Part shown: positions 1 to 64,000 of the stretch, one piece after another | Layout: every line of letters starts with the position of its first letter | How positions within the stretch are numbered: the stretch's first letter is position 1 | Virus record (IMG/VR): IMGVR_UViG_3300029955_000001 | Reading direction: 5' to 3' (one strand) | DNA length: 64,000 nt | From: a virus | Taxonomy: Duplodnaviria; Caudoviricetes | The notes under the pieces: generated by a model | Databases searched by the model: none | What the model saw: the letters and a program-made list of their open reading frames with translations, nothing else | Told to the model about the DNA's origin: nothing | Made by a program: the position numbers and the translations under genes

Positions 1-156
1 CGCAATGGCTATGTTTGCATCAGCTTGGGTTGCGTAATTAATAACAAATACATCTGAACTAACCCCAATCTCGTACAGTGTCATATTTTCTTTTGAATTG
101 AGATAAACCATATTCCAATTCAACGAATTCATCAAAAACAGTAAATAGACATTCAT
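1..156 (-). CDS. Partial hypothetical protein (MNVYLLFLMNSLNWNMVYL..., runs off the window edge)
   Basis: Manual translation: ATG at 156, purine-rich leader, frame open to position 1; putative promoter motif at 178-188. Confidence 0.5.
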   Translation of the reverse strand, partial: MNVYLLFLMNSLNWNMVYLNSKENMTLYEIGVSSDVFVINYATQADANIAIA

Positions 157-177
157 GGCAAAGCCCTTCTCGTAACA

Positions 178-188
178 GTGATATATTA
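178..188 (-). promoter_or_regulatory. Putative phage early promoter core TAATATATCAC
   Basis: Same motif recurs upstream of minus-strand genes at 11200-11210 and 16137-16146; resembles the phiKZ early promoter TATATTAC. Confidence 0.45.
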
Positions 189-300
189 GTGAAAAATTTT
201 AAGATAGACAATATGTCTCTGTACTATAGAGCCGTCTTGTTTATTTTAACTGAGCAAATAAAAAAAAATTAGATTTCTTTATCTATAAAATTAAAGCATA

Positions 301-330
301 CAGTACTGCGTGATTTATCACGCAGTACTG
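301..330 (-). terminator. Intrinsic terminator hairpin (13-bp perfect stem, 4-nt loop)
   Basis: CAGTACTGCGTGA-ttta-TCACGCAGTACTG directly after the stop of 339..1061; followed on the minus strand by TATGCTTT. Confidence 0.8.
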
Positions 331-338
331 AGTTATAT

Positions 339-1061
339 TTAACTATTATTACGTAACTCGTATTCCAAATAGAAACGCGACCAGTCTTCTAATTTACCAA
401 CATCACTAGAAATTTCATGCAGTATATCATCTGCGGTCATGAATCCTAACAACAGTAATTCATCTTCGTTACTTAAAACTTCAAGATCTTCAGGGACAGT
501 GACTGACATTACTACACCAACATGAACAGCATGAACTTCGTGATTAAGAAGAATAATTAAGTCTTCTGATTGGATTGGAATTTGTCCCAGTGCAAAAGAT
601 GCCGTGGCTGTATCACTTCTTAATTCTTCATCACGTTCACGGAAAGCAGCGTCATGAATAGTTTGAGCCAAATTAATTACAGAATCGCTATTATGAACGA
701 TATCCATTAAGTCGATATGTCCGCCAAATCCAATACTTATCTTTTCAGCTAATTTCTTTTCACCTACCCCTTTACCACGTTTATATGCAAGATATCGAAC
801 AACACCATCTTTACCTAATTGTTTAATAATTAGATACGGAATAATTTGCCGATATGATTTATCTTCTTCTAACACAGAACGCTGCTTAATTGCAAGATGG
901 CTGATTACTTCTTCGATGAATTTACTTAGTGAAAACTTTGTAACACCCACACGAAAATCTGTTGCGAAGTGTCTTACGCCCTGATCGTTATGATTTTCGA
1001 AATACTTAGTCTCGGCAGCGAGTATAAACTGAGAGTGTTTCTTTGGAGCTAATGCGCTCAT
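339..1061 (-). CDS. Nudix/MutT-family phosphoesterase (COG4112/YmaB-like)
   Basis: E-E-D-x-S-Y-R-Q-I-I-P-Y, Y-K-R-G...E-K-K-L...S-I-G-F-G-G-H-I-D and the Nudix-like helix AAFRERDEEL. Confidence 0.8.
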   Translation of the reverse strand: MSALAPKKHSQFILAAETKYFENHNDQGVRHFATDFRVGVTKFSLSKFIEEVISHLAIKQRSVLEEDKSYRQIIPYLIIKQLGKDGVVRYLAYKRGKGVGEKKLAEKISIGFGGHIDLMDIVHNSDSVINLAQTIHDAAFRERDEELRSDTATASFALGQIPIQSEDLIILLNHEVHAVHVGVVMSVTVPEDLEVLSNEDELLLLGFMTADDILHEISSDVGKLEDWSRFYLEYELRNNS

Positions 1062-1120
1062 TTTCTGTTCCTATATTTAAAAATGTAAATCTAAGCTTTG
1101 TTTGCTTTTCTATGAGCATA

Positions 1121-2077
1121 TCACTTTTTCATACTGACGCCATTTCGATGTGCATATTCGTATAGAAATAGATCAGTGCGAAGTTCATCAATAGTAAGTG
1201 GAACGTAATGCGACGTATCAGTTTCATCTCTACGACCTACTAGTTTATTTGGGTCAGATGATTTGTAGAAGTATGATGCTAGTTTTTCTTTATGATCAGG
1301 AAGAACATTTACAGCCAGTTCATCTCTTTTAGCTGATAGAAATGTACGAACGTCGTCTTGTGATCCAAATAGGTCTTCTAAGAATGCTAAAACAATTTCA
1401 GTCGGGACATTGATCTTAGCCATTTCTTCGTGAAGAAGTTGTTTGCCTTTTTGAACTGCTGCTGGAATACTTTCTTTCCAACTAACAGTAGTTGTAAGAT
1501 AATGCAATCCTCTTGCGTATTCTATTGTTATGGCATATACGTCATCTGCGAATTGTGAAAACGTAGCATTTGTTTCTACATGATAAGTTTGTTCGTGTAA
1601 TCTCTGAGATAGTTTGCATAATTGAGAAAAGTCGTTATGTTCTTCTGTTTTTAAGAAATGTTCAAGTAAACAAACAGTGCTCAGTACATCAGGGATAAAG
1701 TTAATAATCTCTTTACCTTTAATCAACTGTCCTTCGATAGTAATGAGACCATAAATAGCACCACATCCCATAATGTCAAATGCGTGCCCTGGTGTTCCGT
1801 CTACCCATTGATCGGCATCTAATGGATTCATCTTTTCCAGAGGACCACCTTGACGAAAATATCTAGTAGTAACAACAAATTCACCAGCGCGTCTATCACA
1901 AGGTACTGTATGATCCCAAGGTTCTACCTTTTCAGCATCGTAGAACGCACGTGCTTCTTCTAAAGTATAGAAAGGCCCGAACTGTTTACGGTTAACAGGT
2001 GGGAAAAAATCTTTCTGAGGTTGTAGAAAAATTAAGGCGCCATAGATAGCAGTGCCTGAGATTTGGTAGCGAGTCAT
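1121..2077 (-). CDS. Hypothetical phage protein
   Basis: 318-aa ORF with AAGGA SD; start overlaps the stop of the upstream small ORF. Confidence 0.75.
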   Translation of the reverse strand: MTRYQISGTAIYGALIFLQPQKDFFPPVNRKQFGPFYTLEEARAFYDAEKVEPWDHTVPCDRRAGEFVVTTRYFRQGGPLEKMNPLDADQWVDGTPGHAFDIMGCGAIYGLITIEGQLIKGKEIINFIPDVLSTVCLLEHFLKTEEHNDFSQLCKLSQRLHEQTYHVETNATFSQFADDVYAITIEYARGLHYLTTTVSWKESIPAAVQKGKQLLHEEMAKINVPTEIVLAFLEDLFGSQDDVRTFLSAKRDELAVNVLPDHKEKLASYFYKSSDPNKLVGRRDETDTSHYVPLTIDELRTDLFLYEYAHRNGVSMKK

Positions 2078-2211
2078 TATTTATCCTTTGTTTGGCTGTT
2101 AATAAAATATTCGTTCATCTTACGTAAGTTTTCAAAATACTGAAAATAAGCACTTGTCCATACGTTCATGATTTCGCGGGCAAGAATATAAGTTGGAAAT
2201 GATATAAACAT
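2077..2211 (-). CDS. Small hypothetical protein (44 aa, MFISFPTYILAREIMNVW...)
   Basis: Manual translation; AAGGAATAAAA-ATG; TAATG coupling to the next gene. Confidence 0.55.
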   Translation of the reverse strand: MFISFPTYILAREIMNVWTSAYFQYFENLRKMNEYFINSQTKDK

Positions 2212-2221
2212 TTTTATTCCT

Positions 2222-2530
2222 TTATTTGAAACTGGTTATTTCGGTATCTCTCCATTCGGAATTACCGGCTGCATCCTCAAACTTCTGTTGCATACGCTTA
2301 CGTTTAACACCAGATATCAACGCTTTAATGAAACCAATTTTTAGTATCCTGAATTCTAAAGTAGGCTTCATTAAACGTTTATTTTCTTTTTCTTTTACGT
2401 TTTGCATAATTGTATCAAAACGAGCGCGGTCAAAGCGTTTACCAAGTTCGTATGTAATTTGTCCAGCAATCTCTGGTGTGACATACTCTTCGAAATACTG
2501 CCGCGTGTTACATACTTTAGCATTATCCAT
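2222..2530 (-). CDS. Hypothetical protein
   Basis: 102-aa ORF, co-oriented and tightly packed. Confidence 0.65.
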   Translation of the reverse strand: MDNAKVCNTRQYFEEYVTPEIAGQITYELGKRFDRARFDTIMQNVKEKENKRLMKPTLEFRILKIGFIKALISGVKRKRMQQKFEDAAGNSEWRDTEITSFK

Positions 2531-2595
2531 TTATATCACCTTCATTAAAAGTATTTCTATTAGTACAAGTATATTTAGAAGTTATTCGTGGTATT

Positions 2596-3738
2596 TCAGT
2601 TAATACAAACAGCTTCTTTTTCTGTTTTTATTTCATTCCACAGTGCAGAAAGTGCTTGACTTGTTGTTTGAATAACGAAAATCTGAGATTCTCGTCTTAC
2701 AGCAGAAGGTTCTACGCGTGTCATTAAGTTATTAATTTTAGTAACAAACGTTGTCTCACGAGAAGGATAACTACCTTTTGTATTAGTGAACGTTAACTCG
2801 TACATTGTGCCGAACCGTAATTGAATAAAAGAACAATCTCCTTGGTTAGCATATCTTGCAACAGCATGCACGGAATCATCCTTTATTACTTTACCCGCTA
2901 CTACAGAACATGACTTCGGCAACACTGCTTCGTTATTGAAAATTTCAAAACTTAGTTCTGTTAATTTATTTAGTTCTTTTTCAAAAACAAATTCATCATT
3001 TACGGGTTCTGCTTCGTCATACGCTATTTTAAATTCTTTTTCAAATTCCTCTTTTAACCCCACAAACGTATAAGTTCCATCTGATTGTACCCATGATTTT
3101 TCTAATGGATGGTAGTACCATAAATTAGGATTAGCGTTAGGAACTACAATAAAAATCGCTTCTAGCGTAATTAAAGCAGACAGTGGTAGCTTAGCTCTTA
3201 GAACAATAGTAACGTCTTCCGTACTACCACTATCACCATATAAGCCTGTTGCGATTTCTCCAATTACATTGTGCGAAGCAGGAACACCGTTAACTACTAA
3301 CGGAGGTTTGACGTTTTTAAACACACTGCGTTTAACAGAGGCCATTATGCTGCCTAAAAGTAAACTTAACTCATTATTAAGCACTACGTCGTTAGTTGGA
3401 TGAAAATTAAATAATTCAATTGCTTCCTTTAATCGCGGGGATGGTTCTGGTCCGAATACTTCAGAATAGTTTAAATATTCTTTAAGTTTAGAAGCGAACG
3501 AACCATCCCCTTCAAATACGCATTTTACATTAGCTTTATCTGATCGAAACTCATTAATGGCACTTTCAAATCGTGTATTTGTTTCAATGAACATCTGCTT
3601 GTCATTAGGAAACAGTAAACCAAGATTTTGCATTAATTGACCAAAGATAGTTACAACGATATTGATTTCTTTCTCTGGCCGTGAGTCTACACGCAACTTA
3701 TCAAGTAGTTCTAATAATTCCATTTCGCATTCTTTCAT
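2596..3738 (-). CDS. Hypothetical protein
   Basis: 380-aa ORF in an operon-like run. Confidence 0.75.
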   Translation of the reverse strand: MKECEMELLELLDKLRVDSRPEKEINIVVTIFGQLMQNLGLLFPNDKQMFIETNTRFESAINEFRSDKANVKCVFEGDGSFASKLKEYLNYSEVFGPEPSPRLKEAIELFNFHPTNDVVLNNELSLLLGSIMASVKRSVFKNVKPPLVVNGVPASHNVIGEIATGLYGDSGSTEDVTIVLRAKLPLSALITLEAIFIVVPNANPNLWYYHPLEKSWVQSDGTYTFVGLKEEFEKEFKIAYDEAEPVNDEFVFEKELNKLTELSFEIFNNEAVLPKSCSVVAGKVIKDDSVHAVARYANQGDCSFIQLRFGTMYELTFTNTKGSYPSRETTFVTKINNLMTRVEPSAVRRESQIFVIQTTSQALSALWNEIKTEKEAVCIN

Positions 3739-3740
3739 CT

Positions 3741-4430
3741 TTACATTTCCAAGGAATCATCTTTTAACAAAAACTTAGGAATGCCAGTTAGTACAAAATC
3801 ACTAGTAGCTTGGGTTCCTTCTGGCAATATTGATTCTACCCATACATCTTCAGAATATAATTCTGGTATACTGGTATTGCCTGTCTTTTTAATAATTTGA
3901 TTTGCGTATGCTGCAATTTCGAATGCTTCGACCCGGTCAACATAACGAAACTTACTAGTTAAGAAACCTTGATCATCTGTATACTTACAAGATTTTCCAT
4001 TTACTCCAAGTTCACCCATTCCCCAAATAACATGATGATGTCTTCCTGGTCTAGGTACTTGAAATATAAGGCCAGACGGATGTCGAATAGCAGAAGCTAA
4101 AATTGTTTCAAAACTATTAGAATCCTCACAAACGGATTTGTGATATAACGTAGACCACGCGCGCTGTGTACCATACAGCAACATGTATTTTACAGATTGT
4201 ACATTAATTGGTTTACTTTCTATTTTTCTGTAAAATACTTCTACCAGTAATTTATTTACGTTAACCCTTAAAAATAATTTAATATATATTAACACTGGTA
4301 ATATAGCAAAACATCCTATAACAGGATGACTTGTATGAAGTGTATAATTGACGATTAAAAATAAACTAATCAAATAAAACACATACAAGACGAAATTCGT
4401 TTTTCCAATAAACCACAATGTCCATTTCAT
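3741..4430 (-). CDS. Membrane-anchored protein with a conserved phage domain (SAIRH...RHHH...QGFLTS...RYVDRVEA...LYSEDVW)
   Basis: Two N-terminal hydrophobic helices; C-terminal motif set typical of a widespread uncharacterised phage domain. Confidence 0.7.
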   Translation of the reverse strand: MKWTLWFIGKTNFVLYVFYLISLFLIVNYTLHTSHPVIGCFAILPVLIYIKLFLRVNVNKLLVEVFYRKIESKPINVQSVKYMLLYGTQRAWSTLYHKSVCEDSNSFETILASAIRHPSGLIFQVPRPGRHHHVIWGMGELGVNGKSCKYTDDQGFLTSKFRYVDRVEAFEIAAYANQIIKKTGNTSIPELYSEDVWVESILPEGTQATSDFVLTGIPKFLLKDDSLEM

Positions 4431-4439
4431 TTTATTCTC

Positions 4440-4765
4440 CTAATATCTTTTAAAACCGTTATCAAGTAAATTCGAAAGAAGAAGCACTTTACGTTTACAC
4501 AATAATCCGTAAGTCTTTCTTGATTCTTGTTCTGATTTTTGGATTAAGTTATAAACTTCATTACGATTGGGGCAAATGAAAACGCCCCATTCATTAAAGA
4601 TAAAACCATATGACAATCTGATTATACGAGTGTCTATTTTTCTTCATCGAATAAATGGAAAGCGTTGCTCCATTCACGACCATCAACTTCTCGATAGATA
4701 CTTGCTATTTCATTATTGTTTTTATGTATTCGATTTGAAAATAAATCAAGAACACTTTGTGACAT
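4440..4765 (-). pseudogene. Hypothetical gene broken by a frameshift in an A5 run (or a sequencing error)
   Basis: GGAGAATAAA-ATG at 4765 reads MSQSVLDLFSNR...FDEEK then TAG; the -1 frame continues IDTRIIRLSYGF...GFKRY to TAG at 4440; the junction is the T5 run at 4637-4641. Confidence 0.55.
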
Positions 4766-4778
4766 TTTATTCTCCATT

Positions 4779-5153
4779 TTAATTTGGATTGAGTAGATAT
4801 TCTCTTATTTTTTTCTTTGCTATTTCAACATCAGCTTTATATCCAATGCCTTGACAATGTGAAGATATTTCATTATGTAATTCTTCTATTAAAGCCATTG
4901 TCTTATCAGCTTGTTCAATAGTCAAACCTTTAGCTGGATATTTTGGATCAACTACCTTCACTGGTAAAATATCATACTTAAAACCATTCCAATGATACTC
5001 GAGTTTAGTATGACTGGAATAATACGTTACTCCAGCAGTACCTATTTTTGGAAAATGTGATTCATTTTCATATTCTCGTTTAAGAGGTAAAGACAGATAT
5101 ACTTCTTTTTTATTATAAGCAGGATAAGTAACAGTCATTATGTCAATATTCAT
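4779..5153 (-). CDS. Hypothetical protein
   Basis: 124-aa ORF, TAATG-coupled to the upstream gene. Confidence 0.65.
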   Translation of the reverse strand: MNIDIMTVTYPAYNKKEVYLSLPLKREYENESHFPKIGTAGVTYYSSHTKLEYHWNGFKYDILPVKVVDPKYPAKGLTIEQADKTMALIEELHNEISSHCQGIGYKADVEIAKKKIREYLLNPN

Positions 5154-5428
5154 TAACGTTCCTTTATTTCTTTTAAGGTATTCGTTGTCGAGTCAAATTT
5201 AAATAGAGATATTTTAGATGTCTCATTGTCAACAATCGATAACGTAATATCATCCGATAGTGGGATTGGTTGATTTATGCACTTTTCTCTCTCTTGTTTA
5301 CCTTTTGTTATTTTAGCATTAAGATTAACCAAAGCATAAAACAAAACAGCAATAAACGCACCGCCAATAGCGTATCCAATTAATAGAAAAGTAATTAACC
5401 ACTCAGAAACTGTTAAGGGAATGTTCAT
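5153..5428 (-). CDS. Small single-pass membrane protein
   Basis: Hydrophobic stretch WLITFLLIGYAIGGAFIAVLFYALV. Confidence 0.65.
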   Translation of the reverse strand: MNIPLTVSEWLITFLLIGYAIGGAFIAVLFYALVNLNAKITKGKQEREKCINQPIPLSDDITLSIVDNETSKISLFKFDSTTNTLKEIKER

Positions 5429-5478
5429 TTGGTTTTATGCGAGATACCTCGCTATTTATTGCGAGGAGGGATAGCATA

Positions 5479-5504
5479 TAGGGTAATGTAGTCACATTAC
5501 CCTA
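5479..5504 (-). terminator. Hairpin (11-bp stem) downstream of the IscB-derived gene
   Basis: TAGGGTAATGT-agtc-ACATTACCCTA; minus-strand 3' tail ATATGCT. Confidence 0.6.
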
Positions 5505-5539
5505 CCCTCACGCATTCCTTTCTATAGTAGCTATCATGA

Positions 5540-6473
5540 TTATATTGGTACAGCTATGTTTTTACCACCAGACATAGATAGATAGTGATATAGTTGTAAA
5601 CAGTAAGAATAACCATCATTCTTTTGAATGAGTGCACACTGGTTCCATTTAATAGATATTGGTTTATCATTAAATATTACTGAAAAATACCCACTAGCTC
5701 TAATCACTACTCTACTAAAAATAGCTTTATTAACATAGCCTAATGTCGTTTTAATTTCTCTAGTAAACTTTACTAAATCACCAGTAGCAAATCAAAAGAC
5801 ACGTTTAGACATTTTACTAATAGTACGAGGGAATCCGTATTGATCTGGTTTAGTACGCTGGTATTGTCCTCGTCCTGTACATTTAATTTCTAGATGTGGT
5901 CTACGCCAGTTATTTACTACTAAAACATTACCGACACAAGCAGCATCTAAGGCATGGGTCTTAGGTATATTAAAATTATGTCGATTATATTTAGTTTGAC
6001 TACCAGATCCTGTATTCACTGGTAATCCAGTATTTATACATTCTAAATATAATTGATTACGCGTAGCATTGACAGCAGCAGCATCGCGTAGTGGTTTTTG
6101 AGCAGTAGATAATATCTTTTTCAGTAATTCAGGCTTATCTTTTAAAAACACTTCTATCAGTATATTACTTTTCTTTTGATTACAATCATGACAGGCTATG
6201 CCTAAATTGGATACACGATTAGATCCACCTCGACTACGCGCTACTATATGCTCAATTTCTAATGGTCGATCATTTTCTGTCTTACAATACATACATTGAT
6301 GATCGTATTTCTCTAGTAGATATTCTTTTACGTCGTAATTAAACAATGTACCCTGTTGATATTCAATACCTGTAATCTCTGGTTTTACTAACTTTTGCAT
6401 ATCAAATTTGACTCTCTCGATAGCTAACCATGATAATTGGAGGGTATTCAAATGGTGAGTTATAAATAGCCAT
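5540..6473 (-). pseudogene. iscB: N-terminally truncated IscB (IS200/IS605 OMEGA nuclease) derivative: RuvC-II, HNH, RuvC-III and C-terminal domain; one frameshift and one in-frame TGA
   Basis: [91 protein letters not shown]; reading through TGA 5792-5794 gives FATGDLVK..RVVIRASG..QKNDGYSY; SD + ATG at 6473 is one base out of frame. Confidence 0.85.
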
Positions 6474-6506
6474 TTACTCTTCCTTTATTTTAATATATTT
6501 TTATTA

Positions 6507-6764
6507 TTACGTTTGGACAGACACGTTCTCAAATGGGAATGTATCTTTCGTTGGATTTTTAATATAATCAAGTAAGTTTGCGCGCGCAATATTTCGCAAT
6601 ACTTTTAAGCTAGCTGAATCTCTGCTTAAATAATATTCCAAGTATGCTTTAATGGTTTCATCTAACAAATGCTCAACTTTTGGCATTTGTTCTTTACTTA
6701 AACCTTCACGTTGTTCTTCGTCCATCCATTCAGCAAATGTTTTATCAACAAGGTTATGCAACAC
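6507..6764 (-). CDS. Hypothetical protein
   Basis: 85-aa ORF between the nucleotidyltransferase and the IscB derivative. Confidence 0.55.
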   Translation of the reverse strand: MLHNLVDKTFAEWMDEEQREGLSKEQMPKVEHLLDETIKAYLEYYLSRDSASLKVLRNIARANLLDYIKNPTKDTFPFENVSVQT

Positions 6765-6782
6765 GCTATCATCGATGCTCGT

Positions 6783-7835
6783 TTATTTTCCTTTGTCCGC
6801 TTCCCATAAATACTTGCAGTCAGTAATAAACTTCTCAATATGTTCTTGAGTTGTTTGTTCTTGAATAATCCAGTCTGTAAAACTAAATCCTACAGGGGAT
6901 CGAGATTTGCAAAACTCCATGAACTGTCCTAGTTCTTTTCCAACAAAACCAGAAATAGAACCAATAATAAATCCATTCCATTTTGTTTTAATTACTTTTT
7001 GTTGTTTGTGTTTAGCATACTCTAAAGTAAGCTGTTCAGCAAAACCAGGAAATATAGCTGGATTAGTAGCGCATAATAACCAGTAGTTTTTCTCTTCTTC
7101 TCGTTTAACAGATACCTTATCTTGGACATACGCAGACCACTTGTACTTGTCAAGTTCTGGTTTATCTTCTATCCATTTCAGAAACGCTGTATAAGTAGGA
7201 CGTTTAATATCACGAATACGACTAATGTGATTTCTATTATCAAGTTTAAATATCTGACGATGGAAATATGGACTAGAAGCAGCATACTCAAAGACATCTT
7301 CTAACGTTTCGAAACCCTTGATATGCCGCGAGAAATCATAACCAAGGAATTTAAATACAGCACTTACGTCCCTACTTACTAAAACTTCAGCATAAGCATG
7401 CGTTCCGTCTCTCAGTATTTTCCACAGTCCGTTATGCCCGTACTTAAACCCCATTTTGTGCGCTATGCGACCCATTAAATTACCCAGATCATTAAATGCA
7501 AAATATACTTGGGCAAAGAAGAAATCTATCCTGGGCGCTTTGATTAAATCAATTTGCATTCCACGATAGTCAAATGACACTACATCATTATTTAATAAGT
7601 CTTGTGGTTTAAATACAGCACGAATTATGTCTATCCAATTAGGTGGAAGATTATCTGATTCAATAAGAATGTCAGCATCCCCAAATGATTCTTTTGATGA
7701 GTATGCTTCAATTGGATTAGCTAGGCATGTTGGAAAAGCATCGTGCAACTTACTTAAAACGTCACCGACAATCGCAAAATATTCTGTAGTTGTCTTCCTT
7801 GTCACACCTACATGTTTCATCGCGTTACCGCCCAT
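6783..7835 (-). CDS. Pol-beta superfamily nucleotidyltransferase
   Basis: MGGNA start, K-E-S-F-G-D-A-D-I-L (G-D-x-D) motif, third acidic residue in QIDLI, then F-A-F-N-D-L-G-N-L-M-G-R. Confidence 0.8.
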   Translation of the reverse strand: MGGNAMKHVGVTRKTTTEYFAIVGDVLSKLHDAFPTCLANPIEAYSSKESFGDADILIESDNLPPNWIDIIRAVFKPQDLLNNDVVSFDYRGMQIDLIKAPRIDFFFAQVYFAFNDLGNLMGRIAHKMGFKYGHNGLWKILRDGTHAYAEVLVSRDVSAVFKFLGYDFSRHIKGFETLEDVFEYAASSPYFHRQIFKLDNRNHISRIRDIKRPTYTAFLKWIEDKPELDKYKWSAYVQDKVSVKREEEKNYWLLCATNPAIFPGFAEQLTLEYAKHKQQKVIKTKWNGFIIGSISGFVGKELGQFMEFCKSRSPVGFSFTDWIIQEQTTQEHIEKFITDCKYLWEADKGK

Positions 7836-7863
7836 GTTATTTCTCCTTTTATTTTTAACGGAA

Positions 7864-7895
7864 TAAAATGGAAGAACTTTCGTTCTTCCATTTTA
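7864..7895 (-). terminator. Intrinsic terminator (14-bp stem, GAAA loop on the minus strand)
   Basis: TAAAATGGAAGAAC-tttc-GTTCTTCCATTTTA. Confidence 0.75.
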
Positions 7896-7898
7896 TAA

Positions 7899-8432
7899 TT
7901 ACTTTTCTGAATCGCCAAACAATAATTTCTGAGGAATGCTTTTCGTTACGACAGTAAAGTTTTCTTCATCATCAGATGTATAAGCAAGATGAATAATACG
8001 ATCGAAAACATCTGCGTCCCATATACAGTTCTTCATTGGAGCTACACACGGATTACCACCCAAAACATCAATCAATTCTGGGATCTTGCCGTGGTGCCAA
8101 CAAATCGCCACTACTTTTCCTTTATACTTCTTTTTACTAAGTAGACGTTTAGCTAATACACTAAAATCTTCATCAGACCATTTAGTTTCTACTTTAATCT
8201 TAACAGCATCAGCAAATGGCGTAATTGTTTCGATAGGGCGCACACTACCTTTTGATTTTTTAGTGGCTATAACGTGATGCACTTTATGAGAGAATGGTTT
8301 ATATAGCCCTAAGCCTACTGCACGAGTATGCCCGCGTACAGAAAGATTAGGACCGTCGTTAGGTCCATCAACATGCGATTCGCCTGGTTTCTCAGCATGT
8401 CGCACAATAAATATATGCGCTGGGTAAGTCAT
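7899..8432 (-). CDS. Histidine phosphatase superfamily protein (SixA/PGM-like)
   Basis: IFIVRHAEK (RHG-type motif), LSVRGHTRA, RPIETITP, VAICWHHGKIPEL. Confidence 0.85.
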   Translation of the reverse strand: MTYPAHIFIVRHAEKPGESHVDGPNDGPNLSVRGHTRAVGLGLYKPFSHKVHHVIATKKSKGSVRPIETITPFADAVKIKVETKWSDEDFSVLAKRLLSKKKYKGKVVAICWHHGKIPELIDVLGGNPCVAPMKNCIWDADVFDRIIHLAYTSDDEENFTVVTKSIPQKLLFGDSEK

Positions 8433-8485
8433 GTTTAAATTCCTCGTTCAGTGAACACATAGCATTACTGTTGTGTATTTTAAAA

Positions 8486-9019
8486 CTATGTTAATAATCG
8501 TTCTCGGTAGTTTTGGATAGGTGATTCCGCGTCATCGACGCTGCTCCATGTAACCCCTCGTAGCGCCCTAGAGATGTTTGCCTGAGAAGTGTTGTATTTA
8601 GTTTCTAATTCAGCTAATGTCATCTCCATATCCATTTTCTTAATCCGACGCATTTCAATTACTGTCTCAGCATTTAAAACTGTCGTACTACGATTTTTAC
8701 AAGACGATTTTATTGTAGACAAACAACAGTTATTAGGACTGAAATTCTTTGTTACATCTAAACGTATAACTTTAAAAGGAACATTAATTAATTCTGGTTG
8801 GTAAGATAACTCCCTATCTACCCATTTAATGAAATTACATATTCCTTCAGGATTTGTATCTATCCAAACTTTTGCTACTGTAATCCCTTTACCACCGTAA
8901 CTAGGATAATTTTTATTCGAACTATCGTAACAACGCTGGATAAAACTAAGCCATCTAGCGTAATACTTATGTTTTTTCATACCGTGCTTAACTGCGCCGA
9001 GATGATTCATTTTGTGCAC
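8486..9019 (-). CDS. Degenerate HNH homing-endonuclease-like protein with a C-terminal HTH
   Basis: HGMKKHKYYARWLSFIQRCY..NYPSYGGKGITV..W is the typical N-terminus; the catalytic DRIDN..NCRW..N segment has decayed to IRLDV..NCCL; C-terminal LAELETKYNTSQANISRALRGVTW. Confidence 0.7.
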   Translation of the reverse strand: MHKMNHLGAVKHGMKKHKYYARWLSFIQRCYDSSNKNYPSYGGKGITVAKVWIDTNPEGICNFIKWVDRELSYQPELINVPFKVIRLDVTKNFSPNNCCLSTIKSSCKNRSTTVLNAETVIEMRRIKKMDMEMTLAELETKYNTSQANISRALRGVTWSSVDDAESPIQNYRERLLT

Positions 9020-9078
9020 TTTTTAAGAGTGAAAAAATAAAAAAATGTTAAACGGTGGTAGTTTAACATTTTTTCTAG

Positions 9079-9396
9079 TTATTCTTCGCTATCGGAAAAC
9101 GACTGTATAATAATCTCAACTTGTTCAGACAGATTTTTAACTGTCATATCGAGATTTATTTGTTCTCCATCAATTACGATACCGAACTCTTCTTCTAGTC
9201 GTTCTATAAGCGACGCTTCGTCAATATAATCCATTCCAAGGTTATCGCCCAAAACAGATTGAGAATTAACATCATCGGGCGGTGAGTTTGTTATATCGAT
9301 AATAATATTTTTTATTTTATCAAGTACAGTCATTTCGATAGCGTCTTCTATTTCACTTCTGTTCTCAACTACAATATCTAACTCTTCATCAGCCAT
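9079..9396 (-). CDS. ACP-like protein lacking the phosphopantetheine serine (LGMDYID)
   Basis: ACP pattern V.DKIK.II..LGMD-Y-ID...L.ERLEEEFGI.I...MTVK.L; codon TAT at 9226-9228. Confidence 0.8.
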   Translation of the reverse strand: MADEELDIVVENRSEIEDAIEMTVLDKIKNIIIDITNSPPDDVNSQSVLGDNLGMDYIDEASLIERLEEEFGIVIDGEQINLDMTVKNLSEQVEIIIQSFSDSEE

Positions 9397-9417
9397 TATT
9401 ACTCTCCTTTTTTTACT

Positions 9418-9873
9418 TTACGTGGCATCTTTATCAAGCGTAAGGTTAACTTGCATGCGTGGTTGACCTGCTGGGCGTTGTTGTTTTAAATCTTCAATGC
9501 AATACAAAGAGTCTGGGTCTAACATCCCCATTATGTTTGTCCGTTTGAAAGCAGGTACTTTAATCACATACCAACATAGTGGACACCATGCTAGATTTAT
9601 ACCTACTTGACTCAGACGATCTGTTACGAGTCCGTAGTATTTACGAATAACCGGTTTTTGCATTGCCTCAGTGAATTTCAGACTAATTTCTGGTCCTAAA
9701 ATGTGAGCCATAGCATCACGGTCAACTGGTATAAAATATCCATACGGATTACCAGACCCTACTACTTTTGGCGTATCGTTCCGATTGCAAATAGCAACAA
9801 TCATATCTGTTGCCTTAGTTACGCTATATGGGAACGAATGCTTTTCTTCATTGACAAAATTATACACAGTCAT
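9418..9873 (-). CDS. Hypothetical protein
   Basis: 151-aa ORF with AAGGAG SD. Confidence 0.7.
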   Translation of the reverse strand: MTVYNFVNEEKHSFPYSVTKATDMIVAICNRNDTPKVVGSGNPYGYFIPVDRDAMAHILGPEISLKFTEAMQKPVIRKYYGLVTDRLSQVGINLAWCPLCWYVIKVPAFKRTNIMGMLDPDSLYCIEDLKQQRPAGQPRMQVNLTLDKDAT

Positions 9874-9970
9874 TTGTTACTCCTTACAAGTTTAATATAA
9901 CATTAGCACTATGCGTAACATGCTAACTCTCCCTACATTCCCTCCCAGTATTAATGAGAGGGAATTCCTT

Positions 9971-10489
9971 TTAAAGAATACCGAGTTTCTTGTAGAGTGC
10001 GTATTCTTTAATTACCGGCATGAATTTCAGAATCCACTGAAAGAAAAGAAGAATTGCTAAAGAGTTTGCTCTCTTCACGCGACCTTCTTCCGTATTCGTG
10101 AAATCGAAACTACACTTACCTTTCAAATTCCCAGTGGAAATCCCTGCAATATAAAACGGAACAGGGTTAGATACGTAAGACGATTCTCCGTCTCCAGCAA
10201 AGTATAAACTATGCTCGCTAAGAATACCTGATGAGTTAGAGAAAATCTTTGGCGTAATAACACCACTTTTTATTTTTTCTTGAAGGACATAGAAAAGTTT
10301 CTGATCTTCATTGAAAGTAGAAAAGCCAACTGATTGGCTTCTAACAAAGAAATCAGCATCGATACCGTACGATTTATTGAGTGGTAACTTTGCATACGAT
10401 CCTGCATATACGGGATCATCGAATACTATTCCGTTAAACAAACAAAAATCTCTAACCTGATCGATAGCTACTGTGGGAAGGTGTTTCAT
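9971..10489 (-). CDS. Hypothetical protein
   Basis: 172-aa ORF with AAGGA SD. Confidence 0.7.
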   Translation of the reverse strand: MKHLPTVAIDQVRDFCLFNGIVFDDPVYAGSYAKLPLNKSYGIDADFFVRSQSVGFSTFNEDQKLFYVLQEKIKSGVITPKIFSNSSGILSEHSLYFAGDGESSYVSNPVPFYIAGISTGNLKGKCSFDFTNTEEGRVKRANSLAILLFFQWILKFMPVIKEYALYKKLGIL

Positions 10490-10602
10490 AATAGTCGTTC
10501 CTTTAGACTATTTTAATAAACCCGATTGCCTATGCGCTCGGATGTTAGTCGCTGAAAGCACTAACATGAATCCCTCCTCATTAGAAGAGGGCATCATCTT
10601 AA

Positions 10603-10839
10603 TTACTTTGCGTTATTAGTGATGTAATCAATAACGTCTTGCACTGTAATGAACTTTTCTGCTGCTTCGTCAGGTATTTCTAATTCAAATTCATCTTCCA
10701 AAGCCATAACAAGTTCAACAGCATCCAGCGAGTCCATACCAAGATCATCGTCGAACTTCGTAGTTGTTGTAACGTTTTGTTCTAACGAATCAAATTGATC
10801 AGAAACAATTTTCTGAATACGACTTTCAACATTTTTCAT
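10603..10839 (-). CDS. acpP: Acyl carrier protein
   Basis: DDLGMDSLDAVELVMALEDEFELEIPDEAAEKFITVQDVIDYI: canonical ACP with the intact DSL serine. Confidence 0.95.
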   Translation of the reverse strand: MKNVESRIQKIVSDQFDSLEQNVTTTTKFDDDLGMDSLDAVELVMALEDEFELEIPDEAAEKFITVQDVIDYITNNAK

Positions 10840-10856
10840 GTAATCCTCACTGAGAT

Positions 10857-11162
10857 TTAGTCTTTGTCATATATTGCGCGGTTTATGATTTTTCTCTCTT
10901 TGTAATTATCAACTGGCATAAAGTCACTAGTGACAACATAAATATTTACGTATATATTAAATGTGTTACGAGCAAAGTCACTGGCGATACTCCATGCTGC
11001 TTTTTCATCCGGAATAAGTTCTTCTCCAGCCCGACTATCCGGGAAATAGTCAGTTGTTGCTACCAATCCGTCTAGCTTTTCGAAATGAACCATAAAGCCA
11101 GGTTTAATTGGTTTTGCACGACCGCCGCTATTAATTATTTTTAACGCCTCTTCCATTTTCAT
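10857..11162 (-). CDS. Conserved phage hypothetical protein (start moved to ATG 11162)
   Basis: AAGGAGAGCGAT-ATG at 11162; GFMVHFE..DYFP..NIYVV motif. Confidence 0.7.
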   Translation of the reverse strand: MKMEEALKIINSGGRAKPIKPGFMVHFEKLDGLVATTDYFPDSRAGEELIPDEKAAWSIASDFARNTFNIYVNIYVVTSDFMPVDNYKERKIINRAIYDKD

Positions 11163-11199
11163 ATCGCTCTCCTTGAGTAACTCAGTAACTATCAAGTTA

Positions 11200-11210
11200 G
11201 TGATATATTA
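11200..11210 (-). promoter_or_regulatory. Putative phage early promoter core TAATATATCAC
   Basis: Identical to 178-188; lies between the arms of inverted repeat AACTCAGTAA/TTACTGAGTT. Confidence 0.45.
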
Positions 11211-11230
11211 CTGAGTTATTTTAGATTTAA

Positions 11231-12205
11231 TTATGCTGACATTGGAGCGTCAATTCTAGCGAGATGTTGGTAATCTTGCAATACAATATCATCAGGTTTA
11301 ATACGTGTGAATGCGCCTTTTATATCATCTAGATTTATAATTGGTTTGACATTATCAGACAATAATACTTTCGGCAATGAAAGATGTTCACGCTTTAGTA
11401 ACTCTTCAGCTTGTTCGAAATGATCCTCGTAAAGATGACAGTTTGCAGCTTGCATTGTGATTGTGCCTGGTGCAAAGCCACTTAAACGCGCCATGATTAG
11501 TAGCTGTAGAGCGGTTGTTGCTATGTTTGTCGGCGCGCCTAAAAATCCATCCATTGAACGGATTGTCATAACAAGATGTAACACTTTTGGATTTTCTAAA
11601 GCTATATAGCGATAATCCATGTGGCACGCCGGGAGTGCTTGTAAATCAATCTCAGCAGGATTCCACGCAGTGATAATCATACGGCGATCAGATGGATTCG
11701 TTAACAATGTACGCAGTACGTTTTCAAGCTGATTAATTTCACGTTCAAATAGAAATAAACCCCTGCTGGAGTCATACATAGCGACCGAGTAACCTAATTC
11801 ACTTAAACGATCAAATTCTTTTCCATCTGAACTATTAATAACACGTCGATCTTTCCACGCTGTCCATTGAACACCGTAACAACGACCGATATCATCTTCT
11901 CCCTTACGATGTGGGTTATCTAACCACGCTTTCGTTTCATTAGCGTTTTGGTTCCATAGATTACATCCCATATTACGAAAATCAACAGCATTATCGTACC
12001 CGCGAAAGAAGCTTAATAACTCTCCTTTAATGCCGTTAAAAAACAACTTACGTGTTGTTAGTAGAGGAAAGAATTCACTAACATCATATTGCAATTGATA
12101 ACCGAGCAATACGCGGCATAGCTTACCAGTGCGCTCATTAAATTGTTCGATAGGACTATTTAAAGTTGCTCTAATCATATCGTGATAGTTTTGCATGTTA
12201 CTCAT
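11231..12205 (-). CDS. thyA: Thymidylate synthase
   Basis: FFPLLTTRKL, GRCYGVQW, RRMIITAWNP, ALPACH (catalytic Cys), RSMDGFLGAPTNIA (Asn retained), HLYEDH. Confidence 0.97.
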   Translation of the reverse strand: MSNMQNYHDMIRATLNSPIEQFNERTGKLCRVLLGYQLQYDVSEFFPLLTTRKLFFNGIKGELLSFFRGYDNAVDFRNMGCNLWNQNANETKAWLDNPHRKGEDDIGRCYGVQWTAWKDRRVINSSDGKEFDRLSELGYSVAMYDSSRGLFLFEREINQLENVLRTLLTNPSDRRMIITAWNPAEIDLQALPACHMDYRYIALENPKVLHLVMTIRSMDGFLGAPTNIATTALQLLIMARLSGFAPGTITMQAANCHLYEDHFEQAEELLKREHLSLPKVLLSDNVKPIINLDDIKGAFTRIKPDDIVLQDYQHLARIDAPMSA

Positions 12206-12217
12206 AATGATTTCCTT

Positions 12218-12481
12218 TTAGTGCATGTGCGCTATGTTTGGTTTATTTAATAGGTCTACAGCGTTAGTAATTGCTTGTTTAATATCGGCTCGTTCAATAT
12301 CAACATTAAACACTATTGCCCTGTCCATAATGTTTTTTTCATAATGACGATGTTGCGCTATGAGAGCTATGTATTGTTGCTCGCGTTCGCCTGTAACACC
12401 CGTGCTTTTAATAGCTTTACAGAACTCACAATCGCAATAATTTTCTGAACTATCAATATTACTAGTTGAATCAGTTTTCAT
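12218..12481 (-). CDS. Hypothetical protein with a CDCEFC motif
   Basis: 87-aa ORF with GGAGG SD. Confidence 0.6.
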   Translation of the reverse strand: MKTDSTSNIDSSENYCDCEFCKAIKSTGVTGEREQQYIALIAQHRHYEKNIMDRAIVFNVDIERADIKQAITNAVDLLNKPNIAHMH

Positions 12482-12482
12482 A

Positions 12483-12653
12483 TTACCTCCGTTGAGTTTT
12501 TTTCATTTCCGAAACAAGTTCCTCATAGTTTTTTCTTTGAGCTTCTCGTAACTTTGCATCTCTATTTGATTTCCATACCCTATAAAGAACAATGAAGCAT
12601 GCGGATAATGATCCTAATACTAAAATCAAAATAATAATCAAAAATATACTCAC
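12483..12653 (-). CDS. Small membrane protein (56 aa)
   Basis: Manual translation from GTG: MSIFLIIILILVLGSLSACFIVLYRVWK...; AAGGA SD; stop overlaps the next SD. Confidence 0.6.
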   Translation of the reverse strand: MSIFLIIILILVLGSLSACFIVLYRVWKSNRDAKLREAQRKNYEELVSEMKKTQRR

Positions 12654-12687
12654 GCTTTATCCTTTTCAAGTTATTTAGAAATCACTA

Positions 12688-13068
12688 CTATTTTATTTTC
12701 TCAGACCTGATTACTTTAGCGCATTCATCTGACGTCATGTTGCCTTCAAATTCTTTACCTGTTGCATCGTATCCAGGTGGTCGAAAAACTGTATTCTCAC
12801 AAAGTCGTGCAGCAAACTCTAGAGTAAGATTAACTATAGCTGCGTTGTTAATACTTAGCTCTCTTGTTTTGCTTATGTAATTACGAAGAAATGTTGCCGG
12901 TGATGTCTTATCCGGCATAAGGAATTTATTTTCTAGATTATTTAGCGCTATTCTTGCATCGTTTATTTCTTTATCAGTGAAAGATACTATTGGCAGCACA
13001 TTTGCGATTGTGACAGGCTCAGGTCCGTATATCGCTTTCATTGTTTCTGGACCATATTTTTCATTCAT
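12688..13068 (-). CDS. Hypothetical protein
   Basis: 126-aa ORF. Confidence 0.65.
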   Translation of the reverse strand: MNEKYGPETMKAIYGPEPVTIANVLPIVSFTDKEINDARIALNNLENKFLMPDKTSPATFLRNYISKTRELSINNAAIVNLTLEFAARLCENTVFRPPGYDATGKEFEGNMTSDECAKVIRSEKIK

Positions 13069-13077
13069 AATTTTTCC

Positions 13078-13452
13078 TTAATGAACGGTTTCATCAGGTG
13101 AAACTAATCCAGCGATATGAACATTTGTGTCTTTTCCTTTTGTTGCAAGAGCAATGGCATCGAATAACGAACCAAACATTAATTCAAGACGAGCATCTTC
13201 ATTAGAATCAACAAACAATTGACGTTTCTCCAGTGGCCAAAGAAGACTTGGTTCGCAACATGAGAAGTCTGGGCAACATTCATTTTTAAAATGATTATGT
13301 TTTGGTTCACCAGCTAACCACGATTCTTCCTGCGCTTTCAACGAGGCTCTGTACGGGACAGCGTACTCTTCTTTCATAATCCATTCTGACCCATCTTCAG
13401 ATTGGTAATGTGTTACTTCGATAGGCAAGTCAACCATTGTAGTAATTGTCAT
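13078..13452 (-). CDS. Conserved phage protein with an ECCPDFSCC motif
   Basis: 124-aa ORF with the Cys cluster HNHFKNECCPDFSCCEP. Confidence 0.7.
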   Translation of the reverse strand: MTITTMVDLPIEVTHYQSEDGSEWIMKEEYAVPYRASLKAQEESWLAGEPKHNHFKNECCPDFSCCEPSLLWPLEKRQLFVDSNEDARLELMFGSLFDAIALATKGKDTNVHIAGLVSPDETVH

Positions 13453-13463
13453 TTTTAATTTCC

Positions 13464-13952
13464 TTAAGGAGTTTGAAAACCTGTGTCAACATGAACAAAG
13501 CTTGTCGGCATTCCGCGCAGAGTATGATGCTGAAGACTCGATATTGGTACTTGATGCTCGCTTACAATCTGTGTATTTATTTTCGGAGTGTTAATCTCTT
13601 TCCATCTACGTGAAAATTCTTTTTCTATTTTAGATACTTCTTCATTATACCCCGCCATCACTTTCTTACCGTCTGGTGTGCGGCGTTGTTGACGATTTAG
13701 TCGATCTATACCGAAATGATTTCGCACTGCTTCCATACTAGCATTACGCCCACATTCCAAGATTAAGTTGTTATATTCCCTATCTTTTTTATCAGATTCA
13801 GTTTCGAATACTAAGCGTTGGGATAGCGGGTTGTTTTTAATCTTGCTATTATAGTGTTGATATTCACTTTCGCCACGAGCGCCGTAGTTGTGTTTCAGAT
13901 TATTTTTTGTCGCTGGTGGGAGACGCATTTGTTGTTGGTTGTTCTCGGTCAT
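13464..13952 (-). CDS. Hypothetical protein
   Basis: 162-aa ORF overlapping the upstream ORF by 53 nt. Confidence 0.6.
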   Translation of the reverse strand: MTENNQQQMRLPPATKNNLKHNYGARGESEYQHYNSKIKNNPLSQRLVFETESDKKDREYNNLILECGRNASMEAVRNHFGIDRLNRQQRRTPDGKKVMAGYNEEVSKIEKEFSRRWKEINTPKINTQIVSEHQVPISSLQHHTLRGMPTSFVHVDTGFQTP

Positions 13953-14226
13953 GACTAAACCCTATCGGTATACGTTGTAAAATTGGAAGAGATACTATCG
14001 GCATTAATGGTTGAACTTGTAGTTCAGATACAATAGTTTTATTACAAGATTCAATTTTCTGAAACCCTATAGATTCTAACCATTCAGAAAATCTGTTACT
14101 TCTCTGTTTTAATTCTTCTTTTTGTTCATCAGGTAAAGCAAGCCAAGCTTCGTAATCTTTACGCTCCTCTTCCGCACGTGCTTCAGCTTGTTCTGGTGTT
14201 TCCCAGTCTCTTTGATCCATTGTCAT
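13900..14226 (-). CDS. Hypothetical protein
   Basis: 108-aa ORF with AAGGA SD and a charged helical N-terminus. Confidence 0.6.
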   Translation of the reverse strand: MTMDQRDWETPEQAEARAEEERKDYEAWLALPDEQKEELKQRSNRFSEWLESIGFQKIESCNKTIVSELQVQPLMPIVSLPILQRIPIGFSHDREQPTTNASPTSDKK

Positions 14227-14241
14227 AATTATTTCCTTTTT

Positions 14242-14280
14242 AGAAATAGCAATCTATCGTAGTGGTAGATTGCTATTTCT
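14242..14280 (-). terminator. Hairpin, 15-bp perfect stem
   Basis: AGAAATAGCAATCTA...TAGATTGCTATTTCT immediately after the stop at 14283. Confidence 0.7.
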
Positions 14281-14282
14281 AA

Positions 14283-15050
14283 TTAAATGTTATTAATTCT
14301 TGTTTGTTCAATATCTTTATTAATACTGTCAATAAATGCTGCGCGTATACTTGGATCAGCGCTTGCTGTATTTATTTTATTGAGAACTTGTTGTGCGTCG
14401 TCATCAATGGTTTGACTTTGTAATATTTCCCCATGAAAAACAATTTCGTAATTCAACGGGCTAGTTAAATTCATACCCATATCTCTAACTGCTTCGCTGC
14501 TTGGAAAACGTTTTGGAAACACATCCTTAACTAACCATGCACTTTGAATTACAGTGTGTGTTGGGTCAGGTTCAAATAAGATAACATCGAACGTGTAATT
14601 TAACTTACGAGCTTTGTCGTAATCTATAAGTTGTGCTATAGACATTTTACAAGCCGCAATAGCCCGTTCATTGCAAATTTGCTGATAGTGTCTACCCCAT
14701 ACTTGGAAAAAAGCATCTACTGGTTTTCCATACTTTTCACCAATGAGAATTTTTAATTCTTTTTTATCTGGAATAAACTGATGATTTAAAGTTGTTGTGT
14801 ATCCGTTATTAATACCGAATATTTTTAATGGATGAAGTTCGAATAACGCACGAGCTGTGGCATTAAAAGTTTTATCTTCTGAACGAATATCGGCAGATTC
14901 TACATATTCAGATTCGCCAAAGCGTGGTGGGTTATTTATAAACCGTGTTACAACAGCGCAAACATTACGTTTAAAATGCGCTCGGTTACTAACCCAGGTA
15001 TCTAATTTATCAATGTTGTCGAAATCTTTAGGATCATTATTAATGTTCAT
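14283..15050 (-). CDS. phiKZ-type tail-tube-like paralog (start moved to ATG 15050)
   Basis: EKYGKPV..FFQVW, LFEPDPTHTVIQSAWLVKDVFPK, A Q.VLNKIN...ADPSIRAAFI resemble phiKZ gp30-type tube motifs (recalled, not searched). Confidence 0.55.
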   Translation of the reverse strand: MNINNDPKDFDNIDKLDTWVSNRAHFKRNVCAVVTRFINNPPRFGESEYVESADIRSEDKTFNATARALFELHPLKIFGINNGYTTTLNHQFIPDKKELKILIGEKYGKPVDAFFQVWGRHYQQICNERAIAACKMSIAQLIDYDKARKLNYTFDVILFEPDPTHTVIQSAWLVKDVFPKRFPSSEAVRDMGMNLTSPLNYEIVFHGEILQSQTIDDDAQQVLNKINTASADPSIRAAFIDSINKDIEQTRINNI

Positions 15051-15051
15051 G

Positions 15052-16098
15052 CTATTCTTTCGCCAATGGATTGTTGGGGACAAATACTTCATCTACCCAT
15101 TTTTCAATTTGTTTCTCTACATCGCCTATAGATTGCATAGCGTCAATTTCAACCATGCGGTGCGATTTAACTCGTAAGCGCGCTAAATAACCGGCGTGTA
15201 CCCGTTCTTTAAAAGCAGTTTCTTCCGTATCAAAATGATTAATGTCCGTATTACGAGCAGTTAACCGTTTAATGCTTTCTTCTAAGGTAATATTAAAAAA
15301 TAGCGTATAATCTGGTTCAAAAATATCACATACTAATTTTTCCAGTGTTGACACAACATCATGTAACCCACGACCATATCCTTGATACGCGCTAGTGCTA
15401 TCCGTAAAACGGTCAGAAATAACTATTTTACCATCTGCGATGGCTGGTTTTATCAACGTATCTAAATGATCAGATCTAGCCGCAGCAAAAAGTAAAGCTT
15501 CTGTTTTAGGACACATCTTTTCACTGAGAAGTAGACCTCTTATTTTTTCAGCTAACGGACTACCACCAGGTTCACGTGTCTGGATAACATCGTATCCTTT
15601 TTCTCTAAGGTAATTTACTAAGAACTTTGTCATTGTAGATTTACCAGCGCCATCAATTCCTTCCACGCTGACCATCCGACCCTTCGACATAATTTTTGAT
15701 TCTTGTTTATGTGTAAAACCGAAAGCACATATACAATCTTCAGCCATTGTCATCAGCGGGAAACAACCGAAGTAAACAACATTACCATATTCAATATCGA
15801 TTGAATAGAAACTCGGGTCACCATTAATTAAACCAATTGATTTAGATTTTGTATTTGGGTCCATTATCAGTGTTCTGATCCACTTAGATAATAGCGCATT
15901 AAAAACATGAAAACGTAATCCATCTACTTTTATATTAATGCGCCTGCAATCAGAAACACTTTCTTCGATACTTAAAAGATAAAATGGCATACTAATCATT
16001 TCTATTTGTACAGATAGTAATTCTTGATCTTCGTCTGATTTATCAAAAGCACTAGGGTAACGTTTAATTTTAACTACGTTCATGATTGGATCTTTCAA
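15052..16098 (-). CDS. tmk: Thymidylate kinase with a ~135-aa N-terminal extension
   Basis: VSVEGIDGAGKST P-loop, TREPGG, LLFAAARSDH, ISDRFTDSTSAYQG, PDYTLFF. Confidence 0.93.
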   Translation of the reverse strand: MKDPIMNVVKIKRYPSAFDKSDEDQELLSVQIEMISMPFYLLSIEESVSDCRRINIKVDGLRFHVFNALLSKWIRTLIMDPNTKSKSIGLINGDPSFYSIDIEYGNVVYFGCFPLMTMAEDCICAFGFTHKQESKIMSKGRMVSVEGIDGAGKSTMTKFLVNYLREKGYDVIQTREPGGSPLAEKIRGLLLSEKMCPKTEALLFAAARSDHLDTLIKPAIADGKIVISDRFTDSTSAYQGYGRGLHDVVSTLEKLVCDIFEPDYTLFFNITLEESIKRLTARNTDINHFDTEETAFKERVHAGYLARLRVKSHRMVEIDAMQSIGDVEKQIEKWVDEVFVPNNPLAKE

Positions 16099-16136
16099 AT
16101 TAGTTAACTGCTGCTGCGCTACAGTCTACCACACTA

Positions 16137-16146
16137 GTGATATATA
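16137..16146 (-). promoter_or_regulatory. Putative early promoter core TATATATCAC
   Basis: Variant of the 178 and 11200 motif, upstream of tmk. Confidence 0.4.
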
Positions 16147-16220
16147 GCTAAAATAAATTGGAATAGCAAAAAAAAACTACTCCGGGAACATCAGAGTAGT
16201 TTATAGTTTAACACACAACG

Positions 16221-16550
16221 CTATATGCGCTGTATCAGTACCGGTCTAATCTTCCCTGCTTTAAATACAATACGTTTACCTTCAATCACAATTTCCAAAT
16301 TCTTTGGAAAGAATCCCATCCTATTAAGCTGGTTAAAAATAGAATTGATGGTAAACATATTAGCGCGTCTCAACACATCCGGTCTATCGACAATGAATGG
16401 GTATGGTACAATCCCGCCCATCGGGCATTGTACCCACGCAATTCCGTGTCGTTTGCCTTTACCGATATCTTTGCTAATTCCAATACGAACATTCAGTGTA
16501 AAGAAATCAAAGAAAATATAAAGAAGACTTTCGATAAAGTTTAATTGCAT
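16221..16550 (-). CDS. Hypothetical protein
   Basis: 109-aa ORF with AGGAG SD. Confidence 0.65.
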   Translation of the reverse strand: MQLNFIESLLYIFFDFFTLNVRIGISKDIGKGKRHGIAWVQCPMGGIVPYPFIVDRPDVLRRANMFTINSIFNQLNRMGFFPKNLEIVIEGKRIVFKAGKIRPVLIQRI

Positions 16551-16569
16551 GGTGATTCTCCTGTTGACT

Positions 16570-17079
16570 TTAACCGACTTTCTTTATCTTTTCGTCTCGA
16601 GTCCAAACTGATGACATTGGTCCCGCTGTTGCTGGGACTTTCACGTTTGGGAGTTCATTTACTTTATCGGCATTGATGACCGGTAGTGAAGTCCTTACGC
16701 TGACCGCGTCTGTAGTAAGATCATTAATAACTGGAAGAGTATTTACAATTTCGTTATCCTTTCCATAAGTCACTAACGCGTGCGGGATATAGCCTTGCTC
16801 CTTTGCTGCTTCCCATAAAAACACGAATGTGAATAGATCGAGTTTCGGCGGTGTGGTTAAACCGACAAACACAAAACGAATGTTTGTTTCTTTTAGTTCT
16901 TGTTTATGATGACTGGCGTTGAGTGTCCCGTGTTCTCCAAAGAAGTTTGCTTCCTTGTGAAAGCGTACTTCCAATTCGTGAAACACTTGCCTACGCTGTA
17001 CTTTCTTAATTAAGAAAGCCCCGATAAAAGAAGCAATTGCCAGCATGGCAAGAATGCCGTACATTATGTTTGTATTCAT
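16570..17079 (-). CDS. Membrane-anchored hypothetical protein
   Basis: N-terminal TM helix IMYGILAMLAIASFIGAFLI followed by basic residues. Confidence 0.7.
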   Translation of the reverse strand: MNTNIMYGILAMLAIASFIGAFLIKKVQRRQVFHELEVRFHKEANFFGEHGTLNASHHKQELKETNIRFVFVGLTTPPKLDLFTFVFLWEAAKEQGYIPHALVTYGKDNEIVNTLPVINDLTTDAVSVRTSLPVINADKVNELPNVKVPATAGPMSSVWTRDEKIKKVG

Positions 17080-17096
17080 TTTTTATTTCTCCTAAG

Positions 17097-17219
17097 TTAT
17101 TTTAAAATCACATGTTCAGTTTGATTACTAGATGCTTCAATAGGGGCCATAAAACCACCTATAGAAAGCAAAGCAAACAAACCAAGTAATTTCAACAAAT
17201 CCAAAATCTTTGTTTTCAT
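17097..17219 (-). CDS. Small hydrophobic peptide (40 aa, MKTKILDLLKLLGLFALLSIGGFMAPIEA...)
   Basis: Manual translation; CGGAGAGTATA-ATG; lies just downstream of the repeat promoter at 17251. Confidence 0.5.
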   Translation of the reverse strand: MKTKILDLLKLLGLFALLSIGGFMAPIEASSNQTEHVILK

Positions 17220-17250
17220 TATACTCTCCGTAAATGGACAAGATTGTTTT

Positions 17251-17290
17251 AATCTCACTTGTAGGATATATGTCTCAAATTTTCTGGGTT
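17251..17290 (-). promoter_or_regulatory. Diverged copy of the 40-nt repeated promoter-like element
   Basis: AATCTCAC-ttgtag-GATATATGTCTCAAATTTTCTGG aligns without gaps to 26717 and 58250. Confidence 0.55.
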
Positions 17291-17333
17291 ACTAAAACAT
17301 ATAGCGATTTGATATTTTTTGAACAATCGGGCA

Positions 17334-17367
17334 TAAAACCAGAGCGATTCAGTAAGCTCTGGTTTTA
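17334..17367 (-). terminator. Terminator of the porin operon
   Basis: TAAAACCAGAGC...GCTCTGGTTTTA stem; minus-strand tail TTTTATGCCCG. Confidence 0.75.
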
Positions 17368-17377
17368 TATTTTTTAA

Positions 17378-18499
17378 TCAAAAACGATACGTCGTTGCGA
17401 ATACAGTTGTAGTCCATGACGCGTTATTTGCGTTATAGTTTTCCCACTGTAGCCCATGTCCGCGATGTTCCTCTAACGAAAATGTCCATCTGCTATAATC
17501 GTACGTTACGCCTAATACAGTGTCCTTTTCACTACCCGTAGTATTGCCGTTTCCAGTACTCTCTGAAATATATGTGTAAATTTCATCTGTCCAATTATAA
17601 CCTGCTAAAAAATAAAAAGTATTATAACTAGATACATTTTTAAATGGTCCTGTTAAGCCAGCTTCGTAATAGCTATCGTGACGCAATTCCGTTTCAAGAG
17701 AATAACCGTTTTTACTATAAGAAATGCCAAAGCTGGTGCTTATGTATTTAACATGTGATTCGTTATCGATTATTTGAATTGCAATAGGATTTAAAACATT
17801 TGGGGGTACTGCCCCTCCAGTAAAAACATTCTGGCTATTTGGGTTTTCTAAGGTAACACCACCGCGCCATATACTACGTGCTAAAATAAAACCAAATGAA
17901 TCAGTTTCATAATTCAATGAGTAATCATAGTTCCCTTTTTCTCCTACTTGTCTATAGTCGTCTGTGCATGGCGGACCATTGATCTCTAACTGTACGTGAC
18001 AAGCGTCTTCTATATGTGTCAAACCATAATCAAAACGCGTAAGTAGTACACCATTACCCACTTTGCTTTTAACGACTACGTTTATACCGTTGATGGCTGT
18101 AAATGTTTCGTTATCGACCATGCGCCTATCGTATAAACCTAAAGGTAACATTGCTACTCCGGCAGTAGCAGGAGAATCAGTGACGTTATTATAAAAGGTA
18201 GTTAATCTGATAAATTTTCCTAATTGAATAGTAACATCGTTATCGGCATTCAACTCGAAAGACTTCTCTATTACAGCACGACGTACTACTTGATTATACG
18301 GGGCTGATATCTGAGCACGAAATGCATACTCGCCATAACTAACATCCGTGTTAACAGCTAACTCAGATTTATTTGGATAAAAATTTCTATTACTAAACGT
18401 CGTTCCGTCAATAAAACCTGAGAAAGTCGTGTTCAGCTCTTGTGCTGTGCATTGTGTCACAAATAATGCACTAATCAGCAATATGCAAAACTTTAACAT
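17378..18499 (-). CDS. Outer-membrane beta-barrel (porin-like) protein (start moved to ATG 18499)
   Basis: GGAGG SD; signal peptide MLKFCILLISALFVTQCTA; alternating amphipathic strands; QLGKF/R..F motif; C-terminal beta-signal ...FATTYRF. Confidence 0.8.
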   Translation of the reverse strand: MLKFCILLISALFVTQCTAQELNTTFSGFIDGTTFSNRNFYPNKSELAVNTDVSYGEYAFRAQISAPYNQVVRRAVIEKSFELNADNDVTIQLGKFIRLTTFYNNVTDSPATAGVAMLPLGLYDRRMVDNETFTAINGINVVVKSKVGNGVLLTRFDYGLTHIEDACHVQLEINGPPCTDDYRQVGEKGNYDYSLNYETDSFGFILARSIWRGGVTLENPNSQNVFTGGAVPPNVLNPIAIQIIDNESHVKYISTSFGISYSKNGYSLETELRHDSYYEAGLTGPFKNVSSYNTFYFLAGYNWTDEIYTYISESTGNGNTTGSEKDTVLGVTYDYSRWTFSLEEHRGHGLQWENYNANNASWTTTVFATTYRF

Positions 18500-18899
18500 C
18501 GTTTCCTCCAAAATTAATAATAACATTGTCGCTATCTATATACCCAATCGCACTTCTAGTAGAACTCACACGACGAAGCATTTCATCCGTCGTTTTTACA
18601 TAGCGAACTTCACTTCCCAAACCAGAATTAACCATTTTATTCCATTTCTTATTGTATTCCTCCACTGACATTCCTAATATATCACGTACGAAATGGCGAA
18701 ATAAATAAGTATCTTCCGTCATCTGAAAGAGAACTACTTTATCGCCATTTGGCCATCTGTTATATCGCATCAGATAAATATTTCTTATATCAGTCGTACT
18801 TAGCTTACCTGAATTAACATCCACATTAATAATAACTGATGTGTCGCCGAATGTTAATCCAGTAAAGAAATATAAAAATATCAGAATTAATTTTTTCAT
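18471..18899 (-). CDS. Small periplasmic-binding-protein-like protein (type often annotated as phosphate ABC substrate-binding)
   Basis: Signal peptide; VIIN...LS..DIRNIYL.R...WPNG..V...F....LG.....Y...W......G.....V....EM...V......AIGYID pattern. Confidence 0.8.
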   Translation of the reverse strand: MKKLILIFLYFFTGLTFGDTSVIINVDVNSGKLSTTDIRNIYLMRYNRWPNGDKVVLFQMTEDTYLFRHFVRDILGMSVEEYNKKWNKMVNSGLGSEVRYVKTTDEMLRRVSSTRSAIGYIDSDNVIINFGGNDVKVLHIAD

Positions 18900-19348
18900 C
18901 GTCTTTTTGCCTGTTGCTCGCTTCTTGACTGAGTGTCATCAAGCTGTCGCTGAAGATCAATTGTGATGCGTTTCATTGCATCTACCTTATCAGACATATC
19001 TCTAATTTTATCTACATCAGGCTTCATTGCTGTGGTTGTTTTTTCAATTAAATTAACCCGATCTACGAATGCATCGAATTTTTCAATCGAATGTTCAAGA
19101 TAATAACCAATACCACTGCCGACAATAGCCCATATAACGATGGCTGTTTTAATTAAAGTTTTATTACGGGTTTCGCTAGCATGTACTGTTTCATGCACAC
19201 GCTCATATCGCTGTGCTAGATCATCGTACTTACCGCCAATCGTTTTAATGGCACTATTATTAGATTGACAAATTATTGCTACTGTAGCGTAGAATTGCTG
19301 TCTGTCGATCAAATCATCTGATCTTGGGGCTAACACTGGTTCATTCAT
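18896..19348 (-). CDS. Single-pass inner-membrane coiled-coil protein
   Basis: TM helix LIKTAIVIWAIVGSGIGYYL flanked by heptad-rich segments; ATGA-coupled to the PBP gene. Confidence 0.7.
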   Translation of the reverse strand: MNEPVLAPRSDDLIDRQQFYATVAIICQSNNSAIKTIGGKYDDLAQRYERVHETVHASETRNKTLIKTAIVIWAIVGSGIGYYLEHSIEKFDAFVDRVNLIEKTTTAMKPDVDKIRDMSDKVDAMKRITIDLQRQLDDTQSRSEQQAKRR

Positions 19349-19453
19349 ACAAGCTCCTATTGCTGTACGTCATAATGTTTCCTAAAAGAAAGTTATGGAA
19401 AATATAGCGCACGATCATAGTATTTATTTTTTATTTTATTATTACAGCATAAA

Positions 19454-19479
19454 ACCAGAGTAGAATATTCTACTCTGGT
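19454..19479 (-). terminator. Terminator hairpin
   Basis: ACCAGAGTAGA-atat-TCTACTCTGGT; minus-strand tail TTTTATGCTG. Confidence 0.75.
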
Positions 19480-19484
19480 AATGG

Positions 19485-20000
19485 TTAAACTGATGCCTTA
19501 AGTGCTAGCAAAGGTGATTCTGTCAGATGATTCAAACTAGAAAATAAATCAAGTCCAGAAGCTTTTAGACATCCTCCAGATAGTTCGTAACAAAACCAGT
19601 TTGTATCATCGTTCCAATTACGACTGGGGTCGATAGCTAAGCCTAATACACCGATGTAGTCATACCCTTTCCCTAACTGAGCTTCTAAAAACGCCCTACC
19701 AGCTGCTTGATTAGGCACAACGAAATCAACTGTATCAACTATAGTAGAACCAGATAGCGCAACTGATCGAATTGATTTACGCACACCATAACCAGGCAAT
19801 GCTTCGTATAACACATCCCCAAAATCAATCAACACATGTGACGATATCCCCATAACGAAACGAGAACGTGGTAAAGCATACCGAACAACTAATGACGGAA
19901 TACTCCAATCAGTTTTAGTAAATACCAAACGGATAATGTTTGAAGGTATTTGCGAGGAATCGGTCATTATATCTCCTATTAATTTAGAACTTAATTTCAA
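19485..20000 (-). CDS. Permuted papain-like amidase (YaeF/YiiX, C92 family)
   Basis: SHVLI (His) in the N-half, LYEA, GKGYDY, WFCYEL (Cys) in the C-half: circularly permuted NlpC/P60 order. Confidence 0.85.
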   Translation of the reverse strand: MKLSSKLIGDIMTDSSQIPSNIIRLVFTKTDWSIPSLVVRYALPRSRFVMGISSHVLIDFGDVLYEALPGYGVRKSIRSVALSGSTIVDTVDFVVPNQAAGRAFLEAQLGKGYDYIGVLGLAIDPSRNWNDDTNWFCYELSGGCLKASGLDLFSSLNHLTESPLLALKASV

Positions 20001-20694
20001 TTCCTAACGTTGGCGATACAGCTTTTGACAAACCTTTCAAACCATCAACTTCTGAAGTGTGTGATTGCTCTATCTTTAAGAATAAAGAAATTGGTTCGTT
20101 CGCTATTTTGTAAGGTAACTTGTAGCCAATTGTAGCACCTAAACCATATTGTGTTCTTGCGTCAGCGTTAAGCTGTGAAACAATGGGTCCTACCGCACTA
20201 GTGTTGCCGGGGCCGTACCAATCGTAATTAATTGATTCCAAATGATACGTTGTTGCAGTTAACTGTATTTCACCCCACCAGTTACCATAATTCTGCCGTA
20301 CTGCAAGAAAGATATTCGATACAGTCGCCTGCGTTTGCATATGCGACAAAGGCCCACATGGCCCATTACAGTGCGATGCCGAATTAGGATTATAGTTGGC
20401 ATCGGAGTTAAGAATCATCGCGTCGGCTGTCATTCTACCGACCCAATCAAAACCAACCCCAAACTGTGTGCCGTATGTATTTATATCTGTGTAAAGACCA
20501 AACGATACAGACGGCGAAATTAGATGTTCGTTATTAGGAAAACCATTCTGTTTCCAATTTCCATTTGCACTAGGCGTAAACTTTTCTAAACCAAAGTCCA
20601 CCACTATTTCACTGGCGATAGCGACATCGCAACAACTGAGCATTAAGAAAATAATAAACAAACGTAAATACTTGGTAAATTGTTGAGAATGCAT
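19984..20694 (-). CDS. Second outer-membrane beta-barrel protein (small, roughly 8-stranded)
   Basis: Signal peptide; amphipathic strands (SVSFGLYT, QFGVGFDWVG, YGLGATIGYK); C-terminal LGIEIKF beta-signal. Confidence 0.7.
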   Translation of the reverse strand: MHSQQFTKYLRLFIIFLMLSCCDVAIASEIVVDFGLEKFTPSANGNWKQNGFPNNEHLISPSVSFGLYTDINTYGTQFGVGFDWVGRMTADAMILNSDANYNPNSASHCNGPCGPLSHMQTQATVSNIFLAVRQNYGNWWGEIQLTATTYHLESINYDWYGPGNTSAVGPIVSQLNADARTQYGLGATIGYKLPYKIANEPISLFLKIEQSHTSEVDGLKGLSKAVSPTLGIEIKF

Positions 20695-20798
20695 TTTGAT
20701 ATTTCCTTAATTTAAATTTTGCGCTTACCGCATTACTTAATACGTGGTGGCTTATTCTTTTTCATTTAACTACTTTTTTAAATAACAACAATATATTA

Positions 20799-20836
20799 AA
20801 AATAGGAGCACTTAGGTTAATAAGTGCTCCTATTTT
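20799..20836 (-). terminator. Terminator, 16-bp stem
   Basis: AAAATAGGAGCACTTA-ggttaa-TAAGTGCTCCTATTTT after the stop at 20845. Confidence 0.8.
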
Positions 20837-20844
20837 CTTTACAC

Positions 20845-23800
20845 TTACTCGTGTGTGAGATAAGTGTAATTTGCTGAGAACGCTTTTCCTTGATCAGCTA
20901 CATTGAAAATGAATGTCCCCATGTATGGATCTACGCTGACCTCACCTGGCAGAGGGGCAGTTCCATCTACATGAATATTAATGGCTGACACACCATTAAT
21001 ATTTGCCGATACTGCACCTTGAGCATCTGTATCGATAGCCAAGAACAATGGGTTAAAATAACCAGTTGTTGTTCCATTGCCAGCAACAATTGCGTTGTCG
21101 GAACCATTAGAAACAATGGTAGCGGCAGGGCAAGTGCGATTAGCGACAGCTGCAGCAGGGTTCCAGACATTAGTTGGCGTACATATCAAATTAAAGCGAG
21201 ATTGTGCTGGGTTAGGTTGAAAGAATGAATTGGTTATTGGCACACCATTAACGATAAGTTGAATAACACCGCCCACCCTTGAAATCCCAAGTGATGTAAC
21301 GTTACTAGCTGGCCCTAAATCAGCGCCCCCGTTAATAGGCGGCGTTAAGCCATTGGGTGGGTATATAGCGTGAGCGTGTCCGATACCAGGACTAACCGTT
21401 GAGTCAATGGAAAACCCCCAAACAATACCACTTCGGCCATTCTGGTCTAACGAGCCAGCCACGCCAACATATCCGATACCAAATTCAATGTCCTTCATAT
21501 TTACATTGGTGTTATCCCAGCCATATGTGATTACAAAATCACCAATAACTGTTTTATCTCCAACACTAAATTGCGAGCCGTTCTGATCTAGAAAAACGGT
21601 ATTGTTATTCGCATCCAAAGTAGTTCTAGATGCTGCGTTTGAACGATTTAAATCAATCCCAACTAATCCCGTTTGCCCAGCTGTTGGGACGGGAATGACA
21701 GCAAGATTAACATCGTTTACATTAATGTAGGCCTTCTTGAAATAGATATTATCTTCGATAGTATTTGTCGTGGCGTTGTCTTTCAACAGACCTTCACAGA
21801 CAGCAAAGTTATAGAACTCCGTCACTACAAAAGAAGTACCTGATGCACCATCGACGAAATTAATACTCAGCCCACTGTCGAGTGATTCAACTGCCGTGTG
21901 CGTTAATTTTGATGTGGTAGACCCAGCTACCCAACTACTACCGTTCCATCCATAACTCGTTTTACCCAGATAAGCTAATGATCCAGCGCCAGCAACTGAA
22001 TTATCAAACGGGTATATGAATAAGGATGAATATATTCCATTTCCCCAACCGCTAACACCCAAACCGTTATAAAGTAGCATAGCAGACATGACGAATAGCA
22101 CGCCATTACCAAGATTCACACAAACAGCCATGTCAGAACCACCGTATGAAGCGAATTCTACGGAATTCGCAACTTTAAAAGAAGGTGAGATATTAACTGG
22201 AATACACATTGATGCTGCGTTGGCGTTGCTTTCAGTGAGAGAAGTATCTATTCCACTCCCATCTGGCTTTACAAGATAGAGCTGCGCTCTTCCCCCAGTA
22301 GAATTAGACAAACTATTCGCGACACCAATCTGAAGAATACGGTCATCTCCGGTAGCGGCTGGTACGAAATTTACACTGTTCAATGCTGAAGTAAAGTTGT
22401 TACTGGTGCCAAAAACATCATCTCCTTGTGTATATACGTTTTTTGTTGGTCCCTGCAACAGTGTTGTATTGTTCGTACCAAACGTTAATGCGTAGTTAGC
22501 ACTACTCCACGCGATTACCCACGTGCCATGTGTGGCTGAACACTTTAAGTGACTGCGATTCAAGCGCGGCATACCGTAGCCAGCACCGTTGTCGAGTGCT
22601 GAAGTAAAGTTAACCGCACTACCTAACACTGGCGACCACCAGACGCCAAATGAAGTTGCGTCTACGGTAGCATCAAGTCTACGAACTAACATTAAGTCGC
22701 CGCTAACACTACTTGCATCTGCTACCAAATATTCAACATTGGACCAGTTTCCATCACTGATACCTGGTGAATTAAATGCAGGGGTTGTTGTTTGGTTATA
22801 CGCTGTCCATGTTGAAATACCATCATAGTTCGCAATGCAGTTATTGCCAACAACCCACACTGAGTTATTGTAACCGGCAGCTACACCATTCGTTGCACTT
22901 AAATCAATTCCTACAGCTGGCGCTGCTAAGGAAGTTACTGAGCCGGTAACTGGGTTGATTACCCATAAGCCGGTTGCTTTACAGGACACATAAATCAGAC
23001 CATTCACAACAGCAGCTTGCTGAATGTTTGTGAAAGCTGCGGTATAATACCAGTAATCAGAGTTTGCCAGATTATACAGCATGATTCTGTTCATACTTGG
23101 GATCACAACAGACACTGCATCATACGCCACTGTAGAGCTAATTTGACGTGTGCCAATCTGCGTTAAGTCGCCAAGAAGCCCGCTGTAAATATCTTGTCCA
23201 AGCGTTACTTGAGCTTCATTGACACCGGCATTGAAATTGTTATATTGAGTATTATTCGTTGGAAAAGAAGTACAAAGTGCTGGCACTGGAGTAAAGTCCT
23301 GTGTATTGCTATTACCATAGTTCGCAAGAACGCTTGGTGAATAACCGAAACATGGCCGCTTAGAGTACGTATATTCTGCGACGCCTACATTGCCGCTTAC
23401 TACAATGTTTACATTGTACATTTGTGGAAATTCTCCACTATAGCACTGCCCTGCGTTAGCAGCGGCGTTCTTATTAGCCCAATTTCCAGTTGGAGAAAAA
23501 TACCCTGTTCCAGTAGGCAAGCCGTCTACATCTAAAAACTGCAACGTACTACTCTGTGTATGACCAAAAACATTTTGAATGCCCGCTGGCGCAAACGGAA
23601 CGTCAGCCATGTGCAGATCGCTTGCACTATCATTGTAGCTAACACCACCAAGCATTACGCCAACCACATCGGTTAGACTAAAATTTCTATTAAATTTATT
23701 TTTGAAAAAGACGCCATTTGTAGAAAAATTAGCAATGCCACTACCCAATGAAGTATGATCAAACATAGGATTCAGTGTAATATTCGGAATGTCGGCGGCT

Positions 23801-24504
23801 TTAATTACCGGCAATTTAAACACATTACTATTGGCTGAACCGTATAGTGGGGATTTCGAGTTATTGCCATAGATACCAGAGATTCTCTTTGCAATTTCTC
23901 TATTCTGAACAGTCGAGTAATTAGCGGCTTGAGGAAACTGAACACGATAATAGACATCCAATATCTGCGTCGTCGATTGAGGACAGGGTGTCGCTAAACT
24001 AGCGTACGCGTAAACGTGCGCGTAGTTTAAATACCCTGAAATATCATTCAATTGATTCTGCGTGATTGACGCGCAGTCTGTCAGCATTACTGTGTTAATT
24101 AACATATTGACAGGTGGCACTGGTATCCGTGTAGTAAATTCAACATATTGTTCTGTACTACCAGACGTCGGAAAGAACGTAGGATTAACTACGTTTGGGA
24201 TTGCGTTACCAATAGCCGTTGTATCAGTAACCCCACTCACGCTGCCTGGTATTGTATTGTTAATACGGCTAGGCGACATCACGCGTGTTGTAACAGCTAC
24301 GGTATTAGGTAGTGTGATTAAACCAGAATTGTTACCGTTGCCATCCGCATAGGGAATGTCAGTATTACCAAAACTTATTAAATCAATAAATATATTATCC
24401 AAAATAATATTCGATTGATCAAAACCACCTTCTATTTCCAATGTTTTTGCATTACGCAAAATGCCAATTGCTCTACCTTTTGGTTTAATTCCCGTTGCAT
24501 GCAT
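20845..24504 (-). CDS. Large virion structural protein (tail-tip/receptor-binding candidate) with a beta-propeller-like segment
   Basis: 1219 aa, rich in G/N/T/S/V and beta-forming residues; propeller-like repeats GLIYVSCKATGLWVINP / SVWVVGNNCIANYDG..W. Confidence 0.7.
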   Translation of the reverse strand: MHATGIKPKGRAIGILRNAKTLEIEGGFDQSNIILDNIFIDLISFGNTDIPYADGNGNNSGLITLPNTVAVTTRVMSPSRINNTIPGSVSGVTDTTAIGNAIPNVVNPTFFPTSGSTEQYVEFTTRIPVPPVNMLINTVMLTDCASITQNQLNDISGYLNYAHVYAYASLATPCPQSTTQILDVYYRVQFPQAANYSTVQNREIAKRISGIYGNNSKSPLYGSANSNVFKLPVIKAADIPNITLNPMFDHTSLGSGIANFSTNGVFFKNKFNRNFSLTDVVGVMLGGVSYNDSASDLHMADVPFAPAGIQNVFGHTQSSTLQFLDVDGLPTGTGYFSPTGNWANKNAAANAGQCYSGEFPQMYNVNIVVSGNVGVAEYTYSKRPCFGYSPSVLANYGNSNTQDFTPVPALCTSFPTNNTQYNNFNAGVNEAQVTLGQDIYSGLLGDLTQIGTRQISSTVAYDAVSVVIPSMNRIMLYNLANSDYWYYTAAFTNIQQAAVVNGLIYVSCKATGLWVINPVTGSVTSLAAPAVGIDLSATNGVAAGYNNSVWVVGNNCIANYDGISTWTAYNQTTTPAFNSPGISDGNWSNVEYLVADASSVSGDLMLVRRLDATVDATSFGVWWSPVLGSAVNFTSALDNGAGYGMPRLNRSHLKCSATHGTWVIAWSSANYALTFGTNNTTLLQGPTKNVYTQGDDVFGTSNNFTSALNSVNFVPAATGDDRILQIGVANSLSNSTGGRAQLYLVKPDGSGIDTSLTESNANAASMCIPVNISPSFKVANSVEFASYGGSDMAVCVNLGNGVLFVMSAMLLYNGLGVSGWGNGIYSSLFIYPFDNSVAGAGSLAYLGKTSYGWNGSSWVAGSTTSKLTHTAVESLDSGLSINFVDGASGTSFVVTEFYNFAVCEGLLKDNATTNTIEDNIYFKKAYINVNDVNLAVIPVPTAGQTGLVGIDLNRSNAASRTTLDANNNTVFLDQNGSQFSVGDKTVIGDFVITYGWDNTNVNMKDIEFGIGYVGVAGSLDQNGRSGIVWGFSIDSTVSPGIGHAHAIYPPNGLTPPINGGADLGPASNVTSLGISRVGGVIQLIVNGVPITNSFFQPNPAQSRFNLICTPTNVWNPAAAVANRTCPAATIVSNGSDNAIVAGNGTTTGYFNPLFLAIDTDAQGAVSANINGVSAINIHVDGTAPLPGEVSVDPYMGTFIFNVADQGKAFSANYTYLTHE

Positions 24505-24515
24505 GATTTCTTCCT

Positions 24516-25538
24516 CTAGCCAATTGACGAATATGCTGACTGCGTGACAGTCATTGTGAAATGAATACCTCTATTTTTGAATCCACCTGTCATTGTGTCT
24601 AACACAACTGGAGCAGTCTCTAAAGAACGCGATATGACTGCTTTTGTCATTGCTATTCCTAAGCAACTAAACGCACCCGTCATCGTGTCATTGTTATCCG
24701 GCGCAAGTGTTTCTAATTCACGAGATATAGTGTTCTTTGTAAAATTAATACCACGGGTTACGTTAGCAACGTGTATTGGACTTTTCTCCATCACAGCTAA
24801 CTCATTGTTAGCCGGTAACACAGCTGTAACGACACTCCCCTTCAATTGAGAAATAAAACCGTTATTGTTAAGAACGGTGTCGATTCTATACACTGAACCG
24901 AGTTCCAAACCACGGAAATAATTCACCTTAAAAGGAATATGTTGCTCTTCAGTCGTTGATCCGATTTGTAATTTATTCAATTGATAATGCGAAACAAATT
25001 GTGTATCTGTCACTGGCTGGAACACTACCATTCGTTCCGTATTATTCAGCACAACAACACCTAGCTGATTATCCGTTGGTGCTGGTTCTATGCTGTATGG
25101 TGGTTTAACAATCTGTGTCGCTAAACCAGTTCTTACAAATATTGGAGCAATAGCGGGTGGTTGTGAAAACGTATCTAACGCAACAGAAGTTATCGTAATA
25201 TCAGCATACTGTTGCCACCGCGTTCCTTGATCAAGCCAGAAACGAAATACTTTATCGTTACGATTGGATGGTTGTTGGAATGTCGACGATGCTTGATTTT
25301 GAGGCTCTAGCCAGGTGACAGGAGACCCTGACAACTGAACCCAGTTATACGTCTGCGGTCCAATTGGAGTCCCTATTAATGTTGCGTCTAGTGTAACGAT
25401 GTCCTGACACGACACCAACATCATTTTTTGCAATTGAATAATTAAACCACCGCCAGCACTACTGCCTCTACGCCTAGATGGATTACCTATTAAAATAGAC
25501 ATATGTGCCTTTACGCTAGATGAATTGGAAACTACCAA
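24516..25538 (-). CDS. Virion protein with an N-terminal PKD/Ig-like domain
   Basis: LDAT...TYNWVQLSGSPV.W..Q.QA..TF is a PKD-like motif; C-terminal duplicated ISR.LET...DTMTG.F. Confidence 0.65.
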   Translation of the reverse strand: MVVSNSSSVKAHMSILIGNPSRRRGSSAGGGLIIQLQKMMLVSCQDIVTLDATLIGTPIGPQTYNWVQLSGSPVTWLEPQNQASSTFQQPSNRNDKVFRFWLDQGTRWQQYADITITSVALDTFSQPPAIAPIFVRTGLATQIVKPPYSIEPAPTDNQLGVVVLNNTERMVVFQPVTDTQFVSHYQLNKLQIGSTTEEQHIPFKVNYFRGLELGSVYRIDTVLNNNGFISQLKGSVVTAVLPANNELAVMEKSPIHVANVTRGINFTKNTISRELETLAPDNNDTMTGAFSCLGIAMTKAVISRSLETAPVVLDTMTGGFKNRGIHFTMTVTQSAYSSIG

Positions 25539-25929
25539 CTAAAGTCATTGATATATTTGCAATAGAAATATCAAACACAGTTGCATCTGTAACTATTTCT
25601 AATTTATCTCCAGCGTTAAGTGTTATAGCGTTTGTAAATGTAAATACACCAGAATTCGACACGGGAGTAAACAACACACTACCGACAACAGTTCCATTTA
25701 CTTTAACATTGAGTTGTGAGTTAGACGTAGTTGGTGGCGTGTCGCATGTTGCGAGTGATCCTATTAACAATGCTGGTAATGTTATCGTTCGAACCATTAT
25801 CATACTGCCAAATACTTCGCTTGCTGATATTTGATCCAAACAAGAGAAAGGTAAGTCATAAGGCAGCGTCGATGGCATTGGGGCAATATCTGTGTTTTGA
25901 CCGTATTGATCACTTCCGTATGATAACAT
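25516..25929 (-). CDS. Small beta-sandwich virion protein
   Basis: 137 aa; NVKVNGTVVGSVLF..GVFTFTNAITLNAGDKLEIV. Confidence 0.65.
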   Translation of the reverse strand: MLSYGSDQYGQNTDIAPMPSTLPYDLPFSCLDQISASEVFGSMIMVRTITLPALLIGSLATCDTPPTTSNSQLNVKVNGTVVGSVLFTPVSNSGVFTFTNAITLNAGDKLEIVTDATVFDISIANISMTLVGSFQFI

Positions 25930-26085
25930 AATTGATCCTTATCCATTAAATTGAACTTATACAATACTGTAATTATTATTTTCTAACTTACAATCATAAG
26001 AATCTAGGAACTATTACTAAAAAAGAACAAAAAAAAACAGGAAAGAATAACTCTCCTGTTTTTATACTATCGACGGTCTTACTTT

Positions 26086-26656
26086 TTAAGTAAGACCGTC
26101 ACGCCAATACACCGCCGCGTCGCAATAGTATTTGTTTTCGCCACGATTACATTGTCGATCGAGGACCACAAGGAACTTATCATTTGCGCCAACGATTTTC
26201 GCTTCACGCAAAATTCCAGCACCTAACTGATTGGTAATGGCTTCCAGAGTTCTTTCATGATCAGGAAACGAAATGACCAATTTCGAAACGAGTAGCTTCC
26301 ATCCCTGCACGGTTCACCGGCGAAGTTTTGTAGACAGCCGATTGTTTCAAAACGGACCAGTTATTTTCCAGCATTGTTTTGCATTCCGCGCTAACTACAG
26401 CTGGAACATGCGTTGAATCCGTAATCGGAATATCGATCGGGCTGACGATAATGTTCGAGCATGCTAAACCCTGAATGTTGCAAATGAATCGAGGAACCTT
26501 TGGTAACGTTGTTGTCGATGGTGGAATCACAACCTCTGCTGGTTGTTGTGATACAATGAACGAATCTACTGGATTCGAAACAGTTGTTACTGCGCCGGTT
26601 GCGAAAACGGTGGACGAAAATAGAGCAAAGACAATCGCAGAGATAAAGGTTTTCAT
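26086..26656 (-). CDS. Secreted/periplasmic protein, probably one gene split by a frameshift near 26265
   Basis: Signal peptide MKTFISAIVFALFSSTVFA; ORFs 26261..26656 and 26086..26310 overlap, and removing one T at GTTTCC gives ...IGHFVPDHERTL... Confidence 0.5.
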
Positions 26657-26716
26657 GGTATTCTCCTAGTATTAAAATTAAGTGTTACGTGATTGTATCA
26701 AGCTTAGTATAGGCTC

Positions 26717-26756
26717 AATCTCACCTCCAGTATATATGTCTGAAATATTCTGGAAT
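26717..26756 (-). promoter_or_regulatory. 40-nt repeated promoter-like element
   Basis: AATCTCAC-ctc-CAGTATATATGTCTGAAATATTCT-ggaat; the 24-nt core is identical to 58261-58284. Confidence 0.65.
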
Positions 26757-26815
26757 GAGTCTTTTTGGTATATATTTCATAGTTTAATTTACTGCTATTA
26801 AACATAATAAAACAC

Positions 26816-27824
26816 TTACAAATAAATAACAGATTGAGTTTCTTTTATATTAGAAAATTCACCTTTTACTATTAACGCACTAATAATTTTATCTGCTTGT
26901 GTGGATGTTAAACATTCGTATGAATCTTTATCGTAACAATTATTAAAATTCCAACCATTCATCCACCAGTCAGATTGACAAAATTGACACTTATCCGAAT
27001 CTGGAACAATTGGTACAAAGTTCCATCCTAATTGATTGTGGCGTACAGGCATTCTGAGATCTGGTCTGACAGTCGTATAACAACAAAATGATTCTAACGT
27101 CACTACAAGCTGCTAGATGAATTAAACCAGTATCTGCACCTACCACACACTCTGACTTCGCCATGACCTTAGCGGCCTCTAGAAGACTAGTCTTATCGAT
27201 TAAGTCAATGACACCTGGAATTGCTTTAGGCGCCACACCATATTGCGTTCCTGCACCAAATGTTTCAAAAGGGCGTTCTGATTTACCAAGATACACCGGT
27301 GTAATCCCAACGCTAAGTAAGTATTCAGATAACTTAATAATTTCTGCTGCTGGCAGCGCTCTGTTTTTATTGACTTCGGTGGCGCAGATACAAACATATC
27401 TTTCTGGTAATTTGAATTTACTAATGTTGGTCCCGTTAGTTGATATCTTGGGATAATTTTTATGTTCTAATGGCAATACTGTTCCAAGAAGCTTAATTGA
27501 CGCGTAATCGATCAGCGACATACGTAATGGATTAATATCCGCTGTAGGTCCGTTAGGGGAATCTTTTATATCATTTAACCAAACTGCTGTAGTTGCTATC
27601 TTTGATTCGAATCCTTCTTTACCGAGAATTCTAATACGAGATATTGGAACGAAATGAAGAAGAGGTATAAAATATTCTTTTATCATCACATTGTAAATTG
27701 AGTCTGGTTTATTCCAGATATTTTCTATGGCATATTTTAAAGTAGGGGTCGCGGCGACGATGTCGCCTAACGCGCCTGCATTCACCATAAAAAGCCATGG
27801 TGTATTTATTTTTACATTTGGCAT
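26816..27824 (-). CDS. GT9-family (ADP-heptose:LPS heptosyltransferase-like) glycosyltransferase, frameshifted at the A4 run 27085-27088
   Basis: GALGDIVAATP (GxGD motif), KNRALP, IDLIDKTSLLEAAKVM...VVGADTGLIHLAAC; the C-terminus continues in ORF 26816..27103 (CYTTVRP..R.P...C.FC...C...C). Confidence 0.85.
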
Positions 27825-27893
27825 GTTATTTTACCTATTAAGAAACAATGTTAAATTTTCAAATTATACACGCAATTAGTAAAAAATACTACG

Positions 27894-27930
27894 TCATAAA
27901 ACCCAGAGTATTTAGCTCTGGGTTTTATGA
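27894..27930 (-). terminator. Terminator, 15-bp stem
   Basis: TCATAAAACCCAGAG...CTCTGGGTTTTATGA. Confidence 0.75.
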
Positions 27931-27942
27931 TTCTAAAACACT

Positions 27943-28308
27943 TTACGGATGTCTGCTAAATGATTCTAATACGCTCAGTCCGGGATTACAAATATATACA
28001 TCTTTTCCATCTGGTGAAATACAGAAACTATTAGGATTAGTAGTAGCTATCGAAAGCGTAGCTGGTGTTAGAGCAGCTAATAACCCTGTACTCGTATTAA
28101 TAGAAAACATCGATACGCTATTCCCACCGTTATTAGCAGTATATATATTCAATCCATCTGGAGAAATAGTCGGGTACTGTGGCGAAGAACCAGTCGCTAT
28201 AGACGCAGGCACTGTTCCTTGTAATGGTGATAATAGTCCAAACAAACTCTTAACGAAATTAACAAATGAATTAATCGCGTTCGCTGCCAGCGTTCCCATT
28301 AAAGGCAT
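27943..28308 (-). CDS. Short protein with two lactonase/YVTN-type beta-propeller blades
   Basis: IATGSSPQYPTISPDGLNIYTAN.GGNSVSMFSINTSTGLL and NPNSFCISPDGKDVYICN. Confidence 0.7.
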   Translation of the reverse strand: MPLMGTLAANAINSFVNFVKSLFGLLSPLQGTVPASIATGSSPQYPTISPDGLNIYTANNGGNSVSMFSINTSTGLLAALTPATLSIATTNPNSFCISPDGKDVYICNPGLSVLESFSRHP

Positions 28309-28339
28309 GATTATTCCTTCTAACTAATATTTTTTAATA

Positions 28340-28384
28340 AACTAACTACAACAAGTAAAAATCTTATCCATGTTGTAGTTAGTT
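28340..28384 (-). terminator. Hairpin, 14-bp stem
   Basis: AACTAACTACAACA...TGTTGTAGTTAGTT after the fibre gene stop. Confidence 0.65.
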
Positions 28385-28396
28385 TTTTGAATGAAA

Positions 28397-29947
28397 TTAA
28401 AATCTTAATTGTGCGATCTTAGCAATATACGTCGCACTTGCTACCTTGTCGATATTGATTGCGTAGCGATCGTAACCATTTGTTGAAAGACCAGTTGTTG
28501 GTGGTGTATCGTTACCCCAAAATAGATTCGTACCATTTACTAAATCAACACCATCAATTTGTAAACCAGACATGTAGTACGTTGGAGAACTTCCTTGCAA
28601 CACATCAATTATTAATGAAACAGCTATATTGTCGCCAACAACACTGTTAAACGTTGTCGTTGCACTCCACGCGACATTTAAAATGAAATTATTAGTAGCT
28701 GCCACATTACAATACATTACACCTCCTAACGCTACGTAAAAATTCTGTATAGCGGTAGGCGCAGCTGCTATATTTTGAACTACTTCAGCAGCATTAGTTA
28801 AAACGGCAGCAGGAGCATTAATCGATCCATGAGCAACAATACCACCTGTATCTACAATACCGACTGTAGCAGAAGCAGTGGTGGTAGTTATACTAGAAAA
28901 CGTCGCGTTAGATGTAGTTCCTAAACCTAAAGCTGTAGCGGCAGCGGCTGCTGTAACAGCGCCAGTACCGCCATTTGCAATCGCTACAGTGCCGGTAACA
29001 TTACCAGCATTAGTAGCTGTAGTGGCATTACCGGCAAGAGCGCCAGTAAACGTCGTGGCTGACACAGCTGCAAAAGTTGGTGAGTCAGTAGTAGTTAAAC
29101 CAGTAATGTCAGACTGTGATAACACAACAGCACCGACTCTACCAGCAACAGTAGTAACTTCAGTAGTTGCGCCATTCCACTTATCCCAAGTCACTCCATT
29201 AAATACCGCCGAATCCCCCCCCCCACATTCCAACTACTATTTCCATCAAGTGTCGTAGTGCCAGCAGTGCTAACCTTATACACATAACCTTTAGTACCAA
29301 CACCATTTGCTAAAGCTGGTATGTTAGTACCCGCGTTCCAAGTACCTTGATACGACATCGCACTCGTAATAGAAGTAGGTAACTGCGCTAGTGTTAACGT
29401 ACCACCAGCTGTCAAGGTGGCAACACCACTAGCAGCGCCAAGTAACGCGCTACTTACAGGTGTGTATCCAAGAGCACTTGTAATCTGGCTTGATTGTAGA
29501 GTAATAGCGTTTTGATTTAAAAAGGTAGGTGCACCAGTGCCGCCACTTAGCACGAGTTGCCCGGAAACACCAGCTGCGCTAAACAGAGTAGTGTTAACAG
29601 CACTTTGATACGGTAACGCACCTGCTACACCGCCGTCCAAGTTATTAGAAGTGGTTGCGTTTGTAATAGTCCCAGAGAAAGCGCCTACAAACGTAGTAGC
29701 AGTAACTGTATTAAACGTAACATCGGATGTAGTTCCTAAACCTAACGCTGTAGCCGCTCCAGCGGCAGTAGTAGATCCAGTACCACCAAAAGCTATAGCT
29801 AAAATCCCAGAAGAAATATTTGAAGCATTTGAACCATAAATTTTTGTTACCACGTCTTGCGCGTTAACAGGATCAGCTACATTTGTGATTGAGAATGAAT
29901 TTGCGTCTAAGCCAAAACGACTTTTAAAAGCGTAATTGACTACTCAT
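28397..29947 (-). CDS. Tail fibre protein (~515 aa) broken by two homopolymer frameshifts (T4 at 29926-29929, G10 at 29215-29224)
   Basis: Corrected N-terminus MSSQLRFKSRFGLDANSFSITNVADP resembles the T4 gp34 start (KRKFRAEDGLDAGGDKIINVA); alignment to paralog 33309..35675 requires WNVG-D-SAVFNG across the G tract. Confidence 0.8.
29215..29224 (-). repeat. G10 homopolymer tract inside the fibre gene
   Basis: Ten C on the plus strand; frame-disrupting; 5, 8 or 11 G would be in frame. Confidence 0.9.
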
Positions 29948-29996
29948 GATTATTATTCCTAAAGTAATGTCAGTGTAATTACATTTAAACTATCTA

Positions 29997-30650
29997 TTAC
30001 CCAGACGCAACTTGAGCCTGCCTGATAACAGCAAGTACATTCAAATAAACAGTATCCAGATTTGTTGTCGTGCCTAAACTTACTCCGGTCGTAGGATCCA
30101 CTAATGGAATAACGGCTGTTCCGTTATTTACAAGATCGAGTGTTATTGTTATTGGAGATAAAACATCCAAGTGCCTAACAGACCCATCAACAAGAACAAC
30201 GGCATTACTTTGAGAAATTATTGCTGTTGGTAACCCCCCTGTAGAATCTGGCCAATTAATAACTAACTGTGGCGTACGAACATATAACACACCAACCGCA
30301 TTAGCAGAATAATTCGTTGCTGGTGGATTATTAGCAACTTGAGCTTGTCTGATAACTGCGAGTATCTGAAGAAAGACGTTATCCAGCGTTGTAGTGGTTC
30401 CTAAACCAGCACCGGTGACTGGATCTACCAATGGAATAGGGGTGCTCCCGTCGCTCGTAAGATCTATCGGTATCACCAGTGATTGTAAAACATCAAGATT
30501 TCTAGTAGTGTCATCAGCCATCGTAACTGCGTTACTTTGGCATATTGCCGCTACTGGCGACCCAGCTACATCTGGGTAATTTATTACAAGATTTGTAATT
30601 CGAACATAAGGAAGACCTACCGTAGAAGAATCATAATTCGCGCTCATCAC
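29997..30650 (-). CDS. Tandemly duplicated protein, putative fibre chaperone/accessory
   Basis: Two ~105-aa repeats: NY...VG..YVR...LVIN.PD....A.I.QSNAV...D...R.LDVL...IPLVDP.TG..LGTTT.LD.V.L..LAVIRQAQVA. Confidence 0.7.
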   Translation of the reverse strand: MMSANYDSSTVGLPYVRITNLVINYPDVAGSPVAAICQSNAVTMADDTTRNLDVLQSLVIPIDLTSDGSTPIPLVDPVTGAGLGTTTTLDNVFLQILAVIRQAQVANNPPATNYSANAVGVLYVRTPQLVINWPDSTGGLPTAIISQSNAVVLVDGSVRHLDVLSPITITLDLVNNGTAVIPLVDPTTGVSLGTTTNLDTVYLNVLAVIRQAQVASG

Positions 30651-30663
30651 TGCCTCATTTCGT

Positions 30664-32463
30664 CTAATATAAGAACCCGGTTACAATAACTGAAACAGTC
30701 GAAGATATGGCCGACATTGATTGACTAATTCCGATCTGTTGGCCAGCTGCAATTTCTATTCCATCTGGGATATCGTACGATACATTTGTCCCGACACCGT
30801 TTGCGAACGTACCAGTCATATTAGGCACATCGACATTCATAACAATGCCCGAAGTCACCGCAACGGTGGCCGCTGCTCGAACTCGAACTCTACCAGTTAT
30901 AGCGGTAGTAGACGTTGCCTTTATAGTAACTGAAATTGATGACAAACGTAATACCTTACCAGCTGGAACAGTGTAAGATGTTCCCGTCGTCACTGTCCCG
31001 GCAGTGTTTATACTCATTGACGCCAGTGCTTCAGCGGTAACGCCAGCAGCAACGTCCATGTAGAACGTCATATACGTTCTGCCTGTATCGCTAACATTTT
31101 GAACTGGCAAAAATAATGCAGCCTGTGCTGATTTAGGCATACGTGGTGAAGAAGACCCTGCCGCCATACAAGACGTGCCAATTGTCTGAGCAGTTGTACC
31201 AAGACTATTGATCCAAATCGACATCGGTAAATTCGGATTTTGTAAGGTAGGCGCTACAGCGATATTCGCGTTATAAATGACATGAAATACGACCCAAACG
31301 CTATCTGGTGAAAACACTTCGAATATAATCGATGCTGCACCCAACCATCCAAAACGAATTCTGAATATGTTCAAGTTAGCAAAATTAATCGCTACAGGAA
31401 CCCCAGCCTGTGTAAATTTAGAATTAGACAGCCCAGTCAACAGGTCACCGTTCCAAGATGTTCTCGGAGTAGACGTTATTGCGCCGCCAGTCATTCTGGA
31501 TAACGACATTACCCCTGCTTCGTATCCCAGCCATAACCCATTCGCAGAACCGTCCATGTAACCGATACGGGAGAATGTGGCAGCTACTGAACTCGCCCCT
31601 GACCAATAGGCTGTAAAATAAGCAAATATTTCAAAACCAGCACGGTACGTATTTGTAGCAATGGATGACAATAACGCAACTGATGGATTAGTTGTTGTAG
31701 TCGCAACAGTCAGCTGACCTGCTGTCCATGTTGCTGTCGCGCTACCTGACAACGTTGTTTGATTCATTAGCGTGGTAACTGTACCAGCGCCAATAAAACT
31801 CAGTTCGACTTGCGCAGTGCGTTCAGCCACTACAACCTGATTGAAACCATCTACATTGTTCGTATTAAGTGCAACAGGCAAGCCGATGTTTGTTGTAGGT
31901 ATCGCCACACCGTTGATTTCGTTAATCGATACCGGACTATTACCAAGCTGAGTTACTGCGGCTTCAGTGCCATAGTACGTATTAATATTTAACGTTGTTG
32001 TGGTCGCTGTTCCCGTGTTTTGTACCACCACGTTTAAATAGTTCCCATTGATTGGGATCGCCTGATTAAACCCTGTTCCAGCTTTAGCGTAATACACAAA
32101 CGAACTACATTTTGTATTAGAAGAGGACGTGATATACTGATTGACTGTTATCGTGACCGGCTGGTCAGACACAACAGTTAATGAAAGAGTAACTTGATTA
32201 AGAATTGATTCAATTGTCCCAGTGAACACACTAGAAGCAGTAAGTTGCCCGGTTGATGAGTTCACTGTGGATGCGATAAAACTACTTGCTGTCGGCACCA
32301 CCATTATACCATTTGCGCCAGTCCCGGCTGATAAACTATTAACTGCGTACCCTAAGCCATCATTAATAGCAACAGGGATTGATGATTGATCGCTTGCGAG
32401 AACAACAGGCGCCGAGTTAGCACTAGGTGCCTGACCATTTGCGTTATTTGGAGTATAAGACAT
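30664..32463 (-). CDS. Fibre/spike-associated virion protein with a lectin-like beta domain
   Basis: 599 aa; SAPVVLASDQSSIPV leader; NIFRIRFGWLGA lectin-like segment. Confidence 0.65.
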   Translation of the reverse strand: MSYTPNNANGQAPSANSAPVVLASDQSSIPVAINDGLGYAVNSLSAGTGANGIMVVPTASSFIASTVNSSTGQLTASSVFTGTIESILNQVTLSLTVVSDQPVTITVNQYITSSSNTKCSSFVYYAKAGTGFNQAIPINGNYLNVVVQNTGTATTTTLNINTYYGTEAAVTQLGNSPVSINEINGVAIPTTNIGLPVALNTNNVDGFNQVVVAERTAQVELSFIGAGTVTTLMNQTTLSGSATATWTAGQLTVATTTTNPSVALLSSIATNTYRAGFEIFAYFTAYWSGASSVAATFSRIGYMDGSANGLWLGYEAGVMSLSRMTGGAITSTPRTSWNGDLLTGLSNSKFTQAGVPVAINFANLNIFRIRFGWLGAASIIFEVFSPDSVWVVFHVIYNANIAVAPTLQNPNLPMSIWINSLGTTAQTIGTSCMAAGSSSPRMPKSAQAALFLPVQNVSDTGRTYMTFYMDVAAGVTAEALASMSINTAGTVTTGTSYTVPAGKVLRLSSISVTIKATSTTAITGRVRVRAAATVAVTSGIVMNVDVPNMTGTFANGVGTNVSYDIPDGIEIAAGQQIGISQSMSAISSTVSVIVTGFLY

Positions 32464-32474
32464 TATATTTTACC

Positions 32475-33293
32475 TTAGATGATGTACCAATTAGCGCCAT
32501 CCGACACTATCGTTAAAGATGTGTACTGAACTATTAAACTGGCTGTTAAACTCCCGTCTATCGTCTGTGCCCCAGTTGTACTTATCACCACAGTGCCAGT
32601 TCCTATATTTTTAATAGTGTATACGTTTGTGTTTCCAACTGCTGTGGGAAGCGTAATTGGTGCGGCGCCAGATACGAGATAAACATACTTGATGTTTGCG
32701 GTGTTTGCAGCAGTTGTAGCTACAGCGACGCTGTTAACCACAGTATCGTTAGCCACTAAACCAAGAGCCGCTAAGGCGCCTGCTACAGTGGTAGCTCCAG
32801 TTCCACCGTTTGCTACTGCTACAGTGCCGGACACATTACCAGCAGTGGTAGCTGTCGATGCGTTACCAGATAAAGCACCTGTGAAAGTCGTAGCAGACAC
32901 AGATGCAAATGTCGGCGTACCTGTTGTACCTAACCCTAAATTCGTAGCGGCTGCTGCTGCTGTAGTTGCACCAGTGCCACCGAGCGTCAGTGGCACTACT
33001 GCCGCCGCATTCGCAGTTACCTGCGCTTGCAGGTAACCAAACGCCTGTAATGCAGTCGACGATGCAGTTACAGCCGCATTCGTCGCACTAGAAAAACCAG
33101 TTAAAACTGATGATAAAATACTAGCACCAGTTACATATCCAGCTGGATTAGTAGCAGGATATGCTCCCAGTGCTGTTAATGCTGCGGAGGCAGAAGTAGC
33201 GCCAGTACCACCAGCTGCAATCGATATATAATCACCAGATTGAATTTGTTGCCAATCTGAATTATTAAAAACTATTGGAGTACGTGCAGCCAT
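32475..33293 (-). CDS. Short fibre protein with GGTGAT repeats
   Basis: Repeats I/VA.GGTGATTAAAAA.NLGLGT and TFTGAL.GNA.TAT; C-terminal ITLPTAVGNTNVYTIKN..QTIDG. Confidence 0.75.
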   Translation of the reverse strand: MAARTPIVFNNSDWQQIQSGDYISIAAGGTGATSASAALTALGAYPATNPAGYVTGASILSSVLTGFSSATNAAVTASSTALQAFGYLQAQVTANAAAVVPLTLGGTGATTAAAAATNLGLGTTGTPTFASVSATTFTGALSGNASTATTAGNVSGTVAVANGGTGATTVAGALAALGLVANDTVVNSVAVATTAANTANIKYVYLVSGAAPITLPTAVGNTNVYTIKNIGTGTVVISTTGAQTIDGSLTASLIVQYTSLTIVSDGANWYII

Positions 33294-33308
33294 AATGCCT
33301 TCCTTTTA

Positions 33309-35675
33309 TTACAATTGAATTCTTGGCTGGATGCGAACAAGCATTCGTGTTGAACTCAAAGCTTGTCCCACATTACAAACATACTGCCCAGCTGTTGAAG
33401 GAGGAGTTGCTGTAAGATTACCAGCAGTTGTAGCGCTTAAGAAATACTTAACGCCAAATGTCAAACCACCTGATGTACCTGCAATAGCATCCCATTGCGC
33501 TGTTGACGCCACGCACTCACCATCGGTTGCAATCAAACCAGAAGCTCCAGAAGCAATTCCGCTATAAGCAAGACCAACAACAGAAGACGTTGTGCCAGAA
33601 GCAGCGTTTGCCAGCATGAAAGTGCCAGAAGAATCAGAGTACACAGGACTGCAAATTGGAACAGACGCACCAACGTCATTCGTCAAAGTTGAAACCATTG
33701 TCGTTGCGTTAGTTGCTGTACCATTCAATATCGGTGCAGTAACAGCAGCAAACGTTGGTGAGTTAGTTGTACCTAAACCAAGGTTAGTAGCAGCCCCAGT
33801 GGCTGTTGTAGACCCAGTACCGCCGTTAATTACCGCGACAGTTCCAGATACATTACTAGCTGTAGTTGCAGTTGTCGCGTTACCAGTTAAAGCACCTGTA
33901 AACGTGGTAGCAGTAACTGCTGAGAAGGTTACTGAATTACCAGTGCCTAAACCAAGATTAGTAGCTGCAGCAGCAGCGGTAGTCCCGCCAGTACCACCAT
34001 TTGCAATAGCCACTGTACCCGTTACACTACCAGCAGTTGTAGCTGTCGAAGCATTGCCGGTTAATGCACCTACGAAAGTCGTTGATGTTACAGATGTTAA
34101 ACCAGCAATTGTTGTTTGCGAAGCACCTAACGCGATAGACGTAGTGCCAATTGTAACGCTACTGTTAGTCAACGCTGCATTGCCGATACCAGAAAAGTTA
34201 GTACCCGTTAATGTTGGTGTCGTGCTGTAGGATGGAGTCGATCCACCAACTAACACGCCTGCTGCAGTTGCCAGCATTGCTGTAGTACCAGAACCAGTTT
34301 GATACGCGATCGAACCAGCAGCACCACCAACAATATTTGTAGCTGTAGTGGCAGTAGTAGCAGTAGACGCGTTACCTACGAGAGCACCGGTAAACGTAGT
34401 AGCAGTAACTGACGCATGCGTAACTGCACTAGCTGTACCTAAACCTAAGGCAGTAGCAGCAGCTGCTGCTGTAGTAGCACCTGTACCACCATTAGCGATA
34501 GCTACAATACCAGTGACATTACCGGCATTAGTGGCAGTAGTAGCGTTACCAGTAAGAGCACCTGTAAACGTGGTCGCTGTGACACCTGCAAACGTAGGTG
34601 TGCTCGCAGTAGTTAATCCAACAACGTCAGCTTGAGCGAGAGTAACAACACCTTGACGACCAGCTACAGACAAGACGACCGCAGCATCGCCCGGAATCAA
34701 ATCCCAGACCACGCCATCAAACACGATTATGTCGCCAACACTCCAGTTACTATTGCCATCAATGGCTGTAGTACCTGCCGTGCTAACCTTATACTCCCAG
34801 CCCTTAGTACCAACACCAGACGCTAAAGCAGGAATGTTTGTTGATGCATTCCACGTACCTTGATAAACTGTACCGCCCTGTGTAACAACAGAAGGCAATT
34901 GAGCAAGTGTTAAAGTACCGCCAGCTGTCAGGGTGGCAACACCACTAGCAGCACCAAGTAATGCATTACTGATTGGAGTATAGCCTAAAGCGGTTGTAAC
35001 TTGCCCAGATGATAATGTTAACGCGCTCTGTGCTACAAAAGTAGGAGCACCAGTACCGCCACTCAGCGCAACATAACCCGCTGTGCCAGCTGCACTAGTT
35101 GCAGTAGCACCTACAGCAGTTTGGTACACTAAACCACCAGCTACACCGCCCGCTATGTTTGTAGCCGTAGTCGCGGTAGTAGCATTCCCAGCCAATGCAC
35201 CTGTAAACGTTGTTGCTGTAACACCTGCAAACGTAGGTGTACTAGCTGTGCCAAGACCTAATGCAGTAGCAGCAGCTGCTGCTGTAGTGGCTCCAGTGCC
35301 GCCGTTACCGATACCTACAACACCCGACACACTCACGGCAGTAGTTGCTGTGGTGGCGTTCCCGGCTAAGGCGCCTGTAAACGTAGTAGCTGTAACGCCT
35401 GTAAATGTAGGTGAACTACTTGTTGTTAACCCACTAATATCTGCCTGGGCTAGTACCACCGCTCCAGTTCGACCAGCTACAGTCTGAACTGGAGCACCTG
35501 CTGATGTAATGTACGAGTTGGGGTTCGTTGCAGGGTATGCGCCTAATGCTGTTAATGCACCAGAAGCCGAGGTGGCTCCAGTACCACCGTATGGAATATC
35601 AATAAAATTACCAGATTGAATATTCGACGCTTCGCCAGTTACTGGATTTAATACTAATGGCTTCTGACCTGACAT
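33309..35675 (-). CDS. Long repetitive fibre protein with a C-terminal capsid-cement-like anchor domain
   Basis: Many copies of TFTGAL.GNATTAT..V.G.V.I.NGGTG.TTA.AAAT.LGLGT; C-terminal PVY..LANA..VVGLA...G...YFLS..AG.LT..PP..GQYV..VGQALS. Confidence 0.8.
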   Translation of the reverse strand: MSGQKPLVLNPVTGEASNIQSGNFIDIPYGGTGATSASGALTALGAYPATNPNSYITSAGAPVQTVAGRTGAVVLAQADISGLTTSSSPTFTGVTATTFTGALAGNATTATTAVSVSGVVGIGNGGTGATTAAAAATALGLGTASTPTFAGVTATTFTGALAGNATTATTATNIAGGVAGGLVYQTAVGATATSAAGTAGYVALSGGTGAPTFVAQSALTLSSGQVTTALGYTPISNALLGAASGVATLTAGGTLTLAQLPSVVTQGGTVYQGTWNASTNIPALASGVGTKGWEYKVSTAGTTAIDGNSNWSVGDIIVFDGVVWDLIPGDAAVVLSVAGRQGVVTLAQADVVGLTTASTPTFAGVTATTFTGALTGNATTATNAGNVTGIVAIANGGTGATTAAAAATALGLGTASAVTHASVTATTFTGALVGNASTATTATTATNIVGGAAGSIAYQTGSGTTAMLATAAGVLVGGSTPSYSTTPTLTGTNFSGIGNAALTNSSVTIGTTSIALGASQTTIAGLTSVTSTTFVGALTGNASTATTAGSVTGTVAIANGGTGGTTAAAAATNLGLGTGNSVTFSAVTATTFTGALTGNATTATTASNVSGTVAVINGGTGSTTATGAATNLGLGTTNSPTFAAVTAPILNGTATNATTMVSTLTNDVGASVPICSPVYSDSSGTFMLANAASGTTSSVVGLAYSGIASGASGLIATDGECVASTAQWDAIAGTSGGLTFGVKYFLSATTAGNLTATPPSTAGQYVCNVGQALSSTRMLVRIQPRIQL

Positions 35676-35685
35676 GATTTATCCT

Positions 35686-36507
35686 CTATAGTTGTATAGG
35701 AGTGTTGATACGAATAATAAAAACTGTTGTACTTACTGCGCGACCAATGGGACAAACATACTGCCCGTTCCCTGTTGGCGGCACTGGGGTTAATCCGCCA
35801 TCAACGATATCGAGAAAATAGTTTGTATTTGGAATTAAACCACTCGGGTTATTAACAACAATGCTCCATTGTTCCACAGTACCATTAATTTGGCCATCAG
35901 ATAAAACCTGACCACTGCCACCTGGTGTGATTGAATCAGATAAAACTAAACCTAATACCGTTTTCATGTTTGGGTCGTTCGCTACAGCAAGATCAACTGT
36001 TAACGTGCCTGGACTATAAACAGGTTGTCCTAAAAATAAAGTTTGAGAACCAATATTACTGACAGTGATGATTTCAATAGTCGGGTTAGTAACTCCAGCG
36101 GTCGTGTCAATAAGTTGCTGAATTTCAGCAGCAACTGTACTTAATGTTGCTTGTTCAGAAGCAACTAATGTAGCAGTAGCAGCAGCAAGATTTGCGTTAT
36201 TAGTAGCGATGAGTTGTTGAATCTGAACTTGCAAAGCAGCTTGACTGGTTTGTATTAACTGTTGAATTTGTGCAGCTAATGCTGACTCATTCGACGTTAC
36301 GACATTGGCAAATGTTGGGTATGTCCCACTAGCTACAGTTACGGTTTCTGTAGAACCACCATTTACAAATTGATGTGCTAATAAAACATCATTTTCAAAC
36401 GTACTAATTGCTGTTGCCAATGCTGTATTAACCACCGCTGGAGTAGGGACCTCTTCACACTCTGGCCGAACAACTTCGCTTTCATGTTCGTCGTTATGTT
36501 TTGACAT
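35686..36507 (-). CDS. Coiled-coil fibre protein with the same cement-like C-terminal domain
   Basis: QIQQLI heptad repeats, then PVYSPG..LAVA..VLGLV..G..YFLD..GGLT..PP..GQYVCPIGRAVS..IQL. Confidence 0.75.
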   Translation of the reverse strand: MSKHNDEHESEVVRPECEEVPTPAVVNTALATAISTFENDVLLAHQFVNGGSTETVTVASGTYPTFANVVTSNESALAAQIQQLIQTSQAALQVQIQQLIATNNANLAAATATLVASEQATLSTVAAEIQQLIDTTAGVTNPTIEIITVSNIGSQTLFLGQPVYSPGTLTVDLAVANDPNMKTVLGLVLSDSITPGGSGQVLSDGQINGTVEQWSIVVNNPSGLIPNTNYFLDIVDGGLTPVPPTGNGQYVCPIGRAVSTTVFIIRINTPIQL

Positions 36508-36517
36508 AGGTTTTCTC

Positions 36518-37015
36518 TTAGCTAGTTAAATAGTTATTATTTGGTAGTGTATTATTCATTAATGTGTGAAGACTACCTATGTTACTAGGTAAGCCAAATA
36601 ATAATGTTATTGTTAAACTCCCTTCCCATCCTAGTGAATCATGTTTAGCTTTCAAAATAACTGTTCTAATATCGCCGACATTCATATTTGATATAACAAA
36701 ATCTTGCATATCTGTATCAAGCAAGAACGCGTTCCTTGTCTCACTTATTACAGACGCAATAGATTCAATTGTGAACGGGGATTCTGATATTAGAGATAAA
36801 CCAGAACCCATGGCTGATAACTGAATACGATTATAGAAAACCTCAACCTGACCGATATACCCAGACTTAGGAACAGCTGTGACTGTTACTTTTGTATCCC
36901 ATGACGGACCTACGTCTGGAATAGGATTAGAAAAGACAATCTGTTCTGCTGTTAATTGAGCACGTCTGGAATTTGCTGAATTAATTAAAGCAACAAGCTG
37001 GTCGATGATAGCCAT
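36518..37015 (-). CDS. phiKZ-like tail/baseplate-associated structural protein (paralog family)
   Basis: LINSAN..LT..QIVFSNP..TKVTVTAVP.SGYIGQVEVFYNRIQL motif. Confidence 0.7.
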   Translation of the reverse strand: MAIIDQLVALINSANSRRAQLTAEQIVFSNPIPDVGPSWDTKVTVTAVPKSGYIGQVEVFYNRIQLSAMGSGLSLISESPFTIESIASVISETRNAFLLDTDMQDFVISNMNVGDIRTVILKAKHDSLGWEGSLTITLLFGLPSNIGSLHTLMNNTLPNNNYLTS

Positions 37016-37039
37016 AATCGTATCCTGTTTCTTATTGTC

Positions 37040-37564
37040 CTATGGGGTTGGTTGTGTATAGACTAATCCGCTCAATGCAGTTACAGTAATAACTGTTGAC
37101 AATGGAATAGCACCGCGTACCAATTGCAAATGCATTCGACCAATGAACACTAATGAGCTATAATCAGCAACAACATCGAATGGTAAACTTTGATTAGCAT
37201 TGCCAATAAAAACAGGTAGTGGAGCATTGATGTATTGGCCTGTTGTTAAATTTATTTCATATGCTGAATTAATAGCAGGTATGATATCCGAAATATTAAC
37301 AGCATTACCAACATTAAAAGCAATAGACCGTGTGCCAGGTATAGTGTTAAGATCAATTCTATTATAAATTAAAATAGTAGAACCGTAATATAAAACTTGT
37401 CCTGTTAAACTAACACTAACTACAACCTGAGTATTTTTAGAACCATTGATAGGGGTCGGATAACCAAACGACAACATGCCTACTGTAAAAGACGTGCCGT
37501 TGTCGTCGTTAATGAGATCGGTTAATATCTGTTCTTGACTTTTAGTGAAATCTTGGATCGGCAT
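37040..37564 (-). CDS. phiKZ-like tail/baseplate-associated structural protein (paralog family)
   Basis: DLINDDN..FT..LSFGYP..NTQVVV..YYGSTILIYNRIDL; paralogous to 36518..37015. Confidence 0.7.
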   Translation of the reverse strand: MPIQDFTKSQEQILTDLINDDNGTSFTVGMLSFGYPTPINGSKNTQVVVSVSLTGQVLYYGSTILIYNRIDLNTIPGTRSIAFNVGNAVNISDIIPAINSAYEINLTTGQYINAPLPVFIGNANQSLPFDVVADYSSLVFIGRMHLQLVRGAIPLSTVITVTALSGLVYTQPTP

Positions 37565-37634
37565 ATGCGAACCTTTTTTAAAAATGATTCATGTATTTTT
37601 TTACTTCATAACATAAGATTAAGGTTTTACATGG

Positions 37635-37670
37635 CATAAAACCCTACCATTTTAATAGTAGGGTTTTATG
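37635..37670 (-). terminator. Terminator, 13-bp stem
   Basis: CATAAAACCCTAC...GTAGGGTTTTATG; minus-strand tail TTTTATGCCA. Confidence 0.75.
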
Positions 37671-37676
37671 TTTTCA

Positions 37677-38066
37677 TTACGTCGGCGATGTCTTTTCAAA
37701 CAACTTTATAAATAACCCATAACTCATTGCTTCAACGTGACCTACATCATCACCACAGTATGCGTTAAATATAACGCTTCCGTCTTGTTCATTCTGAACG
37801 AGCATTTCTATCCGAAGACCTAATTTCTTATTCTCATAGAAACCAGGTTCAATTATACCAAAGGATGGTACTGTTTTAAACTCAACTTCTGAATCAAATG
37901 AAATACCAATTGTTACACCAGCTCTTAATGGTAATCCTAATTCCACTCGTGTGTCTTGCTCCCATTTATCAACAAATTCACATAGCTCAAATTTAGCTGA
38001 ATTATCCATAGTAAACTGTTTATAAATAAATGCTTTTAGTTCATTTATCTTGTCTTGGAAAATCAC
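37677..38066 (-). CDS. Hypothetical protein
   Basis: 129 aa, GTGA-coupled to the upstream gene. Confidence 0.6.
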   Translation of the reverse strand: MIFQDKINELKAFIYKQFTMDNSAKFELCEFVDKWEQDTRVELGLPLRAGVTIGISFDSEVEFKTVPSFGIIEPGFYENKKLGLRIEMLVQNEQDGSVIFNAYCGDDVGHVEAMSYGLFIKLFEKTSPT

Positions 38067-39418
38067 GATGTCCCCACACGATTAATAAATATAGATAGAA
38101 CGGAATGTGATATATAACGAGTAGTCTTTTGTCCCTGTCCTTTTGCCGCTGTGTAATGATGGGCTTTTAACATAACGCCGTAAATCTTTTTAATTTCCGT
38201 GTCATCAATATATAGAATTTTTACCATCATGCCAGGAAAGATTAGAGTTTGGTTTGAGTTCTCCCATTCTAGATCAATCATGCTTCCTTGCCGAACAGCT
38301 AGTTTTGATGCTTCGTAAAATGAATTAGCGTTAATTGGATTACTGCTTACTGGCACATTATTGTTACCTGTTAAACGTTTAACAGAAACATATTCACTGT
38401 TGTTTAATGCTCTACTAGCCGTTGTTTTGTTATTAGCAGTAGTGGCGAATCCTGTTACGAAATTATTAGCATCAGCATAACGAACACCATTACCTTTGTT
38501 AAGCATTTCAACTTCAGAATTATCTTTAAATTTCACACTACCTGTCGCTAGAATAACCAGATTGTCTCCAGTTAAACGATAAGTGCGCTCAATGCCGGGT
38601 AGTTTATTCTTAGGTACGTTAATAATTGTAACAGTCTTTTTTGCACTGTTAAAACGAGTACAGTCGTAACAGGGGTAAACATACCAGTAATCGCCTTGTA
38701 AATAATAACCTAAACCAGAACTATACACACCGCCACATTTTTCATGAATGTATTGCGGCAATTGGACTAGTGGGATACCCTGTGGTATGACAATATGACT
38801 GCGAGGTGTGTTGTTAGATATAGGCTCTATAACATCAACGCCTTTAATAGCACGTTTCCCATCAACAACGATAGTTTGCGATGCTTGTGTTAGTGATGAT
38901 TTAATTACATCGCCAACAGTGCCATTTCTAAATATACTTCCAACACTAATCATCCGTAATTGTTCTAACGCTTTATTCACCAATTGAAACTTAACCGTAA
39001 TTAAGTTTGCAATATCTAACTGTGTCATTGTTGGCGAAAAAGAAGAATTAGCTTCGATAATTGGGTTACCTGTATCGATTAACGTAGCGCGATATCTCTC
39101 TGTCTGTGGTTTCTGAGTGGTATCAATATTATCATCCACTTCATTGAGTGGTGTTTTAGCTAATATAATCTCAATGTCTTCTTTAAACGGATAAATGTTA
39201 TTCGCGTAAGTACCAGCACCTAACGTAATTTCTAATAGAATCTCATCAGAATAATTATCCTCAAAATCACTTAAGAAATCAATTGATAATATTTTATACG
39301 GTGCGTTATATATCTTATTTGCATAGATCAACGCTGTCCATGTATAGTGAACAGGAAGTGACCCGTCGGTAGTTATTTTAGTTACTTCGCGCCATAATGA
39401 GCTGTCGGCAATTTCGAT
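38063..39418 (-). CDS. phiKZ gp101-like baseplate/tail structural protein; extended to an ATC start at 39418
   Basis: Position in the phiKZ-type block; GVY..GLGYY.Q...WYVYP.YD..RF; frame open 29 codons upstream of the TTG, behind AAGGAG. Confidence 0.65.
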   Translation of the reverse strand: MEIADSSLWREVTKITTDGSLPVHYTWTALIYANKIYNAPYKILSIDFLSDFEDNYSDEILLEITLGAGTYANNIYPFKEDIEIILAKTPLNEVDDNIDTTQKPQTERYRATLIDTGNPIIEANSSFSPTMTQLDIANLITVKFQLVNKALEQLRMISVGSIFRNGTVGDVIKSSLTQASQTIVVDGKRAIKGVDVIEPISNNTPRSHIVIPQGIPLVQLPQYIHEKCGGVYSSGLGYYLQGDYWYVYPCYDCTRFNSAKKTVTIINVPKNKLPGIERTYRLTGDNLVILATGSVKFKDNSEVEMLNKGNGVRYADANNFVTGFATTANNKTTASRALNNSEYVSVKRLTGNNNVPVSSNPINANSFYEASKLAVRQGSMIDLEWENSNQTLIFPGMMVKILYIDDTEIKKIYGVMLKAHHYTAAKGQGQKTTRYISHSVLSIFINRVGTS

Positions 39419-39456
39419 GATAATCTCCTTAGTACACTAGTGGAGATATCTAATAA

Positions 39457-40104
39457 CTATCTCCACTTTCTATCTGCTTTAGAAACTCTTGCGTTTACAA
39501 AAGTCTCTGCCATACTCGTACGCGTCGGTCTCTTTTCTTCAGGTTTCTCTTCCTCATCTTCGATCTTATTGAAAGTAACAATCTTCGGAACGTAAGGAGC
39601 TAAGACGTTACTTCTACTAACACGCATTACACTGCCCATACGACGTGCTAATACAGAATCTACATAGTCATTTGTAAACTCATACTTAGCATGCTCGTAC
39701 ACGGCGTTAGCAAACTTATCCATTAAAATAAGATCGTTAATAGGAGCATCGCGCATGTTCATGCCTGAACTTTCTAATTTATTTTTCCAAGCATTTAAAT
39801 GATTAGAAATATAATCATAAATCAGTTTTGTGTCAGACGGTTTAATGACACGAACAATTACACCTTTCTCATAAAACTCAACCATCTTACTAATAGGGAT
39901 GGCCGTATCAATTAATTCGTTAGCCATCTCCCTATCATATTCAGGGTCACCAATACCAGGCATACCAAAATACCTGATATGATCGGATGATCTACTTTGA
40001 ATATTAGAAACCCGACACATGAAAAGCTCGTGAAAAACATACCATGCTGTATCACGTTTTTCGATAGGGACCCAAGTGCCAGGTCCAACATTAACATCAG
40101 CCAT
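39457..40104 (-). CDS. Conserved phiKZ-like protein (gp100-like by synteny)
   Basis: FGMP..GDPEYDREMANE...ISKMVEFYEKGV.VRV...DTK.IY..I..HL.AW. Confidence 0.65.
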   Translation of the reverse strand: MADVNVGPGTWVPIEKRDTAWYVFHELFMCRVSNIQSRSSDHIRYFGMPGIGDPEYDREMANELIDTAIPISKMVEFYEKGVIVRVIKPSDTKLIYDYISNHLNAWKNKLESSGMNMRDAPINDLILMDKFANAVYEHAKYEFTNDYVDSVLARRMGSVMRVSRSNVLAPYVPKIVTFNKIEDEEEKPEEKRPTRTSMAETFVNARVSKADRKWR

Positions 40105-40117
40105 TTATAACTCCATA

Positions 40118-41488
40118 TCAAAATGCTAATATGCTAACCTTGATTAACATTAATAGAATTGGCATATAGTAAAAACGCTCTAAACTATCCCATACGTGAC
40201 ATGCCTCACATAACGCATGAATTGTCCGTATATCGATGGCTTTCTTATCTAGATAATCATTTACGCATAACTCTAAACGAGACTGACCATTTGGTGAGCG
40301 GTCGTAAAATGCTTTAGAAAATATATAGTATTCATCGTATAAAATAGGATGAATAAGAGGGATTATACTCTCTGGTGAATTTCCTATAACCCTAACTGTT
40401 ATCAGATCGCCTAAGTTCTGAATATGCGGTTTTGTATCTTCTAATACTACTTCTAATGTTTGTTTCGGGAAATACCATTGTTGATAGTTAGCATTAACAT
40501 GCATGTCTTTAGGGTAAACCACATAAGTAACACCACTGTGAAAAATACCTTCTAGCATCGGATCAATAGAAAACGATCTAGAGAATACTAAACCAGCTTT
40601 TCTCATGATTGTTGTTTTCATTAAATGCTTATCACGTTTTGCTATTGCGTCCCAAACAGTAGTTACTTCCATTGCTGGATCGCCACTGACATTGAGATGT
40701 TTTACAGCACGTATCGTAGGATAATCAAACGTGGTGAAAAAAGACATGACTGTTTTAACTAAGAACGGATCATAGACAGGTAAACGTTGTCCTGGCACTA
40801 AAAGAGTTTTATATTCATTACTGTTAAACTCTTTAAAAAACATATCAGTTAATTGGTTATACCATTGCCCTAGTTCTTTAACCAACATGTAATCTTCTTC
40901 ATATAGCAGTGGATTTTGACCATGCTCTAGGAAGTTACGTTCGTAATGAACTGTTTTTACAGTCTTGGATGCTAAATCATCTAAGCGAATACGGTTAACA
41001 GAAACGTTGTCAATTAACTGGTATTCAATCACGTGACAAGTATCATTGAAAATTGTTTTACGTTCGGATAGATTTACTTGAAACAAACCTTCATTACCAT
41101 CACCTATGTCGGCTATAAACATATCGCCTTCATTTGGTATTAGGAACGGATAGACAGTAGCAGCGCCAGTAATCGTTATTTGTTTAGACGTATCGTCCTG
41201 AGTGGTAGATAATGGAGTAGTTACCTTTAGCTCCATTTTCTTTATCAGTGTATATTGCTGATATGTCGGACTACGGTTAATATCTTGCCCTGTTAGCGGA
41301 CTATCATCATTTAATACTTGAGAGTAATAATTAACAGTCCAACTACTACCTTCTACATGCGAGAGTAATGAAGATTTTGGCGTATATCTAGTATCAACGG
41401 TTACTCCCCTGTATTTAGGTGCCGATATACGAACTGGTACAGGTTGTTCTCTTTTCGGTGGGTTTGGCCCATCTTCAATAAGTGGCAT
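40118..41488 (-). CDS. phiKZ-like virion structural protein (gp99-like by synteny)
   Basis: LLSHVEGSSWTVNYYSQ, IPNEGDMFIADIGDG..GLF, FYY.P.L..L. Confidence 0.75.
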   Translation of the reverse strand: MPLIEDGPNPPKREQPVPVRISAPKYRGVTVDTRYTPKSSLLSHVEGSSWTVNYYSQVLNDDSPLTGQDINRSPTYQQYTLIKKMELKVTTPLSTTQDDTSKQITITGAATVYPFLIPNEGDMFIADIGDGNEGLFQVNLSERKTIFNDTCHVIEYQLIDNVSVNRIRLDDLASKTVKTVHYERNFLEHGQNPLLYEEDYMLVKELGQWYNQLTDMFFKEFNSNEYKTLLVPGQRLPVYDPFLVKTVMSFFTTFDYPTIRAVKHLNVSGDPAMEVTTVWDAIAKRDKHLMKTTIMRKAGLVFSRSFSIDPMLEGIFHSGVTYVVYPKDMHVNANYQQWYFPKQTLEVVLEDTKPHIQNLGDLITVRVIGNSPESIIPLIHPILYDEYYIFSKAFYDRSPNGQSRLELCVNDYLDKKAIDIRTIHALCEACHVWDSLERFYYMPILLMLIKVSILAF

Positions 41489-41490
41489 AA

Positions 41491-43143
41491 TTAACTTTCA
41501 TGTTCATGTACGCGAATAACAAGTGTCTCTAAGTTTGTATAAACACTAGGATTCACATATTGTTGATTTCCTTCAGATAACCTTATTCGATTAATATAGT
41601 TAACAGCGTCATTGTAAACGTTAATCGGAACTTCTGTTCCATTAGTTGTAACAGTTGTGTTGTTTACAACAGGCTTACTTGGATAGCGATAACTAGTTAC
41701 TTTACCTAATTCGCTTAGTCTTGGCTGTGTAACAGTGCTACCGCATGAAGGTAGTAAACCAGACTTAACAATAGACGGATCTATATACTCCATTACCATT
41801 CTAAACAACTTACAGTTCGCTCGCAGTCTATCAGAAGCAACAGTAGCTAGTTTTGTAAGGTTTGTCATCACTCCTATTCTGACATGATGGTAATCTCTAA
41901 ATGCTAACTGTGTTGTTGATGTAATGTTTAAATTACTATCTATAGAGACGCTATTAGCATCCATTAGTGTTTGTCCACGGTATAATGACAATGTAAAAAC
42001 AGAAGCTCCAGGGATCGTCATATACTGAGCTTCTCCTGCTAAAAATTCAGCAAGAAGAGGATTCAGTTTATAAGATGTCATGTTGTTTAAAGACATGAGT
42101 TCTAAAGGACTGTTTACATCAATAGACACAAGAGCGGTGAATAGTCTTTTTGTTTCGGGTAACACAAATTCCGGTATAAACTCATCGTAACTAGGAATAG
42201 CTACACCTGGTAATGTATCTAGTTTTGTTTTACCTTTTTCAAAACCATGAAAGTATTTTGCTGATAACGAATAAACTTTAAGTTGTTGATCTAGCTCATA
42301 CGCTGGTTTATTAGGTCTGTACTTTGTACTCAATACCTGATTATGTATCATGAGCGGATAAAACATAGTGCACGCAATAGCTTTGTCGTATTTAAACTTA
42401 TACGCAAATGAAATTGTGTAAGTAACACCACCTGTTTCTTCTCTTTCTTCAAGAGGAGGACCTCCTTCAAAATCATAATACCCAACAATACGAAGTTGTG
42501 TTTCAGGAATAGCCCATGTGCCTTGAGTACCAGTAGTCGTTGTAATAACTGTTGCTTTTGGTGTTAAATTGTTTCTAAAATAATCATCAAACGAATCACC
42601 ATATCCTGCTACGTTTTCTCGTAACCGATGAATCTCTCTTAGTACATAAAGATATTCAGGGGGGATGATGTAATTGTACGTTATCTCGTGAAGATTTATT
42701 TCAGCACCGTGCATCATGGATATGCGATTACGTAGATTATCTCTCCACCGTACTGCGCGCACTTTATCAGCTGTACGATAGATAAAATTTATTTTCGTGT
42801 CTGTAGAGCTATAGACAGGTTTAACATATGTTTCTAATGGGTCGTCTCTGAATATAAAGAAATTTTCAGGACGGTAAATAGCGGTACTCAATAAGCGATC
42901 TGTTTCATAGTCTTCTTCCACTACAATTGAGACACGTTCTGAGAACGGATAAAGATTAATACCAGGACCAGGATCGCTAATAGAACTACCTGGTTGTTTT
43001 ATTTTATCAATATCACCTGGATAAAATATCTGCGTATTTTGATCAATTCCTGTAGCATCAAATATTTCTCTTGCAATATCAGTAACAATTGGTCGTGTGA
43101 TACTCTGCACTGTTTCAGGAAGTGATAACAATATGCGCGGCAT
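41491..43143 (-). CDS. phiKZ-like virion structural protein (gp98-like by synteny)
   Basis: 550 aa; LPET.QSITRP, F.YKF.YDK, YP.MIHNQ. Confidence 0.75.
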   Translation of the reverse strand: MPRILLSLPETVQSITRPIVTDIAREIFDATGIDQNTQIFYPGDIDKIKQPGSSISDPGPGINLYPFSERVSIVVEEDYETDRLLSTAIYRPENFFIFRDDPLETYVKPVYSSTDTKINFIYRTADKVRAVRWRDNLRNRISMMHGAEINLHEITYNYIIPPEYLYVLREIHRLRENVAGYGDSFDDYFRNNLTPKATVITTTTGTQGTWAIPETQLRIVGYYDFEGGPPLEEREETGGVTYTISFAYKFKYDKAIACTMFYPLMIHNQVLSTKYRPNKPAYELDQQLKVYSLSAKYFHGFEKGKTKLDTLPGVAIPSYDEFIPEFVLPETKRLFTALVSIDVNSPLELMSLNNMTSYKLNPLLAEFLAGEAQYMTIPGASVFTLSLYRGQTLMDANSVSIDSNLNITSTTQLAFRDYHHVRIGVMTNLTKLATVASDRLRANCKLFRMVMEYIDPSIVKSGLLPSCGSTVTQPRLSELGKVTSYRYPSKPVVNNTTVTTNGTEVPINVYNDAVNYINRIRLSEGNQQYVNPSVYTNLETLVIRVHEHES

Positions 43144-43247
43144 GGCTAGTCCTTTGTATAATCGATCATAAAATCATGCTTTTATATTTTATTTACATTT
43201 TCAAGTCATAAAAGCCATCCATGACAGATGGCAGTTATAACTTGTGT

Positions 43248-44630
43248 TTATGCTGTTCCTGGTATTGCTGTAGGAGCGGTCATTTCAACAGGGTAACATT
43301 CAATTGATTTTTGAATTACCATGATAAATGTATTTACAATACTTAATGATTGTTGCATAAGCGGTATACCGGGTGAACGAACCCAACCAGCATACGCTGT
43401 ATTCAACTTCACTAACTCGTGATAACATGCTTCTTCTTTACCAGTATCATCAGCTGGTTTATCAGTGGCTTTATGTGAAACACTAGCTTCTTTTGAAGCA
43501 CGTGCCATTTCCTTCATTGTTTCTTCAACACGGTTATACAGACCACCTTGATCAAAATCCTTAATATACTTCAAAATGGTTTCGCATTCATTTACAATGT
43601 ACGCAATACCTTTTGGCGTTAAGGCTGGCATGGTAACCTTATGTTCAGGTGTAAACTCAATACCTTCGGTGTCTTCTAACCTTAGTTCTGAACCAGACAC
43701 CGATGATAATAGGTTTAACTTTACTAGTGCTTTATGATCGTTTGACTGTTTCTGTATTTTACGAACTAGGGTCTTATTCCCCAACAGACCAACGCTACGC
43801 ATCGTCCTAAACTTAGGACCACCTTTACCGTCGTCAACTTCTTTATCAGGATCTTTAGCTATTCTAGATAATATTGGGTTATCTTCATTTGCATTAGTTA
43901 TTCCTTGCCACGCATGTTCTATTGCGCCATCAATATCACCTTTTGCAAATTTACTCAATGCCTCTATTACCGCATTACCTTTCTTTATTGTCGATTCCAT
44001 GTACATGAAATAAATAAACTTAACAAGAAAAGCGTAGGCGTTTAATGCTCTTTTTAATTGATCTTCATTAGTAATTGTCTTACCATCAACGCTAAGAAAT
44101 ACTAATCCAGAAGTAAGCTCTATATCATTTTCTGCTTTACTACCTTCGAGGCTCGCAGATTTCTCTTTAATTATATTTAAACGCGCTTCTGCACTCTCAA
44201 AAACTTTAGCGACAGAGCGATAAAAATGTCCCATCTTCGCCCAAATTGTTTTTAAGAATTTAACTATATTTTCCCATATAGCCTTAGCTGTCTCAACGAA
44301 GCCTTCAGTGGCGATAGATTCACCAGCAATAGCTTCCTTAGCAATATCGTCGGGAGACACGTCAGTGCCTGCTACAGCCATGTCTGTGGCGTTGTTAATT
44401 AGATTTGCTTCTGTAATTGTTGGTGTCGTAATATCACCAGTAATTTCAGCAAGATCTTCTAAGCAGTGAATAAGATCTGTTAGATGATAAATCTGTTTTA
44501 GTCCAGAATCTACTTCTTCAGCAGCAATGTAAGCGCTATCGCGGATTACTAACTCTTCCTCCAGTGACAACACATTACCTTGAAATACTTTAGTTTTAGA
44601 TTCCAAAGCAATGAATGCTTGTTTACGCAT
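43248..44630 (-). CDS. Internal head/ejection protein (phiKZ gp93-97-like paralog)
   Basis: Propeptide with ALE/SLE/ATE sites, then GFVETAKAIWENIVKFLKTIW amphipathic helix. Confidence 0.75.
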   Translation of the reverse strand: MRKQAFIALESKTKVFQGNVLSLEEELVIRDSAYIAAEEVDSGLKQIYHLTDLIHCLEDLAEITGDITTPTITEANLINNATDMAVAGTDVSPDDIAKEAIAGESIATEGFVETAKAIWENIVKFLKTIWAKMGHFYRSVAKVFESAEARLNIIKEKSASLEGSKAENDIELTSGLVFLSVDGKTITNEDQLKRALNAYAFLVKFIYFMYMESTIKKGNAVIEALSKFAKGDIDGAIEHAWQGITNANEDNPILSRIAKDPDKEVDDGKGGPKFRTMRSVGLLGNKTLVRKIQKQSNDHKALVKLNLLSSVSGSELRLEDTEGIEFTPEHKVTMPALTPKGIAYIVNECETILKYIKDFDQGGLYNRVEETMKEMARASKEASVSHKATDKPADDTGKEEACYHELVKLNTAYAGWVRSPGIPLMQQSLSIVNTFIMVIQKSIECYPVEMTAPTAIPGTA

Positions 44631-44707
44631 GGTGATTCTCTTTCAAGGCAGTTAGTAATATCACACCAACCACCATTAATAACAGTGGTCAGTGTGAGTG
44701 GAGTTTT

Positions 44708-46063
44708 TTATGCTGCCACCGGTTCAGGTGGATGTGACGCTGGTGCTTGAGCACTAGCTGGTGCAGCAGTATTGTTTTCTGGATTAACAGACGCTGCTTC
44801 AGATGGCTGTGTAAAACGTCTTAGACTTTCTTCGACATAATCTAAGGTAGCCTTACAGACACGAACTACGTAACCAGCCAACGATACAAACCATTTCGAC
44901 AATAGAGCAACAAAGTCTTTCCCAACTTTCTTAATCTTTTCAAAACGAGATTTATCGCCTTCGCCAACAGTTTCTTCAGCCTTCTTTGCTTTTTCCATCA
45001 CGCCAATAATTCTGTTATTGACGACTTCTTTCTTAGTGCCTTCAGAAGCAGCATGAATAATGAATTCTAACAAATCCGACACTTCTTTGATTGTATTGCC
45101 AATCATATTTGCAGCTAGAGTAGCTAGATTTTCTTTTACTTCAGGAGCGCCTTCAGCTTTCTTAACGCTAGCGTGTGCCATTTGAGCAGCTGCTGCAATA
45201 GCCTCGTCGCCACTTACAGCGCTTTCTGGAGTCTGGTCATCAAATATCATATTGCCAAACATCGAAGTAGCATCAGACGCTTCGTCGCCTTCTGGGTTAA
45301 TGTTGATGTCCATTGGTTGATCAGAAGTCAGAGAAGTTTCAGCAGCACCAGCCATTGCCTCAGCAATATCGGTTGTATACTTATCATGACGTTGGAATAG
45401 GCTTTTAATCTTACGACTCCAAGCACCAAGCTTCTCAGTAAAGTCATGTGGTACACTATCACCCATACCAAGAGTCTCAGCCAGTTGTTTATTAACAAAA
45501 AACAACTCGTTTGGTTCACCGGTTGGTTTACGAGTCAATAAGGTCTTTGCGCGTTCCAACTGTGCTCTTGCCATCTTCTCAACGTTCGTGAAGAAGTTCT
45601 TAATCCATTCCCAAAACTTCTTCATTGCTTCGATGATAGCGTTCCAGATCTTTGCCAAACCGCTGTTGATTTGGCCTATAGCTAAAGTTGTAGATTCAGT
45701 ACGTGAACTAGTTCCGCCATAAGCTTCCATAGCTGGCAATTCATGACTAGTAATACCAGCACGTGAAAATAGCGACTCCAGTGCAACGTTAACTGCTGCA
45801 GCACTATAGCGATCAACACCACCGTTCTCGGCAGCCACACTCATCACATCACGAATGTTTTCCAATGATTCTACACATTGGATAGCATCGTCAACACGCG
45901 CATCGTCAATCAAGCCATTGTCTTCACAGTCACGAAGTTGTAATTCAGCCTGACTGCACGCGACGACATTTTCTGGAGTATTAGTCTGGATTGGTTCACA
46001 CACAACAATATCTGTTTCGCCTTCCATCGCGGCTACCAAGCCTTTGTTCTTTATACGTGCCAT
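44708..46063 (-). CDS. Internal head/ejection protein paralog
   Basis: AME/SLE/ALE sites; ESLENIRDV..GG.D..SAAAVNVALE; KIWNAIIEAMKKFWEWIKNFF. Confidence 0.75.
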   Translation of the reverse strand: MARIKNKGLVAAMEGETDIVVCEPIQTNTPENVVACSQAELQLRDCEDNGLIDDARVDDAIQCVESLENIRDVMSVAAENGGVDRYSAAAVNVALESLFSRAGITSHELPAMEAYGGTSSRTESTTLAIGQINSGLAKIWNAIIEAMKKFWEWIKNFFTNVEKMARAQLERAKTLLTRKPTGEPNELFFVNKQLAETLGMGDSVPHDFTEKLGAWSRKIKSLFQRHDKYTTDIAEAMAGAAETSLTSDQPMDININPEGDEASDATSMFGNMIFDDQTPESAVSGDEAIAAAAQMAHASVKKAEGAPEVKENLATLAANMIGNTIKEVSDLLEFIIHAASEGTKKEVVNNRIIGVMEKAKKAEETVGEGDKSRFEKIKKVGKDFVALLSKWFVSLAGYVVRVCKATLDYVEESLRRFTQPSEAASVNPENNTAAPASAQAPASHPPEPVAA

Positions 46064-46142
46064 TTGCTACTCCTAATTAGGTAAAAAATAAGTTAATTCT
46101 AATTCGAATTATGACTTGGAAGCCATCATATTAATTACATTT

Positions 46143-46547
46143 CTATTGTTTCAAAAGTTTTAATGCTTCGTCCAGTGTCGATATTGTTTCAGATGAAAAT
46201 GTACGATCTATATTACTGGCAAAACTAAGTATACTTCTCTTAATTTTAGATGCATTGTGAATAGCAGTATAACATACAATCGGAGCAATTCTACCAACTC
46301 TATCAGGTTCTTCAGAATCAACCTCTACATAACAATATTTTTTGTTTTTCTGGCACTGAACATGATTTTTATTAAAAATCATCTTACCAGATTTTACAAC
46401 ATCGCTAACGGATGAATAAATATTTTGTCTAAGAGAAGTTTCTGTTCCAGATAATTCTGTTCCATTAATAAAAATATGATCGTCTGAAGTATTGTCTAAA
46501 TGTTGCACCCAACAAACTATATCACCGTCTTCCAATTCATCATTCAC
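46143..46547 (-). CDS. Hypothetical protein inserted in the head-protein array
   Basis: 134 aa; no processing sites; overlaps the stop of the upstream gene. Confidence 0.55.
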   Translation of the reverse strand: MNDELEDGDIVCWVQHLDNTSDDHIFINGTELSGTETSLRQNIYSSVSDVVKSGKMIFNKNHVQCQKNKKYCYVEVDSEEPDRVGRIAPIVCYTAIHNASKIKRSILSFASNIDRTFSSETISTLDEALKLLKQ

Positions 46548-47922
46548 TTTTTTTACCAGAAGGATCTAACGTTTTGTTATTACTTGTAGAACCATAAAGC
46601 TTTAATGTTTCTCTAACGAGTTTTAATAAGCTATTACATGTTCGTATTGTGTACGAGCCCACATCAACAGCCGGTTGGTCCATCAAACGAATTGCGCTTA
46701 TTATAACTGTTCTGTTATCTCTAAGTGCGTCTTTAATAGCTTCACTATGGTTACCTTGGTGTATTTGATTTAATAGGCCCAGACTCATTATACGCATTTC
46801 GTTTTTTACATGAGTGAACTGAGAAAGTGAACTCTTGTATGTTATCACGTCAGAAAGAATAGCATCTATATCTGTCAGGATTGTTCCTAGATCACCAGTG
46901 CTCAGTATTGGTATTTCTTTATCGGTTGTTTCTGGAGTATTAGAATTGAAAGGACGAATTGCTGCACGTATTTTTGATAGCGTTTGAATTCCATCTTTTC
47001 CATTTAGATCAGTATTCCAAATATGATTATAAATTGCTTTACCGCCAAAAAGTTCTTCTGAACGAACTACTTTTAATGGAGGGGTTGTTGAAAAATCATT
47101 AGGTATATTATTCTCAGCTACTATTGTTCTGTCGTTATCTTCGCTTTTTGGGATACGGAAACTACTATCAATGGGGTATGCCGTATCTCTCTTTTCGCCA
47201 AACAGGATATTAAGTAACTTACCCATTTTAACATTAGAACTTAACGAATTATTAAACGTATCGTGAACAGCATCTTTAAAATTATTTAACGATGTCTTAA
47301 TGTTAACTGGAAAATGACCAGCGATATTTAACGATCTAACAAGATATTCATTTTCGAATTTATCTTCTTTTGGAGAAACAGAAGCTCCGGGAATTCTTCC
47401 TCGTAACTCTTTTACTTCTTCTTTTAACTTATCAGCACTTAAGAAAATATTCAAGAAGAAATTCTTTACCATCTCAATTGATTTCTTAATCAATTCTATA
47501 ATTTTTGCCCATACTTCTTTAGCTACTTCAGCAATGCCTTCTAACGACATTGTTGCTGTGGTGTTAATTGTTTCTAACGAAACAGATTTTCTTAATGCAT
47601 TTACAGAATTATTTACAGTGGTATTTGTATTCTTATTCTTTTTAGAATCACGAGCTATCACGTTAGCAATTGCTTCCAATGATTCCATAACACGCATCGA
47701 TTGATCTATCTCTTGGTCAACAGCGGTAATTGCTTGTTCATTTTCACCAATAGTACCTGTGGCTATTTCTAATTTTTCAGGATTACCATCTAGACCCATT
47801 CCTTCAGCTTCCATTTGTGAACGAATGATTTCCTCTTGTGATCTTGTATCAGCAGTTGGTTCAAGTGTAATTACGTCTGGATTTACAACAGTATCAGGAT
47901 TTACCTCAACAACATCACTCAT
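46540..47922 (-). CDS. Internal head/ejection protein paralog
   Basis: ESLEAIA, SLET, SLEGIAEVAKEVWAKIIELIKK; C-terminal helix similar to its neighbours. Confidence 0.75.
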   Translation of the reverse strand: MSDVVEVNPDTVVNPDVITLEPTADTRSQEEIIRSQMEAEGMGLDGNPEKLEIATGTIGENEQAITAVDQEIDQSMRVMESLEAIANVIARDSKKNKNTNTTVNNSVNALRKSVSLETINTTATMSLEGIAEVAKEVWAKIIELIKKSIEMVKNFFLNIFLSADKLKEEVKELRGRIPGASVSPKEDKFENEYLVRSLNIAGHFPVNIKTSLNNFKDAVHDTFNNSLSSNVKMGKLLNILFGEKRDTAYPIDSSFRIPKSEDNDRTIVAENNIPNDFSTTPPLKVVRSEELFGGKAIYNHIWNTDLNGKDGIQTLSKIRAAIRPFNSNTPETTDKEIPILSTGDLGTILTDIDAILSDVITYKSSLSQFTHVKNEMRIMSLGLLNQIHQGNHSEAIKDALRDNRTVIISAIRLMDQPAVDVGSYTIRTCNSLLKLVRETLKLYGSTSNNKTLDPSGKKSE

Positions 47923-47948
47923 GTTCGCTCCAGATAAATAAAAAAAGA

Positions 47949-47990
47949 GTAATCCAGTTTAGTTAAACCTTCTAACTAAACTGGATTACG
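47949..47990 (-). terminator. Hairpin terminator
   Basis: GTAATCCAGTTT(T)AGTTA...TAACTAAACTGGATTAC. Confidence 0.7.
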
Positions 47991-48003
47991 TTAACTACTA
48001 ATG

Positions 48004-50424
48004 TTACTTATGCAGTCTCAATGACGATTCCGCATAATCAAGCAATGCGTTAGATGTTGTCATACACGGTTCAAAGAAACTGTATGAAGTACCTGCGCTA
48101 AGCCATTCAGTAAATGTTAATAAGGAGCGCATTTCGCTGATGAAAGACGAAGTGCCCTTACCACCAAATGCCTTCGATAGTTTATTGCCGATAGCTTTAC
48201 CAGCAGCAGCCCCTGCGGCAGTACCAGCGGCAACAGAATAAACCCCGGTATTAAAGCCAGTTTCTTCCTTAATACGATTACCAAGCGCCAACCCACCTAC
48301 AGCGCCAGCTATAGTGCCAACAGTACCGCCAATTTGTTCACCATACGACACGTATTTCTGAAGTTCATTAATATTTGACTCAAGCAATGCTTCCAGACGA
48401 TACCATTCTTTTTCTCCAAACGCTACATATGTGCAAATAGAGATTACGTCTTGAACCACTTCTTTGGCTTCTTGTAGATTCAATACTTTTAATTGCGTGA
48501 TAGGATTACCTTCTGTTCGTACTTTTGAAACAGAAATCTCAACGCTATCTAAGTTATTGAAAATCTCAGCGCCAGGACAGTTATCTTCTGGCATCACCCC
48601 AACGATTGCCCTATTGCCAAACAATACGTGGCTTGACAATAAAGTAAAACCTTTTGGTGGAATCGAATCATAGTCAACTTTGTTCTTATCAGGCGTTTGC
48701 GTAAACACTTTACGATTGATTTTGAATTCAATTGCATTCAGGAATTCTTCTTTTGTTTCCTTAGCAATAATATTCTTGAAATTAGTAACGGTGGGACCAA
48801 AACCAGTTTCCAAGAAATTACTAAATACTTCTTTCGTAACGGAAGCGAACTCTTTAGATTCGCCAGAGAAGTTTGTAGGAACGCCATCGCCAATTGCCAA
48901 AGCTTTTGCTAAACGCTTGTGCGAGAACACTGTTTCAGTTGCAGTTCCTTTTGCAGAATTGATAGTGGTCAGTAGCTTCTTAGCACGATTATCAATCTTC
49001 TTAAACGTCAAGTAACGACGACGGAAGTAACGTGAAATTGTTTCAAGCGTAGTGCGCAGTGCTTTGATAATTGAGTTCTTGATTTTACCAACGCTGGATT
49101 TGATATCTTCCATCGCGAGCTTGGTTACTAATTCGGCATCTTTTGCATTCGTATTTTCAGTGATAGATTCTAAAGATACAAACGCGCTAGATTGACGAAT
49201 ACCAACACGCATGTACATATGTTCCAGTGATACAGCCAGGATATCGCTCGATATCTTACTAATGCCGCCCTTCGACAATGAATCTTCGAGTGTGTAATAA
49301 AGCGATTCCAAAGCTTCGGCTACTTCTTCAGCTTCTTGAATCTGGTTTTCACTGTTGTCATCAAAAGGTTCATCACCTTCTTGTTGAATCTCTACGAGAT
49401 CATCAGCGATACCTTCGTCGTTTGACGATAGATCGGTATCATCAATTTCGACAATCGCGTCTCCCGCATCAGGTGTCAGATCAGCAGCAGCTGGATCAGC
49501 TTGTGTTTGTCCTTCAGCTGGCTCGGTAGGAACCGGTGGAGGGGTTTCAGGCATAGCAGGTGCTACATCAGTCCCGGCTGTCGGTTCAGTCGAAGCTTCG
49601 GTTGGAGGAATTTCTCCATCTGGGTTAACCGGTGCATCATCTGCTGGTGGAGGTGCTTCGCCAGTAACAGCCGCATCAGGTGCAGGAGCGCCGTCTTGCG
49701 GAGAAGGTGGTACATTATCAGCAGCAGGGGCAGGTGCAGCAGCATCAGGAACAGCAGGTGTAGCTGGTTCTGAAACAGGAGGAGTAGCGGTAGCTGTCGG
49801 AACAGGTGCGTTAGCTGGTGCACCATCTTCAGGAGAAGTCACTTTATCATCTTCTACATCTGGAGGAAGACCTGTTTGATCATCTTCCAGTGCTGGATTG
49901 GCTTTTGCTTTAGCAGCTGCTGGAACTGTTTTAGTGGTAGCTGCCACTGGTTGTGTGACAGTCATTGCTTTAGCTTTAGTAGGCCCGCCAGATACGCCGG
50001 TTGCTGTAGGAGTAATCTTACCATGTGGAATAGCATTACCTTTTACTTTCATGCTAACAAAAGCTTTAGTAAGAGCTTCAGCAACCATGTTTGCACAACC
50101 TTGCATATCTTCATCAGATAACCGAACACCGTCATCGTCTGAATGCTGAGCAGCAACAGCAGCTGCTTCTTGTTCATCGGTCAATGGAGTAAGACCTTCT
50201 GTAGCTGTTGTTGCTTCTTCTTTAGCTGCTTTCTTTGCAGCTTCCTCATCTCGATGACCTTTAATAGCCCCACCAGCTGCCAACAAACCTTCTGCTAATT
50301 CTTCAGCACGTTTTACAGCTTCTGCATCACCTACTGTCGCTACAGCAGCTCCTGCAATAGTACCAGCCACGTCTTCTAGTGCCGGTGTTGCGTAGTAATT
50401 CTCGAGTTTCTTAATGCGGCGCAT
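48004..50424 (-). CDS. Large internal head/ejection protein with a Pro/Ala/acidic linker and a glycine zipper
   Basis: Multiple ALE/ATE/SLE/AME sites; ~170-aa P/A/D/E-rich tract; GGTVGTIAGAVGG..AAGTAAGAAAGKAIG. Confidence 0.75.
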   Translation of the reverse strand: MRRIKKLENYYATPALEDVAGTIAGAAVATVGDAEAVKRAEELAEGLLAAGGAIKGHRDEEAAKKAAKEEATTATEGLTPLTDEQEAAAVAAQHSDDDGVRLSDEDMQGCANMVAEALTKAFVSMKVKGNAIPHGKITPTATGVSGGPTKAKAMTVTQPVAATTKTVPAAAKAKANPALEDDQTGLPPDVEDDKVTSPEDGAPANAPVPTATATPPVSEPATPAVPDAAAPAPAADNVPPSPQDGAPAPDAAVTGEAPPPADDAPVNPDGEIPPTEASTEPTAGTDVAPAMPETPPPVPTEPAEGQTQADPAAADLTPDAGDAIVEIDDTDLSSNDEGIADDLVEIQQEGDEPFDDNSENQIQEAEEVAEALESLYYTLEDSLSKGGISKISSDILAVSLEHMYMRVGIRQSSAFVSLESITENTNAKDAELVTKLAMEDIKSSVGKIKNSIIKALRTTLETISRYFRRRYLTFKKIDNRAKKLLTTINSAKGTATETVFSHKRLAKALAIGDGVPTNFSGESKEFASVTKEVFSNFLETGFGPTVTNFKNIIAKETKEEFLNAIEFKINRKVFTQTPDKNKVDYDSIPPKGFTLLSSHVLFGNRAIVGVMPEDNCPGAEIFNNLDSVEISVSKVRTEGNPITQLKVLNLQEAKEVVQDVISICTYVAFGEKEWYRLEALLESNINELQKYVSYGEQIGGTVGTIAGAVGGLALGNRIKEETGFNTGVYSVAAGTAAGAAAGKAIGNKLSKAFGGKGTSSFISEMRSLLTFTEWLSAGTSYSFFEPCMTTSNALLDYAESSLRLHK

Positions 50425-50452
50425 TTGTTTACTCCAATTTTAAAGTTAAAGA

Positions 50453-51049
50453 TTAAGCATTCCCAAATAGGATGTGCAGTGTGCCTAACATGTCTTCTAA
50501 ACCACCATCGTGGCTAATCCATTTTTGGATTACAGATGTCAAGCTGTTACCAAAGTCGTGTTTGAATAAGTTCTTTGCATATTCAGAAACAGGACCGACA
50601 GAATTACCTTCGTCAGTCATTGTTATCAAAGAACCCCACGTCATTAAGCCCATTTCCCGACGACCTTCATTAATATAACGAAGAGTGTCAGTAAGGAATC
50701 TATTATGCAAATCACCACATGCAGGACTCTGATGCTGTGACAAATACCAAGATCTGAAACTCCGTGTACCAAATGCTCCCAGTGCCGTCAGCAACGTTTC
50801 TTTACGAAAATCAAAAGAACCCCAAGAAGGATTCTTTTTAATATATTGAGCATACAGCGCCTCAACATGCGGATTCGCTGGAGGACCACCTTTCGATGAT
50901 TTCTTATCATTCACAGTGTACTGAGTCATTTTCAACACACCCGTAAAAGGCTTAGGAGTGCGTTCAGTTTGCGAATTGATGTTAGCACCCAGGAAACCAC
51001 GCGGGTACAGCCTAAACTGTTGTGAGTCAGCTGATTGGTTACTAAGCAT
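50453..51049 (-). CDS. Conserved phiKZ-like protein (true start probably MTQYTV)
   Basis: WY..QH.SP..GDLHNRFL.DTL.YI..G.R; IQKWIS..GGLEDML.TLHILFG. Confidence 0.65.
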   Translation of the reverse strand: MLSNQSADSQQFRLYPRGFLGANINSQTERTPKPFTGVLKMTQYTVNDKKSSKGGPPANPHVEALYAQYIKKNPSWGSFDFRKETLLTALGAFGTRSFRSWYLSQHQSPACGDLHNRFLTDTLRYINEGRREMGLMTWGSLITMTDEGNSVGPVSEYAKNLFKHDFGNSLTSVIQKWISHDGGLEDMLGTLHILFGNA

Positions 51050-51941
51050 AGTCTTTCTCCATCTTGATAATTTTATAATTCAAATCATCAATACGTTTTT
51101 CCATATATTGAATTTGTTTCTGTACAGCTGCGTCGGGCTTACCTTCTGACAGCTTTTCCATATTTAATTTACGTAACTGGCAAAGTGACATTTCTTCTTT
51201 AGCAGCTTTATAACGTTCAGCTTGGTGTTCTGCTACCATAAGACGAAGGTGATAAATCGGATTAACCCAAGTAGCAATCAAGCCCATGTTAAACGGATCA
51301 ATACGACTACTACCAAGGGTAGCGCTTAGACTAGGGCCATTTTCTTCAGTGATACGAATATCAGGGATATCGTCTAGTTGTTTCTTCAGACTATCAGGAC
51401 TACCGTTCAGAATACTCAGCGCTGTACAAAACGATAGGAAATTAGAATTAATCCATTCTAATTCATACGGTGTTATTGCATCGCGCGATTCTGAGCCTTC
51501 GTCTGGAAACTCAGCTGATTCAAGTACATAAACGTAAATAAGAAACTTCCGCGAGTACTTGGAAACAAAACCTGACAGTTCTACTAATTGCAGAAGGTTG
51601 GCTTTTAGATAAGTAAAACCAGAACCAGAAACATCTTCCATGAAACATTTGTTTACGAGTTCTTCGATGATGTCGAGATTTGTGATTACTGCCTTCAGTG
51701 ACTTTTCTATTGTTCCAATGATATTCCCACCACCATCACTTTTTACAAGTCGGCCAAATTGAGCGTTCTTATCTTTCATCTCTTTCGATTTAAACTTCCA
51801 GCCCTTAAACAATGGTGTTGCTGACTCAAATGCAGGGAGGGTACATTCTCGAATCTCCCCACGAGTTATTCGAAGATCCTCTATGACACGATCACGCTTG
51901 AAATTAGGAAGCAAAGACTTTATATAATCGATGATTTTCAT
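51042..51941 (-). CDS. phiKZ gp90-like inner-body head protein
   Basis: MKI.DYIKSLLPNF.RD.V.EDL; NPIYH.RL..AE.Q..RY...KEE; synteny. Confidence 0.7.
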   Translation of the reverse strand: MKIIDYIKSLLPNFKRDRVIEDLRITRGEIRECTLPAFESATPLFKGWKFKSKEMKDKNAQFGRLVKSDGGGNIIGTIEKSLKAVITNLDIIEELVNKCFMEDVSGSGFTYLKANLLQLVELSGFVSKYSRKFLIYVYVLESAEFPDEGSESRDAITPYELEWINSNFLSFCTALSILNGSPDSLKKQLDDIPDIRITEENGPSLSATLGSSRIDPFNMGLIATWVNPIYHLRLMVAEHQAERYKAAKEEMSLCQLRKLNMEKLSEGKPDAAVQKQIQYMEKRIDDLNYKIIKMEKDYA

Positions 51942-52021
51942 TTTTAGTACTATCCTAGAATTTATTAGGTTAATAAAAGAGATGGCGTTGTTCTTGTTTA
52001 ATAAGGATAATTATATCTTAT

Positions 52022-53302
52022 TTATAACGAAGGGGCGTTACCTAATTGGTACGCTTTCAGCACGTCACTTACATCTGGACCTGCACCCTTATTGCTTGAT
52101 TTCAAGTCACGCATAGAACACTCAGTAGGCAAGTGAATTCCTCTGTGATAGAAAGTAACTCTATCCATTTGTTTATCAATCACAGCTACAATCATGAGAT
52201 ATGTCTCTTTGAATAATTTTTCTCTTATCTTAAAATTATCGAACTTGCCATCTAGATGTAGTTCTAATTTAGAAATAGCATCTGTCGTAGTAACTACCAA
52301 GTTAGAAGCATTAGCAAGTGACGGCGACATTGACGCTAACATGACATTGCTGTTGTTACGATTACGCTGTACGATGTTGGAGTAGATACCTTCTTTATCC
52401 TTCATCAAATTAGTACGATGCGCATCAATAACGTCCTGACAGAATATAAGATCTCTCCAGAATTCTAAGCGACCAGACTTCCAACCATGATAGCGTTCTT
52501 TAGCTGTTTCAAGTTTATCTTGACCGTTAATAGATAGAATATGAATCAAGCTGTTAGTTGGTATTACGTTAGCTAACAAGCGAACTTGAATTGGGATAGA
52601 TGCTTTATGGATACCATCTGTGATATCGACACTAAATAATTTACCAACAGATAAGTTAGAGATTTCTTTTAATGTTGAAAGAGTATCCCTACCAATGCCA
52701 AATTCTGATGTTTCGTGGCGATCTTTAAATTCTTGGATCTTAGAAACTTCATCGAACATGGATTTATCTTGTTTCATTTTAGTGTCGCGATTATCACGAT
52801 ATTTGTCCTCCATCCTTGCTGCTTCACGTTCTTTTAATGCGTCTGCTTCTTTTCTCTTTTCATACTCGAACCGTTCTTCTGCTAGTTCTTGTGGTGGCTT
52901 TGCTTCGAGAGCAAGTTCATAAGGAACAGGGAGACGATCTTGAAATGACTCAGCGCCATAAGCACCAATTAACGCTGTCTTCATATCACGAGTTGGGTTT
53001 ATCTTATCGAGATGTTGCAATACATTTACCTTACCAATTGTCATGGACAATGCAACAGCTTGTAGGTAATAGCCTGCAAAAATAGAAAGAAGAGATTGCT
53101 GTACTTCAGTTAGATTGTCGTAATACAAACAATCTGCATCGATCAAAACAACAGGTTCGACGCGACTTACTCTTGTGTAGTCAATAAGATTGTCAGGAGC
53201 AATACCAGTATCAACTACTCTTGATCCCCAAATTGACGCTATTTTAGAAACAACGGTAAGACTAGCTTGGATACCCGCTGCAAGCACTGCTGACGTAATC
53301 AT
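52022..53302 (-). CDS. phiKZ gp89-like inner-body head protein
   Basis: DYTRVSRVEP..LID, LLSIFAGYYLQAV, NLSVGKLFSV, GRLEFWRDLIFCQD.ID. Confidence 0.75.
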   Translation of the reverse strand: MITSAVLAAGIQASLTVVSKIASIWGSRVVDTGIAPDNLIDYTRVSRVEPVVLIDADCLYYDNLTEVQQSLLSIFAGYYLQAVALSMTIGKVNVLQHLDKINPTRDMKTALIGAYGAESFQDRLPVPYELALEAKPPQELAEERFEYEKRKEADALKEREAARMEDKYRDNRDTKMKQDKSMFDEVSKIQEFKDRHETSEFGIGRDTLSTLKEISNLSVGKLFSVDITDGIHKASIPIQVRLLANVIPTNSLIHILSINGQDKLETAKERYHGWKSGRLEFWRDLIFCQDVIDAHRTNLMKDKEGIYSNIVQRNRNNSNVMLASMSPSLANASNLVVTTTDAISKLELHLDGKFDNFKIREKLFKETYLMIVAVIDKQMDRVTFYHRGIHLPTECSMRDLKSSNKGAGPDVSDVLKAYQLGNAPSL

Positions 53303-53332
53303 TATTCAATTCCTTTAATAGAGGTTTTTCAG

Positions 53333-54508
53333 ATGGCAATCAATAATACAAAACCTACAATACCGAATGAAGCTGCGGGGCCAACAGTATCAGCCATTAT
53401 GTCGGCTGGTGGGTTAGGCACACCAAGAGACGCAATAGATAAAATATTTAGCACTTCTCCTATTGGTCCTATCACAACAACAATCGGTGATAATTTTTAT
53501 GGTATTAATCATAGACAAACACCAGGTCCAGTTCAGATTAACAAAGATTATTTTGGCTTAACGTTTTTCACAAGACCTTTATTAAATTTATCTACAGTTA
53601 ACATAAGAACAGTTCGGCAGCTAACTCCATTATTAACAAATGATAGCAATAGCATACCGCGTATTATACGATGTCTGCTAGATCCTGATTTAGATGTAAA
53701 TGAAGGAATTACTTGTTCACTAGTGGATAGCCAACAAGCGTTTATTCCTGTGCTGACTAATTACTTACAATCGGTAACTGGATGGCAAGATATTATTGCG
53801 CCTACCTATACATCAAATCCTGGTGTTTATCAAGAAACGTTTGGTTTTGTTGATGGCACAACACAAAACTACACGACATACGATATACAGGCCAGTTTCA
53901 GAAATTTACCTGGTGACCCAATTACAGCACTGTTTACAACATGGATACGCTACGCATCGCTGGTGTATGAAGGTGTTCTTGTACCTTATCCACAGTATAT
54001 TGTGGAAAATGAAATAGATTACAATACACGTATATATCGTCTCGTTTTGGATAACACGAAAACAAAGGTACAGAAGATTGCTTGTTGTGGAGCATCGTTC
54101 CCAATTAGTGCTCCTACCTCCGCTGTTTTCAATTACGAACATGGTAAACCAATCAATGATTCTAACGATCAAATCACTATTCAATTTAGAGCAATGGGTA
54201 TGTGTTACTCTGATGATATTGTGATTGATGAATTTAATAAAACAGTTGCGTTCTTTAATGACGGAATGAGTGCTAAGAATTTTATAGCACCAACAGGCAA
54301 TAATACAGCATGGACAAATTCGGCGTATACGCAAATACCAATGGCAGCTTTAACGATTTTTAATAATCGTGGTTACCCTAGAATAAATCCTTACAATTAT
54401 AATTTAGAATGGTGGGTAGATAATGCGCTATATAGCTATATGCTACCTGACTATACTAACGCGATTAATCAAGGAACGGTAGCACAAAACGCAAGTGCGA
54501 CGCCATAG
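53333..54508 (+). CDS. phiKZ gp88-like virion (baseplate/tube-like) protein
   Basis: DYFGLTFFTRP.LNLS, F.PVLTN.L.S..GW.D, EIDY.TRIYRLVLD; divergent plus-strand pair as in phiKZ-type genomes. Confidence 0.75.
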   Translation: MAINNTKPTIPNEAAGPTVSAIMSAGGLGTPRDAIDKIFSTSPIGPITTTIGDNFYGINHRQTPGPVQINKDYFGLTFFTRPLLNLSTVNIRTVRQLTPLLTNDSNSIPRIIRCLLDPDLDVNEGITCSLVDSQQAFIPVLTNYLQSVTGWQDIIAPTYTSNPGVYQETFGFVDGTTQNYTTYDIQASFRNLPGDPITALFTTWIRYASLVYEGVLVPYPQYIVENEIDYNTRIYRLVLDNTKTKVQKIACCGASFPISAPTSAVFNYEHGKPINDSNDQITIQFRAMGMCYSDDIVIDEFNKTVAFFNDGMSAKNFIAPTGNNTAWTNSAYTQIPMAALTIFNNRGYPRINPYNYNLEWWVDNALYSYMLPDYTNAINQGTVAQNASATP

Positions 54509-54573
54509 CCGAATTCATTTGAACAAACAGTTATAAATCCTGGTAACTCTTATTATTAGAATGATACTTAAAC

Positions 54574-57500
54574 ATGACAGCCTCTACGATTGTTATTCCT
54601 GCGTCAGCGCAGAGCATTACCGCGTCCACTGCCGGTATACCAGAATCTACGGTAATCAACGCGTCTACTAACAACACCGCATCTGTTCCTGGTAGTGTTA
54701 ATAATTCTGCAGCGACATCAGCCATTACAAGTTCTGTTAGTACTCTACTCAGTAACGTAACTAGATATATGTACAACCCAGCCGGTATACAACAATCTGT
54801 ACTAGCTGTGCTAGATCAAGTTACAAACGGAACGATGAACATTGTTGATCCAACAAGCCCGTTCTTATATTCGTTAGAATCTTCTGCTGTTTTAACTGCC
54901 GGGTTTATGCAAGAGAATGCAGCGAATACACGTAAGTTATATCCGATGGCTGCTCAGACACCGTCAGATCTATACACACATATGTCTGATTTAGATTATT
55001 TGAATCGTTTTGCTGTCCCTGCTACTGCTTCTTTCTTTATTATTCTTCCATTAGCTCAACTGTTATCTAAAATGGTAACCGACCCAGCGACTGGAATTAA
55101 CATGGTTGTCATCCCACGTAATTCGTATTTTACTGTGGCAGATACAACATTCAGCATACAGTATCCAATACAGATTAGACAGATGCAACATGGTGGTATT
55201 TCTGTTGTTTATGATACAACTATAACTTCACCAATGCAGCAGTTAGATACAAATGTTATTCCTTATGAGTTATTAACAAATAACGACGGCACAGAATGGA
55301 TTCGACTTCAATTCGAAACATATCAATTTGACATCATTAGTCAAACAGGTTCGTTGGACGCATCAACTGATTTCTCTATCGATATTTCATTTACAGATCA
55401 GTATTATTTCTGTCGTGTATACACACAAAACTTAACAACTGGTTTATATACTGAAATTGTTACAACACATACAGATCAGATTTATGACCCAACAATACCA
55501 ACTGCTGTTTTAACTGTTACTGCTAAATCAATTAATGTAACTATACCACAAATTTATACAAGTACGTCTTTATTAAATTCTGGTATTCGTATTGATGTAT
55601 ACGAAACAAAAGGCATACTGAATATGATCTTGTGGGAATATCCAATAGGGTCGTGTGTAGGCACATGGGAAGCGTATGATCCTAATGATCAAACTATATT
55701 CACAGCGCCATTACCAACACTGACCACAGTTGTTATTTATTCCGATGACGCAGTATCTGGTGGTAAGAACGCAATGACGTTCACGCAACTACGTCAGCAA
55801 GTAATTACAAACGCCATTGGTGCTCCATCATTACCAATTACAAACACACAAATTGAAACAGCATTAGCAGTGGCAGGATATACAATCGTTAAAAATGTGG
55901 ACTCGATTACAAACCGTATATATCTTGCAACACGACCTATGCCTACGCCAATTAACACAGCGTTGTTAACAGCGGCGTCTGCTAGCATTGAAACAGTGTC
56001 AATTGTAATTAGTGCTATTGCTACGAATACAGCTATAATTGATAACGGCACAAGCATTACGTTAACGCCGAATGTTATTTATCAAAATAACAACGGCATA
56101 GTAACCGTTGTCCCTAGTAGTCAAGTAGCTGCGTTGCAAGCTTTATCACCTTCGTCTTTAGCTGTTGCTGTAAGTAGCGGTAATTTCTTATATACGCCTT
56201 TCCACTATGTATTGGATATGGCGAATAACGAATTTAATATGCGACCTTACTACCTAGATGATCCTGTTATTAATACGAAATTATTTGTAGCTGAAAACGA
56301 TTCCACATTAATTCAAGTGGGAACTCAAGCTTACTCTATCAGTAGAACAAATACTGGTTTTAGTATTCAGATCGTTACACAGTCTACTTCAGTCTATCAG
56401 TCTTTACCCGATAATGAAGTATATGCTCAACTTTCTTTCACGCCAGAAGGCGAAACAGCTAACGCGTTTATTAACGGTGTACAAACAGGAACAACAAGCG
56501 CTGGTGAACGTATATACACATTTGATCTCAGTACGAATTTCTATTTAGATATAAACAATAATATTGGTTTAACAAAATTCTTCATGTTTACTGACCAGTC
56601 TATTGTTGTGTATGCTGGGTTGAATACTATATTTAATGTGTTGTATGCTACTACTTCTGTAATGGGTTCTCAGTGGAGTTCTGATTCTGTTGATACGAAT
56701 ATTGGTAAGTTCTTATTGCCAAATAACGCAGTAGGCATTACACAGGAACAACTAAATGTAACATTTGGATATGCGCTTACGACATTGTGGGCAGAAGCTA
56801 GAAGTGTGGTTTCTTCGGAGCAATATGAAACATACACAGCTAATGTACCATGGACATATCAAGCAGATGTTTACACAACAGATAACAATGGTTCATCAAT
56901 TAACATCGTAAATGGTCAAGTTGTTTACAACATTCTGCATCATGCCGGTGATCCTGTTTTAGAAACAAACGGAACACCTTCATATCAGCATTTAGCAGGT
57001 GATACGGTTCTTGATTCAAATGGGAACCCTGTTATCACTAACGCACGTGGCATGATGCGTATGATTGATTTAATGATGATAGAGGGCGCATATTGGTTTG
57101 CTACGGATTCTGTATCTACTGGATATAGGACAGATCTAACACGAACTGTTGTAGGATGGTTGACAGAAGATCTAGTTGTATTGTCTACCGATCTACTGGA
57201 GAACACTGAACTTCTATTCTATCCAGCTACTAGTCTTGGGCAGATCAATGTTAATGTTGGTAATAGTGTTATTGTTACTTTAGAAGCAGGTCAGGTATTT
57301 GTTGTTAATTTGTTTGTTCCAAATACGACACTTAATAATTTAGCTTTACGTGCTAATATTGAAACAACAACTATCCAAGTCATTAGTGCTGCATTAACAG
57401 CGACCACAATATCCATTGATCAGATAGTTACTAGTTTACGTGCTCAGTACGGCACAGATGTAACCTCAGTTCAATTGTCCGGATTTGGCGGTAGTTTAAA

Positions 57501-57627
57501 TTATCAAGCAGTTATTATTGAAGATGCTGGTGCTAATTTTAGTATCGCTAAACGGTTAGTAGCACAAGCTGACAATAGTCTTATTGTTGAAGAAGCGGTT
57601 ACGATTAACTTCATACCGTTGAATTAA
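54574..57627 (+). CDS. phiKZ gp87-like baseplate wedge protein
   Basis: 1017 aa; NP..IQ..VL, DPTSPF...LE.SA, LY.HMSD.DY.NRFA.PA, GG.N...F..LR..VI. Confidence 0.75.
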   Translation: MTASTIVIPASAQSITASTAGIPESTVINASTNNTASVPGSVNNSAATSAITSSVSTLLSNVTRYMYNPAGIQQSVLAVLDQVTNGTMNIVDPTSPFLYSLESSAVLTAGFMQENAANTRKLYPMAAQTPSDLYTHMSDLDYLNRFAVPATASFFIILPLAQLLSKMVTDPATGINMVVIPRNSYFTVADTTFSIQYPIQIRQMQHGGISVVYDTTITSPMQQLDTNVIPYELLTNNDGTEWIRLQFETYQFDIISQTGSLDASTDFSIDISFTDQYYFCRVYTQNLTTGLYTEIVTTHTDQIYDPTIPTAVLTVTAKSINVTIPQIYTSTSLLNSGIRIDVYETKGILNMILWEYPIGSCVGTWEAYDPNDQTIFTAPLPTLTTVVIYSDDAVSGGKNAMTFTQLRQQVITNAIGAPSLPITNTQIETALAVAGYTIVKNVDSITNRIYLATRPMPTPINTALLTAASASIETVSIVISAIATNTAIIDNGTSITLTPNVIYQNNNGIVTVVPSSQVAALQALSPSSLAVAVSSGNFLYTPFHYVLDMANNEFNMRPYYLDDPVINTKLFVAENDSTLIQVGTQAYSISRTNTGFSIQIVTQSTSVYQSLPDNEVYAQLSFTPEGETANAFINGVQTGTTSAGERIYTFDLSTNFYLDINNNIGLTKFFMFTDQSIVVYAGLNTIFNVLYATTSVMGSQWSSDSVDTNIGKFLLPNNAVGITQEQLNVTFGYALTTLWAEARSVVSSEQYETYTANVPWTYQADVYTTDNNGSSINIVNGQVVYNILHHAGDPVLETNGTPSYQHLAGDTVLDSNGNPVITNARGMMRMIDLMMIEGAYWFATDSVSTGYRTDLTRTVVGWLTEDLVVLSTDLLENTELLFYPATSLGQINVNVGNSVIVTLEAGQVFVVNLFVPNTTLNNLALRANIETTTIQVISAALTATTISIDQIVTSLRAQYGTDVTSVQLSGFGGSLNYQAVIIEDAGANFSIAKRLVAQADNSLIVEEAVTINFIPLN

Positions 57628-57644
57628 CAAAAAAAATAGGTAGC

Positions 57645-57670
57645 TACCAGAGGGAGTAATCCCTCTGGTA
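57645..57670 (+). terminator. Terminator between convergent genes (11-bp stem, GTAA loop)
   Basis: TACCAGAGGGA-gtaa-TCCCTCTGGTA followed by TATGCCG. Confidence 0.8.
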
Positions 57671-57677
57671 TATGCCG

Positions 57678-57926
57678 TTAACCCACGAACGGATGTTCGT
57701 TTAACAGCTTTACAATGTGCTCAGCTATCAACTTCGCCTGAATCTTACGACCTGGTTCAGTCTTCGCCATTGTTTGTGCATTAATGACTTGAACATGAAA
57801 CATGACGTCGTTTTGAAGCTCCGGCTTGTATTGCTTTGTTTCTGGGTCTCGCTTATAGCTACCGGTTTCTGCTAAACGATAAACCAGGTTGTCTTCTGTT
57901 TGCCACACACCTGTTTGCTCGATCAT
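57678..57926 (-). CDS. Small accessory protein
   Basis: 82 aa; NLVYRL.ET. Confidence 0.6.
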   Translation of the reverse strand: MIEQTGVWQTEDNLVYRLAETGSYKRDPETKQYKPELQNDVMFHVQVINAQTMAKTEPGRKIQAKLIAEHIVKLLNEHPFVG

Positions 57927-57964
57927 GGTAATTCTACTTTATTTCAATGAGTTGTGAATTTTTT

Positions 57965-58216
57965 CTAACCGGGTGTTAATGTTGCCAGTTGTTTTATAAA
58001 TGCTCTACCTTTATCAGTGATAGAAACAAAACTGACGTCATGCGCAATCATATTGCCGCTAGGGATGTCCTTCTTATGGACTTCCATTAGACCGAGTTCA
58101 TGCAGTTTGCGCACAGCGGTTTCTTCAGCCACGCCATAATGGCACGACTGCATTTCTTTACGACCTTTCAACCACATCTCATTTAAGAGAAGTGTTAGAA
58201 TCAAATTCTTATCCAT
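57965..58216 (-). CDS. Small winged-helix-like accessory protein
   Basis: AVRKLHELGLM.V...SITDKGRAFI wHTH-like pattern; GGAG SD. Confidence 0.55.
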   Translation of the reverse strand: MDKNLILTLLLNEMWLKGRKEMQSCHYGVAEETAVRKLHELGLMEVHKKDIPSGNMIAHDVSFVSITDKGRAFIKQLATLTPG

Positions 58217-58249
58217 GTTGTTTCTCCCAATAGTTACAAAGTATTACTG

Positions 58250-58289
58250 AATCTCACATACAGTATATATGTCTGAAATATTCTAGAAT
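58250..58289 (-). promoter_or_regulatory. 40-nt repeated promoter-like element
   Basis: AATCTCAC-ata-CAGTATATATGTCTGAAATATTCT-agaat; matches 26717-26756. Confidence 0.65.
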
Positions 58290-58308
58290 ACAACTTTTTA
58301 CGGCATAA

Positions 58309-58340
58309 ACCCTATAACCTCTACGATGAGATTATAGGGT
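58309..58340 (-). terminator. Terminator hairpin
   Basis: ACCCTATAA..CTC...GAG.TTATAGGGT; minus-strand tail TTTATGCCG. Confidence 0.65.
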
Positions 58341-58347
58341 AAATGTT

Positions 58348-59178
58348 TTATCTCAAACCTTTTTTCTCTAACACTTTCATACTCTTATCAGGATCAATCT
58401 GAAACAAAGCATCGTATTTCTTGTAGAGCTTAATGACATCTTTCAATGCGGTGGTCACATATTTTTCATGTACTTTAGCAATAGATTTACAATAACCAAA
58501 TGCTGCTGTAGAAATACCAGCCATCTGCATACGGTATTGTTCATTATCCTGCAAATCAATATTATTTGCAGCTGTTGATTTCGCTTTTGCATCAGCTTTC
58601 TTTTCGGCTTCATCAGCTTTGTCAATCGCTTCACTCAGTAGGCAAATAACATTTTTTGTTATTTCTTCTAATGAAGCACTGTAACGAGTAGCTGACGGCA
58701 CTTCACTATAAAAGCCTAATGGGACACCGCCAAATCCAGGAGCAATACGTTCTGCTTCCATTGCTAGTTTCTTACACATCCCACCAGTCTTAGCAATATC
58801 GTTTACAAGATAAGTAAAATCAACAATACGGTTTTCTAACGAGGTGAAGTAACCGTTGTCATAAATAGCCTTATCGTCAACAGGTTTGAATAGAACAGTC
58901 TCAACGACTTCATCATCTAGTTCGTAACCTTCATTCAGACCACCTAACCCAGATAACTTTTGCTGATCTTCTAACTCTAGTTCCATTGGCGTTGCTTCTG
59001 TTGCAATTGCTTGCGGCTTGCCATTCACCATTTTGGTAAGTTCCGTTCCTGTATCTGCTGTTTCTTCTATACCCGCATCAGGTCCCGTTATCTTCGCACC
59101 AATGCTTTTATCAACAGAATTAAACTTAATGTAAATTCCATTAACAAGTTTTACATCGCTATACATGACGTTAAGCAT
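58348..59178 (-). CDS. Processed internal head protein (phiKZ gp85/86-like family)
   Basis: GGMCKKLAMEA....P.FGG.P.GFYS..PSATRY.ASLEE motif. Confidence 0.65.
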   Translation of the reverse strand: MLNVMYSDVKLVNGIYIKFNSVDKSIGAKITGPDAGIEETADTGTELTKMVNGKPQAIATEATPMELELEDQQKLSGLGGLNEGYELDDEVVETVLFKPVDDKAIYDNGYFTSLENRIVDFTYLVNDIAKTGGMCKKLAMEAERIAPGFGGVPLGFYSEVPSATRYSASLEEITKNVICLLSEAIDKADEAEKKADAKAKSTAANNIDLQDNEQYRMQMAGISTAAFGYCKSIAKVHEKYVTTALKDVIKLYKKYDALFQIDPDKSMKVLEKKGLR

Positions 59179-59179
59179 A

Positions 59180-59629
59180 TTAACCTCTTAATGCAATAAT
59201 GGCGTCCATTGCGCTACTAGCCAGAATAAGTATTTCTTCTTTATTTTCATTCAAGAAGTTATATTGTTCTGGAGACACAAATACTTCCACACTAGACACA
59301 CTGTCAAAGAAGCTATACGAGAGCGTATAACATGGACGGCTAGTAGGATGTGCGGCTGTATACCGAATCATCCAAAACGCTCTAGCAAACTCTACAGCAG
59401 CCTTACAATCGAATACAGTGTTCTCGTTAAATAGAGAAATAGTCGTACGTACTTCAGGAAGAATAATTGAATTAAAATGATTAGCGGGGCTTTCTACTTC
59501 TGTTGAAGGGATCGCAGATAAATACGAAGCACCTTGACCAATAGCAGCAGCAAGTATTTTTGAACGTAGTGAGGAATCTCGAATCGTACTGTCGACTGTA
59601 CGGGAAAACTCAGTAAATATAATATTCAT
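59180..59629 (-). CDS. Conserved phiKZ-like protein
   Basis: FN..ILP.VR..I..FNE..VF, AVEFARAFW..RY. Confidence 0.65.
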   Translation of the reverse strand: MNIIFTEFSRTVDSTIRDSSLRSKILAAAIGQGASYLSAIPSTEVESPANHFNSIILPEVRTTISLFNENTVFDCKAAVEFARAFWMIRYTAAHPTSRPCYTLSYSFFDSVSSVEVFVSPEQYNFLNENKEEILILASSAMDAIIALRG

Positions 59630-59662
59630 TTTTTATCCTGATAAATTTAAAGTGTGTTCGTG

Positions 59663-60949
59663 TTATTTACTTAGTTGACGGAGTTCAGCCGCTTTAACGT
59701 AAAGATCGCTAACAGCTATTGCTTCTAATTCATTTTGTAACATGACTGTGTTTCTATAGTTACGAGAAGTTGGATTGACAAAATCACTTAATACACCAAA
59801 CCACTGACGTTTACTATTCACTGTTTTAAGAACAGCATCGATAGCGTCTAAATCAGCTAACATACGTTCACTGTCACCAGGTAATAGTGATTTATCTTTC
59901 AATCCATATACAATCTGATTACGTATTTTCTTGAAACGTATATCGACTGTGTCGTAGATATAACCAGTTGTCACGGCTAATGAATCCGCTCCAATCATTG
60001 ACATAGCAATAATTAAAGTAAGGCCAAGTGTAAAGGGAGCAGCTGCAATCAATGCTACTTTTAAAGCTTCCATCCACAGATACGCTGGCGTAGAACGGAA
60101 AGATATATGACCGGAGCCTTCATAAAGTTTACTTAATCCAGTAACCGCATAACGCCCAGCACCATTACGTGCGGCGTATTGATCCGCTAGCATTTCACAT
60201 GTAGTCATGTCGTAAACATTACTACCTAGTTCAGAAACAGTTTCTTTAACTACGTTTGTAATAACAACAATTTCTGCTATTTTAGTATTATTTTTAACAG
60301 CTAGTTCTTTTTCATCAAGATCAGATAAATGTAATGCTTTCTTTACTGATAGTAAAACAGCTTCACGTTGATCGCTGCCAACAGAACCATCTAGAGCCTT
60401 ACTCATTTCAGCTAAGACTTGGTTTGTTGTAACACTTCGTGTCATGAATTCAAAATAAGTAAATACATGACCAAGTTCATGTAAAAGAATAGCAGCGCTT
60501 TCCTCTGGGTCGTATTTCTTTGAACGAAGTAATTCTAAAGGGTAATAGACATCTGAAACATAGTCTGTCCATACGCCAGTAACTTTACCAGTCTTAATAT
60601 TTACTGTTCCTTTTACAATACCACCAGCATCCTCAATACGGCGTTTTCCATCTGCACTGGAAAGATAGTCTTTGTAGAAAGATGTAATTAGAATATTGTT
60701 TTTATCTGTATCCGGAACATTAACACATGGTCCGATCATGCCAATGACTAAGTTTATTGTTAAGCCTGTGTAATGTTTAACAATCTTACTAATTAGCGTA
60801 TCTGCTTCTTGAGTTTCAAGTTCCTTATCGCTCATATCGCGAAGATGCTTAAAACATGCTGTGAGTTCTTCAAAGAAACGAGTGCTCTGAAAATTAATAG
60901 ATTCTGTTGCAATTTCTTCATTAACTAATTTAACTTGTGCGCGACGCAT
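59663..60949 (-). CDS. Head protein with a zincin HExxH motif (phiKZ gp84-like by synteny)
   Basis: ATE site near the N-terminus; AAILLHELGHVF and EMLADQYA (third ligand); hydrophobic hairpin near the C-terminus. Confidence 0.7.
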   Translation of the reverse strand: MRRAQVKLVNEEIATESINFQSTRFFEELTACFKHLRDMSDKELETQEADTLISKIVKHYTGLTINLVIGMIGPCVNVPDTDKNNILITSFYKDYLSSADGKRRIEDAGGIVKGTVNIKTGKVTGVWTDYVSDVYYPLELLRSKKYDPEESAAILLHELGHVFTYFEFMTRSVTTNQVLAEMSKALDGSVGSDQREAVLLSVKKALHLSDLDEKELAVKNNTKIAEIVVITNVVKETVSELGSNVYDMTTCEMLADQYAARNGAGRYAVTGLSKLYEGSGHISFRSTPAYLWMEALKVALIAAAPFTLGLTLIIAMSMIGADSLAVTTGYIYDTVDIRFKKIRNQIVYGLKDKSLLPGDSERMLADLDAIDAVLKTVNSKRQWFGVLSDFVNPTSRNYRNTVMLQNELEAIAVSDLYVKAAELRQLSK

Positions 60950-61042
60950 AATGAAATCCTTTTTTTATCTACTGCGTTAATTTTTTGATGAACACCACAA
61001 TAAGAAGATAAAATATAGCGTGTTTAATCATAAAGATTATGC

Positions 61043-62527
61043 TTGATTCTAAATTACAACAATGGACACTTTATGGCTGATAAGAAGGTGATAGGTAGGG
61101 AATGTAAGTTCGTAGTATATATCCCGCCTCCAAATGATAGAAGTGTAGATAAACACTGTATTAAAGAAGTGGTTCATTATGATGACGGAACAACAGAACC
61201 CACCATTCGTATTATTGACAATTACAAACGTGATTTTTACATAACTAAAAAAGGATTTCAAAAACACAACGATAAGAAGGAATGGGATGAACTTGATCGG
61301 ATGAATAAATATCAATCAAGAGAATGTGATTTAATGAAAAATGTTTGTAGAGCAATTGACTTTCCAAACTTTAAAGGTAACATGAAAAAACTGTGTCGTA
61401 ATCCTTATATTTACGGCACTGATATTCTCTCTACAGCGATTATCAAACATTCGTATATGGAGAAGTATCCAGAATGCATAACGCCTTACACTGAATGCAC
61501 GTACGACATTGAAACAGACATGATAGAAGGTCATAAACACATCATCATGGCCACGGTTTCATTTGGGAAGAGAGTATTCACAGCTGTTCATAAAGAGTTC
61601 ATTGGCGACCGTATGGACGTCATTAAACGACTACATGAAAAGCTACATAAATATCTTGGTAGGTTCATAGAAGAACGCCAAATTGAATGGGAAGTAAAAC
61701 TTGTTGATACAGAAGGTGAAGTGGTAACTGAGTGTTTTAAGAAAATACATGAATGGAGACCAGACTTCCTTGCTATCTGGAACATGAACTTTGACATACC
61801 ACAAACACTAGAAGCATTAAAGAGAGCTAACATACGCCCTGAAGATGTATTCTCCGACCCTAGTATACCTTTCGCCTATCGTTTCTTTAATTATAAAGAA
61901 GGTGATGATGTTAAGCATAACTCTGACGGCACTACTAAACCATTAGGTTTTGCTGAGCGTTGGCATAGTGTGTTTTGCCCTAGTAGCTTCTATGTCATTG
62001 ACCCGATGTGTGTGTATCGTCAATTACGTAACGGTAGCCAAGAAGAATCTTCTTATGCACTAGATGCTATCTTAGATAAAGAATTTGCAGACAAACCAGA
62101 TATTCGTAAACTGAAATTCAAAGAAGCAGAAGGTTTTGAAAAAGGTGAATGGCATTCATTAATGCAAGCAAATTATAAATTGGAATATGTTATCTATAAC
62201 GTATTTGACTGTGTGTCAATGGAAATCTTAGATGAAAAGATTAACGACATACGCAGTGGTTTCCCGATGCAATGTGAATGGTCTGATTTTAAAACATTCA
62301 AGTCTCAACCTAAACGTTTAGCTGATCTATTACACTTCTTTGCTTTGAAAAGAGGTAAAGTAATGGCTTCTGTTTCTGATCAAATGACAAATGAATTAGA
62401 TCTAGAAACGACAAGTATACGCGGGTGGATAACGACATTACCTGCACATTTAGTAGTAGAGAATGGTTTACGTTGTATTATTGAGAACCAATGGGTAAAC
62501 ACAAATATTAGGGTTCATGTAGCTGAT
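61043..62527 (+). CDS. Family B DNA polymerase subunit (phiKZ gp82-like), exon 1: 3'-5' exonuclease up to the start of motif A
   Basis: ExoI YDIETD, ExoII WNMNFDIP, ExoIII YNVFDC; ends ...RVHVAD at the expected D of the DxxSxYP motif A; likely start at ATG 61073. Confidence 0.88.
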
Positions 62528-64000
62528 TAACAAAGATTAATAAAGTACCACCATTATATGTAGTTAACAACATATTTGGAGGTTCTGTGTTTAAAGAAGA
62601 ACAATATTTACCATACAGCAATGCTAGGTATACAGTAAATCAATATGGGAATGTGTTTGAAAGTTACGGAACACAACTTCAAACATATGAAATAGATAAT
62701 CGAGTTTATGTAGATATTGACTGGATAGAAGGAAAGAAAGCATATCCAGTGGCATTATTAGTTTTAGCTAGTTTCGACATGTTGTATATGTTTCCATCTC
62801 ATCTTTATTCAAAAGTAGAATTAATGTTTAAAGATGGAATAGAAAAGAATCTTAGTCCTTCTAATTTAGTCTATCGTTTTAAAGATGGACCTATTGAAGT
62901 TGAAGGATATCCTGGATTTTATTACATACCGTTTTATACCGGTTACGCTATTAATATCAATGGTGATTTAATTAATATTAATAGAGGTAAAATTTTAACT
63001 TGGTATAGCCAAAAAAGTAATGGTATTAATAATCGAAAAGGTGGATACTTATACCACACTAAAGTTAAAAATGGAAAAACTAGTATTTTACTTAAACATC
63101 GCGCTATGTGTTTTGTTTTTAAAATATATAACAGTAATGTAAAAGAAATTACAGTTAATCATAGGGATTGCGATCCTACTAATAACAAACTCGATAATCT
63201 AGAATGGTCTACCTATAGTGAGAATAACATTCACGCTATAGAAAATGGTCTTAGGGCTAGTAGATCTCGTGCTGTATTAATGCGTAATCTAAAAACAGGT
63301 GAGATAAAAAGATACCCTACAATCACACAATGTTCACGTGATATAGGGCAACCACATACTGGTCTAGTCAGACATAGATTAGACAGTGAACATTCTATTA
63401 ATAGAGTGTACCCTGACTTCTTACAGTTTAAATACGACGACGGTGTAGCTTGGCCAGAGATCGATTTAAATAAAGTAAAGATTACGTATAGTACTGATAG
63501 TACTGATATCATTGCTAGAAATGTTTTCACTGGCGAATGTATTATTTTTACCGGAGCACAAAATGGTAAAAAATCCACCGGTGTAGAACCTTCACAAATT
63601 TCCCGACATTTACGTGATAATTGTCAAATACCTATAATCGGCTGGAATTTTCAATATTTAAAATGTTTAGGTCCATGGCCAAACCATACCCATAGGCATT
63701 TACAAATATATGAAAAACATCCATTACATCCAAGAAATGGTCTTATATTAACCAAAATCGATACAGGTGAAGAAATGTTCTTTACTAGTGTAAGAGAAGG
63801 TTCTGAAGCTCTTGGAATTGATATGCGTAATTTACAAGTAGCGGCTTCCAAGGGTGGGAAATATGGTAAGTACATTCTTAAAACTTTTAAACTTGAAGAA
63901 AATCTAGGTCAGCCTATAGAGTAATCTATAGAAAAATAATCATCTAATTGCTGGAACCTCTCGTAAGACTAATCAACTAAAGCGGATAGTGAAAACTAAT
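62528..64000 (+). mobile_element. Group I intron (5' part), homing endonuclease in L1
   Basis: Exon end GCTGAT (62522-62527) pairs with GTCAGC (63908-63913) with a U-G wobble at the splice site; P2 CTATAGA-GTAA-TCTATAG (63914-63931); conserved P element AATTGCTGGAAC (63946-63957). Confidence 0.85.
62587..63924 (+). CDS. Intron-encoded HNH homing endonuclease with repeated DNA-binding modules
   Basis: TVNHRDCDPTNNKLDNLEWSTYSENNIHA (HNH_3 type); two N-terminal NUMOD4-like repeats; C-terminal NUMOD1/IENR1-like repeats; GGAGG SD before GTG. Confidence 0.92.
   Translation: MFKEEQYLPYSNARYTVNQYGNVFESYGTQLQTYEIDNRVYVDIDWIEGKKAYPVALLVLASFDMLYMFPSHLYSKVELMFKDGIEKNLSPSNLVYRFKDGPIEVEGYPGFYYIPFYTGYAININGDLININRGKILTWYSQKSNGINNRKGGYLYHTKVKNGKTSILLKHRAMCFVFKIYNSNVKEITVNHRDCDPTNNKLDNLEWSTYSENNIHAIENGLRASRSRAVLMRNLKTGEIKRYPTITQCSRDIGQPHTGLVRHRLDSEHSINRVYPDFLQFKYDDGVAWPEIDLNKVKITYSTDSTDIIARNVFTGECIIFTGAQNGKKSTGVEPSQISRHLRDNCQIPIIGWNFQYLKCLGPWPNHTHRHLQIYEKHPLHPRNGLILTKIDTGEEMFFTSVREGSEALGIDMRNLQVAASKGGKYGKYILKTFKLEENLGQPIE

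Follow-up and report, generated by a model that had tools for sequence, protein, structure and literature searches.

A phage locus that very probably carries the inactivated 3' portion of a non-autonomous ISC (IscB) transposon

What is an IscB-like gene that lacks its first third doing in a phage genome? A sequence-only reading of positions 5540–6473 of a 64-kb stretch of viral DNA (hereafter the window, meaning the whole stretch that was analysed) had proposed two answers: a domesticated HNH nickase derived from an RNA-guided nuclease, or a decaying transposon remnant. The second answer has held up, since a transposon right end and its ATGA target site are attached to the gene while the left end is lost; nothing positive was found for the first. 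As the features described below suggest, the locus is very probably what is left, at the 3' side, of a dead non-autonomous ISC transposon (IscB/HEARO, IS200/IS605 superfamily) that has been deleted at its 5' side and hit by a nonsense mutation.

The IscB frame lies on the minus strand. Its open reading frame (5792–6451) comprises 219 codons, from a TTG at 6451 to a TGA at 5794–5792, and beyond this stop the same frame is open for 83 further codons, up to a TAA at 5542–5540. Taken as a whole, the segment 5540–6451 corresponds to positions ~151–437 of the ~437 of IscB, namely RuvC-II, a complete HNH, RuvC-III and, after the TGA, the C-terminal domains:

5795..6451, minus strand: IscB-frame ORF, 219 codons from TTG 6451, homology from ~6442 (profile, Pfam, alignment)
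6418-6416, minus strand: RuvC-II Glu (alignment)
6295-6179, minus strand: HNH core (alignment)
5956-5954, minus strand: RuvC-III His (alignment)
5947-5945, minus strand: RuvC-III Asp (alignment)
5792..5794, minus strand: in-frame TGA on the Gly of the VFGFxTGD motif (alignment column 394)
5540..5791, minus strand: C-terminal IscB coding remnant, roughly part of the WED and the TI domain, 83 codons and TAA (profile positions 367-437, E 5e-17)

The assignment was made with two profiles. The NCBIfam model NF040563, 'RNA-guided endonuclease IscB', matches the remnant with 212.2 bits (E 9e-63), above its curated cutoff of 175 bits, the match covering only positions 146–314 of the 314 in the profile. 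An IscB profile built from 13 full-length relatives (425–470 aa, 52–59% identical) was run against the six frames of the 64-kb window and gave matches over positions 151–365 (E 2e-112) and 367–437 (E 5e-17), with no match to positions 1–150 in any frame. In the alignment of the relatives, the absent positions 1–150 contain the PLMP motif, the DPGS of RuvC-I and the Arg-rich bridge helix; the helix (alignment columns 127–146) has no counterpart within the window. Of the Pfam RRXRR model, the last 30 positions are matched in the remnant.

Within the retained part, the motifs C-x2-C, EH, N, C-x2-C-N and THALDA can be read, together with the RuvC-II Glu in LAIERVKFD. The HNH domain has its catalytic His and both C-x2-C pairs, and is matched by the Pfam models HNH_5 (45.5 bits) and HNH (40.1 bits). 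Mapping through the PDB alignment ranges shows that the equivalents of OgeuIscB E193 (RuvC-II), H247 (HNH) and H340/D343 (RuvC-III) are present (residue numbers from Kato et al. 2022, PMC9640706). The RuvC site thus retains its Glu, His and Asp; the RuvC-I Asp (D61 of OgeuIscB) is missing together with its segment, and because of this loss there is no RuvC active site. The C-terminal TAM-reading domain is homologous to that of the relatives (E 5e-17) but comes after the in-frame TGA and is hence outside the polypeptide that the ORF encodes, so that TAM reading is lost. The inventory drawn from the letters alone, with RuvC-II, an intact HNH, RuvC-III and a C-terminal domain beyond the TGA on one side and no PLMP, RuvC-I or bridge helix on the other, was therefore accurate on both counts: the motifs named there are present, and profile positions 1–150 found no match in the window.

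Is the TGA a genuine stop? It occupies the Gly position of VFGFxTGD, which is Gly in 13/13 aligned full-length relatives, and the simplest reading of the premature stop would be a single GGA to TGA substitution. That the codon falls exactly on a Gly position, and that the 8 invariant positions behind it are kept (13-relative set), could be taken to mean that the codon is translated, with Gly inserted as under NCBI table 25 or with ribosomes reading through it, and that the C-terminal domain is made after all. However, TGA is a normal stop in the window, where coding is saturated under table 11 and 17/85 long stop-to-stop ORFs terminate in TGA; reading it as a sense codon mainly yields overlapping, spurious frames, according to the window's coding statistics. 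One substitution is, besides, all that GGA to TGA requires. Decoding of this codon is extremely unlikely.

At the 5' side of the gene, three features bear on its expression:

6477..6486, minus strand: phage-type Shine-Dalgarno AAAGGAAGAG serving ATG 6473 (compared with 37 gene starts of the window)
6402..6473, minus strand: leader ORF, 23 codons from ATG 6473, one base out of the IscB frame (translation)
6398..6400, minus strand: first in-frame ATG, Met of the conserved FDMQK motif, start of the 202-aa form on 8 contig records (P0122)

As had been noted, 33 nt separate the end of the upstream ORF, at 6507, from ATG 6473. The Shine-Dalgarno had been given as AAGGAG; the actual one is AAAGGAAGAG (6486–6477), which resembles those of this phage's genes at 37 gene starts in the window. 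The ATG that it serves opens a 23-codon leader terminating at a TGA (6404–6402) one base ahead of ATG 6400, an arrangement able to permit re-initiation. The IscB frame itself is shut upstream by a TAA at 6487–6485 and has its first ATG only at 6400; neither this codon nor TTG 6451 is preceded by a Shine-Dalgarno. The RuvC-II Glu lies upstream of ATG 6400 and is consequently outside the 202-aa form. The figure of ~310 residues for a protein with both lesions corrected is right in that 310 codons follow from ATG 6473, given a one-base frame change near 6450–6452 and read-through of the TGA.

Where homology begins, the origin of the sequence becomes a matter of interpretation. The heptapeptide NTLQLSW in the IscB frame and the hexapeptide YPPIIM in the ATG frame, both encoded within the ~30 bases that precede the homology, were considered as upstream IscB motifs and rejected, since they are mutually exclusive and neither is significant. 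A programmed frameshift at CCA-TTT-GAA was likewise set aside, as by inspection it appears to contain neither a slippery heptamer nor a slow codon. The 5' frame break may rather be an out-of-frame deletion junction than a mutation in a once-continuous gene. The deletion breakpoint would fall between 6473 and 6442, and these weak resemblances do not fix its exact position within the ~30 bases. Of the two lesions called in the sequence-only reading, then, the TGA stands, with Gly in 13/13 relatives and the stop recurring on 13 contig records, whereas the 5' one, taken there for a mutation, may be such a junction.

Both sites lie at the edges of T runs, and one base fewer plus one substitution would open the frame, as expected if the lesions were sequencing or assembly errors in a truly continuous gene of ~310 codons from ATG 6473. 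The population records speak to this directly. The protein is represented by three sequence records (219, 202 and 219 aa), which lie on 13 contig records of up to 287,693 bases that come from JGI, Logan and ENA; the two 219-aa records differ solely in the residue given for the TTG start, L or M. All three records terminate at the TGA and none begins at ATG 6473, which means that the same stop end and a start downstream of the shift recur in three independent sources. No 226-aa or 310-aa variant occurs in the protein's cluster or among the hits, and no intact allele was found among 5.8 billion proteins, the next-best match being a full-length IscB with 59% identity. Moreover, the T runs comprise just 3–4 bases, and the stop arose by substitution and not through an indel. 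An artefact is accordingly very improbable. Because the same protein ends recur on 13 contig records with no intact allele on record, the lesions are real and fixed in the sampled population.

The evidence that decides between the two readings lies in the 111 bases that separate the TAA from the next ORF. This interval folds with -34.8 kcal/mol (z -3.9 versus shuffles) and has the organization of the right end (RE) of ISC elements:

5429..5539, minus strand: right end of an ISC/IscB element, 111 nt (fold and alignment with at least 13 relatives)
5504-5479, minus strand: RE hairpin 1
5475-5465, minus strand: RE core GCTATCCCTCC
5466-5447, minus strand: RE hairpin 2
5446-5429, minus strand: RE tail TATCTCGC..AAAACCAA
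5425..5428, minus strand: ATGA target site adjoining the RE (in the relatives, ...G|ATGA occupies the corresponding position of the alignment)

The order hairpin 1, core GCTATCCCTCC, hairpin 2, T(A/T)TCTCGC...AAAA tail and ATGA is common to at least 13 relatives. The arms of hairpin 2 vary from copy to copy yet still pair: CCTCG/CGAGG here, and CCCCG/CGGGG, CACCG/CGGTG and CCTCGGGG/CCCCGAGG in other copies. Near-identical elements inserted at different sites part just past the ATGA, as seen in three comparisons (L017 with L018; L008, L013 and L089 with one another; L015 with L019). By comparison with empty sites, ISC elements are known to have 5'-GTCA and CG-3' termini and to insert at N|ATGA (Kapitonov et al. 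2016, PMC4810608), and the HEARO RNAs of the relatives start with GTCA, matching these published left termini. Since the relatives diverge after ATGA, the published target is N|ATGA and the HEARO RNAs start with GTCA, I place the end of the element at 5429 and take ATGA 5428–5425 to be its target.

The other end is gone. A left end would consist of 5'-GTCA..., a hairpin and the start of HEARO, and no similarity to any relative's left end or HEARO is seen in the DNA upstream of the remnant; nor does the 64-kb window contain any further copy of the element, the junction or the RE. Excision and copying of an ISC element by a Y1 transposase require the left end with its hairpin (PMC4810608), and because that end is missing, such a transposase would be unable to move this one.

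The site of insertion deserves a comment of its own. The target ATG (5428–5426) is the start codon of a phage ORF, 5153–5428 on the minus strand, which has 91 codons, encodes a predicted membrane protein and matches no family. This ORF is now preceded by the transposon end and lacks a Shine-Dalgarno, and the insertion may have weakened its translation. A similar disposition was observed across the ISC clade: in 14/15 RE junctions, the ATGA beside the RE provides the ATG of an ORF of at least 30 codons (32–239). The 15 junctions are 5425–5428 in the window and L008:1033, L013:8961, L016:1734, L017:1652, L018:10942, L020:10935, L022:10950, L026:10948, L030:3322, L049:4844, L082:2144, L089:1713, L015:1979 and L019:1066. 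Taken over every ATGA of these loci, the background frequency of ORF starts is ~0.49, which gives a simulated P of ~1.5e-4 for 14/15. ISC-clade elements thus seem to lie precisely at the boundary that separates a gene's ribosome-binding site from its start codon, a pattern suggesting that they tend to survive when inserted there. This side observation may be of more use than the relic itself.

Full-length IscB is accompanied by a guide RNA, and the HEARO family (RF02033, gathering score 83) served as a probe for it. As a positive control, HEARO was detected directly upstream of iscB, with 105–147 bits, in 9/10 relatives tested, among them a 342-kb viral contig and two phages, Ralstonia phage Claudette and one of Microcoleus. 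By contrast, at gathering score no Rfam family of any kind matches in the 64-kb window, and no HEARO (omega-RNA) is found within 4 kb of the gene at E values up to 10. The description of the gene as guide-less is therefore correct for the window, and the claim extends as far as the window does. With no guide RNA in these 64 kb and no RNA-binding parts in the protein, RNA-guided targeting is impossible.

Two observations were made on the way. Nodularia phage vB_NspS-kac68v162 (L002:210-3699) has a full-length iscB with no HEARO match at gathering score; this gene is flanked by an IS607-family transposase, one 'transposase' upstream and another downstream, and the region looks like a composite nest of elements. 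On the 342-kb viral contig IMGVR_UViG_3300011202_000010, which also bears a full-length IscB and a HEARO, there is a match to sroH (RF00372) at L007:15219-15358, with 90.6 bits against a gathering score of 80. The sroH family is one of enterobacterial sRNAs.

Could the missing parts be supplied from elsewhere in the genome, the remnant being one half of a split IscB whose partner would carry PLMP and RuvC-I and be accompanied by an omega-RNA? The piece at hand has no in-frame start served by a ribosome-binding site and has lost its TAM-reading domain to the stop. When the front half of the sister copy (L015) was used as a query, no match on the ~288-kb contig appeared among the best 120 of 550 hits. 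A split enzyme is very unlikely.

An empty site in a related phage would have been informative, and the neighbourhood was searched with this in view. At the nucleotide level the locus matched none of 50,697 phage records, and nothing was found with a structural protein of the window as query; because both searches came back empty, this is a phage with no sequenced close relative at this locus. The neighbouring gene 6783–7835 has relatives at 59% identity, which share 0/17 of the other window genes tested (339–15092), including those that flank the relic. Three other neighbour genes used as queries gave nothing, and the searches thus yielded no related phage in which the site is empty. The stretch of small unknown genes here is one that collects selfish nucleases. 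Pfam gave no match on eight neighbouring genes. A separate gene for a 177-aa HNH endonuclease-like protein (8486–9019, minus strand), with a match to PHROG 3377 (E 1e-22) and none to Pfam, is located ~2 kb upstream.

Has the remnant been kept because it is useful, or simply because it is young? Its sequence is strikingly intact. Against the 13-relative set, 70/70 invariant columns are kept before the stop and 8/8 after it; with 52 non-redundant relatives and columns at least 95% conserved, the counts are 48/48 and 7/8, equal to those of functional copies. After the stop, identity to the ten nearest relatives is 27–38%, about 1 SD under the 45% (sd 11) of equally diverged functional pairs. In the tree, the window copy is sister to L015 with a support of 0.98; its terminal branch is 1.4 times as long and its root-to-tip distance is the second longest of 53. 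Tajima relative-rate tests against L015 with five outgroups were not significant, either before the stop (15–23 versus 15–19 unique changes) or after it (8–12 versus 4–6). Because the retained codons show no measurable extra decay, the lesions appear to be recent relative to the 64%-identity split from the nearest relative. From sequence alone, the undegraded state of the retained part and the non-significant Tajima tests would also leave purifying selection on the fragment a possible reading. The conserved residues are, however, kept equally in the HNH, in the RuvC motifs, useless here, and in the portion after the stop, and recency accounts for this better than selection on a protein reduced to its HNH would. 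The conservation pattern speaks for young lesions and does not demonstrate selection.

The same evidence bears on a possible role for the gene in which the phage would use it as a free-standing HNH nuclease or nickase (202–219 aa) that needs no guide and is translated from TTG 6451 or by re-initiation at ATG 6400. The HNH motif is complete and each family-invariant residue is retained, a phage-type ribosome-binding site lies upstream with the leader stop one base ahead of ATG 6400, and the gene recurs unchanged on all 13 contig records. Yet RuvC-II, RuvC-III and the post-stop region, for which an HNH-only protein has no need, are equally conserved, and the product would consist of half a RuvC fold, without its first strands, joined to an HNH. 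Both ATG 6400 and the TGA in the alternate frame derive from the ancestral FDM codons, so the arrangement that could favour re-initiation is incidental. A free-standing phage HNH gene would have an intact ORF, its own start and conservation in related phages, and here the ATG served by the ribosome-binding site is out of frame. Selection in the form of dN/dS is not measurable since all records are identical. This role is therefore unlikely, and I regard as still less likely a broader proposal of co-option by the phage, whether as a guide-independent HNH made by re-initiation and directed, for example, against competing phages, or as a split RNA-guided nuclease acting in trans.

A domesticated form might also be expected to have counterparts, and a search for similarly truncated IscB proteins in other jumbo phages had been proposed. 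None was found among the relatives: the particular truncation seen here, with the front 150 positions replaced by foreign DNA, is absent from 94 related viral and metagenome loci and from 79 genome loci. Of the 94, 78 carry a single-piece, full-length iscB; most of the other 16 are cut by contig ends, and these 16 also include four broken by frameshifts or stops, two lacking the first ~35 positions, two with tandem full-length genes and one distant, HNH-only match. The 79 genome loci comprise 63 that are full length and 8 that are broken, some through internal deletions. The locus has no copy in the viral and metagenome collections, where the best relatives are 57–64% identical. With the lesions recurring on 13 contig records and no intact truncated homologue, domestication is contradicted by the very observations that had been named as decisive.

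Short IscB-like proteins do exist in the protein database (1776 hits), and a family of N-truncated, RuvC-I-less IscB was considered and discarded as their explanation: the short forms are a full-length ORF in the one case traced, contig edges, or frameshifted and deleted copies, and this absence of a family of similarly truncated proteins counts in turn against a stand-alone HNH. The traced call is P0238, a 317-aa 'HNH endonuclease' of Pseudoduganella that is a full-length ORF in its genome (L103:3001-3951, Pseudoduganella namucuonensis NZ_FPBO01000006.1). Many of the database entries annotated as 'HNH endonuclease' or 'partial IscB' (P0127–P0238, 260–320 aa) start at the FDMQ Met or at an internal GTG. 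The short calls are largely start-site miscalls, contig edges or pieces of broken genes.

Some of the loci surveyed are of interest for how iscB genes are arranged and how they die. Tandem pairs of full-length iscB, 400–1200 bases apart, occur at L030:194-3220, L054:248-3868 and L116:2587-6356, as if one element had inserted beside another. Three broken bacterial copies (L166:2797-3768, L126:2785-3918 and L110:753-3876) have internal deletions (from profile position 73 to 188, or 35 to 98) or a 1.8-kb insertion. These broken copies show large deletions to be a usual way in which iscB genes die.

A transposon remnant is thus preferred to a domesticated gene because the RE and ATGA are attached, because the left end, the omega-RNA and ~150 codons are gone, because the ribosome-binding site and its ATG are out of frame, because a Gly has become a stop, and because neither an intact allele nor a like truncation was found. 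Its history could have been as follows. A full element, with a left end, an omega-RNA, an iscB of ~440 codons and a right end, would have inserted directly 5' of the ATGA that starts ORF 5153–5428. The left end, the omega-RNA and some 150 codons from the start of the gene (PLMP, RuvC-I and bridge helix), probably with some phage DNA, would then have been lost in a deletion that joined the rest, one base out of frame, behind the ribosome-binding site and ATG 6473 of a phage ORF. Before or after this deletion, a TGA would have arisen at a conserved Gly codon, probably GGA, and severed the last 83 codons. I infer this order of events, and likewise where the ~30 bases that separate ATG 6473 from the homologous part came from. 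The most that could be produced, and then in small amounts, is a fragment of 202–219 aa with an HNH fold; I consider this fragment functionless.

Set beside known systems, the locus adds a broken copy to a transposon family that is well described, and is not a new nuclease; as one more decayed copy, it matters little in itself. Its relation to the IscB–omega-RNA (OMEGA) nucleases such as OgeuIscB (PDB 7UTN, 7XHT) is one of homology over RuvC-II, HNH, RuvC-III and the C-terminal domains, from which it differs in having no PLMP, no RuvC-I (D61 equivalent), no bridge helix and no HEARO, in having its C-terminal domains behind a stop, and in lacking an in-frame start served by a ribosome-binding site. 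Identity reaches 59% with full-length database proteins and, for the part before the stop, 64% with the sister metagenome copy L015. The full-length relatives have 425–470 aa and a HEARO directly upstream, neither of which applies to the remnant. Among phage-borne IscB proteins, gp57 of Ralstonia phage Claudette (YP_010078647) has a HEARO RNA, and the remnant is 49% identical to the Ralstonia phage copies. Other reduced forms of the IscB lineage differ from the remnant in being conserved families. IshB, a short relative, keeps PLMP, whereas the remnant lacks it and has no conserved counterparts among the relatives examined; in work of 2021 by Altae-Tran and colleagues, IshB was reportedly made up of PLMP and HNH only. 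IsrB, another short relative, has no HNH and is a nickase; like the remnant it is a reduced member of the lineage, and unlike the remnant it keeps PLMP, an omega-RNA and a whole RuvC and forms a conserved family. A description of IsrB is given in PMC9581776. A further parallel is with the ISC non-autonomous transposons that target N|ATGA (ISC1-1_MA, ISC2-1_MS; PMC4810608), with which the locus shares the subterminal hairpins of an RE adjoining ATGA and from which it differs in that the left end and its hairpin are missing. It is a clean, one-ended example of such an element, in which the left end, the guide RNA and the front third of the gene have been lost and the right end and target have been kept.

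Follow-up and report, generated by a model that had tools for sequence, protein, structure and literature searches.

The window, which is the whole 64-kb stretch of phage DNA that was analysed, carries two genes resembling acyl carrier protein (ACP) genes, both on the minus strand and 1.2 kb apart. The gene at 10603..10839 encodes a 78-aa canonical ACP of the AcpP type with the motif DLGMDSLD (Pfam, 6.1e-13) and with Ser37 encoded by TCG at 10729-10731; its score of 97.5 bits against TIGR00517, above the cut-off of 70.45, makes it a member of that family, in agreement with the first-pass annotation, which had called it a normal ACP. The gene at 9079..9396, recognised from the ORF list together with profile and structure matches, encodes a protein of 105 aa, here called the pseudo-ACP, in which Tyr57 stands in the place of the phosphopantetheine serine. 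The two proteins are 32% identical, and no third ACP-like ORF was found within the 64-kb window. The source is a giant phiKZ-like phage from peat with a 288-kb genome.

The pseudo-ACP gene is intact and has a good ribosome-binding site, direct reading of the sequence placing a Shine-Dalgarno AAGGAG at 9404..9409 (minus strand), 7 nt 5' of the first ATG and within the 21-nt gap that follows the preceding gene. A shorter product starting at Met22 is unlikely, because AAGGAG fronts the first ATG only, with no similar site at Met22, and because three gene-calling pipelines agree on the length of 105 aa. Directly upstream lies a gene for a 151-aa ORFan product (9418..9873, minus strand; pI 8.3) without family, which is probably co-transcribed with the pseudo-ACP gene. 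A 14-bp perfect inverted repeat followed by a T-run (9040..9074, minus strand), located by repeat search and reading of the sequence, looks like a terminator ending this two-gene unit; its strength is uncertain because the stem is AT-rich. When the 151-aa protein and the pseudo-ACP were co-folded, the score was 0.00 in a run without controls, which speaks neither for nor against binding.

Between the two ACP genes the ORF list also holds a 172-aa ORFan (9971..10489, minus strand), parted from the 151-aa/pseudo-ACP unit by a 97-nt gap with a hairpin, and from the canonical ACP gene by a GC-rich hairpin (10572..10591, minus strand) just downstream of the latter. The canonical gene is itself directly preceded, across a 17-nt gap, by a 112-aa ORFan without family (10857..11195, minus strand); as the 112-aa and 151-aa proteins each lie 5' of an ACP-like gene, they were compared, and no relationship appeared. 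The wider neighbourhood of both ACP genes includes nucleotide metabolism genes, HNH genes and ORFans. Pfam detected no ACP-using enzyme and no phosphopantetheinyl transferase (PPTase) in ORFs of at least 100 aa across the 64 kb, nor, in the neighbouring ORFs, Complex1_LYR or any other family even at E 10, and no Rfam RNA family was found between 6500 and 13000. The 151-aa and 172-aa proteins had no match in Pfam (to E 10), PHROGs, NCBIfam, PDB sequences, phage tblastn or a homologue search, and Atlas returned weak leads only for both.

Fold and attachment site of the pseudo-ACP

Several collections recognise the pseudo-ACP as an ACP relative. It passes the Pfam model PF00550 (PP-binding) with 28.8 bits (E 1.5e-6; gathering score 20.8), and it matches PHROG 5934 'acyl carrier protein' (4.9e-7), NCBIfam ACP models (down to 5.5e-9) and, by sequence, 42 solved ACPs (best 5.8e-7). 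It is not a member of the AcpP equivalog TIGR00517, against which it scores 27.8 bits for a cut-off of 70.45. Residues 23-87 align without gaps to residues 2-66 of E. coli ACP (1acp_A), and this alignment places Tyr57 on Ser36. The ACP fold of the protein is confidently modelled: AF2 gave a mean pLDDT of 83 with helices at 13-36, 57-71 and 86-103 (short helix III not called), and the top Foldseek matches in the PDB were nearly all type II ACPs, with a TM by target of 0.82-0.86 and an rmsd of 1.2-1.8 A, in a model that was built from an alignment of true ACPs and is biased toward the ACP fold to that extent. The first-pass description of an ACP fold pattern with tyrosine for serine is thus borne out by profile, model and ungapped alignment.

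Around the attachment site the pseudo-ACP reads NLGMDYIDEASLIERLEEEF; the conserved serine of the D-S-L motif is absent and the motif has become D-Y-I, Tyr57 being residue no. 1 of helix II in the AF2 model. Among 246 related domains this column contains serine in 76% and threonine in 15%, with tyrosine in only two others. The columns conserved in at least 90% of 66 stand-alone ACPs correspond to L53, G54, D56, S57, D59 and E68, and the pseudo-ACP retains five of these six, the serine being the sole loss, so that the carrier site looks to have been lost in a targeted way and not by general decay. A shifted register in which Ser62 would be the true attachment site was rejected, because the alignment has no gap between LGMD and LEEEFG and pairs Ser62 with E41, in the middle of helix II. 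Since tyrosine occupies the serine site, known chemistry does not allow the pseudo-ACP to be phosphopantetheinylated, and the earlier statement that it cannot carry phosphopantetheine holds to this extent; judged from its sequence, the protein has no known way of carrying fatty acids.

Sequencing error at the TAT codon (9226..9228, minus strand; identified from the sequence and the alignment to E. coli Ser36) was excluded. The codon is genuine because the pseudo-ACP gene, TAT included, is letter-identical in 10 independent assemblies (JGI, ENA and Logan), and contigs from four RNA libraries have no variant letters over this region; the reading that the first-pass annotation had marked for confirmation is therefore upheld. 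Contigs overlap the pseudo-ACP gene in two of the four metatranscriptome libraries, which does not establish transcription because such libraries can contain DNA. Positions 10669-10819 of the canonical ACP gene had no contig coverage in the four RNA runs, an observation that is not probative alone.

Beyond the attachment site, helix II of the pseudo-ACP (DYIDEASLIERLEEEF) departs from the AcpP consensus DSLDxVELVMxLEEEF, to which helix II of the phage's canonical ACP (DSLDAVELVMALEDEF) conforms. Ser62, Glu65 and Arg66 are the equivalents of E41, M44 and A45 in E. coli ACP numbering; ACPs usually have E/Q, M/G and E/A at these positions, and each of the three residues of the pseudo-ACP occurs in 1-3% of related ACP domains. 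The M44K variant of E. coli ACP does not function, and either M44I or V43E abolishes SpoT binding (PMC3340395), docking contacts being judged here on an ACP that may not match that of the real host. The protein is also very acidic, with a computed net charge of -24 in 105 residues, compared with -14 for ACP. Residues 1-22 contain nine acidic residues and one basic residue, which bears out the extra acidic N-terminal tail of the first-pass annotation, and the C-terminal tail, SFSDSEE, is acidic as well.

Distribution and known counterparts

The pseudo-ACP is restricted to one phage population, which is nearly clonal (at most 5 differences per 11 kb). An exhaustive HMMER search of 1.84 billion representative proteins for orthologues returned only the protein itself below 1e-10, a word-index search had self as its sole match, and neither phage records nor IMG/VR gave any match. 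At eight loci with relatives of a neighbouring 350-aa protein (40-59% identity), the pseudo-ACP, 151-aa and 172-aa genes were all absent within 10 kb. Of five relatives whose whole records were searched with PF00550, one yielded a single canonical ACP and four gave no match, three of these four being rated 100% complete; the nearest complete relative is without any PP-binding gene. A bacterial ACP-like protein with tyrosine at the same site is conserved in two MAGs (91% identity).

These searches bear on the carrier/decoy pair that had been proposed for the two genes. The relatives searched carry either no ACP or the canonical one only, the two genes are split by two unrelated ORFans and by hairpins, and their products are as diverged as given above; nothing ties the canonical ACP and the pseudo-ACP functionally, and the idea of a pair is not supported.

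With AcpP (PF00550, TIGR00517; T. thermophilus 1X3O, E. coli 1ACP) the pseudo-ACP shares the helical fold, the LGxD before helix II and an acidic helix II that closes with LEEEF, and its pI is likewise near 4. It differs from AcpP by the tyrosine for serine, the changed equivalents of E41, M44 and A45, the 22-residue acidic N-terminal extension and the acidic C-terminal tail. Another counterpart is the mitochondrial ACP (mACP) of Plasmodium falciparum, which has phenylalanine for serine and binds Isd11-Nfs1 without cofactor; its F113A variant loses both binding and function, Phe113 being part of the interface (PMC8547962). Each has an aromatic side chain where the cofactor would be attached (Phe113 and Tyr57) and shares its genome with a canonical serine-bearing ACP, whereas mACP is eukaryotic and organellar and has a known LYR-motif partner, no LYR-family protein being detected near the pseudo-ACP. 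There is no specific sequence relationship between them.

Among phages, ACP look-alikes without the serine are found in CBA120 (orf142, Asp), Serratia 2050H1 (Glu) and Lu11 (Asp). Like the pseudo-ACP, these proteins of Ackermannviridae (CBA120, Serratia 2050H1) and of Lu11 stand alone and cannot be phosphopantetheinylated, and their function is putative throughout. Their attachment site is occupied by Asp or Glu and their helix II is AcpP-like (xLDxIELVM), neither of which is seen in the pseudo-ACP, and they are conserved across Ackermannviridae, whereas the pseudo-ACP is limited to one population. The query used revealed no second, canonical ACP in the Ackermannviridae/Lu11-type records (172 records, 173 places). 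The pseudo-ACP and CBA120 orf142 are only 21% identical, which gives no indication of orthology and therefore points to an independent origin. Duplicated ACP genes have in addition been described in a 'host-interface island' of freshwater flavobacterial jumbophages (PMC13573597); there too, two ACP-like genes lie close by among accessory genes, but the neighbours are secreted proteins, lipoproteins and a phosphohydrolase, whereas here they are HNH genes and genes of nucleotide metabolism, and loss of the serine goes unmentioned in the part of that paper available to us. The first-pass statement that no phage system of this kind had been described thus stands in part: Ser-less look-alikes and duplicated jumbo-phage ACPs are known, but none with a demonstrated function. 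Ser-less ACP look-alikes are not new, and the pseudo-ACP adds a case with tyrosine at the site.

Possible roles of the pseudo-ACP

With tyrosine in place of the serine that PPTase loads, the pseudo-ACP would not be able to shuttle acyl groups, and for that reason it would most likely work by binding, as a small, very acidic module. The likeliest target would be one specific partner, from phage or host, and not all the FAS II clients of the host, because the recognition helix is altered at three contacts and acidic tails have been added. The aromatic ring that is exposed where helix II begins is probably part of the interface, by analogy with Phe113 of the Plasmodium mACP. We give a probability of about 0.5 to this reading of the pseudo-ACP as an obligately cofactor-free protein of ACP fold that acts as an acidic binding module with a specific partner; we infer that the protein has a function at all, that this function is binding, and what its target would be. 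The Ser-less look-alikes kept in other phages and the bacterial protein with tyrosine at the same site speak for this reading; the lack of any orthologue in the searches above, the near-clonal population and the ORFan neighbours speak against it.

The first-pass annotation had proposed mimicry of the host ACP; in the form considered here, the pseudo-ACP would imitate apo-ACP and jam PlsB, AcpS, FAS II, LpxA/D, SpoT and MukB, shutting off host lipid synthesis or signalling while the canonical ACP of the phage sustained acyl transfer. An obligate apo-ACP is inhibitory by nature (1995 paper), the pseudo-ACP retains D56, D59 and E68-E70, which correspond to D35, D38 and E47-E49, and it is even more acidic than ACP (-24 vs -14). 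However, the Ser, Glu and Arg at the equivalents of E41, M44 and A45 speak against faithful imitation of AcpP and in favour of another partner, which may be a dedicated one, given that M44K kills the function of E. coli ACP and M44I or V43E its binding to SpoT (PMC3340395). Blocking common clients would moreover starve the phage's own canonical ACP, because the helix II of the latter follows the consensus, and the two genes were never seen together in the relatives searched; we consider such a decoy unlikely. It is likewise doubtful that the gene is a relic without function, which would have arisen by duplication and divergence or by capture of an ACP gene, lost its serine and drifted in a variable region rich in homing endonucleases, as might be suggested by an ORFan confined to a single near-clonal population, surrounded by ORFans and HNH genes, with no PP-binding gene in the nearest complete relative and with a TAT codon one substitution from TCT. 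A relic accords poorly with an intact frame of 105 codons behind a strong Shine-Dalgarno, with the retention of five of six family-invariant residues in a confidently modelled fold, and with tails that were gained where truncation might be expected; with 32% identity left between the pseudo-ACP and the canonical ACP the divergence has been long, yet there are no stops, and pieces of the gene are found in RNA libraries.

Two further readings appear far less probable. Tyr57 might accept a phosphodiester-linked group, for example by nucleotidylylation, and the protein would then be a novel sort of carrier or switch. Tyrosines are modified in this manner by GlnE, which acts on glutamine synthetase, and by MntA, which acts on HepT. 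No site of the ACP fold is more exposed towards the enzymes than that of Tyr57, and the 172-aa protein, encoded between both ACPs, has a G-S-x12-D-x-D signature, read by eye, as in Pol-beta-type nucleotidyltransferases. Its Atlas feature scores of 0.93 have matches dominated by NTP_transf_2 clusters, but scores of at least 0.9 are reached by chance in 4-10% of cases, and we regard the assignment to this enzyme type as a weak lead. The absence of any Pfam, PDB, NCBIfam or PHROG match for this protein at lax thresholds, its low-confidence models (AF2 pLDDT 44, unusable), the hairpin-bearing 97-nt gap before the 151-aa/pseudo-ACP unit and the want of a precedent make this chemistry very improbable. 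An acidic mimic of nucleic acid, anti-restriction or anti-defence like Ocr or ArdA and using the ACP fold as a scaffold for charge, would account for the -24 in 105 residues and for two acidic tails; it seems equally far-fetched, as there is no similarity to known DNA mimics, sequence and fold matches are all to ACPs, and charge alone leaves the retained LGxD...D...E motif unexplained.

ACP is among the best-connected proteins of the bacterial cell, and its unmodified form is itself inhibitory. Phages have several times, and independently, lost the serine but kept the fold (Ackermannviridae and Lu11 with Asp or Glu, this phage with Tyr), which points to cofactor-free ACP look-alikes as a putative phage tool that recurs. 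In the present case a normal ACP in the same genome provides an internal control for the pseudo-ACP, and the substitution is aromatic, like that of the sole studied precedent, the Plasmodium mACP, whose ring is part of a binding interface. The database label 'acyl carrier protein' is probably wrong for the pseudo-ACP. If the reading of Tyr57 as an acceptor were true, the ACP fold would give this phage a carrier or switch with a new chemistry; for the preferred reading as a cofactor-free binding module, the partner would tell an inhibitor of host lipid metabolism from an adaptor.

Two carrier-fold proteins and the attachment-site tyrosine

The minus-strand ORF at 10603-10839 encodes a 78-aa protein which, as the first-pass annotation had claimed, is a normal acyl carrier protein (ACP): it matches Pfam PP-binding at 6.1e-13 and TIGR00517 at 97.5 bits (cut-off 70.45), carries the motif DLGMDSLDAVELVMALEDEF and, on these profile matches, is a full AcpP-type ACP. 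The 105-aa pseudo-ACP (9079-9396, minus strand), in which Tyr57 occupies the position of the serine that accepts 4'-phosphopantetheine, likewise belongs to the carrier-protein fold. It scores 28.8 bits against Pfam PP-binding (gathering score 20.8) and 4.9e-7 against PHROG 5934 'acyl carrier protein', matches 42 solved ACPs in a sequence search, and matches eleven NCBIfam ACP models, every one below its cut-off. Residues 2-66 of E. coli ACP (1acp_A) align without gaps to its residues 23-87, which places Tyr57 on Ser36. In an AF2 model (pLDDT 83) made from an alignment of 66 stand-alone ACPs, residue 57 is the start of helix II, and the model compares with solved type II ACPs at a TM by target of 0.82-0.86 and an rmsd of 1.2-1.8 A. 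The acidic N-terminal tail reported earlier is borne out at positions 1-22, where nine residues are acidic and one is basic; the net charge of the protein is -24, and a strong Shine-Dalgarno sits before the first ATG, not before Met22.

The Tyr57 codon is TAT at 9226-9228. A sequencing error (TCT/TAT), against which this codon needed confirming, could be rejected and the tyrosine is real, as the gene is letter-identical across ten assemblies (JGI, ENA and Logan samples) and no variant letter was seen in contigs from four RNA libraries. The population is nearly clonal: 11 kb hold no more than 5 differences, and the pseudo-ACP gene holds none; the only polymorphism nearby, G/T at 9031 in two assemblies, lies just past the downstream terminator-like hairpin.

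Across the 66 stand-alone ACPs, conservation reaches 90% or more at six columns (L53, G54, D56, S57, D59 and E68); the pseudo-ACP retains five of them, the sole loss being the serine, a pattern indicative of a fold and surface kept and a carrier site lost, not of general decay. It is settled biochemistry that a tyrosine at the attachment site of an ACP is not loadable by known PPTase chemistry; the pseudo-ACP would therefore not be a carrier in the known sense, and the earlier statement that it cannot carry phosphopantetheine is sound. Thr replaces the attachment Ser in 37 of 246 aligned domains, many of them tandem carrier-like domains in large proteins, with DLG(I/V)DT(V/I)KQAE. The recognition helix of the pseudo-ACP, DYIDEASLIERLEEEF, is, residue by residue, not a faithful ACP copy: Ser62, Glu65 and Arg66, the equivalents of E41, M44 and A45, each occur in only 1-3% of the 246 related ACP domains, whereas the phage's canonical ACP has the consensus helix. 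The M44K variant of E. coli ACP does not function, and SpoT binding is abolished by M44I or V43E (PMC3340395). The two phage proteins share 32% identity over 63 residues and, since the pseudo-ACP is as close to bacterial ACPs (24-38%), a recent tandem duplication of the canonical ACP is unlikely.

Gene order, transcription and distribution

All genes of the region lie on the minus strand. In order of transcription, a thymidylate synthase gene (11231-12205) is followed by a 112-aa ORFan (10857-11195), the canonical ACP, a GC-rich hairpin (10572-10591), a 172-aa ORFan (9971-10489), a 97-nt spacer with additional inverted repeats, a 151-aa ORFan (9418-9873) and, after a 21-nt gap containing the Shine-Dalgarno AAGGAG, the pseudo-ACP; a terminator-like perfect 14-bp inverted repeat with a T-run (9040-9074) and an HNH homing-endonuclease-like gene (8486-9019) close the series. 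At its C-terminus the 172-aa protein carries a long hydrophobic helix, roughly residues 134-168. The start of a 177-aa ORF at 7899-8432 (minus strand), ...IFIVRHAEKPGE..., resembles the RHG/RHA motif of histidine phosphatases; this ORF has no Pfam or NCBIfam match, lax thresholds included.

Metatranscriptome contigs from four studies cover parts of the region: each of the four libraries has contigs on the 151-aa and 172-aa genes, and two have contigs on the pseudo-ACP. None lies over the canonical ACP (10669-10819) in the four libraries, coverage gaps that prove nothing and may be due to chance at low depth. These contigs are compatible with transcription of the region, not proof of it.

The source, a jumbo phage whose genome measures about 287.6 kb, was assembled repeatedly from peat and permafrost metagenomes; it is phiKZ-like, since the window encodes a gp91 homologue and internal head proteins of phiKZ type. 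A word-index search of 5.8 billion clusters returned only the pseudo-ACP itself, as did, below 1e-10, HMMER run exhaustively against 1.84 billion representatives, the next matches (5e-10 and weaker) being ordinary carrier domains; no relatives were found in phage records and IMG/VR. By these searches the pseudo-ACP is an ORFan, and the 151-aa and 172-aa proteins likewise. Using as a marker the 350-aa neighbour (6783-7835, minus strand; PHROG 24943, labelled 'DNA polymerase'), which is conserved in eight jumbo-phage contigs of IMG/VR with 40-59% identity, we observed that the pseudo-ACP, 151-aa and 172-aa genes are absent within 10 kb of it in related jumbo phages. Whole-record searches of five relatives found no PP-binding gene in four, three of which are rated 100% complete and which include the closest relative (272 kb); the fifth encodes one canonical ACP, which shares 50% identity with that of the window.

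ACP look-alikes lacking the attachment serine

Attachment motifs without the serine are found in CBA120 orf142 (GGDDLD) and in Serratia phage 2050H1 (WFDELD), both members of one conserved family, Ackermannviridae. The pseudo-ACP is 21% identical to orf142 and, at this distance, is a case independent of it. The jumbo phage Lu11 of Pseudomonas encodes a protein annotated as hypothetical (NC_017972.1, 262034-262456) with an ACP-like region, GVDDLD, where Asp replaces the attachment Ser; judged by this motif, Ser-less look-alikes exist outside Ackermannviridae. DSLD is intact in the nine further phage ACPs sampled. The CBA120, 2050H1 and Lu11 proteins have an acidic substitution at the serine and an AcpP-like helix II, in contrast to the aromatic Tyr of the pseudo-ACP. 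Duplicated ACP genes in jumbo phages are reported in PMC13573597; a literature search of incomplete coverage found no paper that assigns a function to a Ser-less ACP of any phage. In bacteria, an 80-aa ACP-like protein of the Omnitrophica MAG UBA6215 shows a tyrosine in place of the attachment serine (LFMDYVD), as does its relative in a second MAG, to which it is 91% identical. The stop of a patatin-like phospholipase gene and the start of the gene for this ACP-like protein overlap (region 4823-6243), and the protein may be the partner of a patatin, acting as an ACP without cofactor.

Possible roles of the pseudo-ACP

The best-supported reading is that the pseudo-ACP may serve as a binding module: an ACP fold without cofactor, very acidic (net -24). 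One dedicated partner for such a module is favoured by the Plasmodium mACP, in which Phe replaces the Ser and which binds Isd11; the F113A change costs it both binding and function (PMC8547962). A decoy that blocks ACP clients as a cofactor-free mimic is one of several possibilities, and is favoured by the inhibition of E. coli growth by obligate apo-ACP via sn-glycerol-3-phosphate acyltransferase (PMC4736557, citing Keating 1995). We tilt towards a specific partner because helix II is changed at the E41, M44 and A45 equivalents and tails are added, and because a general mimic would also starve the phage's own canonical ACP with its consensus helix. The carrier/decoy pair proposed in the first-pass annotation is not supported as a pair.

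It is very improbable that Tyr57 serves as an acceptor for the 172-aa protein, which may be a minimal nucleotidyltransferase: this ORFan has a G-S-x12-D-x-D signature (AGSYAKLPLNKSYGIDADFFV) and Atlas feature matches to NTP_transf_2 clusters, but no profile or structure search supports the assignment.

The pseudo-ACP is a cofactor-free ACP look-alike and as such belongs to a known kind of protein, of which the phage Tyr variant is new; it is experimentally convenient, as the canonical ACP of the same phage provides an internal control.

What the first reader, a model, noticed from the sequence alone, without database searches (positions are those of the whole stretch)
17378..19348. Three-gene trans-envelope operon: IM coiled-coil + periplasmic binding protein + OM porin
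The three genes are translationally coupled (ATGA and 29-nt overlaps) and bounded by their own terminators. In bacteria, a small PBP-like gene beside a porin-like gene is a recurring pair, often near chemoreceptor or signalling genes. Here the third partner is a single-pass coiled-coil protein with no signalling domain. A lytic jumbo phage encoding a full OM barrel with a BAM beta-signal (YRF) is unusual. Possible roles are nutrient (e.g. phosphate) scavenging, sensing or blocking of superinfecting phage, or decoying the host's equivalent signalling module. This is the best candidate for an undescribed system in the window.
Basis: partly seen in the sequence, partly recalled or inferred. Interest (0 to 1): 0.75.

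Follow-up and report, generated by a model that had tools for sequence, protein, structure and literature searches.

The report
Phage porin, periplasmic cap, membrane tether
An uncultivated phiKZ-like jumbo phage from peat, and at least ten other uncultivated phages, carry three genes that appear to build a bridge across the host cell envelope (an outer-membrane pore, a small protein predicted to cap the pore from inside, and an inner-membrane tether); neither this phage module nor its widespread bacterial ancestor has a known function.

Summary
Three coupled minus-strand genes (4-nt and 29-nt overlaps), flanked by two strong hairpin terminators, encode three proteins:
- a single-pass inner-membrane coiled-coil protein (150 aa);
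- a secreted protein (142 aa) built like one lobe of the phosphate-binding protein PstS, here called the half-PBP;
- a 16-stranded porin (373 aa, AF2 pLDDT 92, C-terminal YRF).

Complex prediction puts the half-PBP on the periplasmic mouth of the porin (ipSAE 0.87; best control 0.00).

- **Conservation.** The module recurs in 11 distinct uncultivated phage loci, including T4-like, DGR-bearing and jumbo phages. It usually sits beside tail-fibre genes and sometimes beside lysis genes. Ten of the 11 loci have the coiled-coil partner.
- **Isolates.** No relative was found in 50,697 deposited phage genomes.
- **Origin.** The PBP is clearly related, and the porin distantly, to a common unnamed bacterial porin/half-PBP pair. 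That pair was found in 66 of 300 sampled genomes, next to GGDEF-EAL sensors, Che genes or HAE3 RND transporters.
- **Function.** Unknown. I favour a capped pore tethered to the inner membrane that relays an envelope cue, possibly to time lysis. Phosphate scavenging is weakened because the PstS anion loop is not kept. A spanin role is weakened because canonical spanins coexist with the module.

Apart from first-reader notes on this window, the scan had no note of this module.

The parts
18896..19348 (-). cc150: bitopic inner-membrane protein. About 63 aa are cytoplasmic and carry the conserved motifs ERxQFYA and ETRNKTLI. The TM span is at about 64-84, followed by a periplasmic helical or coiled-coil tail of about 66 aa.
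   Evidence: ORF and AGGAG Shine-Dalgarno sequence. Hydrophobicity and flanking charges. Homologues in L001, L004 and L007. Architectural equivalents in L005, L029, L031, L032, L003 and L012. Only weak coiled-coil-type family hits.
18471..18899 (-). PBP142: secreted protein built like one lobe of PstS (the half-PBP). The signal peptide is probably cleaved after G18. It is predicted to cap the periplasmic mouth of the porin.
   Evidence: AF2 pLDDT 85. Foldseek top 20 are PstS chains covering about half of each. Profile against PDB PstS gives E 4e-4, or 2e-6 for the bacterial relatives. Atlas TM 0.85 to small PBP_like_2 proteins. Complex ipSAE 0.87 against 0.00 for controls.
17378..18499 (-). 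por373: outer-membrane 16-stranded porin. It has a signal peptide, a 37-residue L3-like loop (98-134) that is the most conserved stretch of the family, a conserved Cys167/Cys178 pair in an outer loop, and a C-terminal YRF.
   Evidence: AF2 pLDDT 92.3, pTM 0.86. Foldseek PDB and AFDB matches are porins, E 5e-12 and 9e-13. Family of 95 clusters. Conservation. GGAGG before the ATG at 18499.
19454..19479 (-). Intrinsic terminator that closes the upstream operon. The trio therefore starts with its own transcript or read-through control.
   Evidence: dG -17.3, z -5.8. Shares the 13-mer CTCTGGTTTTATG with the downstream terminator.
17332..17369 (-). Intrinsic terminator directly after the porin stop codon.
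   Evidence: (14-bp stem, dG -18.7, z -6.7).

Best explanation
The three genes encode a three-tier complex across the envelope. The 373-aa protein is inserted in the host outer membrane as a 16-stranded porin. The secreted 142-aa half-PBP docks into the periplasmic mouth of that barrel. It touches nearly all periplasmic turns, the lumen-facing residues of strands 1-5 and the constriction loop, so it caps or gates the pore. The 150-aa bitopic protein anchors in the inner membrane and reaches towards the cap with its periplasmic coiled coil.

The PBP, and more distantly the porin, belong to a phage-specific branch of a widespread, unnamed bacterial porin/half-PBP pair. In bacteria that pair is coupled to varied inner-membrane partners: dCache-GGDEF-EAL sensors, Che proteins and HAE3 RND transporters.

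Status of each step:
- Shown: gene structure, folds, homology, conservation and synteny.
- Predicted with controls: PBP-porin binding.
- Inferred: that the coiled-coil protein binds the cap, and the function.

My preferred function, at about 0.3, is a gated pore or sensor that passes an extracellular or envelope cue to the inner membrane late in infection. The most likely output is the timing of lysis, acting on holin or lysis proteins in the membrane.
For: - Folds: porin; half-PBP.
- Binding: ipSAE 0.66/0.87/0.87 in three runs, and 0.00 in all three controls.
- Interface conservation: the interface holds family-conserved porin residues N50, Q63, R74 and the L3 segment 99-114, and the conserved PBP loop RWPDG 48-52 and G93.
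- Coupling: translational coupling and flanking terminators.
- Conservation: PBP and barrel occur together in 10 of 11 distinct phage loci, and a TM-plus-coiled-coil partner in 10 of 11, although gene order varies between cc-PBP-porin and PBP-porin-cc.
- Bacterial parent: the small PBP was found in 66 of 300 sampled genomes, with a porin adjacent in 8 of 10 loci.
- Bacterial inner-membrane neighbours.
- Phylogeny: phage and bacterial PBPs split at 100/100 support.
- Link to lysis and signalling: in L007 the trio directly follows endolysin, a 2-TM protein and an Rz-like spanin. A C92-type amidase precedes it in the window, L001 and L004. In L032 a stand-alone receiver domain follows it.
- Expression: RNA-run contigs cover parts of all three genes.
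Against: - No experiment exists, and the host is unknown.
- The complex score is a model's own confidence, and it used my unpaired alignments.
- The periplasmic coiled coil (about 66 aa, roughly 10 nm) plus the cap may not span a full periplasm.
- L001/L002 keep the coiled-coil protein and the PBP without a barrel. L011 has the PBP and barrel without the coiled-coil protein. The three parts are therefore not strictly obligate.
- The lysis-timing output rests only on gene neighbourhood in some loci. In most loci the nearest neighbours are tail-fibre genes.
- The cytoplasmic part of the tether varies from about 5 to 170 aa, which argues against one conserved cytoplasmic target.
Confidence: 0.6

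Rival explanations
1. Superinfection exclusion or receptor management. The phage installs its own capped porin, or caps a host porin from inside, to replace or neutralise the receptor that its tail fibres use. This would protect the infected cell and the progeny, as T5 Llp, Cor or the PA-2 Lc porin do.
For: The module lies directly after tail-fibre genes in the window, the ENA contig, L001, L004, L005/6, L012 and L031. That is the classic position of Llp/Cor/Lom-type genes (my own knowledge). L001 keeps the cap without a barrel, as if it acted on a host porin. L004 has two barrel paralogs.
Against: A cap on the periplasmic side does not hide the surface loops that a phage binds. The conserved parts of the barrel are the inner L3 loop and the periplasmic face, not the outer loops. 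Accessory genes often accumulate next to tail-fibre genes regardless of function.
Confidence: 0.2
2. Nutrient (phosphate or anion) uptake aid. An anion-selective porin plus a PstS-like binder would raise phosphate supply for replicating a 288-kb genome in phosphorus-poor peat.
For: PstS is the only solved family that the cap resembles. Atlas neighbours of the barrel include Porin_O_P-annotated clusters. The phage comes from peat and permafrost.
Against: Only one PstS lobe is present. The PstS anion loop (SGT with Arg) aligns to non-conserved residues in the phage proteins: EDT, ESS, KES, FSH. A tightly docked cap would hinder flux. The third partner is not a transporter. Bacterial relatives sit with signalling or RND genes, not pst genes.
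Confidence: 0.08
3. Accessory device for disrupting the outer membrane (a three-part spanin analogue). An inner-membrane coiled coil linked through the cap to an outer-membrane barrel would help destroy or open the outer membrane at lysis.
For: The TM-plus-coiled-coil part weakly matches Rz-like spanin profiles: phrog_739 at E 0.007 for cc150 and 0.0068 for the 88-aa version in L003. The trio is adjacent to lysis genes in L007, and a possible NlpC/P60-type lysin lies upstream in three loci.
Against: L004 and L007 carry their own canonical i-spanin and o-spanin genes. The cap has no lipobox. The weak spanin hits fit any TM-plus-coiled-coil protein. The bacterial relatives are not lysis genes.
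Confidence: 0.08
4. The three proteins are independent accessory genes that merely travel together, and no complex forms.
For: Some loci lack one of the three parts. The complex is only predicted.
Against: The genes are translationally coupled with conserved 4-nt and 29-nt overlaps in distant phages. The same pairing occurs in bacteria. The complex score is 0.87 against 0.00 for controls, with conserved residues at the interface.
Confidence: 0.04

Closest known systems
Unnamed bacterial porin / small PBP-like pair (annotated 'Porin_4' plus 'phosphate ABC transporter substrate-binding protein', about 140 aa) in Pseudomonadota, for example in Massilia sp. TWR1-2-2
   Same: The half-PBP is homologous: the phage PBP profile hits bacterial copies at 1e-19 to 1e-28 in a small database. 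The partner porins are distantly homologous: hhalign probability 85%, HMM E 5e-6. The genes are adjacent and often overlap. An inner-membrane protein is encoded alongside.
   Different: Phage copies form a separate clade with 100/100 support. The phage inner-membrane partner is a bitopic coiled coil rather than a dCache-GGDEF-EAL protein, Che proteins or an HAE3 RND pump. I found no paper or curated family for the bacterial pair either.
Phage-encoded porins and outer-membrane proteins of temperate coliphages (PA-2 Lc and DLP12 NmpC, both OmpC-like; lambda Lom)
   Same: A phage gene for a host outer-membrane barrel. Lom also lies among tail genes (my own knowledge).
   Different: Identity to the top Foldseek PDB matches (OmpF/OmpC-type and other general porins) is only 8-16%, and there is no Pfam porin hit. 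The phages here are virulent-type, uncultivated jumbo and T4-like phages. The barrel comes with a dedicated periplasmic cap and an inner-membrane tether, which Lc, NmpC and Lom lack.
Two-protein plug or cap arrangements of outer-membrane channels: LptD-LptE (plug in barrel), CsgG-CsgE (periplasmic cap), and TonB with the plug of TonB-dependent transporters
   Same: A separate or mobile domain occludes an outer-membrane barrel from the periplasmic side. In the TonB case an N-in bitopic inner-membrane protein reaches across to it. The resemblance is in how it may work.
   Different: There is no sequence or fold relationship. The barrel has 16 strands, against 26, 36 or 22. The cap is a PstS-type lobe. 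No ExbBD-like motor gene is present in the module.
Trans-envelope signalling triads such as YfiB-YfiR-YfiN and FecA-FecR-FecI
   Same: An outer-membrane component, a periplasmic or bitopic relay and an inner-membrane or cytoplasmic output. The bacterial relatives of this module sit next to GGDEF-EAL proteins, as YfiR and YfiB do.
   Different: No homology. The phage tether has no known output domain.
Two-component spanins (Rz/Rz1) and the T4 holin T / antiholin RI lysis-timing pair
   Same: A bitopic N-in protein with a periplasmic helical domain plus a secreted periplasmic partner. The position is late and next to lysis or tail-fibre genes.
   Different: No lipoprotein is present. Profile similarity is only weak and generic (E about 0.007). 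Canonical spanins coexist with the module in L004 and L007. No T or RI family match was found.

Membership tests
General 16-stranded bacterial porins (OmpF/OmpC/Omp32/OmpT-Vc type; Pfam clan with Porin_1 and Porin_4) | Sec signal peptide and C-terminal aromatic beta-signal | tested here: met
   The N-terminal hydrophobic segment 1-19 ends in TA|QE. The C-terminus is YRF, and F373 is nearly invariant in 58 relatives.
General 16-stranded bacterial porins (OmpF/OmpC/Omp32/OmpT-Vc type; Pfam clan with Porin_1 and Porin_4) | 16 antiparallel strands with a long third loop that folds into the barrel | tested here: met
   AF2 pLDDT 92.3 with 16 strands. A 37-residue loop between strands 5 and 6 carries short helices. 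Foldseek top 50 are all porins, TM about 0.55. Whether the loop lies inside the lumen is inferred from its predicted contact with the cap.
General 16-stranded bacterial porins (OmpF/OmpC/Omp32/OmpT-Vc type; Pfam clan with Porin_1 and Porin_4) | Sequence match to a curated porin family above threshold | tested here: not met
   No Pfam, NCBIfam or PHROG porin hit. There is only a weak profile link to Porin_4-type bacterial partners.
General 16-stranded bacterial porins (OmpF/OmpC/Omp32/OmpT-Vc type; Pfam clan with Porin_1 and Porin_4) | Trimer formation and an open diffusion channel | not tested
   No homo-oligomer prediction or electrophysiology was done.
PstS / PBP_like_2 phosphate-binding proteins | Two-lobed Venus-flytrap fold | tested here: not met
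   The mature protein is about 124 aa. It aligns to PstS residues of about 82-187 of 252, which is one lobe.
PstS / PBP_like_2 phosphate-binding proteins | Anion-binding loop (Arg ... Ser-Gly-Thr) conserved | tested here: not met
   PstS SREDGSGTRDAF aligns to the variable phage residues (Q)MTEDTYLFRHF. Other phage members have ESS, KES, EDN, FSH or ASN there. Bacterial relatives keep SGA..RD.F but not the Arg.
PstS / PBP_like_2 phosphate-binding proteins | Family profile match above the curated cut-off | tested here: not met
   There is no PBP_like_2 hit for the phage protein. Bacterial relatives score 19-20 bits against a cut-off of 27. TIGR02136 scores 20-30 bits against a cut-off of 207.
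Two-component spanin (Rz/Rz1 type) | Outer-membrane lipoprotein partner with a lipobox Cys | tested here: not met
   Neither the PBP nor the barrel has a lipobox. The PBP signal peptide ends LTFG|D.
Two-component spanin (Rz/Rz1 type) | Type II inner-membrane protein with an N-terminal TM span and a periplasmic coiled coil | tested here: inconclusive
   The TM span is at 64-84, not at the N-terminus. The 88-89-aa versions in L003 and L012 do fit. Hits to phrog_739 are weak, at E 0.007.
Two-component spanin (Rz/Rz1 type) | It is the phage's only outer-membrane disruption system | tested here: not met
   L004 and L007 carry separate Rz-like and Rz1-like genes: phrog_89, phrog_456 and phrog_1403.
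Bacterial porin / half-PBP pair (unnamed) | Homologous small PBP encoded next to a porin gene, often overlapping it | tested here: met
   The PBP-then-porin order with a 4-nt overlap is also seen in L026.
Bacterial porin / half-PBP pair (unnamed) | Falls within the bacterial clade | tested here: not met
   Phage PBPs form their own clade at 100/100 support. The phage barrel family of 95 clusters did not reach the bacterial partner porins at E <= 1e-3. Not all 'phage' rows of the tree had their context checked.

The most novel reading that the evidence does not exclude
Phages of several lineages carry their own trans-envelope sensory pathway. A phage-made outer-membrane pore admits an outside cue, such as a small molecule, a product of lysed neighbours or a sign of superinfection. 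A half-PBP docked in the pore detects it. A bitopic coiled-coil protein relays the state to the inner membrane to delay or trigger lysis. This would be a Gram-negative, envelope-level counterpart of T4 lysis inhibition or arbitrium-type decision making. It would also imply that the unnamed bacterial porin/half-PBP pair is a general 'outer-membrane input module' for c-di-GMP, chemosensory and RND systems.
Probability: 0.25. Interest if true: 0.9.

Novelty: categorically new. Interest (0 to 1): 0.78.

Why it matters
If the prediction holds, this is a new outer-membrane architecture: a porin gated by a separate protein shaped like one lobe of a binding protein. It would be present both in many Pseudomonadota and, as a distinct clade with an inner-membrane tether, in diverse uncultivated phages.

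- **For phage biology:** virulent-type phages would invest late in infection in building a dedicated channel complex in the host outer membrane. That points to an unrecognised step, such as sensing, lysis timing, exclusion or permeability control.
- **For bacterial physiology:** it flags a common, uncurated gene pair that may feed signals or substrates from the outer membrane to c-di-GMP enzymes, chemosensory kinases and RND pumps.

All three proteins are small and testable in E. coli by expression, pull-down, bilayer recording and cryo-EM.

Tried and rejected
**Family and similarity searches**
- Pfam, PHROGs and NCBIfam gave no hit above threshold for any of the three proteins.
- Megablast of the region found nothing in 50,697 INPHARED phage records. 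tblastn of the window porin, the window PBP, an 806-aa head protein and two divergent family porins also found nothing there.
- The word-based homologue search reached only one or two relatives. The exhaustive profile search was needed.
With narrow alignments it gave one viral locus and one bacterial locus.
- No whole genome is held for the window.

**Literature**
- Five searches found no paper on a phage porin/PBP module or on the bacterial pair.

**Readings rejected or weakened**
- Virion component: rejected, because of the signal peptides, the beta-signal and the absence of structural-protein matches.
- Canonical spanin: rejected, because there is no lipobox and spanins coexist with the module.
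- Functional PstS: rejected, because there is one lobe and the anion loop is lost.
- Holin T / RI homology: no match.

**Limits of what was done**
- The Atlas search for cc150 returned only generic helical neighbours.
- A promoter scan found nothing convincing upstream of the trio. phiKZ-like phages use their own polymerases, so that scan does not apply well.
Full report
**1. What is in the sequence**

On the minus strand lie three ORFs:
- 18896-19348, 150 aa;
- 18471-18899, 142 aa;
- a third that ends at 17378.

The longest reading of the third ORF starts at 18526. Genes 1 and 2 overlap by ATGA, and gene 1 has an AGGAG Shine-Dalgarno sequence.

A hairpin terminator lies just upstream at 19454-19479 (dG -17.3 kcal/mol, z -5.8). 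Another follows the last stop codon at 17332-17369 (dG -18.7, z -6.7). None of 200 shuffles folded as well. Both hairpins end in the same 13-mer, CTCTGGTTTTATG, which has 3 matches in the window against 0.11 expected.

**2. The phage**

Three large ORFs of the window match phiKZ-like internal head proteins, and another matches head-tail joining domains. The proteins occur on a contig of 287,693 bp. The window is thus part of a phiKZ-like jumbo phage.

It has no near relative among 50,697 deposited phage genomes, not even for an 806-aa head protein. Near-identical DNA occurs in peat and permafrost metagenomes from many studies.

Contigs from four peat metatranscriptome runs match parts of all three genes at 100% identity. 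They leave the terminator and intergenic stretches uncovered in all four runs. That pattern fits transcription in situ, but these are contigs, and DNA carry-over cannot be excluded.

**3. The three proteins**

*Barrel (373 aa).* With an alignment of 58 relatives, AlphaFold2 gives a 16-stranded barrel at mean pLDDT 92.3 and pTM 0.86, with a 37-residue loop between strands 5 and 6. Foldseek finds only porins:
- V. cholerae OmpT, OmpF, OmpC/OmpK36 and Omp32 in the PDB (E 5e-12 and weaker, TM about 0.55);
- 'Porin' entries in AlphaFold DB.

No curated family reaches threshold. It has a signal peptide and ends in YRF, and the last F is nearly invariant. Close relatives keep a Cys167/Cys178 pair in an outer loop. 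The most conserved stretch of the family is the L3-like loop, FYNxVTDxPxxxGxAxLPxGxYxRRM.

*Half-PBP (142 aa).* It has a signal peptide without a lipobox. AF2 gives pLDDT 85. The top 20 Foldseek PDB matches are all phosphate-binding proteins (PstS), each covering about half of the target (E 7e-3 and weaker, TM about 0.5 by the query). Profile searches against PDB sequences give PstS at E 4e-4, and at 2e-6 for the bacterial relatives, aligned to the central lobe. The ESM Atlas model matches clusters of about 140-aa 'PBP domain' proteins at TM 0.85, and so does AlphaFold DB.

It is therefore one lobe of a PstS-type binding protein. The PstS anion loop (SREDGSGTRDAF) aligns to residues that differ from phage to phage: EDT, ESS, KES, EDN, FSH, ASN. 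Phosphate binding is probably lost.

*Tether (150 aa).* It has one hydrophobic span at about 64-84. Basic residues precede it (ETRNKTLIK) and acidic residues follow it, so the N-terminus is inside. The C-terminal 66 residues are helical and periplasmic. Only weak, coiled-coil-type profile hits appear, including Rz-like spanin at E 0.007.

**4. Do they bind?**

Complex prediction of the mature barrel with the mature half-PBP scored ipSAE 0.66, 0.87 and 0.87 in three runs. All three controls scored 0.00. The tool's pass mark was reached by 58 of 80 solved complexes and 2 of 110 mismatched pairs in its calibration. Those counts hold only roughly here, because my own alignments were used.

The predicted contacts on the barrel are:
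- nearly all periplasmic turns (56-57, 85, 149-151, 198-200, 302-306, 334-337, 372);
- alternate, lumen-facing residues of strands 1-5;
- the L3 loop (99-114).

They include the family-conserved N50, Q63 and R74. On the PBP the contacts include the conserved RWPDG loop (48-52), the degenerate anion loop (62-63) and the 78-100 helix and loop with invariant G93.

I read this as the half-PBP capping the periplasmic mouth and reaching up to the constriction loop. This is a prediction that passed its controls, not a demonstration. I know of no solved complex of this kind, so a pass 'from memory' is unlikely.

**5. Conservation in phages**

An exhaustive profile search found a compact barrel family of 95 clusters, 62 of them at E <= 1e-30, with most full-length members about 340-390 aa. 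Every context I opened is a phage contig, and the module recurs in each. The distinct loci are listed below.

| Locus | Coiled-coil protein (aa) | PBP (aa) | Barrel (aa) | Context |
|---|---|---|---|---|
| ENA contig | 143 | 141 | 358 | after collagen-like fibre genes |
| L004 | 149 | 150 | 376, plus a second barrel paralog | after Peptidase_S74 and DUF4376 fibre genes |
| L005/L006 | 286 | 145 | 374 | T4-like; between fibre genes and terminase, sheath, portal |
| L007 | 155 | 141 | 353 | directly after a lysis cassette |
| L029/L030 | 207 | 163 | 362 | beside a diversity-generating retroelement |
| L031 | 211 | 147 | 368 | downstream of a Laminin_G_3 fibre-like gene |
| L032 | 224 | 142 | 359 | followed by a stand-alone receiver domain |
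| L003 and L012/L013 | 88-89, placed after the barrel | 142 | 389 / 399 | L012 lies on a 257-kb contig |
| L011 | none; a 76-aa two-TM protein instead | 142 | 382 | nucleotide-metabolism region |
| L001/L002 (closest relative of the window phage) | 144 | 142 | none | same synteny as the window |

- Counting the window, PBP and barrel occur together in 10 of 11 distinct loci.
- A TM-plus-coiled-coil partner is present in 10 of 11 loci.
- The 4-nt and 29-nt overlaps recur in distant members.
- The conserved part of the tether is the TM span plus the periplasmic coiled coil.
- The cytoplasmic part of the tether ranges from about 5 to 170 aa.
- Three divergent family barrels have no relative in the deposited phage collection.

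**6. Neighbours in phages**

Tail-fibre-type genes precede the module in the window (a 1219-aa protein), the ENA contig, L001, L004, L005/6, L012 and L031.

Lysis genes are close in some loci:
- In L007 the trio directly follows an endolysin (phrog_465, E 1e-27), a two-TM protein and an Rz-like spanin.
- In L004 an Rz-like and an Rz1-like gene lie 2 kb downstream.
- A C92-type (YaeF/YiiX-like) amidase sits immediately upstream in the window, L001 (65% identity) and L004 (42%). The Pfam hit for the L004 copy is weak, at E 0.019.

Because L004 and L007 have canonical spanins, the trio is not a spanin substitute.

**7. The bacterial parent**

The most distant PBP hit (P0118) lies in a bacterial contig with this gene order: CheA-like, MCP-signal, CheX-like, receiver, porin, PBP, porin, PBP.

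A relative in Massilia sp. TWR1-2-2 lies between a Porin_4 gene and a dCache-PAS-GGDEF-EAL gene. In 300 genomes sampled from that organism's class, 66 carry the small PBP, with up to 10 copies per genome. One of these genomes (G040) is flagged unpublished. No specific claim rests on it beyond the tally.

In 8 of 10 fetched loci a porin gene is directly adjacent. Wider views show:
- porin, PBP, then dCache-GGDEF-EAL (L028);
- GGDEF-EAL genes nearby (L027);
- an HAE3/MMPL-type RND transporter followed by alternating PBP and porin genes with 4-nt overlaps, which is the phage gene order (L025, L026).

No Pfam or NCBIfam model names this pair, and five literature searches found nothing on it. The phage PBP profile recognises the bacterial copies (1e-19 to 1e-28 in a small database). 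In a tree, phage and bacterial copies separate with 100/100 support. One caveat applies: some rows labelled 'phage' were not checked for context. The barrels are only distantly related.

**8. How it most likely works**

*Shown:* the genes, the folds, the export signals, the conservation and the homology to the bacterial pair.

*Predicted with controls:* the half-PBP docks on the periplasmic mouth of the barrel.

*Inferred:*
- The bitopic protein holds the cap from the inner-membrane side. This rests on coupling and on co-occurrence in 10 of 11 loci despite changes in gene order.
- The assembly is a capped or gated pore tied to the inner membrane.

Bacterial relatives feed into signalling proteins or RND pumps. 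The phage version sits among late genes, next to lysis genes in some phages and once next to a receiver domain. I therefore favour, at about 0.3, a relay of an outside or envelope cue to the inner membrane that affects lysis timing.

The rivals, with my estimates:
- receptor management or superinfection exclusion, about 0.2; supported by the tail-fibre position, weakened because the cap is on the inside;
- phosphate or anion uptake, about 0.08; weakened by the lost anion loop, the single lobe and the non-pst neighbours;
- an accessory outer-membrane disruption device, about 0.08; weakened by coexisting spanins and the absence of a lipobox;
- unrelated co-travelling genes, about 0.04.

**9. Comparison and novelty**

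The module works somewhat like known plug or cap arrangements (LptD-LptE, CsgG-CsgE, TonB with its receptor plug) and like trans-envelope signalling triads (YfiBNR, FecARI). It is homologous to none of them.

It fails the membership tests for PstS, for curated porin families by sequence, and for spanins (see the table of tests). Known phage porins (Lc, NmpC) and Lom are single proteins of temperate coliphages, without a cap or a tether.

I found no description of this module in phages, nor of its bacterial parent. I therefore rate it as categorically new, with the caveat that the function is unknown and that the literature library is not exhaustive.

**10. Limits**

- The host is unknown and there are no experimental data.
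- One complex prediction rests on unpaired alignments.
- The tether-cap contact is untested.
- Neighbourhood statistics come from 11 phage loci and about 14 bacterial loci, not from a full census.

Noticed in passing
window 19984-20694 (-) and 19485-20000 (-): Directly upstream, in a separate operon closed by the terminator at 19454-19479, lie two genes. One is a second signal-peptide protein that ends in IKF (236 aa, a probable small outer-membrane barrel). The other is a C92 (YaeF/YiiX)-like permuted papain amidase without a signal peptide. The amidase is conserved immediately upstream of the coiled-coil gene in L001 (65% identity) and L004 (42%). It may be a lysin or an envelope-editing enzyme linked to the module. 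The 236-aa barrel has no homologue in the other loci by tblastn.
   Followed up: partly
window 17097-17219 (-): A 40-aa peptide lies just after the trio's terminator, behind a good Shine-Dalgarno sequence. It has a hydrophobic N-terminal half (MKTKILDLLKLLGLFALLSIGGFMAPIEASSNQTEHVILK). An equivalent peptide sits at the same place in L001 (10549-10713). Small TM proteins also follow the barrel in L029, L003 and L012.
   Followed up: partly
L032:7495-7851: A stand-alone CheY-like receiver domain (118 aa, Pfam Response_reg) is encoded directly after the barrel gene on a 48-kb phage contig. The bacterial locus L008 also has a single-domain receiver next to its porin/PBP pairs.
   Followed up: no
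L025 and L026 (bacterial genomes G231, G012): Arrays of two to four alternating small-PBP and porin genes lie behind an HAE3/MMPL-type RND transporter gene. Single genomes carry up to 10 copies of the small PBP. This bacterial system appears to be unnamed and uncharacterised.
   Followed up: partly
L004:7001-8131 and about 8475-9467: Two tandem paralogs of the barrel sit behind a single PBP gene. The second is called as only 249 aa, although tblastn aligns it to residues 34-373 of the window barrel. It may have a frameshift or a missed start.
   Followed up: no
window 14283-16098 (-): The thymidylate kinase ORF (348 aa) has an N-terminal extension of about 130 aa with a weak tail-tube-like match (Phage_TTP_14). 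The neighbouring 269-aa ORF matches the same family at E 4e-19. Both lie in a nucleotide-metabolism region.
   Followed up: no
L029:63-1721: One phage contig that carries the module also carries a diversity-generating retroelement (bAvd plus reverse transcriptase) a few genes upstream. The target gene was not identified.
   Followed up: no

Follow-up and report, generated by a model that had tools for sequence, protein, structure and literature searches.

A probable mobile group I intron with an HNH endonuclease gene in its P1 loop, at motif A of the DNAP-N gene of an uncultured chimallivirus-like jumbo phage

The stretch of viral DNA analysed here, 64,000 nucleotides long and hereafter referred to as the window, very probably ends within a mobile group I intron that interrupts the DNAP-N gene, coding for the N-terminal subunit of the DNA polymerase, in an uncultured chimallivirus-like jumbo phage, carries an HNH homing endonuclease gene in its P1 loop and is spliced out. 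The intron, probably of the phage IA type, was recognised by homology to the introns of relatives; its first 1,473 nt occupy positions 62528-64000 of the forward strand, where it runs off the window end, and a total length of about 1.68-1.74 kb is predicted from the relatives. Because the window stops at base 64000, before the rest of the core and exon 2, both are supported by comparative evidence; the 3' two-thirds of the core (the 3' strand of P4, P6-P9 including the guanosine-binding P7, and the terminal G) and exon 2 are expected there by analogy, and splicing of the window copy is presumed. In the proposed mechanism, the intron would be placed between the codons of ...VAD and LDVSASYP..., adjoining motif A. 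A guide, AUCUAG-GUCAGC (63902-63913), would pair on one side with GCUGAU, where exon 1 ends, and on the other with CUAGAY, the predicted start of exon 2, and the ribozyme core would excise the intron and join the exons to give one polymerase subunit. An I-HmuI-like homing endonuclease encoded in the P1 loop would cut or nick intron-less DNAP-N alleles, leading to intron spread.

The open reading frame (ORF) at 61043-62530 is, as judged by homology, the DNAP-N gene of a chimallivirus-type jumbo phage, a subunit that stops soon after motif A and is defined in a study describing the division of the chimallivirus polymerase into DNAP-N and DNAP-C (PMC13648698). Its coding part, exon 1 (61043-62527, forward strand), contains an exonuclease domain, for which the PF03104 match is weak; the ORF was called mechanically from the TTG at 61043, and the likely start is the ATG at 61073. 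In TBLASTN searches 290 chimallivirus phage records matched exon 1 with a coverage of 96-100%, the top match being FLC9 gp346 (48% identity), and phiKZ gp082 and Goslar gp068 are among the loci matching the DNAP-N of the window. Residues 1-481 of a full-length relative align to exon 1 as a single block. The ORF ends in ...NIRVHVAD followed by TAA, and VHVAD is the point at which the uninterrupted FLC9 and RP31 sequences read on into LDVSASYPNGE. The original prediction that the ORF stops at the motif A Asp holds in so far as the stop adjoins motif A; the Asp itself appears to lie two codons further on. Going by canonical D-x-x-S-L-Y-P spacing, residue 2 of exon 2 (LD) would be the metal-binding Asp, an assignment within D-L-D to be read with the observation that the RB69 polymerase alignment breaks off before motif A. 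Motif B had also been anticipated in the downstream exon, an expectation that falls away since the gene is the DNAP-N of a split polymerase and motifs B and C are therefore not expected downstream.

Active-site motifs of polymerases are also targets of inteins, and this position could in principle hold an intein or some other in-frame element excised from the protein. This explanation was rejected on account of the TAA at 62528-62530 directly after the Asp codon; moreover, the HNH ORF is equipped with a start codon and a ribosome-binding site of its own, and no intein domains were found in domain searches, leaving the explanation with practically no probability.

Related loci provide the main body of comparative evidence. 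Uninterrupted full-length matches make up 82 of the 121 related loci, and 17 introns were found at the codon boundary of the window. The nearest homologues of the HNH ORF lie at this same boundary, with identities to the window ORF of 57% (locus L043), 48% (L047), 44% (L062 and L046) and 33% (Goslar gp069). L043, L046 and L047, uncultured and represented by JGI and GenBank contigs, resemble the window as whole-element homologues at the same insertion site, with introns of 1.68-1.74 kb and HNH ORFs of 442-448 aa ending in ...LGHP(T/I)E. Introns of 309-521 nt lacking an ORF are also present at the site, L049 being an ORF-less twin of L046 with a P1 loop of 9 nt. As the splice site and the guide of the ORF-less relatives are separated by just 9-21 nt, the ORF is placed in the P1 loop. 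Exon 2 was mapped in L046, L047, L043 and Goslar, where it begins with LDV/LDI..SYPN; in the relatives checked, Leu-Asp follows directly after the terminal G and exon 2 has no start codon of its own.

These observations bear on a second explanation, in which the gene is split by a free-standing HNH endonuclease gene and yields two polypeptides with no RNA splicing. Split genes have precedents in the mobE-interrupted nrdA of Aeh1 and in the split gene 43 of some T4-like phages; chimallivirus polymerases are already divided into DNAP-N and DNAP-C, and the ORF at 61043-62530 has its own stop codon. Against this, the HNH gene of the window is followed by a guide complementary to the exon, P2 and the strands of P3-P5; exon 2 of the relatives starts at Leu-Asp after the terminal G without a start codon, and ORF-less introns of 309-521 nt exist at the same site. 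A split gene has a very small probability.

The proposed mobile intron is further characterised by the pairings at its splice sites. The 5' strand of P1, GCUGAU (62522-62527), with the 5' splice site after U62527, forms six perfect base pairs with the internal guide sequence GUCAGC (63908-63913), which lies 1,380 nt downstream, is the 3' strand of P1 and also codes for Gly-Gln in the endonuclease tail. This pairing, with the canonical U-G at the splice site, had been proposed from the window alone and is corroborated by covariation between exon and guide across the 17 homologous introns (GCUGAU/GUCAGC, GGUGAU/GUCACC, GGAGAU/GUCUCC, GGCGAU/GUCGCC, GGGAU/GUCCC and CGGAU/GUCCG), the guide search in ORF-bearing introns being anchored on the P4 element. 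The Asp codon at the splice site is GAT (GAU) in all 17 intron-bearing alleles, compared with 12 of 55 distinct intron-less sequences. Immediately upstream of the guide, AUCUAG (63902-63907) forms a P10 guide that predicts an exon 2 start of CUAGAU or CUAGAC (Leu-Asp). This hexamer pairs over 5-6 bp with the exon 2 start in L046, L047, L049, L090, L044 and L026, and in L043 the P10 guide GUCUAG stands opposite an exon 2 beginning CUAGAC. The 5' start of the intron, TAACAAAGAT, is common to the window, L046 and L047, and the distance from the guide to the 3' splice site is 300-358 nt in the relatives.

The guide is followed by the P2 hairpin (63914-63931), with seven base pairs (CUAUAGA/UCUAUAG), a GUAA loop and the endonuclease stop codon UAA (63922-63924) within that loop. 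In 15 relatives, 92% of the P2 cells are paired and all seven pairs show both-sided changes, indicating covariation. J2/3, the 5' strand of P3, J3/4 and the 5' strand of P4 were assigned to 63932-63956 from the alignments of the relatives, and include the J3/4-P4 element AAUUGCUGGAA at 63946-63956, which is almost invariant in the 15 relatives and fits the Rfam RF00028 consensus AAUUGCGGgAAA in their alignments. The GUAA-capped P2 and the conserved AAUUGCUGGAA of the original prediction are thus both present and both conserved in the relatives. J4/5, P5 and the start of the P5 extension, with a GAAA-capped hairpin, extend over 63957-64000 in alignment with L022, L047, L044, L043 and L049, and the window ends about 40 nt before the expected 3' strand of P4. 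The P5 extension of the window resembles that of L022, with which it shares a 22-mer if one purine difference is allowed, and differs from those of L043, L046 and L047.

A covariance model (R1) built from the 15 relatives, with the window left out, matched 63900-63971 with 76.1 bits (E-value 1.3e-17), its sole significant match in the 64-kb window. No match to Rfam RF00028 at the gathering threshold was obtained in the whole window, with chance-level matches only at the window end, because only about 90 nt of the approximately 300-nt core is present. The scan of relatives with available sequence past the guide detected the RF00028 group I core in every same-site intron scanned, with scores of 64-94 bits except in Goslar (threshold 50 bits); the core is complete in L043, L046 and L047 and lies right after the HNH ORF in L046 (89.7 bits), L047 (80.1), L043 (64.1) and Goslar (44.7; E-value 1.8e-8). 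Taken together, the same-site introns, the covariation of P1 and P2 and the R1 match give comparative support to the initial proposal of a group I intron adjoining motif A with an HNH gene in its P1 loop.

Two observations favour a decayed intron, with the core or splicing lost and DNAP-N truncated or a pseudogene: the 3' part of the core lies past the window end, and no spliced product is found in public data. When exon 1 and its last 160 residues were used as queries for a spliced DNAP-N protein, the public protein collection yielded no near-identical entry, the best being 55-56% identical. Exon 2 was not found elsewhere in the window, and the window itself gave no megablast match in the phage collection and no exact match in viral, metagenome and genome contig collections. 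Decay is nevertheless unlikely: DNAP-N is a conserved core gene (290 phage records), the part of the ribozyme visible in the window reaches a score (76 bits) on a par with relatives that look functional, P1 is a perfect 6-bp helix with the GAU codon needed for splicing, and both exon 1 and the HNH ORF are intact in the window.

The HNH homing endonuclease gene of the intron (62587-63924, forward strand) codes for 445 aa from a GTG start. The HNH motif corresponds to residues 189-214 (63151-63228), matched by PF13392 (HNH_3) at 35 bits against a cut-off of 24.8. Matches to NUMOD-type DNA-binding modules fall below their cut-offs, with the I-HmuI NUMOD-like PF22083 at 19.1 bits (cut-off 27) and NUMOD1 at 14.2 bits (cut-off 22.8). 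Alignment with I-HmuI (1U3E) is weak but sensible (E-value 0.1), with the His and Asn positions of the HNH motif aligned. Nuclease activity and a target are presumed for the protein from such similarities. Its C-terminus reads ...LGQPIE, and the last codons span the guide and the 5' arm of P2, confirming the sequence overlap that had been noted between GQPIE-stop and these elements. The HNH ORFs of L043, L046 and L047 likewise cover the guide and P2 with their endings, ...LG(H/Q)P(T/I)E. The three differ from the window in having a Gly codon (GGU) in exon 1 where the window has Ala (GCU), each with a matching guide base; the His of their endonucleases therefore becomes Gln in the window.

Upstream of the endonuclease start, a hairpin at 62547-62583 of the forward strand (-12.1 kcal/mol, z -1.5 by RNA folding) holds the Shine-Dalgarno sequence GGAGG (62578-62582) in its 3' arm and a TATG (62557-62560) in its inner 5' arm. 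All four further homologues with an ORF form an equivalent hairpin of differing sequence (z -3.2 to -3.6). By masking the Shine-Dalgarno sequence, the hairpin would control translation of the nuclease.

The closest described system is that of Goslar, where a self-splicing intron with the homing endonuclease gp069 has been reported at the same junction of gp068, the DNAP-N gene (PMC13648698), its exons being NC_048170 79690-81186 and 82949-83203. In the published accounts consulted on this same-site intron family, splicing was deduced from homologues. The two elements share the gene, the codon boundary (VAD/LD...SYPNG), an ORF between the 5' splice site and the guide, a GUAA-type P2 cap and an identical AAUUGCUGGAA, and gp069 is an HNH_3/NUMOD homologue of the window ORF over 82% of the protein (33% identity). 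In contrast to the window, the ORF of Goslar terminates just ahead of the guide with no overlap of P1 and P2, P1 has only 4 bp, the Rfam score is sub-threshold (44.7 bits) and the host polymerase is about 36% identical.

Other chimallivirus group I introns with HNH genes, namely those of PhiPA3 gp210 (in the virion RNA polymerase beta gene) and phiKZ gp179 and gp56, likewise interrupt essential polymerase genes at their catalytic motifs but target RNA polymerase instead of DNA polymerase; phiKZ gp179 shows detectable homology to the window ORF (28% identity). The HNH nicking endonucleases I-HmuI of SPO1, I-BasI of Bastille and I-PfoP3I of Pf-WMP3 reside in group I introns of phage DNA polymerase genes. 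They resemble the window in the association of an HNH_3-type enzyme with such an intron, whereas the window protein is about 2.5 times longer. The polymerases of the three phages belong to family A and their intron ORFs are not known to lie in the P1 loop.

The overlap between the ORF and the guide makes it a reasonable inference that translation of the endonuclease competes with splicing. The td intron of T4, in which the ORF of I-TevI lies in P6, offers a precedent, since splicing there is lowered by translation of the ORF (PMC2988022, PMC3984707). I-TevI differs from the window protein in being a GIY-YIG enzyme with its ORF in a loop other than P1. Transcription and translation are coupled in T4, unlike in the phage of the window; the competition would be weaker here because this phage separates the two processes.

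Interference competition has been demonstrated for PhiPA3 gp210 only (Birkholz et al. 2024, PMC11620839), and by extrapolation from it the nuclease of the window may serve as a weapon against co-infecting phages. A more elaborate and rather doubtful possibility is that the intron may form a self-regulated cassette, in which the hairpin masking the ribosome-binding site and an internal TATG late promoter would together yield a late enzyme that nicks the DNAP-N of co-infecting intron-less chimalliviruses. In the read-through pre-mRNA, the hairpin would hide the ribosome-binding site of the endonuclease, while the TATG promoter near the hairpin top would give a transcript with this site free. If true, the replicative polymerase would be the target of interference competition here, just as RNA polymerase is for PhiPA3 gp210.

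For Goslar (gp068/gp069), this intron and a homologous HNH gene have already been published at the identical DNAP-N position. The HV(A/G)D-LDVSASYP coding stretch of chimallivirus DNAP-N is a crowded natural homing site: interruptions at four closely spaced positions occur in about one-third of the uncultured relatives that were retrieved, in contrast to only a handful of the 290 deposited phage genomes. For annotation, the two DNAP-N exons should be joined, truncated DNAP-N entries being common; exon 2 is missing from the annotations of both Goslar gp068 and PhiPA3 gp085. For studies of phage competition, the element adds DNAP-N as a second essential gene potentially open to attack by an intron nuclease.

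The polymerase ORF near the 3' end of the window (61043-62530, plus strand; 495 aa, with a likely start at ATG 61073) ends in ...NIRVHVAD followed by TAA. In tblastn searches it matched 290 jumbo-phage records, among them phiKZ-like, RAY-like and Goslar phages, the best match being Burkholderia phage FLC9 (48% identity); FLC9 and RP31 show no interruption and read ...NIRVHVAD LDVSASYPNGE.... The chimallivirus polymerase is described in a 2026 preprint as two subunits, DNAP-N with the exonuclease part and DNAP-C with the polymerase domain, encoded elsewhere (PMC13648698). By sequence similarity the interrupted gene is identified as DNAP-N, and since it belongs to a split polymerase, exon 2 is expected to carry motif A and not motifs B and C. 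The original prediction had the ORF stopping at the motif A Asp; the break does adjoin motif A, but the canonical D-x-x-S-L-Y-P spacing would put the metal-binding Asp at codon 2 of exon 2 (the D of LD), and the break two codons ahead of it. The alignment to RB69 polymerase ends short of motif A.

An HNH ORF (62587-63924, plus strand; 445 aa, GTG start, GGAGG upstream) begins 56 nt after the exon 1 ORF. Its product carries an HNH_3 domain (35 bits against a cut-off of 24.8) and a weak match to the I-HmuI NUMOD-like region, and its catalytic His and Asn positions align with those of I-HmuI. The exon end GCTGAT (62522-62527, plus strand) can form a 6-bp P1 pairing with the guide GTCAGC (63908-63913, plus strand), in which the last exon base makes a U.G pair. 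Immediately 3' of the guide lies P2 (63914-63931, plus strand), a 7-bp hairpin with a GUAA cap whose UAA serves as the HNH stop codon, followed by the AAUUGCUGGAA element (63946-63956, plus strand). The ORF end, the pairing, the capped hairpin, the conserved element and the overlap with the HNH tail had all been predicted from the sequence, and each was correct on rechecking. From the guide start to the window end there are 93 nt, and no exon 2 was found elsewhere within the 64 kb; across positions 1-64000 no tRNA genes and no Rfam families at the gathering threshold were detected. The window DNA was without a match in the phage, viral-contig, metagenome-contig and genome-contig collections, and no near-identical spliced protein was found in the public protein collection. 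What is said here of exon 2 and of the 3' two-thirds of the core is therefore drawn from relatives.

Of 121 relative loci fetched (L-numbered below; not deduplicated), 82 were uninterrupted full-length matches; introns at exactly the codon boundary of the window number 17. The scanned members of the 17 matched the Rfam group I family RF00028 at 64-94 bits, above the 50-bit threshold, Goslar alone falling below. Three of them (L046, L047, L043) are homologues of the whole element, with introns of 1.68-1.74 kb, HNH ORFs of 442-448 aa that are 44-57% identical to that of the window and end in ...LGHPTE or ...LGHPIE.., complete cores at 64-90 bits, and an exon 2 beginning LDVAASYPN or LDVSASYP; the intron start TAACAAAGAT is common to L046, L047 and the window. 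In L062 exon 1 likewise ends in GCUGAU and a homologous ORF follows, the contig ending ahead of the core. L049, from a sister sample of L046, has the same intron without an ORF (309 nt): its P1 loop is 9 nt (UAAAUCUAG), followed by GUCACC and P2. L049 thus shows the ORF to lie within the P1 loop, with ribozyme sequence making up its last eight codons. The twin introns, L046 2377-4058 (1,682 nt, with a 442-aa HNH gene) and L049 5429-5737 (309 nt, with none), have nearly identical exons, and the pair appears to capture the gain or loss of an endonuclease gene within the P1 loop.

The guide tracks the exon across the 17 introns: GCUGAU/GUCAGC in the window, and GGUGAU/GUCACC, GGAGAU/GUCUCC, GGCGAU/GUCGCC, GGGAU/GUCCC and CGGAU/GUCCG in others; the wobble position takes all four bases, in every case alongside the matching partner. 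P2 has 92% of its cells paired and both-sided changes in 7/7 pairs; no shuffle or slid register comes near the real one. A covariance model built from 15 relatives, with the window left out, gave 63900-63971 as its sole significant match in the 64 kb (76.1 bits, E 1.3e-17). The last 29 nt of the window align to the L022 intron within its P5 extension, with a 22-mer common but for one purine, and the P4 3' strand is expected about 40 nt past the window end. A terminal G is present in every mapped intron. In the closest clade the hexamer AUCUAG, directly 5' of the guide, pairs over 5-6 bp with the exon 2 start as P10 (in L043, GUCUAG opposite CUAGAC, the exon 2 start being shifted three bases by hand); in the window it predicts an exon 2 beginning CUAGAU or CUAGAC, encoding Leu-Asp. 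The Asp codon at the splice site is GAU in 17/17 intron-bearing alleles and in 12/55 distinct intron-less sequences (from 62 uninterrupted relatives), the others having GAC. It is the bias that either selection for the U.G pair or co-conversion would be expected to leave. Sites without an intron mostly read GAC-UUG and those with one GAU, mostly followed by CUA, a preference that fits the P1 U.G requirement and the P10 pairing.

Among phages, the window HNH protein is best matched in Pseudomonas phage HPP-Temi (36% identity); Goslar gp069 (33%) comes next, ahead of phiKZ gp179-type intron nucleases. HPP-Temi and Goslar both have the HNH gene flanked by the two DNAP-N pieces, with an Rfam group I match beginning at its end (59.2 bits in HPP-Temi; 44.7 bits, E 1.8e-8, in Goslar), the Goslar junction being VAD|LDISSSYPNG. 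In PhiPA3 (L122, HQ630627), an ORF-less group I intron was observed in gp085 (DNAP-N), at 1914-2219 of the L122 locus (RF00028, 71.7 bits), at ADLD|IVSTYPN; both this intron and exon 2 are unannotated in the GenBank record. The same intron, here with the HNH gene, is present in HPP-Temi (L004 4766-5101).

Most likely, the pre-mRNA would adopt a fold in which both exon ends are paired with the guide, and the core would excise about 1.7 kb and ligate GCU GAU to CUA GAY, restoring ...HVAD LDVSASYP...; the HNH protein would find its target in DNAP-N sequence lacking the intron, which it would nick or cut, and repair would copy the intron in. Translation of the nuclease may also be controlled, by a hairpin that would mask its Shine-Dalgarno sequence. 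All five ORF-bearing introns (window, L046, L047, L043 and L062) carry such a hairpin, downstream of the splice site and ahead of the ORF, with the Shine-Dalgarno sequence within its 3' arm; the five differ in sequence and fold alike. In the window the hairpin spans 62547-62583 (plus strand), with TATG at 62557-62560, and TATG lies near the apex in 4/5. Late promoters of phiKZ have TATG as their core and start at its G, yet the tetramer is frequent by chance (PMC4666361). The layout resembles the control of T4 I-TevI, whose ribosome-binding site is hidden in a hairpin and becomes free through a late promoter lying within that hairpin (PMC2988022, PMC3984707). Competition between translation and splicing is a known principle and would fit the overlap of ORF and ribozyme; a nucleus-forming phage, however, keeps transcription apart from translation (PMC12908238), and splicing may be complete before ribosomes meet the RNA.

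DNAP-N insertions occur at four positions within about 40 codons, 449|450, 481|482 (that of the window), 483|484 and 488|489 in the numbering of the full-length relative P0003, as seen in L026/L069, L090/L091, L048, L028, L092, L041, L053, L085, L095 and L107, several of these contigs having two introns. The tandem group I introns of L026 and L090 are separated by a 21-nt micro-exon (LDVSAS plus one codon); those of L026 score 89-94 bits each. The guide base opposite the second base of the exon 1 Ala/Gly codon also fixes an endonuclease residue (63908-63913, the Gly-Gln codons of the HNH tail): Gln (CAG) in the window, with exon GCU, and His (CAC) in L046, L047 and L043, with exon GGU. Group I introns with HNH nucleases are classical in phage DNA polymerase genes (SPO1, Bastille, Pf-WMP3). 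HNH-bearing chimallivirus introns have been published in RNA polymerase genes (PMC11620839), and the basic arrangement is already known: this element has been described, at this very site, in DNAP-N of Goslar, a model phage (PMC13648698). The window intron therefore adds a member to a known kind, the modest additions being the DNAP-N hot spot and a nuclease-tail residue set by a guide base.
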